Shown here: piece after piece, positions 1-36,646 of the stretch
How positions within the stretch are numbered: position 1 is the stretch's first letter
Layout of the letters: each line of letters starts with the position of its first letter
From: a virus
Taxonomy: Duplodnaviria > Heunggongvirae > Uroviricota > Caudoviricetes
Length of the DNA: 36,646 bases
Strand: one strand, 5' to 3'
IMG/VR virus record: IMGVR_UViG_2548876701_000024
The notes under the pieces: generated by a model
Seen by the model: only the letters and a program-made list of their open reading frames with translations
Database searches by the model: none
What the model was told of the DNA's origin: nothing
Made by a program: the position numbers and the translations under genes

Positions 1-1053
1 TTACGGGGTAATGCCAACCGCTGCCGCCACTTTGTCGCCACTTGGCAGCGTTGCCAGAGGATTGAAACGGAGCGCCGTTTCCAGATGATCCGGTGCCAGA
101 TGTGCGTAACGCATAGTCATTTTTATATCGTGGTGTCCGAGAATTTTTTGTAAGGCCAGAATGTTTCCACCCGACATCATGAAGTGCGCCGCAAACGTAT
201 GGCGCAGAACGTGTGTGAGTTGACCGCGAGGGAGCACGATAGACGTTTTTTCCATCACGGATAAAAATTGAAAATAGCAGTCTGTGAAGAAATTGAACCC
301 ATCAAGCGCCATGATCTCTTCGTAAAGCTCTTTACTGATAGGGATGCTTCTGTTTTTCTTCCCCTTCGTTCTGACAAAGGTAATTCGGTATTTGGTCACC
401 TGTGAGCGGGTAAGATTTACGGCTTCACGCCAGCGTGCGCCTGTGCTTAAGCATATCTTAACTACCAGTGCCAGAATTGGGTCCTGACGTTTGCAATCAG
501 CCAGCAATTCAACAATCTGCTCATGGGTAAGCCATGCCATCTCTTTTTCTGCGATGGTGAATTTTCGCATGTTCTCCAGTGGGTTCGGATACGACCATTC
601 GCCCAGACGGGATAGTTCGCTAAAAACACTACTTAGATAGCTTTGCTCCAGGTTAATGGTGACCGGGCTTGCTCCTTTCTTCCATTTCTCGCTGAAGTAG
701 ATCTCGCCTGTCAGGCGTTTATCTCGATAGTGGGCAAACATTTTAGAGGTGAGATCGGTTGCAAGAGGATTGCCTAGAGCGTCAACCATCAGCAGCAATT
801 TGTCATAGACATGCTGTCCAGCAGTCAGAGATTTACCATGTAGTTTGAACCATAGCTCAACCACGTCTTTCAGGGTTCGACGATCCACTGATTCGCCCAG
901 CCAGGGCTTTGATTCGGTTTCTTCCATCGTGTGGCGCTCAAAAGCCAGAGCTTCGCCTTTGGTGGCGAATTGTTTACGCACACGACGCCCACTTCGTCCG
1001 GCGGGGTAACATTCGCAAAGCCATTTCCCTGTGGTGAGTTTTCGTACTGCCAT
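1..1053 (-). CDS. int: Tyrosine integrase, P2/186 family
   Basis: ORF translation has tyrosine-recombinase C-terminal motifs (ARW.EA, HVLRHTFA, MRYAHL); start taken at the internal ATG (1051..1053) preceded by GGAGGG, where the protein begins MAVRKLTTG like P2 Int; stop at 1..3. Confidence 0.9.
   Translation of the reverse strand: MAVRKLTTGKWLCECYPAGRSGRRVRKQFATKGEALAFERHTMEETESKPWLGESVDRRTLKDVVELWFKLHGKSLTAGQHVYDKLLLMVDALGNPLATDLTSKMFAHYRDKRLTGEIYFSEKWKKGASPVTINLEQSYLSSVFSELSRLGEWSYPNPLENMRKFTIAEKEMAWLTHEQIVELLADCKRQDPILALVVKICLSTGARWREAVNLTRSQVTKYRITFVRTKGKKNRSIPISKELYEEIMALDGFNFFTDCYFQFLSVMEKTSIVLPRGQLTHVLRHTFAAHFMMSGGNILALQKILGHHDIKMTMRYAHLAPDHLETALRFNPLATLPSGDKVAAAVGITP
19..40. repeat. 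attL core candidate (CGCTGCCGCCACTTTGTCGCCA)
   Basis: 22-bp sequence repeated with one mismatch at 33792..33813; lies inside the 3' end of int, as expected for an att core next to the integrase. Confidence 0.6.
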
Positions 1054-1241
1054 AAAAAATGCCCTCCAGTAGAGAGCATTTTTACTGTATGTATAACCAG
1101 TGTCAATGTATGAAATCCTACGACCATACATCTCACTGAAGCCATAATGAAGTTGGCTATTCTTTTTGCTATGTGAGCATGTAACTTTTGCGGTTAACCT
1201 GCGGCTCATTTTTATTTTAGACGCAGATATAAAAACAAAAG

Positions 1242-1433
1242 TTATCGTGAGTTTTTAGTACAGATTTTTTTTGATTTACTAATAGTTCCATCATTGCAAA
1301 CGAATTTGCCATCTGAGGTACAGTGAGAAACACCTCCCTTTTTCCCTGAGCAGGGATAATTTCTAGCATAGGTAGTTAGTGGGTTTAATAACAAAGAACA
1401 TGACAAAATCACAAAAAATACCTTACCAAGCAT
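1242..1433 (-). CDS. Small exported or lipoprotein-like Cys-rich protein (63 aa), probable moron
   Basis: ATG with GGGAGG Shine-Dalgarno; N-terminal hydrophobic signal ([12 protein letters not shown]) followed by a 4-Cys mature region; AT-rich; sits between cI and int on the lysogenic strand. Confidence 0.5.
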
Positions 1434-1448
1434 AGTTTCCTCCCGGTA

Positions 1449-2018
1449 CTATTTAACATACTTGACTGTTAAACTTATAATTTTACCAATTATTTCAATG
1501 TCTTCTATCTTGCATTCGAAGGCTCTGTTTCCACCCTCGACGAAGATTCTTCCACCGGGTAAACGAGTAATGTCACGGATCGTTATTTCGCCATCAATAC
1601 TTATTACCCATTTACCATCACGTATATCATCAAATTCTTTATCACAAATAAATTCAGAATTGTTATCTGTGATGACAAAAGGTTTTTTAAACGTAGAGGG
1701 TAGAAATCCCTTATCAAAAATATAAAAACCGTCTTTCTGCAATGCTCCATCAGACAATAAATATTTTTCTACTTCTATAGTATTTGTATTTGCTGATGCT
1801 TGCTTTGAACCATGCCCTGTTGTTAGCCAATTAAGCGAGGTGCCCGTTTCAAGGGCGCACTGGATTACCCAATCTGCTGGAAAAATATCACGCATATAGC
1901 GCGTTGCCATGGTGCTCTTAGAAACACCTAAATGATCACAGAGAGCCTGACGAGTACCGAACCCATATGCTTCAACTAAACGTTCTATGGCTTTCTTACC
2001 GCCGCTATTGAAATCCAC
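1449..2018 (-). CDS. cI: Phage 186 CI-like immunity repressor
   Basis: HTH-like N-terminal region; lysogenic-strand position upstream of int; start placed at in-frame GTG (2016..2018) after GGAGGA, giving 189 aa; the longest ORF would run to 2105 but would cover the predicted pR promoter. Confidence 0.7.
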   Translation of the reverse strand: MDFNSGGKKAIERLVEAYGFGTRQALCDHLGVSKSTMATRYMRDIFPADWVIQCALETGTSLNWLTTGHGSKQASANTNTIEVEKYLLSDGALQKDGFYIFDKGFLPSTFKKPFVITDNNSEFICDKEFDDIRDGKWVISIDGEITIRDITRLPGGRIFVEGGNRAFECKIEDIEIIGKIISLTVKYVK

Positions 2019-2045
2019 AAGTCCTCCAAAGAAATCCAAAATTCG

Positions 2046-2074
2046 TTGACAGATTCCAAAAGCGATCTTAAAGT
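2046..2074 (+). promoter_or_regulatory. Candidate rightward lytic promoter pR (TTGACA-17-TAAAGT)
   Basis: Consensus -35 hexamer and 17-bp spacer read directly from sequence, upstream of apl; position fits the 186-type switch. Confidence 0.35.
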
Positions 2075-2163
2075 TGAACCAGAAGTGTTCTTTTGGAGCC
2101 TTCACTACTAATCACGACAAACAACGGCTCGCCACAAGCCATATCTAGAAGGAATGTTGCCTT

Positions 2164-2367
2164 ATGACACCTAACATTTCAATTACTCTGAATACACCAC
2201 ATGTCACAATCGAACGTTATAGCGAACTGACTGGCCTTTCTATTGATACGATTAACGACATGTTGGCTGATGGCCGACTACCTCGTCATCGTCTTCGTAA
2301 AGACAAAAAACGTGAAAAGGTAATGATTAACCTGGCTGCTCTGACTGTTGATGCTTTGTCTGCTTAA
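2164..2367 (+). CDS. apl: Apl/Cox-like excisionase and switch regulator
   Basis: 67-aa basic HTH protein, first gene of the rightward operon divergent from cI. Confidence 0.7.
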
Positions 2368-2431
2368 TAGACGTCTATTTTCGCAATAAGACGCTGAGTT
2401 CGATTTTGCGATAAGTTCGGAGTTGAAAACC

Positions 2432-2941
2432 ATGTTTGATTACCAAGTTTCCAAACATCCACATTTTGATGAAGCCTGTCGTGCATTCGCACTGCGCCAC
2501 AATCTGGTGCAACTGGCAGAACGTGCGGGCATGAATGTGCAGATTCTGCGGAACAAGCTGAACCCAGCTCAACCTCATTTATTAACCGCACCAGAAATCT
2601 GGCTGCTTACCGATCTGACTGAAGATTCAACGTTGGTAGATGGTTTTCTGGCACAGATTCATTGTCTGCCATGTGTACCGATTAATGAGGTAGCAAAAGA
2701 GAAACTGCCACATTACGTCATGAGTGCAACCGCAGAGATCGGGCGTGTTGCTGCAGGTGCGGTATCTGGCGATGTAAACACCAGTGCAGGTCGTCGTGAT
2801 GCTATCAGCAGCATTAACTCTGTAACACGACTGATGGCGCTGGCGGCTGTTTCATTGCAGGCCCGTTTACAGGCTAATCCTGCGATGGCGAGTGCAGTTG
2901 ATACCGTGACTGGCCTCGGTGCTTCATTCGGTTTGCTGTGA
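2432..2941 (+). CDS. cII: CII-like lysogeny establishment activator (186 CII family)
   Basis: Protein begins [19 protein letters not shown], matching my recollection of 186 CII; 169 aa from the ATG at 2432 (the listed ORF begins at an upstream TTG). Confidence 0.8.
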
Positions 2942-2948
2942 GGTGCTT

Positions 2949-3245
2949 ATGCTGACGAAAGAACCATCATTTGCATCGCTGCTGGTAAAACAAAGCCCGG
3001 CAATGCACTACGGTCACGGCTGGATCATGGGTGAGGATGGTAAACGCTGGCATCCGTGCCGTTCACAAGATGAATTGCTGTCTGAATTGACCACGGGGAA
3101 ACGGAGAAAGTCAAAATGTATGCAGCGGAAAGTGAAGTGGTTTATCAGTTTCGTTACAGAGGGGAGAGTTATTCAGTACCTGAAGATGATTTGCTCTGTT
3201 GTTATCCGTCGTTGTCGGGCGATGGCAGTTACTTTTTCACGCTAA
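2949..3245 (+). CDS. Hypothetical early protein; 3' part overlaps next ORF and may be out of frame
   Basis: ATG at 2949; N-terminal ~55 aa look protein-like; distal part overlaps 3116..3340 in another frame. Confidence 0.35.
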   Translation: MLTKEPSFASLLVKQSPAMHYGHGWIMGEDGKRWHPCRSQDELLSELTTGKRRKSKCMQRKVKWFISFVTEGRVIQYLKMICSVVIRRCRAMAVTFSR

Positions 3246-3340
3246 AGGATGGGACGTTTTTACGGGGAGAGCAGGTTAAAGAGACGATACGAAAAAATGT
3301 ATCTCCTCTTGAACGTTACCGTAAGAACAAAGAACGATAG
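3116..3340 (+). CDS. Hypothetical early protein (74 aa)
   Basis: ATG preceded by GGAGAAAG; compositionally normal translation. Confidence 0.5.
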   Translation: MYAAESEVVYQFRYRGESYSVPEDDLLCCYPSLSGDGSYFFTLKDGTFLRGEQVKETIRKNVSPLERYRKNKER

Positions 3341-3362
3341 TTGCGTTTTGGGGATATGAATT

Positions 3363-3704
3363 ATGGCAATTAATGGCGCTGCGGCGACTGTTCCATTAAG
3401 CCCCGGTGAACGCCTGAATGGACTTAATCACATTGCGGAGTTAAGGGCGAAAGTTTTTGGCCTGAATATTGAGTCAGAGCTTGAGCGGTTTATTAAAGAT
3501 ATGCGTGATCCACGGGATATCAATAGCGAACAAAATAAACGGGCACTGGCTGCCATATTCTTTATGGCAAAAATTCCAGCTGAACGTCATAGCATCAGCA
3601 TTAATGAGCTGACCACTGACGAAAAGCGGGAGTTGATTAAAGCAATGAATCATTTTCGTGCAGTGGTGAGCTTATTTCCCAGACGGCTAACCATGCCGAA
3701 TTAA
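3363..3704 (+). CDS. Hypothetical phage early protein (113 aa)
   Basis: ORF in early operon; no recognisable motif. Confidence 0.55.
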   Translation: MAINGAAATVPLSPGERLNGLNHIAELRAKVFGLNIESELERFIKDMRDPRDINSEQNKRALAAIFFMAKIPAERHSISINELTTDEKRELIKAMNHFRAVVSLFPRRLTMPN

Positions 3705-3771
3705 CCAGCTAATGAAATTAATGGCGTAAACCCGCCGGGCATCCCTTTATCTAAATTCAGGAGAATTGATT

Positions 3772-4005
3772 ATGCGTAATATTGAAACCCTCACGACTAA
3801 AACCGGACCGGATGACGCAGGGCTTAATATTTTACTGACAGAGGCTCGTCTGGAAGAACGCCGGGCAAGGGCTGAAGCAATGGCTGCCCGCCTTGATAGT
3901 CTTGCGTGTCATATCACATCCCGCCAGCTAAACCACGTCGAAGCGGCAGAACTGCTGCGTGTGACCGCTGAAGCAATCCAGAACGAAGCGAAGGAGATCC
4001 ACTAA
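3772..4005 (+). CDS. Hypothetical phage early protein (77 aa)
   Basis: ATG at 3772 with CAGGAGA Shine-Dalgarno; stop overlaps next start (TAATG). Confidence 0.6.
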   Translation: MRNIETLTTKTGPDDAGLNILLTEARLEERRARAEAMAARLDSLACHITSRQLNHVEAAELLRVTAEAIQNEAKEIH

Positions 4006-4232
4006 TGGCTGATGCAATGGATCTCGTACAGCAGCGCGTTGAAGAAGAACGCCAGCGCCATATCCGTGCTGCCCGTGCCAAAACACCGGGCGTGTCTCGC
4101 GTGCTTTGCATTGAATGTGAAGCGCCAATTCCGCCAGCACGCCGCCGCGCCATTCCAGGAGTGCAGCTTTGCATTACCTGTCAGGAAATCGCAGAGCTGA
4201 AAGGCAAACATTACAACGGAGGTGCTGTATGA
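4005..4232 (+). CDS. TraR/DksA-family C4 zinc-finger protein
   Basis: CxxC...CxxC motif (CIECEA...CITCQ) in a 75-aa protein; typical position in the P2-like early operon. Confidence 0.75.
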
Positions 4233-4531
4233 CAGGGGCTGTGCGTATCCATCAATTAAAAATTGCACCTAAGTATTTCAACGCTGTGGTTGCAGGTCAA
4301 AAGACGGCTGAACTTCGTAAAGACGATCGTGGCTATAAAGTTGGTGATGTTCTTTCTCTTTGCGAATGGAAGCATGGCGTATTTACGGGTAGGGAATGGG
4401 CCGCGGTTATCTCTCATGTGCTTCCGGTTAATGACGTCATGGCAGTTTCAGAACAATGGGTGATGCTATCAATTCGCTCATTAACCCCATTAGAAGCTTT
4501 AGGATATGTTATTGCAGGAGGTGCTGTATGA
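4229..4531 (+). CDS. Hypothetical early protein (100 aa), possibly ASCH/DUF3850-like
   Basis: ATG overlaps upstream stop (ATGA) with GGAGGTG Shine-Dalgarno. Confidence 0.55.
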
Positions 4532-5385
4532 GCACCATCCTGAAATGGGCGGGTAATAAAACCACCATTATGTCCGAACTGAAAAAATACCTTCCTGCTG
4601 GCACGCGACTGGTTGAACCTTTCGCGGGTTCTTGTGCTGTGATGATGGAGACGGATTACCCCAGCTATCTGGTTGCGGATATTAATCCTGATTTAATCAA
4701 CCTCTATAAAAAGGTTGCTGCTGATTGTGAGGCGTTTATATCTCGTGCCAGAGCTTTATTTGAGGAAGCAAACAGAGAGGTGGCTTATTACAACATAAGG
4801 CAGGAGTTTAATTACTCCACTGAAATTACTGATTTCATGAAAGCGGTATATTTTTTGTACCTCAATCGTCATGGTTACCGTGGGCTATGTCGCTATAACA
4901 AGAGCGGGTATTTCAACATTCCCTACGGTAATTATAAAAATCCGTATTTCCCTGAAAAAGAAATTCGCGCATTTGCAGAGAAAGCCCAGCGGGCAACGTT
5001 TATCTGCGCCAGCTTTGATGAAACGCTGGCGATGTTGAAGGCGGGGGATGTGGTGTATTGCGATCCGCCTTATGACGGTACGTTTTCCGGCTATCACACT
5101 GATGGCTTCACTGAAGATGACCAGTATCACCTGGCATCCGTTCTTGAACATCGATCATCTGAAGGTCATCCGGTCATTGTTTCTAACAGTGACACATCCC
5201 TGATCCGTTCGCTGTATCGCAATTTTACTCACCACTACATCAAGGCAAAACGCAGCATCGGCGTGGCAGCTGGTGAGAGTAAATCTGCAACAGAAATCAT
5301 CGCTGTTTCCGGGCCGCGCTGCTGGGTAGGATTTGAACCTTCGCGTGGCGTGGATTGTTCCGTCGTGTACGGAGTGCGTGCATGA
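4528..5385 (+). CDS. dam: DNA adenine methyltransferase (Dam-like, N6-adenine MTase)
   Basis: DPPY catalytic motif ([10 protein letters not shown]) and N-terminal AdoMet-binding region (LKWAGNK...EPFAGS). Confidence 0.85.
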
Positions 5386-7796
5386 GCCATGCTGATATGA
5401 ACAACTGCAGCGGCTTTAACGAGGTCGCCGCAGCATTCTCATGGAACAGCCCGAAAAAGGCCATTAACCCTTATCTGGACCCGGCGGAAGTTGCGCCGGT
5501 TTCTGCGCTTTCAAACCTGATCACTCTGTACGCTGCCGATAACGAGCAGGAACAACTGCGCCGCGAGGCACTGAGTGATCAGGTCTGGGAGCGTTATTTC
5601 TTTAATGAATCCCGTGATCCTGTCCAGCGCGAAATGGAGCAGGATAAGCTAATTAGCCGGGCAAAGCTGGCGCATGAGCAGCAGCGTTTTAATCCAGACA
5701 TGGCCATTCTGGCGGACGTCAACGCCCAGCCTTCCCATATCAGCAAGCCGCTGATGCAACGTATTAAATACTTCAGCAGCCTGGGCAGGCCAAAGGCTTA
5801 TTCCCGCTATTTGCGTGAGACGATTAAGCCATGCTTGGAACGACTGGAGCATGTACGCGACAGTCAGCTATCCACTTCTTTTCGCTTTATGGCAAGCCAT
5901 GAAGGGCTGGACGGCCTGCTGATCCTGCCTGAAATGAGTCAGGATCAGGTGAAACGCCTGTCCACCTTGGTAGCTGCGCATATGAGCATGTGCCTTGATA
6001 CAGCTTGTGGCGATTTGTATGCCACCGATGATGTTACGCCAGAAGAAATCCGCAAGACATGGGAAAAGGTGGCAGCGGAAACCCTGCGTCTGGATGTTAT
6101 CCCGCCTGCGTTTGAGCAACTCCGTCGGAAAAGAAACCGCCGTAAACCCGTGCCTTATGAACTCATTCCGGGTTCGCTGGCGCGTATGTTATGCGCCGAC
6201 TGGTGGTATCGGAAATTATGGAAGATGCGTTGCGAATGGCGGGAAGAGCAGTTGCGTGCTGTTTGCCTGGTCAGCAAAAAAGCATCTCCCTATGTCAGCT
6301 ATGAAGCCGTGATGCATAAACGTGAGCAGCGCCGTAAGTCGCTGGAGTTTTTCCGTTCTCATGAACTGGTGAACGAAGACGGCGACACGCTGGATATGGA
6401 AGACGTGGTAAACGCCAGCAGCAGCAACCCTGCGCATCGCCGCAATGAGATGATGGCCTGTGTTAAAGGTCTGGAGCTTATCGCGGAAATGCGTGGTGAC
6501 TGCGCCGTTTTCTACACCATCACCTGTCCGTCACGTTTCCATTCCACGCTAAATAACGGCAGGCCCAACCCGACCTGGACAAATGCGACGGTAAGACAAA
6601 GCAGTGATTATCTGGTCGGTATGTTTGCTGCATTTCGTAAGGCGATGCACAAAGCCGGATTACGCTGGTATGGCGTGCGGGTGGCTGAGCCGCATCATGA
6701 CGGTACAGTTCACTGGCACCTGTTGTGTTTTATGCGCAAAAAAGATCGCCGCGCCATTACTGCTTTGTTGCGTAAGTTTGCCATTCGTGAAGACCGCGAG
6801 GAGCTGGGTAATAACACGGAACCACGCTTTAAGTCTGAGCTGATAAACCCGCGCAAAGGTACGCCAACAAGCTACATCGCGAAATACATCAGTAAGAACA
6901 TTGACGGGCGTGGTCTGGCTGGCGAGATCAGCAAGGAAACGGGTAAATCCCTGCGTGATAACGCCGAATACGTTAATGCCTGGGCGTCTCTGCATCGTGT
7001 TCAGCAATTCCGCTTCTTTGGCATTCCGGGGCGTCAGGCTTACCGTGAACTGCGATTGCTGGCTGGTCAGGCGGCAAGGCAACAGGGGGACAAAAAAGCA
7101 GGTGCGCCGGTACTGGATAACCCGCGCCTTGATGCCATCCTGGCTGCCGCTGATGCTGGCTGTTTTGCCACCTACATCATGAAGCAGGGCGGCGTACTGG
7201 TTCCCCGCAAATATCACCTCATCAGAACCGCTTATGAAATCAACGAAGAGCCGACCGCCTATGGCGATCACGGTATTCGTGTTTATGGCATCTGGTCACC
7301 CATTGCAGAGGGCAAGATCTGCACTCATGCGGTGAAGTGGAAAATGGTTCGTAAGGCCGTTGACATTCAGGAGGCGGCAGCCGACCAGGGCGCTTGCGCC
7401 CCTTGGACTCGTGGCAATAACTGTCCCCTTGCTGAAAATTTGTACCAACAAGGGAAAGACAAATCAGCTGATGGGGATACCAGAACGGATATCACCCGTA
7501 TGGATGACAAGGAGTTGCACGATTACCTGCACAGTATGAACAAAAAAGAGCGCCGGGAACTGGCTGTAAGGTTACGCCTGGTGAAACCGAAACGGCGTAG
7601 AGACTACAAACAGCGAATTACAGACCATCAACGACAGCAGCTCGTCTATGAACTGAAGTCCAGAGGATTTGATGGCAGCGAGAAAGAGGTCGATTTACTC
7701 CTTCGCGGCGGCAGCATTCCGTCAGGAGCAGGCCTGCGTATCTTCTATCGGAACCAGCGTTTGCAGGAAGATGATAAGTGGCGGAACCTGTATTAA
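5382..7796 (+). CDS. A: Replication initiation endonuclease gpA (rolling-circle, P2 A family)
   Basis: ~800-aa protein in the canonical position after the early operon; start ATG overlaps dam stop (ATGA); fits P2 gpA in size and placement. Confidence 0.85.
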
Positions 7797-7890
7797 TTAC
7801 GCGGGTTAACAATTCGTGCTCTTAATAATACCAGGCATATCAGGCTGATGAACGTAAAAAAACGTTTTACATCAGTAAGATTATTATATG

Positions 7891-7906
7891 CTGTAAATAT
7901 AAACAG
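7891..7906. promoter_or_regulatory. LexA (SOS) box CTGTAAATATAAACAG
   Basis: Perfect CTGT-N8-ACAG SOS-box consensus read directly from sequence, immediately upstream of the tum-like ORFs. Confidence 0.7.
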
Positions 7907-7949
7907 TGGTTATGCATGCAGTATTGCTTGTGGTGTCATAGGAGGAAAG

Positions 7950-8138
7950 ATGCAGGACTATTTTTTGGAGTCTTTGAAGCTCCAGCGCATTGATTTTTTT
8001 CTTAAGCTTGTAGCGGCTAGTGAGTGTAGTGATGAAGAGAAGGGGCTGGCCCTGCAGTGGGTTTCTGAACTAACAGATGAACTCATAGCAAAAATCAGAA
8101 GCCACGAATACAACCGCTCAATGGATGTCATCAGCTGA
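7950..8138 (+). CDS. Small protein, possible N-terminal part of Tum-like antirepressor
   Basis: ATG with AGGAGG Shine-Dalgarno just downstream of the LexA box; the longer listed ORF (from 7848) would span the LexA box and promoter. Confidence 0.5.
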   Translation: MQDYFLESLKLQRIDFFLKLVAASECSDEEKGLALQWVSELTDELIAKIRSHEYNRSMDVIS

Positions 8139-8148
8139 GGGGACTTTT

Positions 8149-8382
8149 ATGCGCATTGAAATAATGATCGATAAAGAGCAGAAGATTAGCCAGTCTACCT
8201 TGGACGCCCTTGAATCCGAGCTTTACCGCAATCTGCGCCCCCTGTATCCCAAAACGGTAATTCGTATCCGTAAAGGTAGCTCTAACGGTGTGGAACTAAC
8301 CGGATTGCAACTGGACGAAGAAAGAAAACAAGTGATGAAAATTATGCAGAAGGTGTGGGAAGACGACAGCTGGCTGCATTAA
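8149..8382 (+). CDS. DinI-family protein (Tum C-terminal-like, SOS-inducible)
   Basis: Begins MRIEIMIDK and ends ...KVWEDDSWLH, paralleling E. coli DinI (MRIEVTIAK...ETWESADDWF); under the LexA box. Confidence 0.75.
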   Translation: MRIEIMIDKEQKISQSTLDALESELYRNLRPLYPKTVIRIRKGSSNGVELTGLQLDEERKQVMKIMQKVWEDDSWLH

Positions 8383-8652
8383 GAAACGTTGCTGGCGTCT
8401 GAACTTGCTTCTGGCGTCAGCAAGGTTGAACAACGAGCTATGCGTGGCGTTAGTGTCAATTTGTTACCTTAACCACTATATATGCCAGGAAATTAACAGT
8501 TCTTAAGAAACCGCTTGCATGATCGAGCGCATTGAACTTAAGTTTAAGTAACGAAATCAACAGATGATATTGTTGTCTAAATTTTAAAGATAATCTGTTG
8601 AGGTTGTAGGCGTCGGAGTGTAGACTTCCGCGCCATGTGAAAAGGGGGAGTT

Positions 8653-8868
8653 ATGTCAAGCATCGCCGCATTTAGCCTGGGTAACCCAGTTGAACGTCTG
8701 GCAAGGGTTCTTAAAGAGAACCAGGACAAACTCAATCTTAGTAAAGATGGTTTTGTGTCCGTAGACTTGTCTAACAAAAGAGCAATGGATGCCATCAAGG
8801 CACAGATGGATAAGCTTGAAGGCATCAAAACGAGCACTGTAAAAGAGAAAACTAATAGAACCAGATAA
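8653..8868 (+). CDS. Hypothetical small hydrophilic protein (71 aa), first gene of a two-gene cargo operon
   Basis: ATG with AAGGGGGAG Shine-Dalgarno; stop overlaps start of next gene (TAATG). Confidence 0.55.
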   Translation: MSSIAAFSLGNPVERLARVLKENQDKLNLSKDGFVSVDLSNKRAMDAIKAQMDKLEGIKTSTVKEKTNRTR

Positions 8869-9710
8869 TGGCAACATTACTTTTAGCAGTGATTTTGGTT
8901 AGTGGTTTTATTTATGTAAACCTATCACTTTCAACAAGATACCGATATAAGCGTTCCAACGGCTGGGACGCTTATTTTTTTGTGGCTGCCTGGGGTATCG
9001 TTTTTTTTCTCCTTGGCGGTTTTTTCACCTTTATTTTGAACGTCAGCGGAGGGTTTCGTTGGCTGGCTAATGCCTTGAATCTAACACCTGACAGTTTTAA
9101 TGGCATGTTGTCTTCATCGAAAGACAAACTTCAAAGAATAAATGAAATCAAACAGATAGCATGGGTTATGATTTCAATTGTCCTCGCTGCGATTTCAGGT
9201 TTTGGAAATAAGTTACGCACATCACGTGGAGATCGTCGCTGGGATGCCTTAGCTAAAGCTGTGGGTAATAACGCTTTCGAATCATTACTCATGGAAGCGT
9301 CCGCAAGACAGTTTCCGATCATAGCAACTCTGTCGTCTCGCAAAATCTATGTTGGTCTTGTTACTTGTCCGGCGTTAGAAAACGGGCTTTCAGAACACCT
9401 TGAACTTCTCCCGATGTTAAGCGGATATCGGGATAAAGATGATCTAACGATTAGTATCACGACTAACTATCACCAACATTATCTTGATAGTGGTGTGATA
9501 AGTGGAATGTCTCGGCTTAATATCGAAGATTTCCGTGTGCTCATACCAAAAGATGAGGTTGAAACAATTTCGTTTTTTGATACTGAGACATATAACAAAT
9601 TTAAAGAAAATGAAGCCAGGGATAGAAAGAGCTGTCGAAAGATTGGTAGTAAAAGTGCATCTTCGCGCAGCAAGCGTGCAGCAGATGCTGAGTCAAATGA
9701 TCGTGCATGA
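8868..9710 (+). CDS. Hypothetical membrane protein (280 aa), three predicted N-terminal TM helices plus soluble C-terminal domain
   Basis: Hydrophobic stretches at about residues 3-20, 35-57 and 96-112; translationally coupled to the upstream ORF; in the gpA-to-cos variable region. Confidence 0.65.
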   Translation: MATLLLAVILVSGFIYVNLSLSTRYRYKRSNGWDAYFFVAAWGIVFFLLGGFFTFILNVSGGFRWLANALNLTPDSFNGMLSSSKDKLQRINEIKQIAWVMISIVLAAISGFGNKLRTSRGDRRWDALAKAVGNNAFESLLMEASARQFPIIATLSSRKIYVGLVTCPALENGLSEHLELLPMLSGYRDKDDLTISITTNYHQHYLDSGVISGMSRLNIEDFRVLIPKDEVETISFFDTETYNKFKENEARDRKSCRKIGSKSASSRSKRAADAESNDRA

Positions 9711-9758
9711 CTATGCTGCATGAGATCGCATGATCGTTTGAGGATCGTTTTTGCTAAG

Positions 9759-9783
9759 GCCCGCCAGAACTGGCGGGCTTTTG
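9759..9783 (+). terminator. Rho-independent terminator
   Basis: GCCCGCCA/TGGCGGGC 8-bp GC stem, 4-nt loop, followed by TTTT. Confidence 0.6.
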
Positions 9784-9827
9784 CGTAGATCATGCACCTG
9801 CATGAAAACTACTACATAAAGTGGGCA

Positions 9828-9846
9828 GGCGTGGCGGGGATACGAG
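9828..9846. other. cos-like cohesive-end site (GGCGTGGCGGGGATACGAG)
   Basis: Close match to the P2 cohesive-end sequence as I recall it (GGCGAGGCGGGGAAAGCAC), with a following GCGCGCTG at the same offset as in P2. Confidence 0.5.
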
Positions 9847-10050
9847 CGCGCGCTGCTATATTGCGTAGAGCCTTTACGTAAGCATTAGTAATGTTGACTC
9901 AGATAGAAAACGAATCGAACATTGAACGCTATTAAATGAATAAATGTGTGAAAGAAGAAACTACTATCAATTGCGTTCTCCTGTTTGAAAAGGTTAAAAT
10001 TTAAAAAATTAAAATTTCATCCTGACAGATTAATTTAAAAGGGCATTCAT

Positions 10051-11346
10051 ATGAATGAAGAATTTCAAAAAACGATTAACTCATTATATAGCTTAAAAAA
10101 AGCTGTTGAAAAAGTGGCTACTGACGAAACTAACCTTTCGGATGTGAAAGGTGTTAAAGCTCCTGCTTTATATCCTGTTGATTTTCTAGATATGATTGGT
10201 TTTATAATAAGAAAAATAGAAAAATATGGTGAAGTGGAATTAACGGATGATGAGATTTCTGAACTGAGTTTTTTACCGATTAGAATTGATAATATTAAAG
10301 AAAATATAGTTCCACATCTCTTTGGAAATAACTCGTCTGATGCTATTTCATCATTTGTTGAAACTATTGCGTTTATTACTCAGTATTTAGATGACATTTT
10401 CTCTTTAGAACGACTGGATAATGCTAATCTTCTGCCGAGAAATATGACAAGAAAAATAAAAAGCATGGAGGCTAGGTTAAATAAAGCAGCCCCTGATATA
10501 GAATCATTGGAAAATAAGATAAATAAAATAAATGATGCTCATGTTGCGGCTGAAAACATTCCTATCGATTTGGAGGAATTACGCTCTTATAATAAGGAAG
10601 CTATGGAGTTAAAAGAAAAGATTAATAAATCAATGTTTAATCTTAGTGTCTTAGAAGAAAAAGGACGTGATATTTTAGATAAAATGACACAACAAAATGT
10701 CGAAGCAGCAAAATATCTCGAAATGTGTGAGCAGGCTATTAGAGCATCGACATCTAAAGGTTTAGCCGGTGCTTTTGAAATCAAGGCTAATAAATTAAAT
10801 AATAGTATCCAACTATGGGTTTTGGGATTGGCAAGTGCACTGGCGACGGGGGGATACGTGGGTTTTGAAAGGCTCAAGGTTTTATCTGATGTGCTAAACA
10901 ATGCAAATCCAAATGCAGTAGTTATTGTTACTCAGTTACTTCTTTCAGTGTTCAGTATAGGAGCTCCGTTATGGTTTGCATGGCTCTCTACAAAACAAAT
11001 AAATCAAAGATTTAAATTGGCAGAGGATTATGCTTTTAAGGCTTCAGTAGCGAAGGCTTACGAAGGCTATCGAAATGAAGCAAGTAAGGTATCTAATGGA
11101 GAATTTGAAAGGCGTTTATTTGATTCGGCATTGAGTCGTCTCGAAGAAGCACCTTTGCGCTTTGTGAAGGATGATGACCATGCAACCCCTTGGAATGAGT
11201 TGTTAAATTCGAAAGCATTCAATAAGTTCCTTGACGCTTCTGTTGAAAATGTGAATTTTGTTAAAGGGATTATTAGCAAGAAAACAGGTGGGGCGAGAAT
11301 GGCTAGTAATGATTCGGCTATTATTCCAGAAAAAAAAGTTGAATGA
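10051..11346 (+). CDS. Hypothetical 431-aa protein; coiled-coil-rich N-terminal region, two predicted TM helices (about residues 253-272 and 288-311), C-terminal soluble domain
   Basis: Long ORF in a strongly AT-rich segment unlike the phage backbone; hydrophobic helices evident in the translation; between cos and portal gene Q. Confidence 0.7.
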   Translation: MNEEFQKTINSLYSLKKAVEKVATDETNLSDVKGVKAPALYPVDFLDMIGFIIRKIEKYGEVELTDDEISELSFLPIRIDNIKENIVPHLFGNNSSDAISSFVETIAFITQYLDDIFSLERLDNANLLPRNMTRKIKSMEARLNKAAPDIESLENKINKINDAHVAAENIPIDLEELRSYNKEAMELKEKINKSMFNLSVLEEKGRDILDKMTQQNVEAAKYLEMCEQAIRASTSKGLAGAFEIKANKLNNSIQLWVLGLASALATGGYVGFERLKVLSDVLNNANPNAVVIVTQLLLSVFSIGAPLWFAWLSTKQINQRFKLAEDYAFKASVAKAYEGYRNEASKVSNGEFERRLFDSALSRLEEAPLRFVKDDDHATPWNELLNSKAFNKFLDASVENVNFVKGIISKKTGGARMASNDSAIIPEKKVE

Positions 11347-11503
11347 CAGAAGGATAATAATTAAGGGATGTCAGTCAACATGGTAATTTCTTGGTGTTGA
11401 TTGTTTTATTTATCAAAAACATTTTAAGTTAGTCTGATCTTCGCGTTCGGTAGGATCAGACTATTAGATTAACGATATGATTTCATTGATTACGAATGGT
11501 TAA

Positions 11504-12574
11504 TTAAGTTGTAGGGATAGTAATCGAAAGATTACTATCTTCAATACCTAGTTTATAAGGCTCAAACATAATTACTTCTTCTCCAAGCCACTCGTTAAGC
11601 TCTGTCATTCGTTTTTGTAGCGGGGTCAACTCATTGCGCACAAAGACTTTACTAGCTTTACCTGCATCTCCAAAACCGCCGATGTTCTGGGGAATTATCC
11701 CCATCATTTGCGGCGGCACACGGTGTGCCGCCATCATGTCGTCCCGGCTCACGTTCTTGATATTCAGAAACTCATCCTTCGCCGCGACTTCTGACAATGG
11801 GATGATCTGAAGCCCGTCTTTTTTACCGTTAGGCGAGTACATAAACAGGTTACGGAAGTTACCAGGACCTTTGGCACTTTTCATCGCGTTGCGGAGGTTG
11901 TTCACATCCTCCTGATTCTGCGCGGCATCGGTCATGTACATGATGAAGCCTGCATGGCTGCCGTTGATGTAATACTTACGGCGGAACAGTGTGGCGGACT
12001 CGTTGAGCAGGGCTGACGGAATGGCAGAAAGATAACCGGGCAGGCCGTAGATCTCCTGGTTGATGTCCGGTTCCATCAGATGAAAAATGCTGCCTTTCGT
12101 GAACTGATACGGCTGCGTAGTCATGCCGTATTGCACAAACCAGTAGGTATCCAGGTCTAATCCGCGTCGGGTGTATTTTGCCAGCGCAGGCTCAAGAGCG
12201 ATGACCTCTCCGAAGCGGTTCGTGCGTTTTTCCAGGTAGGCGTTACCAAAAACCAGATAGTCCTGCACAAAACGCGAAAAAGCCTGCTGGCTGAGCAGCG
12301 GGTGAGGGATGTAGGTGCTGGTCAGAATGTTGCATTTCACTGCGATCGGTGAGCTGTGGTGTACGGCAGCGCGGAATGTTCGCGCCAGTCCGTCAAAACT
12401 TACGGGAGGCTCATACCAGCGATCCGTCTGTACGCATTCCACATAGTCCAGCAGTTCGCGGCGGTCCAGTACAGGAATGGGATCGCCAAAGCTGAATGCT
12501 TCGGCTGAAGTCTGGCTTTTATGCTGGGTCTGGTTCTGTGACGCAGCGCGGTTCTTCTTACTCTTTCCCATCAA
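11504..12574 (-). CDS. Q: Portal protein gpQ
   Basis: Synteny (divergent from O, downstream of P) and size. Confidence 0.88.
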   Translation of the reverse strand: MMGKSKKNRAASQNQTQHKSQTSAEAFSFGDPIPVLDRRELLDYVECVQTDRWYEPPVSFDGLARTFRAAVHHSSPIAVKCNILTSTYIPHPLLSQQAFSRFVQDYLVFGNAYLEKRTNRFGEVIALEPALAKYTRRGLDLDTYWFVQYGMTTQPYQFTKGSIFHLMEPDINQEIYGLPGYLSAIPSALLNESATLFRRKYYINGSHAGFIMYMTDAAQNQEDVNNLRNAMKSAKGPGNFRNLFMYSPNGKKDGLQIIPLSEVAAKDEFLNIKNVSRDDMMAAHRVPPQMMGIIPQNIGGFGDAGKASKVFVRNELTPLQKRMTELNEWLGEEVIMFEPYKLGIEDSNLSITIPTT

Positions 12575-14337
12575 AAAATCTCCACAATATTGCTGGTATT
12601 GGCGGATTCGCCCTGCAGCGGTTCGTTAAACAGTGCGTGCATCGTTGCCCAGGCCAGATCGGCGTGGCTGGCTTCTTCGCTGCGGCTGGCTTCATAGGTC
12701 GGGCGGTTGCCGCTGGCGGTGGTGGCGCGACGGATTGCCATGAATGACTGCGCAATGTCGGTGTGCCCGGCGTCAAACTCCAGACGGCGGTGGCTGATAA
12801 TGTCGTAGGCCTTGAGTACCAGGGCGTTTTTAACGTTGGGGTTGTAGACAAACTCCCGGACGGCAGGAAAGAACGCTTTCACGTTCTCATAAACTCCGTG
12901 ACCGACACCTGTCGAGTCGATGCCGATATATGTCACGTTGTACTGTTCGGTCAGTTTTTTGATGGCGTCAGCCTGGGCGCGGAAGTCCATCCCGCGCCAC
13001 TGGTGACGCTCAAGAATGCGGAACTTACCGCCCGGCACGGCTGGCGGTGCCACCACCACGCACCCGGCGCTGTCGCCGTTCTGCGTACCTTTTGCCGGGT
13101 CATAACCGATCCACACCTCGCGCCAGCCAAACGGGCGCAGCGCCAGTGCATGAAAGTCGGTCCAGACTTCCCAGCTGTCCACCATGCACGCCTGCAGCTC
13201 GCTGAGCGGAAACACGGACGCGAGATCGTCCACAAACTCGCACATCAGCAGGTTCTGGTATTCGTCCGGGCTGTACTCCATGCGCAACTGGTCAAGGTCG
13301 AATAGATTACAGCCGCCGCGCACCGCATCTTCCACGGTGACTATCTGGCGGTACTGCCCGTCTGCGCACAGCAGGCCGGGGGCCAGATTGCTGTGGGACA
13401 GGTCGATGTCCACCTTATCGGCTTTGTTGCGCCCTCGGTTGAACAGCGCACCGGACCAGAACGGATAAGCACTGTGGGTCAGACTGGATGGTGTGGAAAA
13501 ATATGTCTGCCGCCATTTCTTGTGAATAGCCATACCGGAAGCCACTTTGCGTAGCTCCTGAAATTTCGGTATCCAGAAATATTCATCCAGATACAGGTTG
13601 CCGTGATAACTCTGGGCCGTGCGGGCATTGGTGCCGAGGAAGTAAAGCGTGGCCCCGTTAGGAAGCACCATCGGATCGCCTTTCAGCTCCACCTCCACTT
13701 CTTTGGCGAAGTCGATGATGTACTGCTTAAAGACGTGGGCCTGTGCCTTACTGGCGGAAAGGAAAATCTGGTTACGTCCGGTTAGCAGGGCGTCAATCAG
13801 GGCTTCACGGGCAAAATAGAAGGTCGCGCCGATCTGGCGTGACTTCAGCAGGTTGCGGATGCGGTTGGTTTTTCCTGCTTCCCACCAGTGGCGCTGGTAG
13901 TTGAACATGGAGGAATGGAAGATTTCTTCCAGCTTCTCAATCTGTTCATCGGTGAAAACATTCTTTTCCGGCTGACGGCGCGGGCCTTTGTTGCGGTTGG
14001 CGACGTTAGGGTTTAAGTCGGCTTCGTTACCGCCATTGTTAAACTTGCCGATGCGCGCGTGGCGCTCCGACTGGCGCGCCAGCAGGTCAATCTCTTTGAA
14101 ATCTTTCCCTTCTTTGTGCTCCTTCATAATGAGCTGGCAGTAGCGTGCGGCGGTGGTGAGCTGCATCTGATCCAGCGGCCCGTAGTCACCCCACTTGTCG
14201 CGTTTTTTCCAGCTGTGAACGGTTGCAACTTTCTCGCCCAGCATTTCAGCAATGCGGGCTACGCGGTATCCCTGAAAGTACAGCAGCATGGCCTGCCGAC
14301 GGGGATCGAGATCTGCGGGTATCAGTGTGGTGTTCAT
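12571..14337 (-). CDS. P: Terminase large (ATPase) subunit gpP
   Basis: 588-aa protein, size and position as in P2; overlaps Q start. Confidence 0.9.
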   Translation of the reverse strand: MNTTLIPADLDPRRQAMLLYFQGYRVARIAEMLGEKVATVHSWKKRDKWGDYGPLDQMQLTTAARYCQLIMKEHKEGKDFKEIDLLARQSERHARIGKFNNGGNEADLNPNVANRNKGPRRQPEKNVFTDEQIEKLEEIFHSSMFNYQRHWWEAGKTNRIRNLLKSRQIGATFYFAREALIDALLTGRNQIFLSASKAQAHVFKQYIIDFAKEVEVELKGDPMVLPNGATLYFLGTNARTAQSYHGNLYLDEYFWIPKFQELRKVASGMAIHKKWRQTYFSTPSSLTHSAYPFWSGALFNRGRNKADKVDIDLSHSNLAPGLLCADGQYRQIVTVEDAVRGGCNLFDLDQLRMEYSPDEYQNLLMCEFVDDLASVFPLSELQACMVDSWEVWTDFHALALRPFGWREVWIGYDPAKGTQNGDSAGCVVVAPPAVPGGKFRILERHQWRGMDFRAQADAIKKLTEQYNVTYIGIDSTGVGHGVYENVKAFFPAVREFVYNPNVKNALVLKAYDIISHRRLEFDAGHTDIAQSFMAIRRATTASGNRPTYEASRSEEASHADLAWATMHALFNEPLQGESANTSNIVEIF

Positions 14338-14383
14338 GGCACAAACCTACAGCCTTGAATGACGGCTTTCCCCGCCTGCGGTT

Positions 14384-14401
14384 TGTGTGGTTGTCGGTAC
14401 A
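14384..14401. promoter_or_regulatory. Ogr/Delta-type late promoter box TGT-N12-ACA (P-O divergent region)
   Basis: TGTGTGGTTGTCGGTACA read directly; located upstream of O. Confidence 0.55.
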
Positions 14402-14479
14402 AATACCGCGCATTGTTTCACTGCCCCCATCACCGCAACCATAAGGCTCCAGTAAGTTTTTTCTAACGGAGCACGGCTC

Positions 14480-15313
14480 ATGACAGTGAAAGCAAAGCGT
14501 TTTCGCATCGGGGTGGAAGGTGCCACTACCGACGGACGCGAAATCCAGCGTGAATGGCTGGAACAGATGGCAGCCAGCTACAACCCGGCGGTGTATACCG
14601 CGCTGATTAACCTTGAGCACATCAAGTCTTATCTGCCGGACAGCACCTTTAACCGCTACGGCAAGGTGACGGCGCTGTTTGCTGAAGAAATCACGGAAGG
14701 TCCGCTGGCGGGCAAGATGGCGCTGTATGCCGACGTTGAGCCAACGGAGTCCCTGGTGGAACTGGTGAAAAAAGGCCAGAAATTATTCACCTCTATGGAA
14801 GTCAGCCCGAAGTTTGCTGATACGGGCAAAGCCTACCTGGTCGGCCTGGCTGCCACTGATGACCCTGCCAGTCTGGGCACTGAAATGCTGACATTCAGCG
14901 CCAGTGCAGCCCATAACCCGCTGGCAAACCGCAAGCAGAATCCCGCCAATCTCTTTACCGCTGCAGAGGAAACGGTGATCGAACTGGAAGAAATCCAGGA
15001 GGACAAACCGTCCCTGTTTGCCCGTGTCACGGCGCTGTTCACCAAAAAAGAGCAGTCCGATGACGCCCGGTTCTCTGATGTGCATAAGGCCGTGGAACTG
15101 GTCGCCACTGAGCAGCAGAACCTGAGTGCGCGCACCGAAAAATCCCTGTCTGAGCAGGAAGAACGCCTGTCTGAGCTGGAGACTGCCCTGCAGGCACAGC
15201 TGACCGCCTTTAACGAACTGGTGGACAAGCTGAGCCATGAAGACAGCCGCCAGGACTACCGCCAGCGTGCAACAGGCGGTAACGCCCCCGCTGACACTCT
15301 GACCAATTGCTGA
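14480..15313 (+). CDS. O: Capsid scaffolding protein gpO
   Basis: Matches recalled P2 gpO (FRIGVEG...DGR, INLEH, CYLVGLA.TDDPASLGTE, ...ATGG...TNC end). Confidence 0.9.
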   Translation: MTVKAKRFRIGVEGATTDGREIQREWLEQMAASYNPAVYTALINLEHIKSYLPDSTFNRYGKVTALFAEEITEGPLAGKMALYADVEPTESLVELVKKGQKLFTSMEVSPKFADTGKAYLVGLAATDDPASLGTEMLTFSASAAHNPLANRKQNPANLFTAAEETVIELEEIQEDKPSLFARVTALFTKKEQSDDARFSDVHKAVELVATEQQNLSARTEKSLSEQEERLSELETALQAQLTAFNELVDKLSHEDSRQDYRQRATGGNAPADTLTNC

Positions 15314-15329
15314 TGGAGCACAAAACCTG

Positions 15330-16388
15330 ATGAAGAAGAATACCCGCTTTGCTTTTAACGCTTACCTGCAGCAGCTGGCGCGTCTGAACGGTGTGGCAGT
15401 TGAAGAACTGTCCAGCAAGTTCACCGTGGAGCCGTCCGTGCAGCAGACGCTGGAAGACCAGATCCAGCAATCCGCCGCATTCCTGACGCTGATTAACGTC
15501 ACGCCAGTGACTGAGCAGTCTGGTCAGTTGCTGGGGCTGGGTGTTGGCAGCACCATTGCCGGAACCACTGATACCACCGCAAAAGAGCGTGAGCCTGTCG
15601 ATCCGACGCTGATGGTCGATGTGGAATACAAATGCGAGCAGACCAACTTTGACACGGTACTGACCTACGCGAAGCTGGACCTGTGGGCGAAGTTTCAGGA
15701 TTTCCAGGTGCGCATCCGTGATGCCATCGTGAAACGTCAGGCACTGGACCGCATCATGATCGGTTTTAACGGCGTGAAGCGTGCGAAAACCTCCAACCGT
15801 AGCGAAAACCCGCTACTGCAGGATGTGAATAAAGGCTGGCTGCAGAAAATCCGTGAGGATGCACCGGATCACGTCATGGGCAGCACCACCACGGGCGGTG
15901 AAACCACACCGGGTGCGGTGAAAGTCGGGAAAGGGGGCGAATATGCCAACCTGGACGCTGTGGTGATGGATGCCGTCAATGAGCTTATCGACGTTGTCTA
16001 CCAGGACGATGACGATCTGGTGGTGATTTGCGGGCGTGAACTGCTGTCTGACAAGTATTTCCCGCTGGTCAACAAAGAGCAGGAAAACAGTGAAAAACTG
16101 GCTGCCGATATGATCATCAGTCAGAAACGCATGGGTGGCCTGCAAGCGGTGCGTGCGCCGTTCTTCCCGCCGAATGCGCTGCTGATCACCCGTCTGGATA
16201 ACCTGTCCATCTACTGGCAGGAAGATACCCGCCGTCGTTCAGTTATCGACAACCCGAAACGTGACCGGATTGAAAACTTTGAATCCGTTAACGAAGCCTA
16301 TGTGGTTGAGGACTATCGCTGCGCTGCACTGGTGGAAAACATCCAGATTGGTGACTTCAGCGCCGCCGCAGCAGAAACCGGAGCGTAA
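15330..16388 (+). CDS. N: Major capsid protein gpN
   Basis: Strong match to recalled P2 gpN (TRFKFNAYL, KFTVEPSV, GFNGVKRA.TS.RS.NP.LQDV, YFP.VNKEQ.NSE.LAAD). Confidence 0.95.
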   Translation: MKKNTRFAFNAYLQQLARLNGVAVEELSSKFTVEPSVQQTLEDQIQQSAAFLTLINVTPVTEQSGQLLGLGVGSTIAGTTDTTAKEREPVDPTLMVDVEYKCEQTNFDTVLTYAKLDLWAKFQDFQVRIRDAIVKRQALDRIMIGFNGVKRAKTSNRSENPLLQDVNKGWLQKIREDAPDHVMGSTTTGGETTPGAVKVGKGGEYANLDAVVMDAVNELIDVVYQDDDDLVVICGRELLSDKYFPLVNKEQENSEKLAADMIISQKRMGGLQAVRAPFFPPNALLITRLDNLSIYWQEDTRRRSVIDNPKRDRIENFESVNEAYVVEDYRCAALVENIQIGDFSAAAAETGA

Positions 16389-16391
16389 TTC

Positions 16392-17042
16392 ATGAGCCTG
16401 AGTCCTGCACGGCAGCATCGCCTGCGCGTTCAGGCTGAACAGGCCGCTCGCGAGGGTGGCAGTGTTCGCCACGCGTCGGGCTATGACCTGATGCTGCTGC
16501 AACTGGCGGAAGACCGCCGCCGTCTCAAGGGCGTTCAGTCTACGGTCAAAAAAGCGGAAATCAAGGTGGAGCTGCTGCCGAAGTACGCCGCCTGGGCGGA
16601 GGGCGTCCTGGCTGCCGGAGGCGCTCAACAGGATGACGTGCTGATGTACGTGATGCTGTGGCGCATTGATGCCGGAGATTATGCCGGGGCGCTGGAGATC
16701 GGGCGTCATGCCCTGCGTCATGGCTGGGTGATGCCGCTGGGTAACCGCAACGTGCAGACCGTGCTGGCAGAGGAAATGGCAGATGCAGCGCAGAGCGCAA
16801 TGCTTGCCGCCACCGACTTTGATGCCGATCTGTTGCTGCAGACGCTGGAGCTGACAGACGGTCTGGATATGCCGGACCAGTCACGGGCGCGTCTGCATAA
16901 AGCGATTGGCGCTGTCCTGAGTGAAAGCAATCCGGCTTCCGCCCTTAATCATCTCAACCATGCGTTACAGCTCGATCCCCGCTGTGGCGTGAAAAAAGAC
17001 AAACAGCAGCTGGAGCGCAGACTGCGCAATGACAGCCGCTGA
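16392..17042 (+). CDS. M: Terminase small (endonuclease) subunit gpM
   Basis: Synteny after N; size. Confidence 0.8.
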   Translation: MSLSPARQHRLRVQAEQAAREGGSVRHASGYDLMLLQLAEDRRRLKGVQSTVKKAEIKVELLPKYAAWAEGVLAAGGAQQDDVLMYVMLWRIDAGDYAGALEIGRHALRHGWVMPLGNRNVQTVLAEEMADAAQSAMLAATDFDADLLLQTLELTDGLDMPDQSRARLHKAIGAVLSESNPASALNHLNHALQLDPRCGVKKDKQQLERRLRNDSR

Positions 17043-17137
17043 CAGAACGTGCCCCCGCGCACGGGCGGCACGGGGTGGCGAAAGGCACTGCCACATCAAA
17101 ATCCCGTCCACCGCCCTTTATTTCAGGAGAAAGCAGC

Positions 17138-17602
17138 ATGAAGTTTGTTGCGCCAGAACAGGCACCGGAACAGGCGGAAATCATCAGAAATACGCCGTTC
17201 TGGCCTGATGTGGACCTGTCGGAGTTTCGCTGTGTCATGCGCACTGACGGCACGGTGACGCAGCCGCGTTTAAAGCAGGTTGCGCTGTCGGCAATTTCGG
17301 AGGTCAACGCAGAGCTGTATGAGTTTCGCAGACGTCAGCAGATGCTGGGATATGCCTCGCTGGCTGAGGTTCCGGCGGAGCAGCTGGACGGCAAAAGTGA
17401 GCGCATTCAGCACTATTTCAACGCGGTTTACTGCTGGGCACGCGCCATGCTCAACGAACGTTACCAGGACTATGACGCCACGGCATCCGGTGCGAAGCGG
17501 GGCGAGGAACTGGCGGAAGCAAGCGGTGATTTATGGCGTGACGCCCGCTGGGCCATCAGCCGGGTACAGGACGCGCCGCACTGCACAGTGGAGCTTATCT
17601 GA
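17138..17602 (+). CDS. L: Head completion/stabilisation protein gpL
   Basis: ATG at 17138 after AGGAGA Shine-Dalgarno (the listed ORF begins at an upstream GTG); synteny. Confidence 0.8.
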   Translation: MKFVAPEQAPEQAEIIRNTPFWPDVDLSEFRCVMRTDGTVTQPRLKQVALSAISEVNAELYEFRRRQQMLGYASLAEVPAEQLDGKSERIQHYFNAVYCWARAMLNERYQDYDATASGAKRGEELAEASGDLWRDARWAISRVQDAPHCTVELI

Positions 17603-17805
17603 TGAAAGTGCGTGCGCATCAGTATGACACGGTGGACGCGCTTTGCTGGCGTCATTACGGGCGCACGCAGGGTGTCACGGAGCAGGTACTGAAGGCAAAT
17701 CCGGGGCTTGCCGAATATGGCCCCTTTTTACCTCACGGGCTGCAGGTGGAGCTGCCGGACATTCCGACAACCACCACCGTGCAGACCGTCCAGCTATGGG
17801 ACTGA
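17602..17805 (+). CDS. X: Tail protein X
   Basis: 67 aa; matches recalled P2 gpX (DA.C.R.YGRT.GV.E.VL.ANPGLAE.G..LPHG..VELPD). Confidence 0.85.
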   Translation: MKVRAHQYDTVDALCWRHYGRTQGVTEQVLKANPGLAEYGPFLPHGLQVELPDIPTTTTVQTVQLWD

Positions 17806-17808
17806 ATT

Positions 17809-18024
17809 ATGACGCTTGAGCGAATCAGCGCCTTTATCACGTATTGCATCGCCGTCGTGCTGGCCTGGCTGGGCGATTTGTCCATCAAGGATGCCTCAAC
17901 GCTGGGCGGCCTGATGATCGGTGTGCTGATGCTGGCTATCAACTGGTACTACAAACACAAAGCCTACCAGCTTCTGCGCGACGGGCAGATCACGCGGGAG
18001 GACTATGAATCCATCAATCGTTAA
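17809..18024 (+). CDS. Y: Holin (gpY-like)
   Basis: Small membrane protein with hydrophobic helices directly upstream of the lysozyme. Confidence 0.7.
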   Translation: MTLERISAFITYCIAVVLAWLGDLSIKDASTLGGLMIGVLMLAINWYYKHKAYQLLRDGQITREDYESINR

Positions 18025-27826: not shown

Positions 27827-28342
27827 ATGGCTTTACCACGCAAATTAAAACACCTGAACCTGTTTAACGACGGGAACAACTGGCAGGGGATCGTTGAGTC
27901 GCTGACGCTGCCGAAATTTACCCGCAAATATGAGAAGTATCGCGGCGGCGGAATGCCGGGTGCGGTGGATGTGGATCTGGGGCTTGATGACAGTGCGCTG
28001 GACACAGAATTTTCCATTGGTGGTACTGAATTGCTGCTGTTTAAACAGATGGGTAAAGCCACGGTGGATGGCATCCAGCTGCGCTTTACCGGCTCTATTC
28101 AGCGTGACGATACCGGGGAAGTGCAGGCCGTGGAGCTTGTCGTGCGTGGACGTCACAAAGAAGTGGATTCCGGCGAGTGGAAGACGGGCGAAAGCAACAC
28201 CACCAAAGTGACCAGTACCAACAGCTACGCGAAGCTGACCATCAATGGTGAGGTGCTCTATGAAGTGGACCTTATCAACATGGTGGAAATTGTGGACGGT
28301 GTGGACCTGATGGAAGCGCACCGCAACGCCCTCGGCCTCTGA
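27827..28342 (+). CDS. FII: Tail tube protein FII
   Basis: Synteny and size. Confidence 0.9.
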   Translation: MALPRKLKHLNLFNDGNNWQGIVESLTLPKFTRKYEKYRGGGMPGAVDVDLGLDDSALDTEFSIGGTELLLFKQMGKATVDGIQLRFTGSIQRDDTGEVQAVELVVRGRHKEVDSGEWKTGESNTTKVTSTNSYAKLTINGEVLYEVDLINMVEIVDGVDLMEAHRNALGL

Positions 28343-28396
28343 TATATCTGAACGGCGCGGGATACCGCGCCAGAACCCAATTGACAGGACAGCAAA

Positions 28397-28699
28397 ATGA
28401 GCGATAAGCAGACTGAAAAGACCATTCAACTGGATACCCCCATCAAGCGCGGTAAAACAGAAATCACCGAAATTGTGCTGCGTAAACCGCAGTCCGGTGC
28501 GCTGCGCGGTACACGCCTGCAGGCCATTATGGATATGGATGTAAACGCGATGATGACCGTGATCCCCCGCATCTCCAGTCCGGCACTGACTGCACAGGAA
28601 ATTGCAGAGATGGACCCGGCAGATCTCACTGCCATGTCGGTTGAGGTTGTCACTTTTTTGTTGAAGAAGTCGGTGCTTGCCGGTTTACCGACAGCCTGA
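28397..28699 (+). CDS. E: Tail assembly chaperone gpE
   Basis: Position between FII and T; contains slippery heptamer near 3' end. Confidence 0.8.
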   Translation: MSDKQTEKTIQLDTPIKRGKTEITEIVLRKPQSGALRGTRLQAIMDMDVNAMMTVIPRISSPALTAQEIAEMDPADLTAMSVEVVTFLLKKSVLAGLPTA

Positions 28700-28833
28700 C
28701 GGTTGACGATCTGGTGGCAGATATCGCCACCATTTTTCACTGGCCGCCATCCGTTACTGACGTTATGCCGCTGACCGAAGTGCTGGAATGGCGGTATAAA
28801 GCGATTCAGAGAAGCGGGGCCAACGATGAGTGA
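28397..28833 (+). CDS. gpE+E' fusion produced by programmed -1 frameshift at T_TTT_TTG (28654..28660)
   Basis: Slippery heptamer in E frame; the -1 frame stays open to TGA at 28831..28833, overlapping the T start. Confidence 0.6.
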
Positions 28834-31800
28834 TAACAACCTGCGTCTGCAGGTCATTCTTAATGCGGTTGACAAGCTCACCCGCCCATTTCGATCTGCG
28901 CAGGCCAGTTCAAGAGAACTGGCTGCTGCTGTCAAAAAATCCCGCGATGCAATAAAGCAGCTTGATCAGGCCGGGAGCAGTCTGGACAGCTTCCGAAAGC
29001 TGCAGGCAGAAAATCAGAAATTAGGCGACAAGCTGAACTATGCCAGACAGAAGGCTAATTTGCTTAGCTCTGAGCTGGAGGCGATGGAGCAACCATCACA
29101 AAGGCATCTTGTGGCTTTAGGTCGGCAAACGCTGGCAGTCCAACGCCTGGAAGAACAACAAAAATATTTGCAGAAGCAAACGGCGCTTGTGCGTGCTGAA
29201 CTGTACCGGGCGGGAATTTCTGCGAAAGATGATGCGGGAGCAACTGCCCGTTTAGCCCGTGAAACATCACGTTATAACCAGGAACTTTCGAAACAGGAGG
29301 CGCGGCTGAAGCGACTGGGGGAAGCTCAGCGCAGGATGAATGCAGCGCGTGCCAGTTATGCCCGTTCGCTGGAGGTGCGTGATCGTATTGCAGGTGCCGG
29401 AGCCACCACCACGGCTGCAGGGCTGGCAATGGGCGCACCAGTGATGGCGGCAGTAAAAAGCTATACCAGCATGGAAGATGCCATGAAAGGTGTGGCAAAG
29501 CAGGTCAATGGTCTGCGTGACGATAATGGCAACCGCACTGCACGTTTTTATGAAATGCAGGATGCCATCAAGGCTGCCAGCGAACAGTTGCCGATGGAAA
29601 ACGGTGCGGTGGATTTCGCTGCACTGGTTGAAGGTGGGGCGCGCATGAACGTCGCAAACCCTGACGACAGCTGGGAGGACCAGAAACGTGACCTGCTGGC
29701 CTTCGCCAGTACGGCAGCAAAGGCGGCAACAGCCTTTGAGCTGCCAGCGGATGAACTGTCAGAAAGTCTGGGGAAAATCGCCCAGCTCTACAAAATTCCT
29801 ACCCGCAATATTGAACAGCTCGGTGATGCGCTGAACTATCTGGATGATAACGCCATGTCGAAAGGGGCAGACATCATTGATGTCATGCAACGCCTGGGCG
29901 GTGTGGCTGATCGTCTGGATTATCGTAAAGCGGCGGCGCTGGGTTCCACCTTTCTGACACTGGGCGCTGCGCCAGAGGTTGCAGCCAGTGCAGCAAACGC
30001 GATGGTGCGTGAATTGTCCATTGCCACCATGCAAAGCAAGAGTTTCTTTGAAGGGATGAATCTGCTGAAACTCAATCCTGAAGTGATTGAAAAGCAGATG
30101 ACGAAGGATGCGATGGGAACTATCCAGCGCGTACTGGAGAAGGTGAACGCACTGCCGCAGGATAAACGTCTGTCTGCCATGACCATGTTGTTTGGTAAAG
30201 AGTTTGGCGATGACGCGGCGAAACTGGCAAACAACCTACCGGAACTGCAGCGCCAGCTAAAACTGACAGCGGACAATGATGCGCTCGGCTCCATGCAGAA
30301 AGAATCCGACATTAACAAGGACTCACTTTCTGCGCAGTGGTTGCTGGTCAAAACCGGAGCGCAGAACACCTTCAGCAGCCTGGGCGAAACGCTGCGCCAG
30401 CCGCTGATGGATATTCTGTACACGGTGAAAAGCATCACGGGGGCGTTGCGCCGCTGGGTGGAAGCTAACCCGGAACTGACAGGCACACTGATGAAAGTAG
30501 CCGCTGTGGTGGCTGCGGTTACCGTAGGCCTCGGAACCTTAGCGGTGGCGCTGGCTGCAGTGCTGGGGCCGCTGGCAGTGATTCGTCTGGGATTCTCTGT
30601 GCTGGGTATCAAAACGTTACCTTCCGTTACGGCAGCAGTAACCCGAACCAGCAGCGCGTTGTCCTGGCTGGCTGGCGCACCACTGGCACTGCTGCGACGC
30701 GGGCTTGCTTCATCGGGCAACGCCGCAGGTTTACTTACTGCGCCGTTGTCGTCTTTGCGCCGCACGGCATTACTGACGGGAAATGTCCTGAAAACTGTAG
30801 CAGGTGCGCCGGTTGCACTTTTGCGGTCTGGATTATCCGGTTTACGTGCTGTTGCTGTGATGTTTATGAATCCTCTGGCGGTACTGCGCGGTGGACTGGC
30901 CGCCGCAGGCACGGTGCTGCGAGTACTGGCATCTGGTCCACTGGCGATGCTGCGCGTTGCCCTGTATGCCGTATCTGGTCTGTTAGGTGCTCTGCTCAGT
31001 CCGATAGGTCTTGTGGTTACTGCACTGGCGGGCGTGGCGCTGGTTGTCTGGAAATATTGGCAACCCATCACCGCATTTCTTGGTGGCGTGGTGGAGGGAT
31101 TCAAAGCGGCGGCAGGTCCCGTCAGTGAAGCATTCGAACCGCTTAAGCCCGTGTTCCAGTGGATTGGCGACAAAGTACAGGCGCTGTGGGGCTGGTTTAC
31201 TGATCTGCTGACGCCCGTTAAGTCGACCTCTGCCGAACTGCAGAGTGCAGCGGCAATGGGGCGACGATTCGGGGAGGCACTGGCGGAAGGGCTAAATATG
31301 GTCATGCATCCGCTGGACTCCCTGAAATCCGGCGTTTCCTGGTTGCTGGAGAAGCTCGGCATTGTCAGTAAAGAGGTCGCAAAGGCAAAACTGCCGGAAA
31401 GCGTGACGCGTCAGCAACCTGCGACGGTGAATGCAGACGGTAAAGTGATGATGCCATCGGGTGGTTTTCCATCATGGGGATATGGCTTTGCGGGGATGTA
31501 TGACAGCGGCGGGTATATCCCGCGCGGGCAGTTTGGCATCGTCGGTGAAAACGGGCCGGAAATTGTTAACGGCCCGGCAAATGTGACCAGCCGGAGAAAT
31601 ACAGCTGCACTGGCTGCCGTTGTTACCGGAATGATGGGAGTTGCTGCCGCGCCAGCAGAGCTTCCACCGTTGCACCCTTTGGCACTTCCCGCGAAAGGTG
31701 GAGAAGCAATTGTGAGTCGCGCAGCCACTGTGCCGCCCGTTTACAGGATTGAGGCACCGACGCAGATCATCATCCAGACGCAGCCAGGACAAAGTGCGCA

Positions 31801-31903
31801 GGATATTGCGCGGGAGGTGGCCCGCCAGCTTGATGAACGTGAACGCAGGCTGAAGGCAAAGGCCAGGAGTAACTACAGCGATCAGGGGGGATACGACGCA
31901 TGA
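28826..31903 (+). CDS. T: Tail tape measure protein gpT
   Basis: 1025-aa protein; N-terminal coiled coil; central repetitive hydrophobic region; position. Confidence 0.9.
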   Translation: MSDNNLRLQVILNAVDKLTRPFRSAQASSRELAAAVKKSRDAIKQLDQAGSSLDSFRKLQAENQKLGDKLNYARQKANLLSSELEAMEQPSQRHLVALGRQTLAVQRLEEQQKYLQKQTALVRAELYRAGISAKDDAGATARLARETSRYNQELSKQEARLKRLGEAQRRMNAARASYARSLEVRDRIAGAGATTTAAGLAMGAPVMAAVKSYTSMEDAMKGVAKQVNGLRDDNGNRTARFYEMQDAIKAASEQLPMENGAVDFAALVEGGARMNVANPDDSWEDQKRDLLAFASTAAKAATAFELPADELSESLGKIAQLYKIPTRNIEQLGDALNYLDDNAMSKGADIIDVMQRLGGVADRLDYRKAAALGSTFLTLGAAPEVAASAANAMVRELSIATMQSKSFFEGMNLLKLNPEVIEKQMTKDAMGTIQRVLEKVNALPQDKRLSAMTMLFGKEFGDDAAKLANNLPELQRQLKLTADNDALGSMQKESDINKDSLSAQWLLVKTGAQNTFSSLGETLRQPLMDILYTVKSITGALRRWVEANPELTGTLMKVAAVVAAVTVGLGTLAVALAAVLGPLAVIRLGFSVLGIKTLPSVTAAVTRTSSALSWLAGAPLALLRRGLASSGNAAGLLTAPLSSLRRTALLTGNVLKTVAGAPVALLRSGLSGLRAVAVMFMNPLAVLRGGLAAAGTVLRVLASGPLAMLRVALYAVSGLLGALLSPIGLVVTALAGVALVVWKYWQPITAFLGGVVEGFKAAAGPVSEAFEPLKPVFQWIGDKVQALWGWFTDLLTPVKSTSAELQSAAAMGRRFGEALAEGLNMVMHPLDSLKSGVSWLLEKLGIVSKEVAKAKLPESVTRQQPATVNADGKVMMPSGGFPSWGYGFAGMYDSGGYIPRGQFGIVGENGPEIVNGPANVTSRRNTAALAAVVTGMMGVAAAPAELPPLHPLALPAKGGEAIVSRAATVPPVYRIEAPTQIIIQTQPGQSAQDIAREVARQLDERERRLKAKARSNYSDQGGYDA

Positions 31904-32385
31904 TGATGGTGCTGGGATTGTACGTGTTTATGCTGCGCACCGTGCCGTATCAGGAACTGCAGTATCAGCGCAGCTGGCGACATGCGGCTAACAGCCGGGT
32001 AAATCGTCGTCCGTCCACGCAGTTTCTGGGACCGGACAACGACATGCTGACGCTTTCCGGTGTTCTTATGCCGGAGATAACAGGCGGCAGGCTGTCGTTG
32101 CTGGCACTGGAGCAGATGGCAGAACAGGGGAAAGCATGGCCTCTGATTGAAGGCAGCGGCACGATTTACGGCATGTATGTGATTGAGGGACTGAATCAGA
32201 CTAAAACGGAGTTTTTCCGCGACGGTATGCCGCGCCGGATTGAGTTCACCCTGTCGCTCAAACGGGTGGATGAATCCCTGTCCGATATGTTCGGTGATCT
32301 CAGTGCGCAGTTGAATAATCTGCAGGGAACGGCAACATCAGCCTTAAGCGATATCAGTAAAACGGTGGGAGGGCTTCTGTCGTGA
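31900..32385 (+). CDS. U: Tail protein gpU
   Basis: Synteny and size. Confidence 0.85.
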   Translation: MMMVLGLYVFMLRTVPYQELQYQRSWRHAANSRVNRRPSTQFLGPDNDMLTLSGVLMPEITGGRLSLLALEQMAEQGKAWPLIEGSGTIYGMYVIEGLNQTKTEFFRDGMPRRIEFTLSLKRVDESLSDMFGDLSAQLNNLQGTATSALSDISKTVGGLLS

Positions 32386-33482
32386 ATTTCAGCTCTGAAC
32401 TGCTTAACAAAGGCAACAAAACTCCGGCATTCAGCATCAGTATTGAAGGCAGGGATATCACCACTGTGCTGGACAACCGCCTGATGGGGCTGACGCTGAC
32501 GGATAACCGGGGATTTGAAGCGGACCAGCTTGATCTGGAGCTGGACGACGCCGATGGAAAAATCGTGCTGCCGCGCCGTGGTGCGGTCATTACGCTGGCG
32601 CTGGGCTGGAAGGGGCAGCCGCTTTTCCCGAAAGGGGCATTCACGGTGGACGAGATTGAACACACTGGCGCACCGGACCGCCTGACTATCCGGGCGCGAA
32701 GTGCTGATTTTCGGGAAACCCTGAATACCCGCCGTGAAAAATCTTGGCACAAGACCACCGTCGGGGAAGTGGTAAAGGAAATAGCCGCGCGTCACAAGCT
32801 GAAGATGGCGCTGGGTAAAGACCTGTCGGATAAGCCCGTGGAACATATAGACCAGACTAATGAGAGTGACGGCAGTTTTCTGATGCGGCTGGCGCGACAG
32901 TACGGTGCCATCGCGTCGGTGAAAAATGGCAATCTGCTATTCATCCGGCAGGGGCAGGGCAAAAGCGCCACTGGTAAACCACTGCCAGTGATCACTATCA
33001 CACGCAAGGACGGCGACAGTCACCGCTTTACCTTGGCAGATCGCGGAGCCTACACGGGCGTAATTGCCAGCTGGTTGCATACCCGCGAACCTGCGAAGAA
33101 AGAAAGCACCACGGTGAAGCGTAAGCGCAGAACTAAGAAGCAGAAGAAAGAGCCAGAAGCGAAGCAGGGCGATTACCTGGTGGGTACGGATGAAAACGTG
33201 CTGGTACTTAATCGCACTTATGCCAACCGGAGCAACGCCGAACGAGCGGCGAAAATGCAGTGGGAACGCCTGCAACGCGGCGTTGCGTCATTCTCGCTAC
33301 AACTGGCAGAAGGGCGGGCAGATCTCTACACGGAAATGCCAGTGAAAGTCAGTGGCTTTAAACAGCCGATAGATGATGCGGAATGGACCATTACGACTCT
33401 GACGCATACCGTCAGCCCGGATAACGGTTTTACGACCAGTCTGGAGCTTGAAGTGAGGATTGATGATTTCGAAATGGAATGA
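32382..33482 (+). CDS. D: Tail protein gpD (late control gene D)
   Basis: Synteny and size. Confidence 0.85.
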   Translation: MNFSSELLNKGNKTPAFSISIEGRDITTVLDNRLMGLTLTDNRGFEADQLDLELDDADGKIVLPRRGAVITLALGWKGQPLFPKGAFTVDEIEHTGAPDRLTIRARSADFRETLNTRREKSWHKTTVGEVVKEIAARHKLKMALGKDLSDKPVEHIDQTNESDGSFLMRLARQYGAIASVKNGNLLFIRQGQGKSATGKPLPVITITRKDGDSHRFTLADRGAYTGVIASWLHTREPAKKESTTVKRKRRTKKQKKEPEAKQGDYLVGTDENVLVLNRTYANRSNAERAAKMQWERLQRGVASFSLQLAEGRADLYTEMPVKVSGFKQPIDDAEWTITTLTHTVSPDNGFTTSLELEVRIDDFEME

Positions 33483-33572
33483 TTCTTCGCAATGGAGAAC
33501 TTTTAAGTTTGCAAAATGGAATAATGCGGTATCATTATTGTGAATTTAGCAAAAATGGGGAGAACTCGAAAA

Positions 33573-33791
33573 ATGATGATTTGCCCACTGTGTGGAAGTG
33601 CCGCCCATACTCGCAGCAGTTTTCAGGTATCTTCATTGACCAAAGAGCGTTACAACCAGTGCCAGAACATTAACTGCAGCCATACTTTTGTTACCCATGA
33701 AACTTTTGTTCGTTCGATTGCAACGCCAAAAGAGTCAAATCCGGTTCAGCCGCATCCAATGAAATCAGGACAGGTGGCGCTCTCTCTTTGA
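33573..33791 (+). CDS. ogr: Ogr/Delta zinc-finger late transcription activator
   Basis: CPLCG...C..NC..H zinc-finger pattern in a ~72-aa protein at the right prophage end. Confidence 0.85.
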   Translation: MMICPLCGSAAHTRSSFQVSSLTKERYNQCQNINCSHTFVTHETFVRSIATPKESNPVQPHPMKSGQVALSL

Positions 33792-33813
33792 CGCTGCCGC
33801 CATTTTGTCGCCA
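33792..33813. repeat. attR core candidate (CGCTGCCGCCATTTTGTCGCCA)
   Basis: 21/22 identical to 19..40; directly abuts the ogr stop codon. Confidence 0.6.
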
Positions 33814-33869
33814 TCGTTAAAAAACAGTGTTTCTAACATCATGATTTTAAACAGCTTAAATTTCAGGCA

Positions 33870-33906
33870 ACAAAAAACCCATCAACCTTGAACCGAAATG
33901 GCGGGG
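33870..33906 (-). terminator. Hairpin, possible host terminator downstream of ybjL
   Basis: 10-bp perfect inverted repeat CCCATCAACC/GGTTGATGGG with 17-nt loop; T-run follows on the minus strand. Confidence 0.35.
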
Positions 33907-34026
33907 TTGATGGGCTCCACAAAATGGGGACATCAAAGAAAAGCAGTGGCACTAATTAAGACTGATGCCCTGCGGAAAAGTTCTGCGGTTGTGCAAAAAA
34001 ATTTCATTTTCAGGGCAACTTCAGTT

Positions 34027-35712
34027 TTATCCTAATCCTGGCCATACCATGACGATGATTGTCCCTGCCAGCGTCAGCAGGACGTTGGCGATTGCGTAGG
34101 TGCCCGCATAGCCCAGCGCAGGGATGTTACTGCGAGCTGTATCACTGATGATCTCCATTGCCGGCGCGCAGGTGCGTGCGCCCATCATTGCGCCGAACAA
34201 CAGTGCGCGGTTCATTCGCAATACATAAGCACCGAACAAGAAACAGATAACCACGGGCACAAGACTGACAATTAATCCGGCAATCAACATCTGACCGCCA
34301 ATCGCGCCCAGGCCGTTATTAATACCGCTACCGGCGCTCAGACCAACGCCTGCCATAAACACCATCAAGCCGAACTCTTTCACCATGCTTAATGCACCTT
34401 GCGGAATGTAACCGAAGGTCGGGTGGTTAGCACGCATAAAGCCCAGCATAATTCCGGCGAATAACAACCCGGCAGCGTTCCCCATGCCGAAACTGAATGT
34501 GCTGAACTGGAAGGTGATCATCCCGATCATCAGCCCAATAACAAAGAAGGCGCAAAATGCCAGCAGGTCAGTGACCTGGCTGTGAATCGAGATAAAGCCG
34601 ATGCGATCGGCGATGGTTTTTACGCGACGGGCATCACCGCTGACTTGTAAAACGTCACCTTTGTTAAGCACGACGTTGTCATCTATCGGCATCTCAATCT
34701 GGCTACGAATGACGCGGTTAAGGAAGCAACCGTGATCGGTCAACTTCAGTTGTGCGAGACGTTTACCTACAGCGTTATGGTTTTTAACGACCACTTCTTC
34801 AGTGACGATACGCATGTCGAGAAGGTCACGATCGAAAACTTCTTTACCGTTACGGAAGCTGGGATCGAGTCGGGCATGGGCGTCGGGATAGCCTACCAAC
34901 GCTATTTCATCGCCCATTTGTAGCACGGCATCACCGTCTGGATTTGCCAGAATCCCGTTACGTCGAATACGTTCAATGTAGCAGCCGGTTTGTCGATAAA
35001 TACCCAGTTCACGCAGATTTTTGCCGTCGGTCCAGGCCACCAGCTCCGGGCCGACGCGATAGGCGCGGATCACCGGTAAATAAACCTTACGGTTGGCATC
35101 AGTGTCCAGGCCACGTTCGCGGGCGATTTGCTGGGCGCTGGTCTGTAAGTCCTGATGCTGCAATTTCGGCAAGTAACGCGCACCAACAATCAAACTCACC
35201 AGACCGATTAAATAGGTTAAGGCATACCCGAGGCTCAGATTATCCAGTGCCAGTGAGAGCTGCCTGCTTTCCATGCCGGAATGACGCAGTGTATCGCCAG
35301 CACCGACCAGAACCGGTGTCGACGTCATAGAGCCTGCTAACATACCGGCCGTCAGGCCAATATCCCAGCCAAACAGCTTACCTAACCCTAAGGCGATCAC
35401 CAGCGCACTGCCAACCATCACCAGTGCTAACATTAGGTAATTTTTCCCATCGCGAAAAAAAATGGAAAAAAAGTTCGGTCCGGCTTCGACCCCGACGCAG
35501 AAAATAAACAGCATAAAGCCAAGATTAAGCGCATCGGTGTTAATGCTGAAATGTTGTTGGCCTAATAACAGCGATACGACTAAAACGCCAATGGAATTAC
35601 CCAGTTGGATCGAACCAAGTCGTAACTTTCCGAGACATAGCCCAAGCGCGAGGACCACAAATAATAACAGAATGTAATTCCCATTTAACAATTCGGCGAC
35701 GTTTATATTCAC
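34027..35712 (-). CDS. ybjL: Putative transport protein YbjL (AAE-family transporter)
   Basis: 561-aa multi-TM protein starting [20 protein letters not shown], recognised as E. coli YbjL. Confidence 0.88.
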
Positions 35713-35981
35713 GGAGGCTAACTTCTTGTTTACTAGTAAGCTGTTGAAAGAAATGGTAATTTACGATAATGTTTTTTACCAGAATTCAGGGCGCAGATTC
35801 ATTCAGCGCACCTAAACGATAGTAAAGTAACAATATATTTTACTAGTGTAATCACATTAGGTATCAACGGCTATATGAATTGCGTTGGCCTATATTAGCA
35901 TGGAATGCGAAGCGGCTTTATCTTACTGAACGCCACACTGGCGAAAAATGTGTTCGATAGACGCAGTGTCAGGAGGAACGA

Positions 35982-36359
35982 GTGAAACATAAACAACGTT
36001 GGGCGGGGGCAATCTGCTGTTTTGTCCTCTTCATTGTGGTGTGCCTTTTTCTGGCGACGCACATGAAAGGCGCTTTTCGGGCTGCCGGGCATCCTGAAAT
36101 CGGCTTGCTATTTTTCATTCTTCCTGGAGCAGTCGCCAGCTTCTTTTCACAGCGTAGAGAAGTCCTGAAACCTCTATTTGGCGCAATGCTGGCGGCACCC
36201 TGTTCAATGCTCATTATGCGGCTGTTTTTTTCACCGACGCGCTCATTCTGGCAAGAGCTGGCATGGTTACTAAGCGCGGTGTTCTGGTGTGCGCTGGGGG
36301 CACTGTGTTTCTTATTTATCAGTAGTTTGTTTAAACCACAGCACAGAAAAAATCAGTAA
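35982..36359 (+). CDS. ybjM: Inner membrane protein YbjM
   Basis: 125-aa membrane protein, GTG start after AGGAGG; lies between ybjL and grxA as in E. coli K-12. Confidence 0.7.
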   Translation: MKHKQRWAGAICCFVLFIVVCLFLATHMKGAFRAAGHPEIGLLFFILPGAVASFFSQRREVLKPLFGAMLAAPCSMLIMRLFFSPTRSFWQELAWLLSAVFWCALGALCFLFISSLFKPQHRKNQ

Positions 36360-36388
36360 AGCCCTCAACGCGAGGGCTTGTCAGACGA

Positions 36389-36646
36389 TCAGGCGTCCAG
36401 ATTTTCTTTCACCCATGCAGCAAAATCGGTATAGCCGCCGATATGTTGCTGATCGACAAAAATCTGCGGCACGGTTTCTACGGGTTTACCTGCCTTTTGT
36501 TGTAGATCTTCTTTAGTGATCCCTTCCGCACGAATATCTACATACTGATACTGAAAATCATCGCGTTCATTGCTCAATTTCTCAGCCAGATCTTTTGCAC
36601 GCACACAGTAAGGGCAACCCGAACGACCAAAAATAACGGTTTGCAT
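36389..36646 (-). CDS. grxA: Glutaredoxin 1
   Basis: 85-aa protein MQTVIFGRSGCPYCVRAK with CPYC active site. Confidence 0.92.
   Translation of the reverse strand: MQTVIFGRSGCPYCVRAKDLAEKLSNERDDFQYQYVDIRAEGITKEDLQQKAGKPVETVPQIFVDQQHIGGYTDFAAWVKENLDA

Follow-up and report, generated by a model that had tools for sequence, protein, structure and literature searches.

What is a 63-codon reading frame doing between the repressor and integrase genes of a temperate phage, and what might its product do in the lysogen? The frame lies near the left end of the window analysed here, by which we mean the whole 36,646-nucleotide stretch catalogued as IMG/VR virus record IMGVR_UViG_2548876701_000024. The window is a P2/186-like Escherichia coli prophage, its left end being the immunity and integration region. 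The features on which the argument relies are as follows.

1..1053, minus strand: tyrosine integrase gene, int (ATG at 1053..1051; Int_N E 3.2e-32, Phage_integrase E 1.4e-21)
1054..1241, minus strand: spacer of 188 nt between the ydcA-like gene and int, a highly structured RNA
1055..1083, minus strand: terminator-like hairpin with a stem of 13 bp (dG -14.1 kcal/mol), then a U-run and the int AUG
1078..1106, minus strand: promoter-like sequence upstream of int (TTGACA-17-AAAAAT, 10/12 consensus matches), overlapping the 5' arm of the hairpin
1242..1433, minus strand: YdcA-family coding sequence of 63 aa, from the list of reading frames and its translation (stop TAA at 1244..1242)
1245..1364, minus strand: mature domain of 40 aa (4 Cys, pI 9.7, net charge about +6.8, 4.29 kDa)
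1365..1433, minus strand: signal peptide part, aa 1-23, a variable hydrophobic N-terminus ahead of the conserved mature domain, with a predicted signal peptidase I cut after Ala23
1439..1444, minus strand: Shine-Dalgarno sequence GGGAGG, 5 nt ahead of the ydcA-like ATG, read from the sequence
1449..2018, minus strand: cI repressor gene of the 186/P2 type (Phage_CI_repr E 3.3e-31, Phage_CI_C E 4.7e-29; RefSeq coordinates agree)
2164..2367, plus strand: Cox/Apl-like gene
about 2423..2941, plus strand: CII gene, followed by fil and replication genes
34027..36359: host DNA at the right end, with an Asp-Al_Ex/TrkA_C transporter gene like ybjL and a YbjM-like gene

A near-identical E. coli prophage has rcdA as its neighbour on the left. 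Since host genes occupy 34027-36359, the prophage must end before about 34 kb, and it sits between rcdA and ybjL. Here, we propose with high confidence that the frame at 1242-1433 is a real, exported, lysogen-expressed cargo gene of the YdcA family.

Coding status and transcription of the gene

The first-pass annotation, made from the letters alone, had described a 63-residue frame with a strong ribosome-binding site in an AT-rich stretch, and it was right on both counts: the GGGAGG stands at the spacing given above, and the GC content is 34% in the frame and 38% in cI, against 50.7% in the whole window. The ATG lies 15 nt past the cI stop codon (TAG, 1451..1449), and the Shine-Dalgarno sequence falls within the intervening 1434..1448.

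A short frame in AT-rich DNA, where open frames appear easily, might be nothing but a spurious frame or non-coding spacer. This reading is refuted by the family matches, by the number of relatives and by purifying selection that is specific to the frame. The homology search that the first-pass annotation had named as a check returned phrog_6000 and NF007463 with scores that exceed the curated cutoffs, along with 313 clusters of relatives, and one homologue (Dis2) is a protein of solved structure. Among alleles of E. coli prophages, pS in the frame is 0.23-0.39 and pN is 0.007-0.039 (pN/pS of about 0.03-0.1), with the small number of amino-acid changes confined to the signal peptide or the C-terminal tail. 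The strong purifying selection is confined to the 63-aa frame: an overlapping 50-aa frame at 1217..1369 on the minus strand was considered and rejected, as it drifts with radical changes while the 63-aa frame stays conserved. We give the spurious-frame reading next to no credence and, judging by these substitution patterns, regard 1242..1433 on the minus strand as a genuine gene under purifying selection.

The gene also appears to lie where the first-pass annotation had placed it, on the lysogenic transcript: it follows cI on the same strand, and a sequence scan found no terminator-like site between cI and the frame. E. coli prophages with several different cI alleles and immunity types retain the 15-nt linkage to cI, and a Yersinia prophage keeps the order cI, 58-aa homologue, int.

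Downstream of the gene, the minus-strand fold of 1040-1260 has a free energy of -62.8 kcal/mol (z = -5.4), and the 3' arm of the terminator-like hairpin contains the int Shine-Dalgarno sequence GGAGGG. Phage 813R9 and a Yersinia prophage each have a hairpin of different sequence at this position, and the hairpin is missing where int overlaps the preceding gene (RE-2010, K139 and HP2). The promoter-like sequence upstream of int, which is a consensus match only, is conserved in BL21, 4LV2017, 813R9 and the Yersinia relatives. We infer that transcripts from pL carry cI and the ydcA-like gene and would largely stop before int, which would be read from a promoter of its own. In comparisons with phages that carry other cargo, the homology across the int module stops at 1111-1131, which places the probable junction of int module and cargo near that point. 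On the opposite strand, positions 1453-1481 (plus strand) contain a near-consensus promoter-like sequence, TTAACA-17-TATAAT with 11/12 matches, that faces the 3' end of cI in the antisense direction; in such AT-rich DNA, it may have arisen by chance.

The precursor, the YdcA family and Dis2

The N-terminus had been called signal- or lipoprotein-like in the first-pass annotation, and here the alignments separate the two halves of the claim. The signal peptide stands: a short basic n-region (MLGK) leads into a hydrophobic core of 12 residues and then into a c-region that ends in TYA, with the cleavage after Ala23 placed from the alignment, and the alanine at -1 is invariant in 75/75 homologues inspected. 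E. coli YdcA has likewise been described as periplasmic with a signal sequence. The lipoprotein half, which would require signal peptidase II, falls, as Cys12 is not conserved (a cysteine anywhere in the signal region is found in only 22 of 79 homologues) and lies just 11 residues from Met1, too close to the N-terminus. The sequences strongly support a precursor that is a substrate of Sec and signal peptidase I and not a lipoprotein.

The four cysteines that had been noted in a mature part of about 40 residues are Cys28, Cys38, Cys46 and Cys58, all conserved in the homologue alignments, where the motif P, C, S, G, K, G, G ... C ... F.C.DG..S.SK..C is invariant or near-invariant. In alpha-, beta- and gamma-proteobacteria alike, the mature domain has changed at hardly any residue, whereas the signal peptides vary. 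In the AlphaFold model, pLDDT is 84-92 over residues 31-60, with a small core containing two short strands. Strong support thus exists, at the level of sequence and predicted fold, for a mature product that would be a cationic periplasmic mini-protein stabilised by two disulfides.

By every feature tested, the sequence places the protein in the YdcA family, and it is an already known and annotated object. The phrog_6000 profile is matched end to end (E 2.8e-34, positions 1-56 of 56), and NCBIfam NF007463 (PRK10040) is matched at 116 bits against a cutoff of 93, with residues 5-63 on profile positions 1-58 of 58. A PF27300 match is precomputed on a cluster representative that is 97% identical to the protein; our own Pfam scan gave only a sub-threshold GULLO2-like match, the copy of Pfam scanned predating PF27300. 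The signal peptide is followed by a single four-Cys domain with the PCSGKKGG / F.C.DG..S.SK..C pattern that characterises the family. The exact protein sequence is already in public databases as 'YdcA family protein', and RefSeq annotates the same gene at the same position under that name. The first-pass annotation had ventured no function for it, and a literature search on the accessions, PF27300 and phrog_6000 similarly returned nothing on function.

The nearest well-known relative is the E. coli core gene ydcA, which encodes a 57-aa predicted periplasmic protein without known function. The K-12 protein has the same architecture, a signal peptide and a four-Cys domain of about 35 residues (PCSGKKGG...C...F.C.DG..S.SKK.C), and the prophage protein is its paralogue, about 57% identical over residues 10-59. 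The two differ in setting, as the prophage copy lies in the lysogenic operon whereas chromosomal ydcA adjoins rydC/cybB.

How widespread are such proteins? An exhaustive HMMER search gave the 313 clusters of relatives (at 50% identity) mentioned above. At least 80% of the cI-ORF-int segment is present in about 591 of 5426 complete E. coli genomes (about 11%), BL21 derivatives included, and at least 535 viral contigs carry the gene, the 80 matches listed being near-identical E. coli copies only. None of the isolated Escherichia phage genomes in the phage collection carries the ydcA-like gene, and a megablast of the region against isolated phage genomes matched at the 5' end of int only. Homologues further afield occur in Moraxella catarrhalis phages, between tail genes, in Acinetobacter and Pseudomonas phages, and on large Acinetobacter and Rhizobium plasmids; on MOBQ plasmids of 3.9-4.1 kb, the YdcA-family gene is one of five or six genes. 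In the Acinetobacter plasmids pApiMCR53a (L004, 728-904) and pGFJ6 (L005, 640-816), it directly follows a TraD-type relaxosome gene, a neighbour that is the probable source of the odd name 'conjugal transfer protein' in UniRef. Many other homologues, in alpha-, beta- and gamma-proteobacteria, lie at chromosomal sites with unrelated neighbours. No conserved operon partner emerged from 73-75 species-level loci, where the nearest upstream and downstream genes match 55-56 Pfam families and the commonest of these families is seen 3-6 times only.

The domain also occurs in other architectures, which came from a search of representatives; the 120 matches listed in the profile search were all single-domain. 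Some proteins have two or three tandem YdcA domains. Others have the domain fused N-terminally, after the signal peptide, to SNase-like or Endonuclease_NS nucleases, two partners of unrelated fold (P0134, P0186, P0167, P0177, P0130, P0214 and L135 at 4971-5318, a list that also covers the adaptor fusions). It is further found fused to long Lys/Ala-rich tails and, in beta-proteobacteria and rhizobia, combined with a Cys-rich GPRGG module, a Comamonas protein reaching the Pfam cutoff for the PBCV basic adaptor domain. From one cysteine end to the other, the core of stand-alone domains has a charge of +3 to +6, while nuclease-fused copies and the lobes of Dis2 have 0 to +1. DNA binding through positive charge is thereby weakened as a generic function of the domain: the fold as such does not entail positive charge, given that the nuclease-fused copies and the lobes of Dis2 are close to neutral, and the nuclease fusions therefore cannot simply be read as evidence of DNA binding.

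Among proteins of solved structure, the only significant relative is Dis2 (Lpg0823), which is a subunit of the outer-membrane cap in the Dot/Icm secretion system of Legionella (PDB 7MUC/7MUD, chain AN). The YdcA profile matches it with E 3.7e-5, both lobes being aligned, and the mature sequence alone with E 2.2e-4. Dis2 is also the top Foldseek match (probability 0.94 and 39% identity over 38 columns, yet with E 0.14), and a Dis2-like metagenomic protein has a precomputed PF27300 match and aligns to the YdcA profile by hhalign with E 5.8e-6. We grade the similarity in sequence and fold as moderate. In the solved complex, which is periplasmic, Dis2 is modelled from residue 40 and is disulfide-bonded; it contacts DotK, DotC and DotD near the outer membrane, docking on outer-membrane lipoproteins, and its loss has been found to have only subtle effects on the secretion system. 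Both proteins are exported and disulfide-rich, but Dis2 has two tandem lobes pinned by five disulfides, whereas the YdcA-like protein is a single domain with four mature cysteines. In addition, the window, consisting of a P2/186-like prophage and two flanking host genes, contains no secretion-system genes. With neither the second lobe nor a secretion system, the YdcA-like protein is a relative of Dis2 and not its orthologue. The publication on Dis2 called it Legionella-specific, with no structural neighbours; it looks like the product of a tandem duplication of a widespread domain, YdcA/PF27300.

Cargo between cI and int

The first-pass annotation had taken the frame for a moron between cI and int, and comparison with sister phages agrees, in that, as far as gene order can tell, the cI-int interval is a hotspot of variable cargo. 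In Salmonella phage RE-2010, int abuts cI without any cargo. In Escherichia phage vB_EcoM-813R9, which is integrated beside rcdA as is this prophage, the slot holds a 558-aa protein that matches PD-Lambda-1 (E 3e-120), and in Klebsiella phage 4LV2017 it holds an unrelated protein of 349 aa. E. coli STIN_95 (NZ_CP054965.1; L174, 142-1669) has the order cI, a YdcA-like gene whose 60-aa product differs in its C-terminal tail, a KAP NTPase gene matching PDC-S20 (E 2e-171), and int; this order implies that new cargo was added downstream of the YdcA-like gene and did not replace it. In Vibrio phage K139, the slot is filled by orf2 and glo. A cI-int hotspot has been described in K139-like phages (PMC9122126), and an integrase-primase hotspot in P2-like phages (PMC13586616).

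The known defence cargo of PD-Lambda-1 and PDC-S20/KAP NTPase type (Rousset et al. 2022; NAR 2026 gkag898) thus shares with the YdcA-like gene the same interval, in sister prophages at the same chromosomal site. The products differ, those of the defence cargo being large cytoplasmic NTPases whereas the YdcA-like protein is exported and only 63 aa long, and no defence family in PADLOC-DB 2.0 matches it at E <= 0.01. K139 Glo offers another comparison: it is encoded in the same slot (PL-cI-cargo-int) of a P2/HP1-related phage, has a signal peptide, and is annotated 'periplasmic protein; involved in phage exclusion'. The YdcA-like gene, judged by its sequence, is placed like glo, between cI and int in the lysogenic operon and with predicted export of its product. 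Glo is 137 aa long and not Cys-rich, and the analogy is one of position and compartment only; homology between the two was considered and rejected (BLASTP E 0.16).

Repressor coupling of the family extends to Haemophilus phages HP2/S2, where an unannotated homologue of 60 aa with 54% identity (AY027935, 2489-2647, complement) begins with an ATG whose first base is also the last of the cI stop codon; orf1(S) and then int come after it. The phage and the host genus are different there, and the gene that follows encodes a secreted OB-fold protein. As the gene and its family have been catalogued and annotated before, what may be new in the present analysis lies at the family level: the links to Dis2, the nuclease fusions, the coupling to the repressor, and the gene missed in HP2.

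Possible exclusion and competing roles

What, then, might a 40-residue periplasmic protein do for a lysogen? One tentative answer, reached by analogy, is that it may act as an envelope-level exclusion factor, a reading that we put forward with more doubt than conviction. The first steps are strongly supported: the lysogenic promoter drives the gene together with cI, a strong ribosome-binding site of its own serves for translation, and the 63-aa precursor is exported by Sec and cut after Ala23 to give a strongly cationic periplasmic product of 40 residues and about 4.3 kDa. This mini-protein might then bind a conserved and probably anionic part of the envelope near the outer membrane, in the manner of Dis2 docking, and the binding would alter the lysogen's envelope. 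Considering the location of the gene, the benefit would most likely be hindered entry of superinfecting phage, possibly also of conjugative or transforming DNA, analogous to the role ascribed to K139 Glo.

Exclusion is favoured because the gene shares its slot with PD-Lambda-1, PDC-S20 and K139 Glo, because the coupling to the repressor recurs in unrelated P2-like lineages, and because the family is enriched on phages and minimal plasmids. A docking role is suggested since Dis2 is the top match in sequence and fold and contacts DotK, DotC and DotD, and an anionic target since stand-alone cores are positively charged and the domain is fused to nucleases and to the basic PBCV adaptor module. On the other hand, many homologues are chromosomal and non-mobile, the core gene ydcA among them, which points to a general envelope role; the sole reported phenotypes of ydcA concern acid and 3-hydroxypropionate stress; and the effects of losing Dis2 are subtle. 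Guilt by location is a weak argument since hotspots also hold non-defence cargo, and the failure of any PADLOC model to match the protein weakens exclusion further. To our knowledge, no experiment ties any YdcA-family protein to the exclusion of phage or DNA.

The chromosomal gene suggests a different role, in which the prophage supplies an extra, constitutive copy that does the job of chromosomal YdcA, a periplasmic factor helping the envelope through acid or organic-acid stress, and that is of direct benefit to the lysogen, other phages playing no part. This host-fitness conversion is possible without being probable, and is nearly as likely as exclusion. Deletion of ydcA sensitised E. coli W to 300 mM 3-hydroxypropionate, and the gene is reported to be controlled by YdcI and induced at pH 5. 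The close similarity of the mature domains of the prophage and chromosomal proteins fits a shared job, as do the many homologues in ordinary chromosomal neighbourhoods in all three proteobacterial classes, and the window contains a second envelope-modifying cargo gene, an Acyl_transf_3 acyltransferase. The 3-hydroxypropionate phenotype, however, comes from one study, was fully suppressed by deletion of yieP, and is accompanied by the statement of that study's authors that the involvement of ydcA is unclear. Stress tolerance also leaves unexplained the strong enrichment of the family on phages and tiny mobilizable plasmids, and the tight coupling to cI in unrelated P2-like lineages.

The size of the protein, its export and its rigid disulfide scaffold are typical of inhibitors, and almost all of its surface residues are conserved between proteobacterial classes. 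It could accordingly be imagined as a periplasmic inhibitor of an enzyme that resides in or enters the periplasm, such as a phage tail lysozyme, a transglycosylase or a protease; T4 Spackle is a precedent for inhibition of a phage tail lysozyme. We consider this quite unlikely, as no enzyme partner is encoded nearby in the loci examined and Dis2 acts as a structural subunit. A resemblance to potato type II proteinase inhibitors is non-significant (E 0.07-3), and Pin-II identity was rejected, the protein having four cysteines and not the 8-Cys repeat. Less likely by far is a secreted antimicrobial or bacteriocin-like peptide directed against competitors, which the defensin-like character of the mature peptide (cationic, pI 9.7, disulfide-stabilised) and its carriage on small plasmids might bring to mind. 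With a Sec signal only and no dedicated exporter, a 4.3-kDa peptide would stay in the periplasm; moreover, immunity or export genes are adjacent in none of the contexts examined, and E. coli has a core chromosomal copy.

Returning to exclusion, the reading can be widened from this prophage to the family. YdcA mini-proteins would then be widespread minimal (about 40-residue) periplasmic blockers of DNA entry, carried on temperate phages, small plasmids and chromosomes of Proteobacteria, docking on outer-membrane-proximal conduits or on DNA in transit, and sharing ancestry with Dis2. We regard this wider version as rather unlikely. If it were true, the cI-coupled copy would be a constitutive exclusion determinant in about one in nine E. 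coli genomes.

Whichever role applies, the prophage provides a clean handle on YdcA proteins: a single 192-nt gene, constitutively coupled to a prophage repressor, that about 11% of complete E. coli genomes carry (the laboratory strain BL21 among them) and that occupies a slot where sister phages have proven or candidate defence genes. As an exclusion factor, the protein would be among the smallest known and would give a function to hundreds of homologues on phages, plasmids and chromosomes. As a stress-tolerance factor, it would be the product of an ordinary lysogenic-conversion gene. The link to Dis2 would, for its part, give a family context to a Legionella subunit that had been reported as species-specific.

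Other parts of the window also carry AT-rich genes. Between the replication and portal genes, in what is the main defence hotspot of P2-like phages, lie reading frames of 280 aa (8868-9710, plus strand) and 431 aa (10051-11346, plus strand), with a GC content of 33-43%; they have no Pfam match above threshold and no PADLOC match, and are candidates for uncharacterised cargo. The acyltransferase gene (25189-26322, minus strand), also AT-rich and encoding 377 aa, stands among the tail genes on the opposite strand to them and is probably a conversion gene for acylation of the envelope or O-antigen.

Follow-up and report, generated by a model that had tools for sequence, protein, structure and literature searches.

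The cos core divides the gpA-portal hotspot of a probable 186/Fels-2-like E. coli prophage into two independently swapped slots with uncharacterised membrane-protein genes

Background

The DNA lying between the stop codon of the replication gene gpA (7796) and that of the portal gene Q (11504, minus strand) in the 36.6-kb window (the whole stretch of DNA analysed, 36,646 nucleotides) raises the question of how many independent blocks it holds and what their genes might do. The sequence-only reading of this DNA had proposed three independent cargo blocks split by the cos site. The hotspot as such is already published: at the site between the replication endonuclease and portal genes, beside cos, Rousset et al. 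2022 (PMC9122126) counted 1,650 gene arrangements among 18,150 loci, and the cos-proximal gpA-gpQ hotspot was confirmed by Moura de Sousa et al. 2026 (PMC13586616).

In our main reading, to which a probability of about 0.8 is assigned, 7797-11503 is this known accessory/defence hotspot, which P2-family phages carry next to cos, here in an SOS-inducible E. coli prophage resembling 186 and Fels-2. The flanking core genes, the adjacency to cos and the high turnover of gene content are common to both, as are the short systems of one to three genes, often several per locus; the difference is that the occupants here are uncharacterised. In the accessible part of PMC9122126, the 62-aa, DinI, 71-aa and 280-aa proteins are present in the locus table with varying partners, and the occupants of the interval were not found among the tested systems described. 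Neither a two-slot view split by a conserved cos core nor breakpoint mapping was found in the accessible parts of PMC9122126 and PMC13586616. The cos site divides the hotspot into two independently swapped slots; the membrane-protein genes that these contain are uncharacterised and most likely have an anti-phage role.

Results and Discussion

Breakpoints and composition of the interval

A LexA box, a DinI-like gene, a gene pair, a terminator, a cos site and a 431-aa gene had been placed between the replication and portal genes, and all of them were present at the positions given. When P2, 186 and related prophages were compared with the interval, sharp breakpoints emerged at 8453, 9702/9703, 9853-9855 and ~11540, which delimit an SOS block (7797-8453), the dinI-to-cos-core slot or cassette 2 (8454-9702, plus strand; leader, 71-aa and 280-aa genes), a conserved terminator and cos core of 151 bp (9703-9853, plus strand) that anchors the region between the slots, and the cos-to-Q slot or cassette 3 (9854-~11540, plus strand; AT-rich promoter region, 431-aa gene, terminators and the last ~12 Q codons). 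The compositional shifts previously noticed are real: GC content drops stepwise from 0.44 in the SOS block to 0.407 in cassette 2 and 0.337 in cassette 3, against 0.543 in the cos core and 0.53-0.57 in the backbone.

Neither uniform composition nor a gene content identical to that of P2 or 186 was seen, both phages differing in this interval. The A side carries orf91/tin/old in P2 and tum/orf97 in 186, and the distance from cos to the portal stop codon is ~170 bp in both (167 bp in P2), versus 1,657 bp here. The genes of the P2 old/tin (TO) region are unrelated and oppositely oriented, only the 167 bp separate cos from Q, and P2 has no LexA/tum module; in 186, nothing lies between cos and the portal gene. 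The separate histories suggested for the blocks were borne out by the sharp breakpoints together with the independent assortment of cassettes 2 and 3 (see below).

The SOS induction module

The LexA (SOS) box CTGTAAATATAAACAG (7891-7906, plus strand) is the sole perfect CTGT-N8-ACAG in the 36.6-kb window, a count that alone is not significant, as at least one such box occurred in 46 of 100 shuffles. Its position, including the overlap with a -10 element, is that of the LexA site of 186 p95. A -35 TTTACA (7866-7871), a 17-nt spacer and a -10 TGCTGT (7889-7894) inside the LexA box may constitute a p95-like SOS promoter (7866-7894, plus strand), by analogy with 186 p95, which has its -10 TACTGT within the LexA site; the consensus promoter scan made no call at 7866-7894.

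Downstream lies a 62-aa gene (7950-8138, plus strand; phrog_698, E 3e-37), the product of which is 95% identical to its Fels-2 homologue and 89% to that of SopEPhi, and showed no similarity to the N-terminal half of 186 Tum. The tum gene is reported to be split in Fels-2 and PSP3, with the upstream gene an antirepressor in PSP3 (PMC3121763). The 62-aa gene is thus presumed to be the upstream half of a split tum, coding for a LexA-controlled antirepressor of a 186-type CI, an activity assigned by inference; the repressor of the window (1449-2105, minus strand) is of the 186 CI type. The DinI-like gene (8149-8382, plus strand; PF06183, E 6.6e-23, above the cut-off) encodes a protein 41% identical to residues 71-145 of 186 Tum, corresponding to the Tum C-terminal half. 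It is followed by a stable stem-loop without a U-run (8385-8427, plus strand; -23.5 kcal/mol, z -3.8), placed as the partial terminator t95a of 186. Under this arrangement, the LexA-repressed p95-like promoter would drive a split tum made up of the 62-aa antirepressor half and the DinI-like half.

The SOS block, or parts of it, was matched in 1,260 of the 5,426 complete E. coli genomes, and the block was present in all seven inspected related prophage arrangements with the same backbone. With these occurrences and the 95% identity of the 62-aa protein to its Fels-2 homologue, the first block is not cargo, as had been thought, but the SOS induction module of the lineage, with a split tum of the Fels-2/PSP3 type. 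Hence, of the three cargo blocks proposed, only cassettes 2 and 3 stand as such. The whole A side resembles the 186 SOS operon (p95-tum-t95a-orf97-t95b-cos) in the LexA box over the -10, the DinI-like coding part, the non-essential downstream gene slot followed by terminator and cos, and the 186-type CI repressor. It differs in that tum is two genes here, the 62-aa half being dissimilar to the 186 Tum N-terminus, and in that an unrelated gene pair occupies the position of orf97.

The gene pair between dinI and the cos core

Cassette 2 contains the 71-aa gene (8653-8868, plus strand; phrog_9843, E 1e-36) and the 280-aa gene (8868-9710, plus strand), which are translationally coupled, the stop codon of the former overlapping the start codon of the latter. 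The pair had been described as a two-gene membrane operon. The operon was confirmed, and so was the membrane nature of the 280-aa product (three N-terminal TM helices plus a cytoplasmic Sm/LSm-like beta-barrel domain), but not that of the 71-aa product, a soluble protein in which no hydrophobic or TM-like segment was found. A small ORF is also present upstream of the 280-aa homologue in Klebsiella, Pectobacterium and Shewanella. Full-length cassette 2 was found in 52 of the 5,426 complete E. coli genomes. It is missing in phage 500465-1, where 8453 is joined to 9703. Klebsiella phage 4LV2017 has other DNA in its place, and the E. coli loci L027, L030 and L031 have a DUF8087 gene there.

Alternatively, the SOS block and cassette 2 could form one LexA-controlled operon like 186 p95-tum-orf97, which would leave just two independent units. 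The 71-aa and 280-aa proteins would then be made on DNA damage and would have a part in induction, or in exclusion during the lytic switch, rather than in constitutive prophage defence. This agrees with the gene order of 186, where orf97 is annotated 'expression from plasmid blocks 186 infection', and with the finding that the sole clear rho-independent terminator of the A side is located 3' of the 280-aa gene, the stem-loop after dinI having no U-run. In Pectobacterium, moreover, dinI and the homologues of both genes make up an islet of three genes with a perfect LexA box, beside a tRNA gene and outside any prophage, so that cassette 2 may have a functional link to the SOS module and be less than fully independent. 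However, the SOS block is retained where cassette 2 is exchanged or absent, the Shewanella 280-aa homologue has no dinI neighbour, and no second LexA box was found 5' of the 71-aa gene. The 270-nt leader preceding this gene includes a TATATA/-10-like element which, with the sequence downstream of it, is conserved in E. coli, Klebsiella and Pectobacterium, and this suggests that cassette 2 has its own promoter. The single-operon alternative is therefore considered possible but doubtful, and cassette 2 is treated below as a unit exchanged separately from the SOS module.

Terminator and cos core

The A-side transcription unit is closed by a rho-independent terminator (9753-9784, plus strand; -23.4 kcal/mol, z -4.9) with the stem GCCCGCCAG/CUGGCGGGC followed by UUUU. 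Alignment with P2 cosL/cosR and 186 cos located a putative 19-nt cohesive end of the P2/186 type, GGCGTGGCGGGGATACGAG (9828-9846, plus strand), which by our own count matches the 186 cohesive end at 15 of the 19 positions. The surrounding DNA (9762-9853) shows 78% identity to the 186 cos region, and an identical core opens the record of phage Cartapus, where it is annotated as 'putative cos'. In E. coli and Klebsiella relatives, 9703-9853 is 92-99% identical whatever its flanks. The core is not exchangeable because the terminase needs it in cis. Cargo on both sides of cos had been predicted to leave one module at either end of the packaged linear genome, as would follow from cos cleavage, and this layout is seen in the Cartapus record.

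The cos-to-Q slot

The 431-aa gene (10051-11346, plus strand; GC 0.346, GC3 0.257; phrog_34659, E 2e-187) is followed by its probable terminator (11372-11403, plus strand), a hairpin and a U-rich tract (-12.1 kcal/mol, z -3.1). A second hairpin, downstream of Q (11430-11463, minus strand; -13.3 kcal/mol, z -3.4), is a probable tQ equivalent carried on the cassette DNA, P2 tQ and 186 tW having the same relative position. Homology to all relatives ends at 9853-9855, and the point at which it restarts varies among them from 11540 to 11628. The last ~12 codons of Q (11504-11540, minus strand) fall within the variable AT-rich segment (GC 0.30), and the portal alignment showed a C-terminal tail different in every compared phage and unique here (...IEDSNLSITIPTT). 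This places the right breakpoint within these codons, and not at the end of Q, the cargo interval having been taken to finish at 11503. No nucleotide match to cassette 3 was found among the 5,426 complete E. coli genomes.

The AT-rich segment might also represent one illegitimate insertion into an 'empty' site instead of a homologous cassette exchange. An empty slot does exist in strain TUM1881 (297 bp from the 280-aa stop to the Q stop), the GC content of cassette 3 (0.34) points to a foreign origin, and the 431-aa gene family also occurs at unrelated chromosomal sites. Yet the sequence of the empty site from 9853 to Q is not alignable to the flanks of the window, indicating that the replacement took in the whole inter-anchor segment with the Q terminator and the final Q codons. 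Inspection of 9854-11540 revealed no transposase, integrase or flanking direct repeat. A single insertion of this kind is thus regarded as improbable; at some point in the lineage the segment may first have been acquired illegitimately, which is compatible with later spread by homologous exchange. Under the exchange that we favour from the breakpoints, the gpA/SOS module, the cos core and Q would act as anchors between which related prophages swap cassettes by homologous recombination.

Cassettes 2 and 3 assort independently, whichever of the two is taken as fixed: one A-side block is paired on the Q side with a SieB-family gene, an empty slot, two hypothetical genes or bSEFIR, and one 431-aa gene is paired on the A side with the 71-aa plus 280-aa pair or with a DUF8087 gene.

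Possible functions of the two cassettes

Neither cassette showed homology to phage-defence genes, and an anti-phage role is what we infer for them; they would act in the prophage state, as anti-phage or superinfection-exclusion functions. For the 280-aa protein, the closest known systems include the Sm/LSm/Hfq and WYL small beta-barrel domains and the MscS-type channels, which combine three TM helices with an Sm-like beta domain. Its Sm-like domain might bind a ligand (RNA, ssDNA or a nucleotide) and cause a membrane effect. DefensePredictor gave this protein a log-odds of 5.1, the stringent cut-off of the DefensePredictor paper being 4 and its overall validation rate 45%. The accession is on the Table S5 prediction list, and was not found in the other supplementary files of that paper that were accessible.

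The second slot contributes a stand-alone, AT-rich gene for a membrane-anchored coiled-coil protein of 431 aa with its own promoter region and terminator. The protein consists of a variable helical N-domain, a coiled coil, a TM hairpin (two hydrophobic helices, one clear and the other weaker) and a C-terminal module that is highly conserved; the topology of the hairpin is uncertain because the first helix is only moderately hydrophobic (Kyte-Doolittle 1.3). Searches yielded no significant Pfam match, none in PADLOC or NCBIfam and only weak coiled-coil matches in the PDB. The AlphaFold model (pLDDT 72, pTM 0.33) retrieved only generic coiled-coil folds. There are at least 1,494 homologues, and identity to distant members is 23% in the N-domain versus 57% in the TM plus C-terminal module. 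A variable N-domain joined to a conserved effector-like module is a pattern typical of immune sensors. The protein could sense infection through its fast-evolving cytoplasmic N-domain and then act at the inner membrane, much as in abortive infection, through the conserved hairpin and C-terminal module. Membrane-anchored abortive-infection and superinfection-exclusion proteins are likewise mostly cytoplasmic with an anchor of one or two TM helices, a likeness that is architectural only, no sequence or profile similarity to such single-protein families having been detected. SLATT-type effectors, with two TM helices, may be comparable in architecture.

Alternatively, the cargo might not be anti-phage at all, but consist of lysogenic-conversion or phage-physiology genes in a permissive site, with roles in membrane/envelope modification, stress tolerance, or control of lysis or DNA entry for the phage itself. 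The other hotspot of the same prophage carries an acyltransferase (PF01757), a class linked to surface modification. Partition systems and cytolethal distending toxin are hosted by the gpA-gpQ hotspot too, according to PMC9122126. PADLOC 2.0 returned no match for any of the five proteins, and in distant bacteria the 431-aa gene often sits amid housekeeping genes, without mobile or defence neighbours. Against this, the 280-aa protein is flagged by DefensePredictor, the 431-aa protein has the sensor-like pattern described above, and its family recurs in mobile contexts. A 65%-identical homologue lies in the other P2 hotspot, between the tail-fibre assembly and sheath genes; that of Kosakonia is in a P2-like prophage, between the replication gene and ogr/portal; that of Yersinia, in a P4-like element, adjoins an OLD-family ATPase and a RelE/MqsA toxin-antitoxin pair; and that of Stenotrophomonas is in an integrative mobilisable element. 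The family is hence a mobile accessory gene and, because it recurs in both P2 hotspots and a P4-like element, a candidate single-gene defence. A non-defence role is accordingly held to be rather unlikely, and the anti-phage reading is preferred.

Exactly the cos-Q slot is occupied in sibling phages by validated defence systems, namely bSEFIR (E 7e-103) and a type II-A retron (NDT, E 2e-54; RT, E 3e-104). In strain DETEC-P881 the same slot holds a SieB-family gene, which resembles the 431-aa gene in being a stand-alone prophage gene in a defence slot.

Identity of the interval between gpA and the portal gene

The window holds what looks like a complete prophage of the P2 family in E. coli, with an integrase gene at 1–1209 (minus strand) and a right flank (an ogr-like gene, then grxA, ybjM and ybjL) that shares 99.9% identity with E. 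coli chromosomes. The interval 7797–11503 is the exact span between the stop codon of the replication endonuclease gene gpA (5355–7796, plus strand) and that of the portal gene Q (11504–12574, minus strand), next to which lies the terminase gene P (12571–14337, minus strand). Q and P are homologous to those of phages P2 and 186, the 3' end of gpA to that of Klebsiella phage ST15-OXA48phi14.1, and the flanking genes of the relatives carry the labels 'replication endonuclease' and 'phage portal protein'. Besides lying between gpA and gpQ, the interval contains a cos site (9828–9846), and its content varies in syntenic prophages, with seven different occupants between cos and Q and five states of the gpA-to-cos slot (A side) among the relatives examined.

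The cos-proximal gpA–gpQ locus was already named a hotspot by Rousset et al. 2022 (PMC9122126), who described in E. coli 18,150 loci with 1,650 arrangements, many loci holding more than one system; their locus table includes the 62-aa, DinI, 71-aa and 280-aa proteins with varying partners. The hotspot was confirmed by Moura de Sousa et al. 2026 (PMC13586616), according to whom some systems occur in several P2 hotspots. Neither a split into two slots around the cos core nor a junction map was found in the searched passages of these two papers. The feature exemplifies a hotspot that had already been published; hence, only the uncharacterised cargo and the finer map are new, and the finding as originally worded adds little.

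All the elements listed in the sequence-only reading (a LexA box, dinI, a gene pair, a terminator, cos and an AT-rich 431-aa gene) were present. Pfam, NCBIfam and PADLOC scans of the five products (62, 77, 71, 280 and 431 aa) gave DinI as the sole match, and none of these proteins was assigned to a catalogued defence family of PADLOC-DB 2.0 at E values up to 0.1. An Rfam scan of 7700–11700 returned one sub-threshold chance match (mir-553), and the sites called by the consensus promoter/terminator scan were fewer than those in shuffled sequence. The gene content differs from that of both reference phages: P2 has orf91, tin and old between A and cos, and 186 has p95-tum-t95a-orf97-t95b on the A side of cos. 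In both phages only ~170 bp, including the portal terminator, separate cos from the portal stop codon, whereas in the window this distance is 1,657 bp.

Junctions and composition

Breakpoints were located by blastn against P2, 186, the Klebsiella phages ST15-OXA48phi14.1 and 4LV2017, 500465-1 and three E. coli prophages, and four junctions were found in the interval. In relatives lacking the gene pair, homology runs from gpA to 8453 (500465-1) or 8380 (4LV2017) and restarts at 9702/9703. Escherichia phage 500465-1 joins 8453 almost directly to 9703, which indicates that 8454–9702 is a discrete cassette (cassette 2). Homology is lost again in all relatives at 9853–9855, 7–9 bases beyond the 19-nt cohesive end and just after GCGCGC(T), and restarts, depending on the relative, at 11540–11628. 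Thus, cassette 3 extends from 9854 to ~11540.

The nearest of these restart points, 11540, lies inside Q, and the last ~12 codons of this gene (11504–11540) belong to the exchanged AT-rich segment. In an alignment of the portal proteins of eight phages, the last 10–20 residues differed in every phage and the tail length varied as well; the tail of the window protein (...IEDSNLSITIPTT) is unique and AT-encoded. Hence, exchange of the cassette gives an essential structural protein a new tip.

The compositional shifts that had been noticed were borne out. The GC content steps from 0.53 in gpA to 0.44 in the first block (7797–8453), 0.407 in cassette 2, 0.543 in the cos core (9703–9853), 0.337 in cassette 3 and 0.517 in the rest of Q, and is therefore not uniform; the 431-aa gene has a GC content of 0.346 and a GC3 of 0.257.

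A predicted SOS induction module and the cos core

The first block contains the sole perfect LexA box of the window (CTGTAAATATAAACAG, 7891–7906). Since at least one match occurred in 46 of 100 shuffled sequences, this lone match is not significant by itself. It was accepted because of its position: the -10 element TGCTGT lies within the box, 17 nt after TTTACA, the same arrangement as the one annotated at p95 of 186. Downstream lie a 62-aa ORF (7950–8138) and a DinI-family gene (8149–8382; PF06183, E 6.6e-23, 81.3 bits against a Pfam gathering cut-off of 24.2), the product of which shares 41% identity with 186 Tum over the C-terminal half of the latter (residues 71–145). No alignment was obtained between the 62-aa protein and the N-terminal half of Tum, and its identity to the homologues of Fels-2 and SopEPhi is 95% and 89%, respectively. 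[quoted passage not shown] The 62-aa gene being of the Fels-2 type and lacking similarity to the Tum N-terminus, the module is, as predicted from sequence, a split-tum variant and not 186 Tum proper. The window also encodes a cognate repressor of the non-cleavable 186 CI type, with both 186-CI domains (1449–2105, minus strand; PF07022, E 3e-31; PF16452, E 5e-29). Taken together, the likenesses to Tum and Fels-2 and the 186-type CI identify the first block as the predicted SOS induction module of the prophage, kept across the lineage, and not as cargo.

The segment 9703–9853 is common to all relatives compared (92–99% identity). It includes a hairpin followed by UUUU at 9753–9784 (-23.4 kcal/mol, z -4.9), a terminator that the consensus scan missed because its T-run has only four T. 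The predicted cos sequence (GGCGTGGCGGGGATACGAG, 9828–9846) is, by count, identical to that of 186 at 15 of 19 positions and has the 19-nt G+C-rich cohesive end and conserved flanks of P2 and 186; over the 92 bp at 9762–9853, identity to the 186 cos region is 78%. The core shows no difference from the putative cos annotated at the start of the record of phage Cartapus, and it is identical too in Klebsiella relatives. An annotated 69-aa ORF spans the core in ST15-OXA48phi14.1 (5943–6152, cos motif at 6051); the window has no conserved counterpart of this ORF, which probably arose as an artefact of annotation.

The proposal that one module sits at each end of the packaged genome follows from the position of cos. 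This layout can be seen in the Cartapus record, which is written from its putative cos: a DUF4145 gene lies at a distance of 162 bp from the left end, and the right end carries A together with the 62-aa gene, dinI and a further two small genes.

Independent assortment of the two cassettes

Blocks 99% identical to that of the A side were found paired with a SieB-family gene (L006, strain DETEC-P881), with nothing (L007, strain TUM1881) or with two hypothetical genes (L008, a further locus compared) on the cos-to-Q side (Q side), and a block 82% identical was paired with a bSEFIR protein in a Klebsiella phage. Where relatives have the SOS module but lack the gene pair, the Q side holds a TIR gene in 500465-1, a type II-A retron in 4LV2017 and a DUF4145/PD-T7-4-like gene in Cartapus. 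Conversely, a near-identical 431-aa gene accompanies the 71-aa and 280-aa genes in one set of E. coli contigs and a DUF8087 gene on the minus strand in another set. Of the 5,426 complete E. coli genomes, 1,260 matched at least part of the interval, chiefly in the SOS module and the cos core; the full-length gene pair was present in 52 of the 5,426 and the 431-aa segment, at megablast sensitivity, in none. The exact 431-aa protein is present in draft E. coli assemblies.

The sequence-only reading had proposed three independent, separately acquired cargo blocks. Separate acquisition holds for cassettes 2 and 3, given their independent assortment and differing frequencies, but not for the first block, which is lineage-conserved and the predicted SOS induction module. 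Overall, the initial observation was confirmed and its interpretation partly supported.

The gene pair of cassette 2

Cassette 2 carries a 71-aa ORF (8653–8868), the stop codon of which overlaps the start of a 280-aa ORF (8868–9710). The description of this pair as a membrane operon applies to the 280-aa product, with three TM-like segments, but not to the 71-aa product, which has none. In many NCBI records the 71-aa protein is labelled 'multidrug ABC transporter ATPase'; with only 71 residues and no family match this label is implausible, and it looks like a propagated misannotation.

The 280-aa family comprises only 57 clusters, from Enterobacterales, Aeromonas and Shewanella. WP_000212611, a close relative encoded by the same gene in DNA 99% identical to the block of the window, is listed in DefensePredictor Table S5 as a "Predicted novel defense gene" with a log-odds of 5.1, the stringent cut-off being 4 and the overall validation rate 45% in that paper; it was absent from the other DefensePredictor supplementary files searched. 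Residues ~136–236 of the 280-aa protein comprise an N-terminal helix and a strongly bent five-stranded beta-barrel superposable on LSm/Hfq, as in the Sm/LSm fold. Foldseek comparison of the model with viral structures gave nothing at E below 0.001, and a PDB sequence search with the family profile gave no match. An identity as an MscS-type channel, suggested by architecture alone, was rejected; no MS_channel profile was matched, nor was there such a channel among the structural matches listed. Homology with 186 Orf97 was rejected as well: the pair fills the orf97 position of 186, but the 280-aa protein has no similarity to Orf97.

The gene pair may be functionally part of the SOS operon, as orf97 is in 186. 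In favour of this is a Pectobacterium islet that combines a LexA box and dinI with counterparts of both genes outside a prophage; against it, the 71-aa gene is preceded by a conserved leader containing a -10-like element, and cassette 2 swaps independently of dinI. In addition to a perfect LexA box (TACTGTTTATTTATACAGTA), the islet (L023/L024, 4319–5819) has three genes, namely dinI, one for a 65-aa protein and one for a 272-aa homologue of the 280-aa protein. It lies directly after a tRNA 3' end and is flanked by metabolic genes; two readings of it are a domesticated remnant and an autonomous SOS unit. In the 270-nt leader (8383–8652), the blocks CACTATATATGC and AACTTAAGTTTAAGTAACG...CAACAG are conserved in E. 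coli, Klebsiella and Pectobacterium (alignment A3). No Rfam family matched the leader, which could combine a promoter with a structured 5' UTR.

The 431-aa protein of cassette 3

The 431-aa gene (10051–11346) has at least 1,494 homologues of ~430 aa in Gamma- and Betaproteobacteria, annotated as hypothetical save for a few with generic or automatically assigned labels, for example "coiled-coil domain-containing protein". Nothing in Pfam reached the gathering score, the sub-threshold matches being weak and mostly of coiled-coil type, and PADLOC and NCBIfam gave no match; PF28231, precomputed for one distant homologue, was not reproduced by the Pfam scan. A PDB search with the family profile returned only weak coiled-coil noise. 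None of the family accessions looked up was found in the DefensePredictor supplements.

The structural model comprises a confident helical N-domain (residues 1–116), a long coiled coil, a helical hairpin through the hydrophobic segments 253–271 (moderate) and 289–307 (strong), and a C-terminal region of lower confidence. Conservation runs inverse to model confidence: identity to distant members is 23% in the N-domain and 57% in the TM and C-terminal module, which holds most of the invariant residues (E-D-Y...K...A-Y-E-G-Y...P-L-R...P-W-E).

A 65%-identical homologue occupies the other P2 hotspot, between the tail-fibre assembly and sheath genes. Further homologues were found in the replication-to-ogr/portal slot of a Kosakonia P2-like prophage, beside an OLD-family ATPase and a RelE/MqsA pair in a Yersinia P4-like element, in an integrative mobilisable element of Stenotrophomonas, and isolated among housekeeping genes in Luteimonas, Pseudomonas, Thiothrix and a metagenome contig. 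As evidence for a defence role, position is suggestive, not conclusive. In Shigella sonnei and a subset of E. coli, the homologue located at the Z/fun position appears as fragments of 216 and 174 aa (P0135/P0136; cluster of P0006), each on over 300 contigs, which suggests a widespread pseudogenised copy.

Proposed mechanism and significance

Beside the observed anatomy, junctions and assortment of the cassettes, we propose that homologous recombination between relatives, either co-resident or co-infecting, exchanges the cassettes, with the gpA/SOS module, the cos core and Q as likely anchors. The cos core would be needed in cis by terminase and would persist as a fixed island of homology, so that the two sides could reshuffle independently. 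In a secondary reading, the obligatory conserved core would split the P2 hotspot into two recombinationally independent slots. The DNA ends generated at cos might then explain why P2 and P4 hotspots both adjoin cos.

The prophage may express both cassettes, and both may protect the lysogen. The cargo is a candidate for anti-phage function in view of the known systems that sibling phages carry in this slot and of the DefensePredictor score of the 280-aa family; we put the probability that at least one of the two cassettes is anti-phage at about 45–50%. For the 431-aa gene by itself the odds are somewhat lower. From its architecture and conservation pattern, we hypothesise a sensor/effector protein in which the conserved TM hairpin and C-terminal module would be coupled to a coiled coil and a rapidly evolving helical sensor in the cytoplasm. 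Tentatively, it may represent a widespread, unrecognised single-gene anti-phage system that would bring about abortive infection or exclusion at the inner membrane; its gene presumably moves among the two P2 hotspots, satellites of the P4 type and further mobile elements.

The base-pair map resolves the 186/Fels-2-like hotspot into four parts, a conserved SOS module and two independently exchanged slots around a fixed 151-bp cos anchor, with the right junction within the last codons of the portal gene. It explains how several systems accumulate and are reshuffled at one locus and offers precise anchors for cargo mining. Two cloneable candidates emerge, namely the large unannotated 431-aa family, recurrent in every type of P2/P4 hotspot, and the gene pair, the larger product of which combines three TM helices with an Sm-like domain and was flagged by a machine-learning predictor. 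If either protects against phage, it would be a new membrane-acting defence family.

Other variable sites of the prophage

The second P2 hotspot (Z/fun position, between tail-fibre assembly gene G and sheath gene FI; 24921–26644) holds AT-rich foreign DNA (GC 0.37) with a 377-aa acyltransferase gene (25189–26322, minus strand; PF01757, E 2e-26), possibly a surface-modification or lysogenic-conversion gene. Upstream of gpA, in the integrase-to-primase region described as a minor P2 hotspot (PMC13586616), lies a Dam-type methylase ORF (4456–5385, within 4169–5385); at the same place relatives carry a DNA adenine methylase gene and in some cases a DUF3850 gene, the content differing among them.

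Follow-up and report, generated by a model that had tools for sequence, protein, structure and literature searches.

The DNA analysed here, called the window, is a stretch of 36,646 nucleotides from a virus of the Caudoviricetes (IMG/VR record IMGVR_UViG_2548876701_000024) and represents a P2/186-like (Peduoviridae) prophage. The region under study starts directly downstream of a gpA homologue (5355-7796, same strand). It comprises a LexA operator, a 62-aa ORF (ORF1, tumA) and a 77-aa ORF (ORF2, tumB), followed by a variable cargo region and then, from 11504, by the portal gene, which is encoded on the minus strand. Neither PADLOC nor Pfam returned anything for the cargo ORFs downstream of tumB. 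The succession of gene A and tum is common to the window, 186, PSP3, Fels-2, SopEPhi and DuoHS. All features are listed in Table 1.

The original prediction had placed a LexA box ahead of a 62-aa ORF and a 77-aa DinI-family ORF in different frames, and this layout was confirmed: the two starts differ in frame (7950 mod 3 = 0, 8149 mod 3 = 1), and the ORFs are separated by the TGA stop codon and 10 nt. A longer, 96-aa reading of ORF1 from an ATG at 7848 was rejected, as its start would precede the operator and promoter and it is not the reading chosen by RefSeq in relatives.

Table 1. Features of the tumA/tumB region and the associated regulatory genes, in window coordinates.
Feature	Position	Strand	Basis or remark
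CI immunity repressor, 186-type; presumed TumA target	1449..2018	-	Phage_CI_repr and Phage_CI_C
CII, 186-type, lysogeny-establishment activator	2423..2941	+	Pfam Phage_CP76, E 5e-42
-35-like hexamer TTTACA, putative tum promoter	7866..7871	+	no variation among 59 distinct operator sequences (98 loci)
Candidate -10	7887..7894	+	overlaps LexA box 1; analogy with 186 p95
LexA box 1, CTGTAAATATAAACAG	7891..7906	+	arms kept, spacer variable in relatives
LexA box 2 (putative, weaker, colicin-type), GTGGTTATGCATGCAG	7906..7921	+	one base common to box 1
Shine-Dalgarno AGGAGG of tumA	7940..7945	+	read from sequence; AGGAGG(G) in relatives
tumA-like gene, predicted CI antirepressor, 62 aa	7950..8138	+	phrog_698, DuoHS and Fels-2 orthologues, Tum profile
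Shine-Dalgarno-like GAGGGG of tumB	8137..8142	+	overlaps the tumA stop codon TGA
tumB, DinI-family protein, 77 aa	8149..8382	+	Pfam DinI, PSP3 TumB, C-terminal part of 186 Tum
Stem-loop directly 3' of tumB	8385..8427	+	RNA fold -25.9 kcal/mol, z -2.3

Predicted LexA operator and putative promoter

The predicted LexA box was present at its position and was the sole match to CTGT-N8-ACAG within the window. Taken alone, this single match is weak evidence for a LexA box; 0.62 matches per window were expected by chance, and at least one was found in 46 of 100 shuffled sequences. When an all-A/T spacer was required, the chance expectation for box 1 was 0.06 with one mismatch allowed. The 20-nt LexA consensus is TACTGTATATATATACAGTA. 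The box had been described as perfect, which is correct for the 16-nt core and incorrect for the 20-nt consensus, from which the flanks (TGCTGT...CAGTG) depart by a G at positions 2 and 20. CTGT-N8-ACAG was found at the same distance in 78 of the 80 independent IMG/VR contigs with an identical ORF2, with changes confined to the spacer, and the box and TTTACA were also in place at loci from about 20 enterobacterial species. Because the arms of the box and TTTACA were the best-conserved positions among the 59 distinct operator sequences (98 related loci), conservation argues against a chance origin of the LexA box.

The operator is double, a feature overlooked in the original prediction. A CTG-N10-CAG element is followed by a GTG-N10-CAG element that shares one base with it, both with A/T-rich spacers (7891-7921); the chance expectation of the composite pattern CTG-N10-CAGTG-N10-CAG was 0.01 per window. 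Fels-2, SopEPhi, DuoHS, 813R9, 76 of the 80 viral contigs and the loci of 15 species all carry the pattern in this position, and it was absent from the 186-type loci (0 of 80) and from the PSP3 and Yersinia phage loci. In close relatives, the right arm of box 2 (ACAG) was kept and its spacer was freely variable. Plasmid pCKO3 shows an identical layout ahead of a gene for a colicin-like bacteriocin, and colicin genes are known to carry two overlapping SOS boxes (PMC2994835); colicin operators, however, control toxin genes and not an antirepressor. By analogy, both boxes of the window are presumably occupied by LexA.

The position of TTTACA relative to the LexA box matches that of the annotated -35 of 186 p95 (TTCACA). 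Two options were considered for the -10, namely TATGCT with a 15-nt spacer and TGCTGT with a 17-nt spacer; the annotated -10 of 186 p95, TACTGT, is formed by the left arm of the 186 LexA site. A consensus scan of the region called no promoter and no terminator, and the promoter lacks a consensus -10. The tum promoter, with a -10 overlapping box 1, is thus a putative assignment made by analogy with 186.

Three A-to-G differences from DuoHS were found in the operator/-10 region. The -10 region reads TATACTGT in most relatives and is represented in the window by the rare variant TATGCTGT. The G at 7890 (3 of 78 close relatives) converts TACTGT to TGCTGT and TATACT to TATGCT, and the G at 7918 (1 of 78) converts the ACAG arm of box 2 to GCAG. 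These two substitutions might alter promoter strength or LexA affinity. The module could then be intact in sequence and yet weakened, leaving the prophage leaky or else poorly inducible or non-inducible, and there is a precedent in strain D23580, in which a single -10 substitution in the corresponding dinI-gfoA promoter of Gifsy-1 kills induction (PMC5322425). We nevertheless consider a weakened module unlikely; the cores (CTG/CAG) of the two boxes, the -35, the ribosome-binding sites and the ORFs are all intact, and TGCTGT was also found in a Buttiauxella locus.

The two proteins and their presumed cognate repressor

ORF2 matched the whole of the Pfam DinI profile (PF06183; positions 1-63 of 63, E 6.6e-23, 81.3 bits for a cut-off of 24.2) and was also related to the E. 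coli DinI structure 1GHH (E 2.7e-6). It aligned with positions 71-148 of phrog_189, a 151-position profile whose family includes full-length Tum. An alignment with phage 186 Tum had been proposed as a check on the locus, with a lack of homology as the refuting outcome; homology was found for ORF2 directly and for ORF1 with a profile of its family. For ORF2 the alignment spanned residues 71-145 of Tum (41% identity, E 3e-24), and its first residue coincides with the internal GTG annotated as the start of a truncated 76-aa Tum, which the annotation of the 186 record describes as a modulator. ORF2 has 100% identity with its Fels-2 and DuoHS counterparts and 78% with PSP3 TumB. In relatives, the tumB ribosome-binding site keeps this position and reads GAGGTGA or AAGGGGA. 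The stem-loop that follows tumB is not followed by a U-run and was not called by the terminator scan; it is a possible partial terminator or RNA-stabilising hairpin. The partial terminator t95a of 186 is located at the equivalent place.

ORF1 has no Pfam family and matched phrog_698 from end to end (E 3e-37; 63 positions, "unknown function"). It was 98% identical to ECHS_RS04495 of DuoHS, 95% to STM2728 of Fels-2 and 89% to orf10 of SopEPhi; 461 homologues were found, and the protein is conserved at 79-98% across genera. In RefSeq it is a "hypothetical protein" or, in some records, a "levan regulatory protein". Pairwise BLASTP gave no match of ORF1 to 186 Tum or to PSP3 TumA. The relation to 186 Tum emerged only with a family profile. 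A first profile of ORF1 relatives, searched against 1.84 billion representative proteins, recovered 85 family members, nearly all of 50-100 aa, and 38 clean members, all of them ORF1 homologues, were used for the family profile, which was run against a test set of 1,067 sequences. The family profile matched residues 5-43 of 186 Tum without gaps (34.5 bits, E 9e-10 in the test set, equivalent to 1.6e-3 when scaled to 1.8 billion sequences) and a 60-aa "tum protein" of a Yersinia phage (38 bits); the next-best match, among 1,064 background ORFs, had an E of 0.5. PSP3 TumA was beyond the reach of the profile (E 4.6), and no homology between it and ORF1 is claimed. An AF2 model of TumA (pLDDT 87.7) showed a two-helix hairpin with helices at residues 2-23 and 28-61, and no related protein of solved structure was recovered with the family profile.

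The repressor gene of the window encodes a protein with Phage_CI_repr (E 3e-31) and Phage_CI_C (E 5e-29) domains. Its probable start is the GTG at 2018, the mechanical ORF extending to 2105; the start of the DuoHS CI, which is 87% identical, aligns with residue 30 of that ORF. Identity was 33% to 186 CI (over both domains) and 40% to SopEPhi CI, for which the N-terminal domain was about 68% and the C-terminal domain about 27% identical. The match to Peptidase_S24 was of 16.1 bits, below the family cut-off of 23.3. By its domain content, the repressor is classed as a 186-type CI and not as a P2 C protein, and is predicted not to be a self-cleaving repressor of the lambda kind. The CII-like protein of the original prediction was likewise recovered (Table 1). 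With Tum homology in both ORFs and a CI and CII of the 186 type, the predicted LexA/Tum induction switch of the 186 type is supported.

Which of the two proteins is the inducer was considered in the light of the annotation, which singles out ORF2: it alone has a Pfam family and a PHROG shared with full-length Tum, and ORF1 appears only under the uninformative labels given above. The DinI-like protein could then be the inducer, and ORF1 an unrelated leader ORF or non-functional. This is very improbable in view of the conservation of ORF1 across genera, its homology to the N-terminal half of Tum and the genetics of DuoHS. In that prophage a markerless deletion of tum (ECHS_RS04495, the 62-aa gene) was made with tumB left in place (PMC12055606); the primers join its ATG directly to its TGA, and GGTGACTTTTATGCGCATTG, with which the DinI gene begins, is left intact. 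After mitomycin C, neither lysis nor virions were obtained with the tum deletion or with lexA(Ind-) (PMC12055606). Loss of translational coupling in the deletion could lower tumB expression, and TumB could have a share in induction. Against ORF2 as the inducer also stand the Gifsy prophages, in which deletions of the dinI homologues brought no significant change in induction (PMC3121763), and PSP3, in which it is the upstream gene that carries the antirepressor activity (Lemire, 2011; PMC3121763). The induction of SopEPhi has also been attributed in the literature to SOS-driven expression of Tum.

The part of CI with which TumA may interact was approached by comparing the proteins at 22 loci. 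TumA remained 79-98% identical where the C-terminal domains of CI were only 23-40% identical; in the same prophages the N-terminal domain of CI was 57-82% identical in nearly all cases, the exception being Pantoea stewartii (32%). Among these 22 loci, which are phylogenetically related, the identity of TumA was correlated with that of the N-terminal domain of CI (Spearman 0.70, p 3e-4), but not with that of the C-terminal domain (Spearman 0.23). Because TumA identity follows the N-terminal domain, the comparison tentatively suggests, for loci that are not phylogenetically independent, that TumA contacts the DNA-binding domain of CI.

Organisation of tumA and tumB

The original prediction had left open whether the two frames reflect two genes or a single tum gene interrupted by a frameshift or a sequencing error. 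The 80 IMG/VR contigs all have the same 62-aa ORF with the same stop, 10 nt before the ATG of ORF2; these contigs all have an identical TumB, and the set is informative for the error test and not for diversity. The tumA/tumB region was also found in 1,125 of 5,426 complete E. coli genomes, in 1,079 of which at least 80% of the region is covered and the same stop and restart is found; among the matches listed, the pair is annotated as a hypothetical protein and a DinI-like protein. The same stop and restart is present in Fels-2, SopEPhi, DuoHS and PSP3. In a survey of about 20 enterobacterial species, anchored on TumB (the alignment of diverse TumA proteins being too variable for a scan of genome contigs), the spacer ranged from 9 to 17 nt and all three relative frames (0, 1 and 2) were represented. 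Since both spacer length and frame vary, only independent translation of ORF2 is compatible with these data, and tumB is equipped with a ribosome-binding site and an ATG of its own.

Prophages of Erwinia and Pantoea carry stand-alone 63-aa genes whose products share 59-63% identity with the first half of 186 Tum; after each come a stop codon, a ribosome-binding site and a tumB that is a gene in its own right. The fused tum of 186 itself still contains AAGGAGG and a GTG (codon 71) inside the reading frame, which marks the fusion as the unusual state.

We conclude that the split is a genuine two-gene organisation and the common arrangement, and that the fused gene of 186 is the exception. That a single 186-like tum of about 146 aa was broken by a frameshift or by an error of sequencing or assembly around 8125-8150 is suggested by the correspondence of ORF1 and ORF2 to the two halves of the 146-aa Tum and by their being out of frame and merely 10 nt apart, but is contradicted by the shared stop and restart, the variable spacer and frame, the stand-alone 63-aa genes, the retained internal start of 186 and the induction defect of the DuoHS deletion of the 62-aa gene alone (PMC12055606), and can be given practically no credence.

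Probable induction switch and related prophages

Taken together, the region is very probably the SOS operon of a P2-like (Peduoviridae) prophage of the Fels-2/DuoHS type, in which the tum of 186 is split into a tumA/tumB pair of the PSP3 style. In the lysogen, LexA would be bound to the double operator, which overlaps the -10, and the operon would be off. DNA damage would activate RecA, LexA would cleave itself, and the operon would be transcribed. TumA, a helical hairpin, would bind the 186-type CI and block its binding to DNA, and the lytic promoter would be derepressed with CI left uncleaved. TumB would be translated independently, its ribosome-binding site lying across the stop codon of tumA. 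Its relationship to DinI makes it a probable ligand of RecA filaments that would modulate SOS signalling and have no action on CI. The contact between TumA and CI and the role of TumB are both proposed by homology or analogy. For the fused 186 Tum, direct inactivation of CI without cleavage was shown biochemically (Shearwin, 1998, as cited in PMC3121763), and it is for this fused protein only that there is biochemical proof of direct Tum-CI binding.

Among the closest known systems is DuoHS of E. coli HS, in which the genes follow gene A in the same order, tumB is ECHS_RS04500, and the double LexA box and the -35 are as in the window; its induction was found experimentally to depend on tum and on a cleavable LexA (PMC12055606), and a comparable requirement has been reported for PSP3, Fels-2 and SopEPhi. 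DuoHS differs from the window, apart from the substitutions described above, in the cargo downstream of tumB. Fels-2 (STM2728 and STM2726.1) and SopEPhi (orf10 and orf11) have a split tum with the same spacing. A stop codon splitting the tum of Fels-2 and PSP3 has been described (Lemire, 2011; PMC3121763), the primary source for Fels-2 being Bunny et al. (2002), as cited by Lemire (2011).

In PSP3, the pair is named tumA/tumB and is located downstream of gene A with a LexA box upstream; the annotation of tumA records similarity to the 5' end of 186 tum and UV induction of the prophage. PSP3 differs from the window by a 60-aa TumA with no similarity to ORF1 detectable by BLASTP or with the family profile, by a single LexA box and a 3-nt spacer, and by a longer CI of 286 aa. 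A literature search with the names "TumA/TumB" returned unrelated papers only. In 186, a LexA-controlled promoter lies after gene A with its -10 overlapping the box, as in the window, and Tum, whose N-terminal part is homologous to ORF1 and whose DinI-like C-terminal part is homologous to ORF2, acts on a 186-type CI. The 186 gene is, however, one fused frame of 146 aa with annotated internal starts, including the GTG at codon 71, its LexA box is single, and orf97 comes next in place of the cargo genes of the window. The dinI-gfoA/gftA operons of Gifsy-1, -2 and -3 are LexA-repressed and also pair a DinI homologue with a small antirepressor (PMC3121763), but their order is reversed, with dinI first, and their antirepressors are unrelated in sequence to that of the window.

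TumA may, as a tentative proposal that we regard as doubtful, recognise the N-terminal domain of CI and cross-induce heteroimmune prophages of the Fels-2 type in trans, with the double operator setting a tighter or later SOS threshold than in 186 and PSP3. Such cross-induction would resemble the crosstalk of the Gifsy antirepressors.

The switch itself is already known and has been characterised in essentially identical form, and the window adds no new biology to the work on 186, PSP3, Fels-2, SopEPhi and DuoHS. Its value is mainly for annotation: the 62-aa gene, given no function in RefSeq and PHROG, is the predicted antirepressor that would give SOS inducibility to a very common prophage type, roughly one in five complete E. 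coli genomes carrying the region. The tumA/tumB pair distinguishes the inducible prophages of the 186/Fels-2 type from the non-inducible P2 type, a distinction that matters when the release of phage in response to antibiotics or inflammation is to be predicted.

Double LexA box of the tum operator

Two predicted LexA boxes, arranged in tandem and overlapping by 1 base, form the tum operator of the window. The layout is the same as that of colicin operators, whereas a single box is present in the tum promoters of 186-type, PSP3 and Yersinia phages. The pattern CTG-N10-CAGTG-N10-CAG was matched again on the minus strand (0.01 matches expected per window). This second match lies inside tail genes and its spacers are rich in G+C; it was taken as a chance match on both grounds and rejected as a LexA site.

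Two A-to-G changes, each rare in close relatives, set the window apart from the consensus sequence built from 59 distinct operators of related loci. The first converts TACTGT to TGCTGT and touches the candidate −10 element; the second converts ACAG to GCAG in box 2, the spacer of which is itself variable.

Coordinates of the features described (window unless a locus handle is given)
Feature	Location	Length	Remark
LexA box 1 (predicted)	7891-7906
LexA box 2 (predicted)	7906-7921
A-to-G change, first	7890
A-to-G change, second	7918
Variable box 2 spacer positions	7914-7915
Second pattern match	32092-32122 (-)
CI ORF, as mechanically called	1449-2105 (-)	218 aa	GTG start
Stand-alone 186-type tumA	region L187 8798-9032
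Stand-alone 186-type tumA	region L190 8796-9032
Stand-alone 186-type tumA	region L185 8750-9032
186 tum	L001 7083-7523
'tum protein', Yersinia phage vB_YenM_06.16-2	region L005 2977-3493	60 aa
Cargo ORF 1	within 8653-11346	71 aa	phrog_9843
Cargo ORF 2	within 8653-11346	280 aa	phrog_3630; probably membrane protein
Cargo ORF 3	within 8653-11346	431 aa

TumA in relation to TumB and CI

In Erwinia and Pantoea prophages, 186-type TumA is encoded by a separate gene (~63 aa) followed by a distinct tumB. Set against these stand-alone loci, 186 tum looks, from its sequence, like a fusion of tumA and tumB in which an AAGGAGG ribosome-binding site, formerly intergenic, and a GTG start are retained inside the frame. 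In the record of the Yersinia phage, the ORFs after the 'tum protein' gene are small and hypothetical, and the annotation shows no DinI-like gene beside it; TumA may therefore occur without an adjacent TumB.

Across prophages, CI (compared with the CI genes of loci L004 and L166-L191) is much less conserved than TumA; between SopEPhi and the window, TumA is 89% identical and CI 40%. TumA identity follows the N-terminal domain of CI and does not track the C-terminal domain. Since homologues begin at residue 30, the CI ORF of the window is probably 29 codons too long as called.

A conserved C-terminal tail, roughly NPQxGG...GGxxLQ, was seen in a subset of TumA-family proteins (P0146, P0157, P0161, P0175, P0181, P0185, P0187 and P0193; alignment A2) and is absent from ORF1 of the window. 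TumA homologues are labelled 'levan regulatory (domain) protein' in some sources (P0021; Klebsiella phage records H35, H37 and H47). This name found no support in the present analysis and looks like a propagated misannotation.

Cargo slot downstream of tumB

Three cargo ORFs are flanked by tumB and the portal gene; none was assigned by Pfam or PADLOC. The contents of the slot differ from those of DuoHS, SopEPhi, Fels-2, 813R9 and 186 (orf97). Because tumB is followed by a hairpin alone, without a U-run, readthrough from the SOS promoter into the cargo genes could occur.

Follow-up and report, generated by a model that had tools for sequence, protein, structure and literature searches.

A mobile two-gene cassette of a 186-like prophage pairs a small protein with a three-helix membrane protein predicted to carry an Sm-like domain and contains a conserved intragenic terminator-like hairpin

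The phage exclusion proteins SieA and Imm are each encoded by a single gene, and MscS, which is heptameric, combines three transmembrane (TM) helices with an Sm-like beta domain in a chain about as long as the larger of the two proteins discussed here. The interval between genes A and Q of P2-like phages is a published reservoir of anti-phage systems, which holds non-defence cargo such as partition systems and toxins as well (Rousset et al. 2022). Both accessions of the gene pair described below are included in the table of hotspot arrangements of that study, where they are labelled 'hypothetical', were not assayed, and have SieB, PIN_12 or DUF262/DUF1524 genes as neighbours (Rousset et al. 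2022).

The DNA analysed here, referred to as the window, is a stretch of 36,646 nucleotides whose gene content identifies it as a 186/P2-like prophage, with the host genes ybjL and ybjM at its right end (Table 1). The two genes of the pair lie between gene A and the DinI/Tum-like gene on one side and the portal gene on the other. This is the P2 old/tin hotspot, and the flanking genes bear out the initial annotation, which had placed the pair in that slot. A LexA-box search of the window gave chance-level matches only, none of them close to the cassette.

Our comparisons support the view that the pair is a compact operon. The stop codon of the small gene (TAA, 8866-8868) and the start codon of the large gene (ATG, 8868-8870) share one base, and a good Shine-Dalgarno sequence, AAAAGGGGGAG, stands directly 5' of the ATG at 8653. 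The reported coordinates, the TAATG overlap and AAAAGGGGGAG were all verified. The large ORF has no Shine-Dalgarno sequence of its own, which fits translational coupling. Upstream, the TTG and TAnACT of a promoter-like element are kept among diverged cassettes in an alignment of seven variants, and the consensus scan of 7700-11600 did not call the element. A palindrome at 8557-8601 is not conserved in other cassettes, and no conserved operator was found upstream of the operon; there is thus no sign of autoregulation of the toxin-antitoxin (TA) type. Each ORF matches one PHROG family of unknown function (9843 at E 1e-36 and 3630 at E 4e-99), and comparison with diverged copies yields dN/dS values of 0.07-0.2 (small gene) and 0.04-0.06 (large gene), which amount to purifying selection. 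By these measures of conservation both ORFs are genuine genes.

Table 1. Features of the two-gene cassette and of its surroundings in the window
Feature	Position	Strand	Basis or extent
Integrase	1-1209	minus	
CI repressor	1449-2105	minus	
Replication gene A	5355-7796		
DinI/Tum-like gene	8125-8382		
Inserted cassette	8454..9702	+	both genes and about 200 bp of own upstream sequence; comparison with phage 500465-1
Promoter-like TTGAGG-17 nt-TAGACT	8598..8626	+	putative; upstream alignment of 7 cassette variants
Shine-Dalgarno AAGGGGGAG of small gene	8642..8650	+	sequence; kept as AAGGAGGGG in variants
Small gene, 71 aa	8653..8868	+	ORF, PHROG match, dN/dS
TAATG stop/start overlap	8866..8870	+	sequence
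Large gene, 280 aa	8868..9710	+	ORF, PHROG match, dN/dS
TM1	8871-8936	+	residues 2-23
Hairpin and T7	8947..8981	+	codons 27-38 of large gene; consensus scan
TM2	8967-9047	+	residues 34-60
TM3	9147-9224	+	residues 94-119
Cytosolic Sm/LSm-like barrel (predicted)	9273-9578	+	residues ~136-237
Basic tail	9615-9707	+	residues 250-280
Conserved backbone spacer between two cargo slots	9703..9855	+	~150 bp; phage comparison
Portal gene	11504-12574	minus	
Portal and terminase genes	from 11504 onward	minus	

Is the pair part of the phage or a passenger? In phage 500465-1 the window segments 7800-8453 and 9703-9853 are only 7 bp apart, so that the pair appears in the window as a 1,249-bp insertion. The two ORFs have a G+C content of 41%, the window one of 51%. 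A 1.5-kb region around the pair is at least 80% covered in 52 of 5,426 complete E. coli genomes, and another 1,189, for a total of 1,241, match it at its two ends alone. The pair is therefore cargo of 186-like phages. Core-gene status, which the initial annotation had named as an outcome that would speak against its reading, is ruled out by the rare carriage and by the insertion relative to phage 500465-1: many more E. coli genomes match the flanks alone than carry the pair.

The same comparison alters the view of the downstream end. The hairpin that had been described as a strong terminator of the operon (9759..9783) is real and stable, with arms at 9753-9767 and 9770-9784 followed by TTTT (dG -25 kcal/mol, z -4.2), although the consensus terminator scan passed over it because the T run is too short. 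It belongs, however, to the phage backbone: in phages without the pair the hairpin-bearing spacer directly follows dinI, and it is hence not a cassette-specific terminator. The second variable slot starts at 9856 and contains a 431-aa gene here; elsewhere it contains a 138-aa gene and a TIR gene, a 69-aa gene and bSEFIR, or a PIN-domain gene. TIR and bSEFIR genes are found 3' of the pair in two prophages, the TIR gene in some loci only.

The family is large. A word-indexed search returned 57 clusters of the large protein, from Gammaproteobacteria, and an exhaustive profile search returned 2,910 representatives (of 50%-identity clusters) at E <= 1e-3, with 2,027 of them at E <= 1e-10; among the 150 matches listed of the 2,910, most are 240-300 aa long and aligned almost from end to end. 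Relatives are encoded on 253 viral contigs of IMG/VR. We examined 86 loci, 80 from IMG/VR and six further ones. A small ORF ends between -4 and +12 nt from the start of the large gene in 83/83 full-length copies, so that the co-occurrence in other genomes on which the initial annotation had made its reading depend is complete in this sample, and among the 86 loci no full-length large gene lacks its small gene. The small ORFs match the profile of the 71-aa protein at E 1e-6 to 1e-48, with the exception of a Shewanella copy whose match is marginal (E = 3). At the remaining three loci the large gene is decayed or shortened (5' truncation, frameshift, contig end) or not delimitable, and in two of these the small gene is still intact. 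The sequence identity of one partner tracks that of the other (r = 0.96). The pairing of small and large gene is ancient.

The genomic contexts of these homologues, a survey of which had been suggested with the initial annotation, extend over phages, a plasmid and chromosomal islets. Some 60 loci belong to P2-like phages (gpA 33-99% identical), where the pair sits in the A-Q hotspot. Its neighbours in hotspots of this type include, depending on the locus, bSEFIR, a TIR-domain protein, a PIN-domain protein and IetAS, and of the 53 P2-type loci with a visible portal gene 21 have no other cargo. Other copies lie between tail genes K and I of lambda-like phages, between the major tail protein and the tape measure of siphophages, in myophage tail modules, and in a lambdoid nin region, adjoining RusA and HNH genes. 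The pair is found at moron sites of at least four phage backbones besides the P2 type, and outside P2 it was unaccompanied in all contexts seen. Pairs that have diverged further (23-30% identity) occupy a different P2 hotspot, where IetAS adjoins them, or lie beside the repressor or integrase of a prophage; they are also found on a conjugative IncC plasmid and as two-gene islets between housekeeping genes. Only six sequenced phages carry a homologue; all six are temperate, and each labels it hypothetical. The pair constitutes an autonomous two-gene 'moron' that moves horizontally, and its spread over phages, plasmids and islets is typical of TA, Abi and defence modules.

What kind of protein does the large gene encode? 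Hydropathy predicts three TM segments (residues 1-23, 34-63 and 94-112). Four lysines or arginines are in loop 1 and six just past TM3, so that by the positive-inside rule the C-terminal domain (about 165 residues) and its basic tail face the cytosol, and the N-terminus is on the outer side. An AF2 model (29-sequence alignment, pLDDT 77) agrees, and these lines of evidence concur with the initial description of a small soluble protein coupled to a three-TM protein with a cytoplasmic C-terminal domain. In the model, three long TM helices are followed by two cytosolic helices, five or six bent strands and a long C-terminal helix; the periplasmic loop is poorly predicted and is the most variable region of the alignment. 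Foldseek searches of the PDB with this model returned almost only Sm/LSm chains, at E values of only ~4e-3, and the structure matches in BFVD are small Sm-like phage proteins. The family profile also gives a weak match (E 0.28) to YaeO/Rof, itself an Sm-like protein. The model has the elements that define an Sm/LSm fold, namely an N-terminal helix, five strongly bent strands and a small barrel, and the cytosolic domain is accordingly predicted to be Sm/LSm-like; Pfam LSM has no match in the window protein or 43 relatives, and Sm1/Sm2 sequence motifs were not found. A structural analogue over the full length was not found. Invariant or near-invariant residues fall in the hairpin formed by TM1, loop and TM2 (R29, Y36, G43) and in the barrel (K159, Y161, G163, P182, S185, G186, Y187, R188, D189, K190, Y201, H204, Y205, F237, D238). 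Among them, the invariant Y187, R188, K190, Y201, H204 and Y205 would suit binding of a nucleotide or nucleic acid.

The smaller partner is a soluble protein with a pI of 9.9, in which a conserved core, ERLxxxLKxN...I.kDG.vS.dL.N..v..I..Q..kL, precedes a basic disordered tail. Its model is of low confidence (pLDDT 64) and consists of a helix, a short hairpin, a second helix and the disordered tail, a predicted shape that would fit folding upon its partner. In some distant pairs the small partner retains a core of the form I.I..DG.I.LNL.N..V; in others a VVGRGT.V-type small protein of the same size stands in the same position.

Neither protein could be assigned to a described family. Pfam, NCBIfam and PADLOC gave no match for either, PADLOC-DB v2.0.0 (to 2023) gave no significant HMM match for the two proteins or 43 relatives, and searches of PDB sequences with the large protein, its family profile or the small-protein profile returned nothing significant. 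The one recurrent Pfam signal is DUF6338, seen in five of 43 distant relatives at E <= 1 (best 1.5e-5); the large protein of the window has no match to it at this threshold, and its family is, as far as profile comparison indicates, at most a remote relative of DUF6338, itself an uncharacterised membrane-protein family that a single paper mentions, on an unrelated topic. A literature search by accession, PHROG identifier, DUF6338, and Sm-like together with defence found no description of the pair, in line with the initial suggestion of an undescribed system. The remote-homology searches and single-protein structure predictions that had been proposed alongside it qualify the accompanying statement that the proteins show no recognisable catalytic motif: we likewise found no catalytic motif, nor a pore motif, but the Sm/LSm-like prediction and the remote kinship to DUF6338 add to that picture.

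The second distinctive feature of the operon lies within the large gene. A 12-bp hairpin, ATAAGCGTTCC-AACGG-CTGGGACGCTTAT (8947-8975, dG about -16.8 kcal/mol), leads into a tract of seven T residues (8975-8981), and the whole, 8947-8981, is the only terminator-like site that the consensus scan called in 7700-11600. It has the features by which rho-independent terminators are recognised, a G+C-containing stem, a loop of 3-8 nt and an adjoining 3' U-tract. No Rfam family was found in 7800-11600. All genes of the clade of at least 41% identity have both hairpin and T-run, whatever the phage backbone (63 genes, 52 unique proteins, 33 distinct 48-nt segments).

Codon use in the stem and the T-run is close to invariant. 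In the 52 unique proteins K28 is always encoded by AAG, A35 by GCT and F37 by TTT; Y36 is TAT in 49 of the 52, R29 is only CGT or CGC, and S30 only TCC or TCT. The codons of G32, in the loop, and V39, past the T-run, are free. The normalised entropy of synonymous codons is 0.30 for the columns of the hairpin and 0.82 for 73 columns elsewhere whose amino acid is conserved (Mann-Whitney p = 1.5e-4). In the alignment 94.7% of cells are paired, compared with 29-47% when the partner columns are slid. One compensatory pair, U-A to C-G, occurs in six distinct sequences: the R29 codon changes from CGT to CGC together with a change of residue 34 from D (GAC) to G (GGC) or S (AGC), so that an amino-acid change accompanies the change that keeps the base pair. 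The folding energy lies near the extreme of synonymous recodings in four of six copies (z -3.6 in the window, and -4.5, -4.9 and -6.2) and less so in the other two (z -2.9 and -1.8). As judged from these comparisons, the hairpin is under selection at the nucleotide level. The hairpin is absent from distant clades and is thus not essential to the module. The initial annotation had passed over this element.

A selected structure of this kind may be an intrinsic terminator or an attenuator that would leave more transcript of the small gene than full-length mRNA. It lies where only ribosomes that reinitiate at the TAATG enter, and read-through may consequently depend on a closely coupled ribosome.

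What might such a pair do? Its slot among anti-phage genes makes it a good candidate for a new phage-exclusion system, and its place as cargo of a defence hotspot, the varied known defence genes that it adjoins, its spread over phages, plasmids and islets, the strict coupling of small then large gene, a predicted cytosolic barrel that could form oligomers or sense a ligand, and a putative built-in limit on expression of the membrane subunit all point the same way. We propose the following model, in which the pair is a TA-like, membrane-acting phage-exclusion module of the abortive-infection type; we hold it tentatively, at somewhat less than an even chance. A defence or TA-like role, including any toxicity of the membrane protein and any anti-phage effect of the pair, is suggested by context and architecture. 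The 280-aa protein would reside in the inner membrane in an N-out, C-in orientation, and its cytosolic Sm-like barrel may serve as an oligomerisation domain, a ligand-sensing domain or both, giving rise to a ring-shaped membrane effector. The 71-aa protein, synthesised first and obligatorily coupled through the TAATG, would bind the cytosolic face as a regulator, either an antitoxin-like brake or a sensor. In the clade of at least 41% identity, the hairpin, 80-115 nt into the large ORF, would keep full-length mRNA scarce, since RNA polymerase would probably read through only with a ribosome fresh from the small ORF close behind. In this way the membrane protein might never be produced without its partner.

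Another possibility, which we regard as rather unlikely, is superinfection exclusion without suicide, in which the membrane protein, aided by its partner, blocks the entry of a phage genome at the inner membrane and the cell is not killed, as with HK97 gp15, P22 SieA or T4 Imm. The predicted inner-membrane location and the variability of the periplasmic loop would be in keeping with this function, as would the occurrence among sequenced phages in temperate ones only. Many of the non-P2 copies reside in tail modules, which fits an entry-blocking role too: those of siphophages, between major tail protein and tape measure, occupy the very moron slot of HK97 gp15, and others lie between lambda K and I or in the tail modules of myophages. 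HK97 gp15, however, is like SieA and Imm the product of a single gene, and it is an unrelated 62-aa TM protein. Copies on an IncC plasmid and in chromosomal islets are hard to reconcile with blocking the entry route of one phage, and a cytosolic partner that is strictly conserved, together with the large domain in the cytosol, speaks for sensing or regulation in the cytoplasm. A role in host physiology or lysogenic conversion, for instance as a regulated channel for ions or solutes or as an envelope-stress factor, appears more doubtful still; the architecture recalls MscS, some copies stand among transporter and metabolic genes, and non-defence cargo does occur in the hotspot, but no match to MscS was found in sequence or structure.

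The organisation of the operon is also what one might expect of a purely selfish addiction module that stabilises its carrier without defending it against phages: the order is small then large with coupling, one copy is on a plasmid, islets are scattered, and a large gene without a small one is not seen. We nevertheless consider this improbable, because no known toxin or antitoxin fold or family and no conserved operator were found, and a role beyond addiction is suggested by how strongly the copies cluster in phage defence hotspots. We give very little credence to the idea that the pair is a fragment of a larger system, for instance the membrane effector of a neighbouring sensor or signal generator encoded by the downstream gene (431 aa here; TIR, SEFIR or PIN elsewhere). 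The TIR and bSEFIR genes 3' of the pair in two prophages would agree with such an arrangement, and a TM domain joined to a small beta-barrel recalls nucleotide-gated effectors such as Cap15; yet the downstream partner changes with every arrangement, the conserved terminator-bearing spacer intervenes, and the pair is on its own both in those P2 loci where it is the sole cargo (21/53) and in all non-P2 contexts seen. A TA-like, membrane-acting exclusion module remains our preferred reading.

If the pair protects against phages, it would represent a defence family whose architecture, a three-TM protein with an Sm-like domain and a coupled micro-protein, is absent from the catalogues searched. The family extends across Gammaproteobacteria on phages, plasmids and chromosomes and is annotated as 'hypothetical' or, wrongly, as 'multidrug ABC transporter ATPase'. 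At 1.25 kb the cassette is small and self-contained, and hence easy to test. The intragenic hairpin with its U-tract illustrates cleanly how a natural RNA element can overlap coding sequence, with an amino-acid change that preserves a base pair. As a mechanism that can be put to the test, it would ensure that a membrane protein is made in order and in sub-stoichiometric amounts. Similar candidates are frequent in P2-type hotspots; the present pair is distinctive by the size of its family, the absence of annotation, its Sm-like membrane architecture and its selected intragenic terminator-like element. We speculate, while considering so far-reaching a proposal unlikely as a whole, that it founds a new, widespread two-component membrane immunity family of ~2,900 clusters (at 50% identity), in which three TM helices and an Sm-like ring, under the control of a partner of 60-90 aa, would form a gated pore or block entry, and synthesis of the membrane subunit would be licensed by a translation-coupled intragenic terminator strong enough to have constrained the protein sequence (D34 to G or S, which keeps a base pair).

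How does the pair compare with the systems that it resembles most? With P2 old/tin and the systems of Rousset et al. (2022) it shares the slot between A/dinI and Q, and it shows no homology to P2 Old or Tin. The 2TM+1TM+TIR system AC1 (Rst_2TM_1TM_TIR) was set aside because neither the beginning of its cloned sequence nor that of its protein 1, which starts MGKQGKGKG..., shows any resemblance by eye. Tail-assembly inhibition by Tai (phi80 orf63/orf64) was set aside as well: the Tai operon is non-contiguous, in contrast to the contiguous, co-directional pair, and the 12 phage records with a tblastn match do not include phi80. HK97 gp15 is likewise a prophage moron and an inner-membrane protein, and the siphophage-type pairs share its position upstream of the tape measure. 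It differs in being a single protein of 62 aa with one TM helix and resembles neither partner by eye, so that the genomic slot alone is shared.

Cap15/S_2TMBeta and the Sm-like WYL sensors have in common with the proposed model the idea of a ligand-sensing small beta-barrel tied to, or controlling, an effector; neither S_2TMBeta nor WYL has a Pfam match in the pair and its relatives. The gene organisation of type II TA systems and two-gene Abi systems, a small upstream gene that overlaps and is coupled to a larger one, co-inherited with it on phages, plasmids and islets, is found in full in the pair, which differs from the type II systems in having no known toxin or antitoxin domain and no conserved operator. 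Homology to MscS was rejected, given no MS_channel match in Pfam at E <= 1 for the window protein and 43 relatives, an hhalign probability of 0.1% against an E. coli MscS sequence, and no full-length structural match to a solved MscS. The large protein nonetheless shares the gross plan of MscS, with the N-terminus outside, three TM helices, a cytosolic Sm-like barrel as predicted, and about 280 residues, and this likeness suggests a ring-forming membrane protein.

The 280-aa gene carries, within its coding sequence, a hairpin followed by a run of seven T residues that resembles a terminator. Across 52 unique proteins, with identity down to 41%, synonymous sites in this element are conserved; a single compensatory change, from a U-A to a C-G pair, was found, and it is coupled to the replacement of D34 by G or S. 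The element is absent from the more distant clades. The 15-nt inverted repeat upstream of the small gene showed no conservation in other cassette variants, and hence it probably does not serve as an operator.

Downstream of the pair lies a conserved 150-bp backbone spacer that harbours a GC-rich palindrome as well as the hairpin terminator on the dinI side; this spacer is common to approximately 1,240 E. coli genomes and to P2-like phages of Klebsiella and Salmonella. It has the appearance of a recombination junction for the swapping of cassettes. On the other side of the spacer, the hotspot that carries the pair also holds a second cargo gene, whose 431-aa product gave no significant match in Pfam and no match in PADLOC. 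By eye, its N-terminal half looks like a coiled coil, apparently followed by two hydrophobic helices at about residues 265–320. We consider this gene probably an accessory or defence gene independent of the pair. The prophage's second P2 cargo site is occupied by an acyltransferase gene, which probably functions in lysogenic conversion through surface acetylation.

Features discussed, with coordinates in the window unless a locus carrying relatives of the pair is named
Feature	Coordinates	Description
Overlap of longest ORFs	7848-8382	96-aa (phrog_698) and 85-aa (DinI-like) genes
Inverted repeat	8557-8601	15 nt; TCAACAGATGATATT / AAGATAATCTGTTGA; 5' of small gene
71-aa protein gene	8653-8868; L003 4254-4469	
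Terminator-like hairpin + T7	8947-8981	within 280-aa gene
Backbone spacer	9703-9855	between two variable slots
GC-rich palindrome	9840-9859	
Second cargo gene	10051-11346	431 aa; GC 35%; phrog_34659 (unknown function)
Acyltransferase gene	25189-26322	minus strand; 377 aa; Acyl_transf_3; between tail-fibre and tail-sheath genes
Host genes	34027-36359	Asp-Al_Ex/TrkA_C permease, YbjM
Motif-bearing upstream partners	L098 5779-5997; L101 4791-4997; L091 1131-1412	[VI][VI]GRG[TG].V
IetAS	L098 6801-10262	

The RefSeq versions of the phrog_698 and DinI-like genes are shorter (62 and 77 aa, respectively), and their true starts therefore probably lie downstream of those of the longest ORFs. Host genes place the right prophage end before ~34 kb; for the permease Pfam yields domains alone, and we take it to be ybjL from the E. 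coli map.

What is the small partner? Many copies of the 71-aa protein are named "multidrug ABC transporter ATPase" in RefSeq and UniRef; nothing in the sequence backs this name, which looks like a propagated misannotation. In a branch at ~23% identity, the same position is held by a different-looking upstream partner of similar size (68–93 aa) with a [VI][VI]GRG[TG].V motif, either a very diverged homologue of the small protein or a replaced partner. A P2-like prophage of Enterobacter (L098) carries in its hotspot a diverged copy of the pair that directly adjoins a known defence system, IetAS (IetS, E 9e-271; IetA, E 4e-131).

Follow-up and report, generated by a model that had tools for sequence, protein, structure and literature searches.

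The window analyzed here, a stretch of 36,646 nucleotides from a 186/P2-like Escherichia coli prophage, carries a self-contained accessory cassette with a gene for a 431-amino-acid protein in the cos-adjacent gpA-to-Q hotspot. Overall, the gene is best explained as a candidate single-protein anti-phage sensor-effector at the inner membrane, a reading in which our confidence is evenly balanced. We regard the gene as accessory and mobile because it is absent from P2 and 186, because nucleotide homology is lost at 9856 and about 11554, because its G+C content contrasts with that of the surrounding backbone, and because another prophage, whose immunity region differs, has the same cassette.

The initial annotation had described a two-transmembrane (two-TM) protein of 431 residues encoded between cos and the portal gene, and its coordinates, strand, and length were all correct (Table 1). 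The open reading frame starts with ATG and comprises 431 codons. Given the base composition of the gene, 431 codons in a row would lack a stop with a probability of approximately 8e-17, and the longest run in the other five frames of the gene is 114 codons at most. The G+C content of the gene is 34.6% (25.7% at third codon positions), compared to 50.7% for the window, 56.9% for the terminase gene, and approximately 57% for the backbone. Windows of 500 nt over the gene gave G+C fractions of 0.30, 0.36, and 0.36, and the interval 9856-11503 as a whole is 33.7% G+C. The contrast with the backbone that had been noticed by eye is therefore real (34.6% versus approximately 57%), although the earlier estimate of roughly 30% was slightly low. 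We conclude that the gene is real and horizontally acquired.

Table 1. Features of the locus and of the encoded protein, with positions in the window
Feature	Position	Strand	Evidence or remark
Replication gene gpA	5355-7796		PF05840
Rho-independent-type terminator hairpin GGCCCGCCAG/CUGGCGGGC, then UUUU	9756..9783	+	RNA folding
cos-type cohesive-end site, P2/186 family, GGCGTGGCGGGGATACGAG	9828..9846	+	Sole match in window; aligns with annotated cosL of P2 and 186
Variable cassette	9856..11553	.	Nucleotide similarity to related P2-like phages interrupted
Possible own promoter, TTGAAA, 19 nt, TAAAAT	9985..10015	+	Putative; nonconsensus spacer; direct reading of sequence
Shine-Dalgarno-like AAGGG	10039..10043	+	7 nt 5' of ATG; direct reading of sequence
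Coding sequence, 431-aa protein	10051..11346	+	PHROG 34659; Rousset et al. 2022 Table S5B system #102
N-terminal helical-bundle domain, aa 1-125	10051..10425	+	pLDDT about 86-95; poorly conserved
Long helical, coiled-coil-like region, aa 126-224	10426..10722	+	
Conserved core module, aa 225-395	10723..11235	+	Invariant columns in family alignments
Hydrophobic helix 1, aa 252-272	10804..10866	+	W256, L260, L264, G271 invariant; G259, G267 in at least 90% of sequences
Hydrophobic helix 2, aa 289-312	10915..10986	+	P306, W308, W311 invariant
12-bp hairpin between two convergent stop codons	11430..11463	.	Candidate bidirectional terminator; where P2/186 have tQ/tW
Portal gene (P2 Q/186 W homologue)	11504..12574	-	PF04860; convergent with 431-aa gene; right border of slot

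The cassette has well-defined borders. Its left end lies beside cos, for which the pattern GGCGTGGCGGGGA at 9828-9840 is unique in the window (0.05 matches expected by chance). Megablast similarity to related phages ends at 9853-9856 and returns at 11554-11612, within the 3'-terminal part of the portal gene. A consensus terminator scan detected none upstream or downstream of the gene; the hairpins were instead found through folding. The RNA of 9750-9795 folds with -23.4 kcal/mol (z = -4.2), and none of 200 shuffled sequences folded as well. This hairpin, which a simple terminator scan missed because its T-run is short, ends the upstream plus-strand genes immediately 5' of cos. The 431-aa gene therefore probably needs its own promoter. 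A consensus scan found no plus-strand promoter 5' of the start codon, and no Rfam RNA family was detected within 9600-11600. The hairpin on the portal side folds with -18.1 kcal/mol on the plus strand (z = -2.7) and -14.0 kcal/mol on the minus strand (z = -3.3); the tQ/tW region of P2 and 186 gave no alignment to it.

The gpA-to-gpQ interval adjoining cos is a defined anti-phage hotspot (Rousset et al. 2022, Cell Host Microbe; PMC9122126), and the gene lies within it, between gpA and the portal gene Q. The distance from cos to the portal stop codon is 1657 nt in this window versus only 167-176 nt in P2 and 186, as expected for the accessory cargo of a variable locus that the initial annotation had proposed. 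To place the slot among its relatives, we scanned viral contigs for the cos pattern and obtained 90 P2-like contigs having both cos and portal. The interval was between 131 nt and 4 kb long, exceeding 340 nt in 52 of the 90 contigs. Placement on the Q side of cos, which had been called unusual, is thus commonplace. The gene is missing from P2, 186, and 38/90 contigs. In the other P2-like contigs, the interval contains 89 open reading frames in 77 clusters, among them retron reverse transcriptases, Septu PtuA, AbiLi (AbiL), OLD- and AriA-like ATPases, PD-T4-4, AIPR, GmrSD, and HEPN domains. Close relatives hold a TIR protein or another, unrelated gene in the same interval.

In P2, old and tin lie near cos on the gpA side, and fun(Z) lies between G and FI. 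These are likewise AT-rich accessory genes in P2-type slots; the 431-aa gene differs from old and tin in being on the portal side of cos, which is equally common. Old is an ATPase-TOPRIM nuclease. The 431-aa protein has no sequence similarity to the products of old, tin, and fun(Z) and no match to the PADLOC Old model, and it is an all-helical membrane protein.

The protein has been recorded before, so the novelty implied by the earlier description does not hold. It appears in the Rousset et al. 2022 catalogue (PMC9122126) as system #102 of Table S5B, described as "2 TM" with no domain and 32 occurrences among 18,150 E. coli loci. The catalogued sequence matches ours over all of the approximately 400 residues given. 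Protein, locus definition, and description are therefore the same; no function was given, and the system lay outside the set that was cloned and tested (PMC9122126). What the present analysis adds is how the whole family is distributed, which core is conserved, and how the gene moves between hotspots. Signature peptides of the family were absent from the supplements of Vassallo 2022, DefensePredictor, and the 2026 P2/P4 preprint. When 5,426 complete E. coli genomes were searched by Megablast for the gene, there was no match.

We next consider the relatives. The protein matches phrog_34659 over its full length (E = 1.8e-187; residues 1-423 versus profile positions 1-423 of 433), and its C-terminal core also matches the sister phrog_30912 (E = 2.3e-12). 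Both PHROGs are sequence clusters that carry no functional annotation. Pfam, NCBIfam, and PADLOC scans gave no significant match, with only coiled-coil noise for the protein and four distant homologues, and PADLOC-DB v2.0.0 returned 0 families at E <= 1 for the 431-aa protein. The earlier remark that no motif of a named defense family could be recognized is in line with these scans. A precomputed PF28231 tag on one homologue was treated as spurious, being absent from our local Pfam scan and from 119 other members. A profile search of PDB sequences yielded nothing below E = 0.067. Homology to a known defense protein or pore-former was thus undetectable by Pfam, PADLOC, NCBIfam, PDB sequences, and Foldseek.

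The family consists of proteins of approximately 430 aa with a patchy distribution over several bacterial phyla (hosts include Proteobacteria, Bacteroidota, Leptospira, Verrucomicrobia, and Planctomycetes), and a search with the core profile retrieved 1825 clusters (approximately 1,800 at 50% identity). Among the best 150 of these 1825 clusters, we found no fusions to other domains; all had the same ~430-aa layout or were shorter, the shorter sequences probably being truncated. Relatives occupy several kinds of mobile element. A 65%-identical relative, P0006, sits in the Z/fun slot (tail-fiber assembly to sheath) of E. coli P2-like prophages, and others lie in the slot between the replication gene and ogr or portal in Enterobacter, Kosakonia, Klebsiella, and Citrobacter, the Citrobacter copy adjoining a KAP NTPase. 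A Yersinia relative is carried by a P4-like element, with an OLD-family nuclease and a RelE/MqsA pair as its neighbors, a relative in a Providencia temperate phage lies between early-region genes and terminase, and a Stenotrophomonas relative belongs to a mobilizable island with integrase, MobA, and TraD. Known defense systems in the same slot and relatives in other defense hotspots make a defense role plausible, as first suspected. From location and distribution, we lean slightly toward a defense function. In the 2026 P2/P4 preprint, six out of eight random unknown P4-hotspot loci were active.

Several observations speak instead for cargo unrelated to defense: a membrane protein that serves the physiology of the lysogen (envelope, stress, or membrane remodeling), or an anti-defense or competition factor of the lytic cycle. 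We consider this unlikely, yet it is the alternative that survives best. Conversion genes likewise occur in the accessory slots of prophages, and in this very window an acyltransferase gene (Acyl_transf_3) occupies the Z/fun slot, an example of nondefense cargo in a P2 hotspot. According to the 2026 preprint, just 15-32% of unknown P2 proteins are predicted to be antiviral. Association with defense is strong where phage and satellite hotspots are concerned. Taking 80 loci at the species level, however, we counted 146 immediate neighbors, and few of them are defense-like (Old twice, NERD+UvrD twice, methyltransferase twice, and helicases), the others including integrases, resolvases, and housekeeping genes. 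Some homologues stand in ordinary chromosomal surroundings, adjoining recBCD (Luteimonas) or nrdAB (Pseudomonas) with no visible mobile or defense context. The undetectable homology to known defense proteins or pore-formers, the scarcity of defense-like neighbors, the housekeeping contexts, the lack of a consensus promoter, the low global confidence of the structural model, and the nondefense cargo of P2 hotspots all count against the sensor-effector reading. The top Foldseek matches are membrane-remodeling hairpins of the Vipp1/PspA/ESCRT-III type, at a nonsignificant level (E = 0.31; TM-score, 0.23/0.43); neither Foldseek nor the PDB-sequence profile search showed significant similarity to these proteins.

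The architecture of the protein bears on how it might act. Hydropathy reveals two hydrophobic segments at about aa 252-272 and 289-312, as previously described, and both fall within helices of the AlphaFold model and are conserved family-wide. The model is all-helical, with an N-terminal bundle (aa 1-125) and helices at 130-168, 170-282, and 289-346; its global confidence is low (pTM 0.36), so the packing of the helices is uncertain. The N-terminal region had been called coiled-coil-like, a description only partly accurate: it is apt for the long helical stretch, whereas aa 1-125 are modeled as a helical bundle. This N-terminal domain has a mean pairwise identity of 33% within the family, and in comparison with the E. 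coli paralogue-type P0006 it is 39% identical versus 84% for the core. The core consists, in order, of a pre-membrane helix (TSKGLAGAF), TM1, a short loop, TM2, and a near-invariant stretch containing APLWFAWL-TKQI-QRF-LAEDYAFKASVAKAYEGYR-EA, LF-SAL-RLEEAPLR, and SPW-EL. Pairwise identity in the core is 62% before the TM segments, 84% for residues 313-346, and 65% for residues 347-395.

By hydropathy, model, and conservation, the protein has the two-TM hairpin typical of SLATT/2TM effectors. Two-TM effectors of abortive infection include SLATT-type proteins, the 2TM proteins of CBASS, retron, and Thoeris-like systems, lambda RexB, and the 2TM+1TM+TIR system of phage AC1. They share with the 431-aa protein a hydrophobic hairpin with cytoplasmic flanks, hotspot location, and plausible membrane disruption. 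SLATT/2TM effectors rely on a separate sensor or signal-producing gene. Unlike them, the present family has its own 220-aa N-terminal region and is without a conserved partner: no neighboring family occurs in more than 10 of the 80 loci, and the commonest (10/80) is integrase-like, which agrees with the initial proposal of a single-gene system. SLATT or related Pfam families were not found at E <= 1 in the 431-aa protein or four distant homologues. Other structural comparators are helical-hairpin membrane proteins and the four-helix bundles of the plant NLR CC domain or MLKL type.

The bulk of the protein is predicted to lie in the cytoplasm. The variable N-terminal bundle and long helical stalk (aa 1-224) would lead into the conserved module (aa 225-395), a predicted two-helix membrane hairpin with near-invariant helices on both cytoplasmic flanks. 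In the sensor-effector reading, the N-terminal half may be the sensor or partner-binding part, recognizing either a product of the phage or a change brought about by infection. In response, the hairpin module, probably oligomeric, would impair the inner membrane through leak or depolarization, and the infected cell would thereby be stopped from producing phage (abortive infection). This division of labor and the membrane permeabilization, both suggested by the conservation pattern, are possible but doubtful. As a wider and tentative proposal, somewhat short of an even call, the proteins may form a new family, extending across phyla, of immune sensors that each consist of a single protein and have a permanent anchor in the inner membrane. 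The near-invariant juxtamembrane module (TSKGLAGAF, TM hairpin, LAEDYAFKASVAKAYEGY) would be an undescribed membrane-disrupting or signaling effector, and phage specificity would depend on the rapidly evolving N-terminal bundle. The one-gene cassette would circulate among the cos-to-Q and Z/fun slots of P2, slots in P4-like elements, and those in other temperate phages and islands.

Superinfection exclusion at the inner membrane is a further alternative, in which the protein would keep incoming phages from delivering their DNA or from completing early steps, and the cell would not be killed. T4 Imm, P22 SieA, and HK97 gp15 are small membrane proteins that act in this way; the 431-aa protein, a prophage-encoded predicted inner-membrane protein with two TM helices, is far larger than the known entry blockers. 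The same hotspots house the exclusion genes old, tin, and fun, and the hotspot catalogue of Rousset et al. includes 2-TM proteins such as SieB, yet no match to SieB or another exclusion protein was found in Pfam or PHROG. The predicted periplasmic part is only a loop of approximately 16 residues with 38% pairwise identity, the conserved parts being predicted to be cytoplasmic, and the family spans phyla with very different envelopes and phages. Exclusion is therefore distinctly unlikely.

Broken copies of the gene are frequent. More than 300 contigs, Shigella sonnei among them, have the P0006-type gene in two halves of 216 aa and 174 aa; E. coli also has split copies, and frameshifted copies were found in Acinetobacter and Chelativorans. 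Such copies would fit a costly gene, for instance a selfish membrane toxin of the addiction type that stabilizes its element or is merely tolerated, with no anti-phage role. Against this stand the absence of a conserved small partner or antitoxin gene next to it and the strong conservation of length and core sequence across phyla, which points to selection on the intact protein; we judge a selfish toxin improbable. A virion, packaging, or lysis component of the phage lineage, which the position directly beside cos, portal, and terminase genes might suggest, is effectively refuted by the absence of the gene from P2, 186, and many P2-like contigs with unrelated cargo in close relatives, by homologues outside phages, by the weakness of virion-type matches (PHROG tail/head families, E = 0.012-0.4, versus 1.8e-187 for phrog_34659), and by the lysis cassette elsewhere in the prophage.

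Whichever reading of the gene is correct, it is not a new sighting, given the 2022 hotspot catalogue. Should it fail to protect, it would caution against taking hotspot cargo for defense by default. If the single-protein sensor-effector does protect, it would represent a new stand-alone defense family of approximately 1,800 clusters at 50% identity in several phyla, with an effector module that matches nothing known, and a clean case of one cassette moving among helper-phage, satellite, and island hotspots. Its variable N-terminal half and almost invariant membrane module would then make it tractable for studying how sensing is coupled to killing.

The window is a 186/P2-like prophage that carries an integrase, 186-type CI, CII (CP76), and portal, terminase, capsid, lysis and tail genes. 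The cos-type site GGCGTGGCGGGGA, the sole one in the window (0.05 expected by chance), lines up with cosL as annotated in P2 and 186, and the portal gene lies beyond the target gene; the target is therefore located between cos and portal, as proposed in the initial annotation. The predicted 431-aa open reading frame was also confirmed. Given the base composition of the gene, in which a stop codon is expected every ~12 codons, the chance of such an open length is ~8e-17, and the other frames of the interval are open for at most 114 codons. The gene is indeed AT rich, with a G+C content of 34.6% (25.7% at third codon positions) compared to 50.7% in the window and 56.9% in the adjoining terminase gene. 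Kyte-Doolittle averaging found two hydrophobic segments (aa 252 to 272 and 289 to 312), in agreement with the two transmembrane (TM) helices suggested. Directly after the replication gene gpA lies a DinI-family gene, an arrangement seen in many P2-like phages; this family recurs as an "accessory" member among the hotspot arrangements of Table S5A in Rousset et al. 2022 (PMC9122126).

Features of the target locus and of two other variable segments in the window
Feature	Position	Strand	Remarks
Replication protein gpA	5355-7796		
DinI-family gene	8125-8382	+	PF06183, E = 8e-23
71-aa protein	within 8653-9710	+	phrog_9843; overlaps start of 280-aa gene
280-aa protein	within 8653-9710	+	phrog_3630; several N-terminal hydrophobic segments
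Terminator-type hairpin, strong	9756-9783		5' of cos; -23.4 kcal/mol, z = -4.2
cos-type site	9828-9840		
TTGAAA, 19 nt, TAAAAT	9985-10015		non-consensus; sole promoter-like element identifiable for target
AAGGG	7 nt 5' of target ATG		
Target gene	10051-11346	+	ATG start
12-bp hairpin	11430-11463		between two convergent stop codons; in place of tQ/tW terminator of P2/186
Portal gene	11504-12574	minus	far side of target from cos
Tail-fibre assembly gene	24324-24920		border of Z/fun slot
Acyl_transf_3 protein, 377 aa	25189-26322	minus	opposite strand, within Z/fun-slot island
Sheath gene	26645-27817		border of Z/fun slot

Nucleotide similarity to P2-like phages of Klebsiella, Escherichia, Salmonella and Yersinia ends at 9853 to 9856, just beyond cos, and similarity to related P2-like phages restarts at 11554 to 11612, within the last portal codons. 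Together with the spacing between cos and the stop codon of the portal gene (1,657 nt in the window versus 167 nt in P2 and 176 nt in 186), these limits define a single-gene cassette of ~1.7 kb. Since similarity restarts 50 to 108 nt into the portal gene (3' end, 11504 to 11612), the last 17 to 36 portal codons are part of the variable segment; as placed by these alignments, the putative recombination junction is inside the portal coding sequence. The hairpin before cos implies that the early operon does not read through into the target. No Rfam family matched across the cassette interval. The same cassette was also found in another E. coli prophage (GCA_961210495.1), which is 98% identical to the window from gpA onward (from 4517) and has a different immunity region, with a longer CI-type repressor and an extra 314-aa gene compared to window positions 1111 to 2113. 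The cassette is thus common to mosaic prophages.

The placement of the target on the portal (Q) side of cos had been regarded as unusual. We searched IMG/VR for the cos core and, in at least 90 contigs that also had the portal gene (not dereplicated), determined how far the portal stop lies from cos. The result refuted this view: among the matches listed, this distance did not exceed 217 nt in 38 of 90 contigs, resembling P2 and 186, and was 347 to 4,084 nt in 52. The target itself was present in one of these 52 long-interval contigs. At least 89 open reading frames in the long intervals formed 77 clusters, almost all in the same orientation as the target. Among them are retron-type reverse transcriptases (RT-Toprim, RT-protease and RT-TIR), Septu PtuA, AbiLi, OLD- and AriA-like ATPases, PD-T4-4, and AIPR, GmrSD, HEPN, DndB, KAP NTPase and RelA/SpoT domains. 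These defence genes mark the portal side of cos as a main address for defence cargo, which strengthens the location argument for the target and removes its supposed oddity.

The gpA-to-gpQ hotspot beside cos was defined by Rousset et al. 2022 (PMC9122126), and the protein is already system #102 in their Table S5B (one protein without a Pfam domain, 32 occurrences, "2 TM"), so the sighting is not new. The #102 sequence matches the target protein over all residues shown in that table. Signature peptides of the target are absent from Table S2 of the same paper (protein sequences of cloned systems), indicating that it was not among the systems cloned there, and from the supplements of Vassallo et al. 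2022, DefensePredictor and a 2026 P2/P4 preprint. Searches of Pfam, NCBIfam and PADLOC v2 gave only coiled-coil noise under every curated threshold, bearing out the claim that no named defence-family motif is present. The target is an uncharacterised, already catalogued hotspot cargo of a known class, outside the named defence families.

The protein matches PHROG 34659 (function not annotated) over its full length (E = 1.8e-187) and, by its C-terminal half, the sister PHROG 30912. At least 1,494 relatives were found among the candidates scored in a large protein database, nearly all of 420 to 440 aa and annotated as hypothetical. Mean pairwise identity in an alignment of 72 family members was 33% in the N-terminal 125 aa, 37% in the helical stalk (aa 126 to 224), 62% in the pre-membrane helix (TSKGLAGAF), 52% in TM1, 38% in the 16-aa loop from TM1 to TM2, 58% in TM2, 84% in aa 313 to 346 (TKQI-QRF-LAEDYAFKASVAKAYEGYR-EA), 65% in aa 347 to 395 and 19% in the last 35 aa. 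An E. coli relative (P0006; 65% identical overall) shares 39% identity in the N-terminal domain and 84% in the core. Searching 1.84 billion representatives with a core-only profile gave 1,825 clusters at 50% identity (480 with E <= 1e-30); in the best 150 of these, the core lies at ~aa 222 to 397 of a ~430-aa protein, or else the protein is shorter and probably truncated, which indicates a fixed architecture.

The AlphaFold model is all helical (mean pLDDT, 74; pTM, 0.36), with a confident N-terminal bundle (aa 1 to 125), helices at 130 to 168 and at 170 to 282, the latter continuing straight into TM1, a helix at 289 to 346 that connects TM2 with the invariant segment, and a disordered tail. 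Foldseek against the PDB found no specific relative (best E, 0.31; Vipp1/PspA). Because the protein has no signal peptide and basic residues are more numerous beyond TM2 than within the inter-TM loop, we infer that both large parts are cytoplasmic and that the short variable loop alone reaches the periplasm. Conserved glycines in TM1 suggest helix packing or oligomerisation.

The locations of relatives are the most informative evidence on the target. The clade of P0006, very common in E. coli, occupies the Z/fun slot of P2-like prophages, between the tail-fibre assembly and sheath genes. Homologues from Enterobacter, Kosakonia, Klebsiella and Citrobacter (the last adjoining a KAP NTPase) lie in the replication gene-to-ogr/portal slot of other P2-like prophages, and a Yersinia homologue lies in a P4-like element (AlpA, D5-type primase) beside an OLD-family nuclease and a RelE/MqsA pair. 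The single match in the phage collection, in a Providencia temperate phage, has the terminase gene on one side and early-region genes, including a DNA adenine methyltransferase, on the other. Further copies are in a Stenotrophomonas island with integrase, MobA and TraD and on the chromosomes of Pseudomonas (between nrdAB and IS66) and Luteimonas. In Luteimonas granuli the homologue is immediately 3' of recB-recC-recD, with mobile-element genes absent from view; this neighbourhood is odd for hotspot cargo and could be coincidence.

When each species was represented by a single genome, 150 genomes were found to encode relatives; they belong to Alpha-, Beta- and Gammaproteobacteria, Bacteroidota, Leptospira, Verrucomicrobia, Planctomycetes and Nitrospinota. 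No neighbour family was conserved in more than 10 of the 80 loci kept, the commonest being integrase-like. The 146 immediate neighbours include integrases (4), resolvases (3), ImpB (2), Old-family nucleases (2), NERD+UvrD (2), methyltransferases (2), helicases and ordinary housekeeping enzymes. Scattered loci without a recurrent neighbour point to a self-contained unit that moves horizontally and is patchily distributed. Two homologues from metagenome-assembled genomes, "Collinsella sp." (65% identical; flanked by a Caudovirales tail-fibre assembly gene) and "Bacillota bacterium" (52%), look like misbinned enterobacterial prophage contigs rather than genuine Gram-positive copies.

Two other segments of the window hold accessory genes. 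On the gpA side of cos, the two genes without assigned function at 8653 to 9710 gave nothing significant in Pfam or PADLOC, and their peptides are absent from the examined part of the Rousset et al. 2022 tables (PMC9122126). At the nucleotide level this block is 82% identical to Klebsiella phage ST15-OXA48phi14.1, and it may represent a second cargo of the hotspot. A second low-G+C island (35 to 39%; ~24.9 to 26.6 kb) lies in the Z/fun slot, the slot that the 65%-identical relative occupies in other E. coli P2-like prophages; its Acyl_transf_3 protein is probably a surface-polysaccharide acyltransferase (lysogenic conversion).

The target is mobile accessory cargo of defence hotspots and consists of one gene, whose helical product contains a hydrophobic hairpin. 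Its hotspot location and the relatives in defence slots uphold the proposal of a candidate defence gene, stripped of its unusual placement and novelty, and we lean towards an anti-phage gene. As base rates from the literature, six of eight randomly picked unknown loci in the P4 hotspot were active, and 15 to 32% of unknown P2 proteins were predicted to be antiviral in 2026. A role outside defence, in conversion, membrane physiology or counter-defence, seems unlikely. More tentatively, the variable N-terminal bundle and stalk would detect, in the cytoplasm, a phage product or a state brought on by infection, and the conserved hairpin module, flanked on both sides by invariant cytoplasmic segments, would then damage the inner membrane and so abort infection. 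The combination of a variable putative sensor with a conserved putative effector, the lack of a partner gene and the occurrence in phyla with different envelopes favour a trigger in the cytoplasm and a generic target in the membrane. The same three points speak against blockage of a specific receptor or entry channel, and non-abortive superinfection exclusion is doubtful.

Split or truncated copies are common: 216- and 174-aa halves of the P0006-type gene occur in more than 300 contigs, including Shigella sonnei, E. coli has neighbouring pieces of 162 and 281 aa, and Acinetobacter and Chelativorans copies are frameshifted. They may reflect a costly gene or else lineage-wide gene decay, and they are the sole hint of a selfish membrane toxin, which we consider improbable. 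A core phage function can be dismissed for a gene so irregularly present. As an anti-phage candidate, the target is good and would be cheap to test, and its conserved membrane module is striking; its presence in the hotspot would not surprise a specialist.
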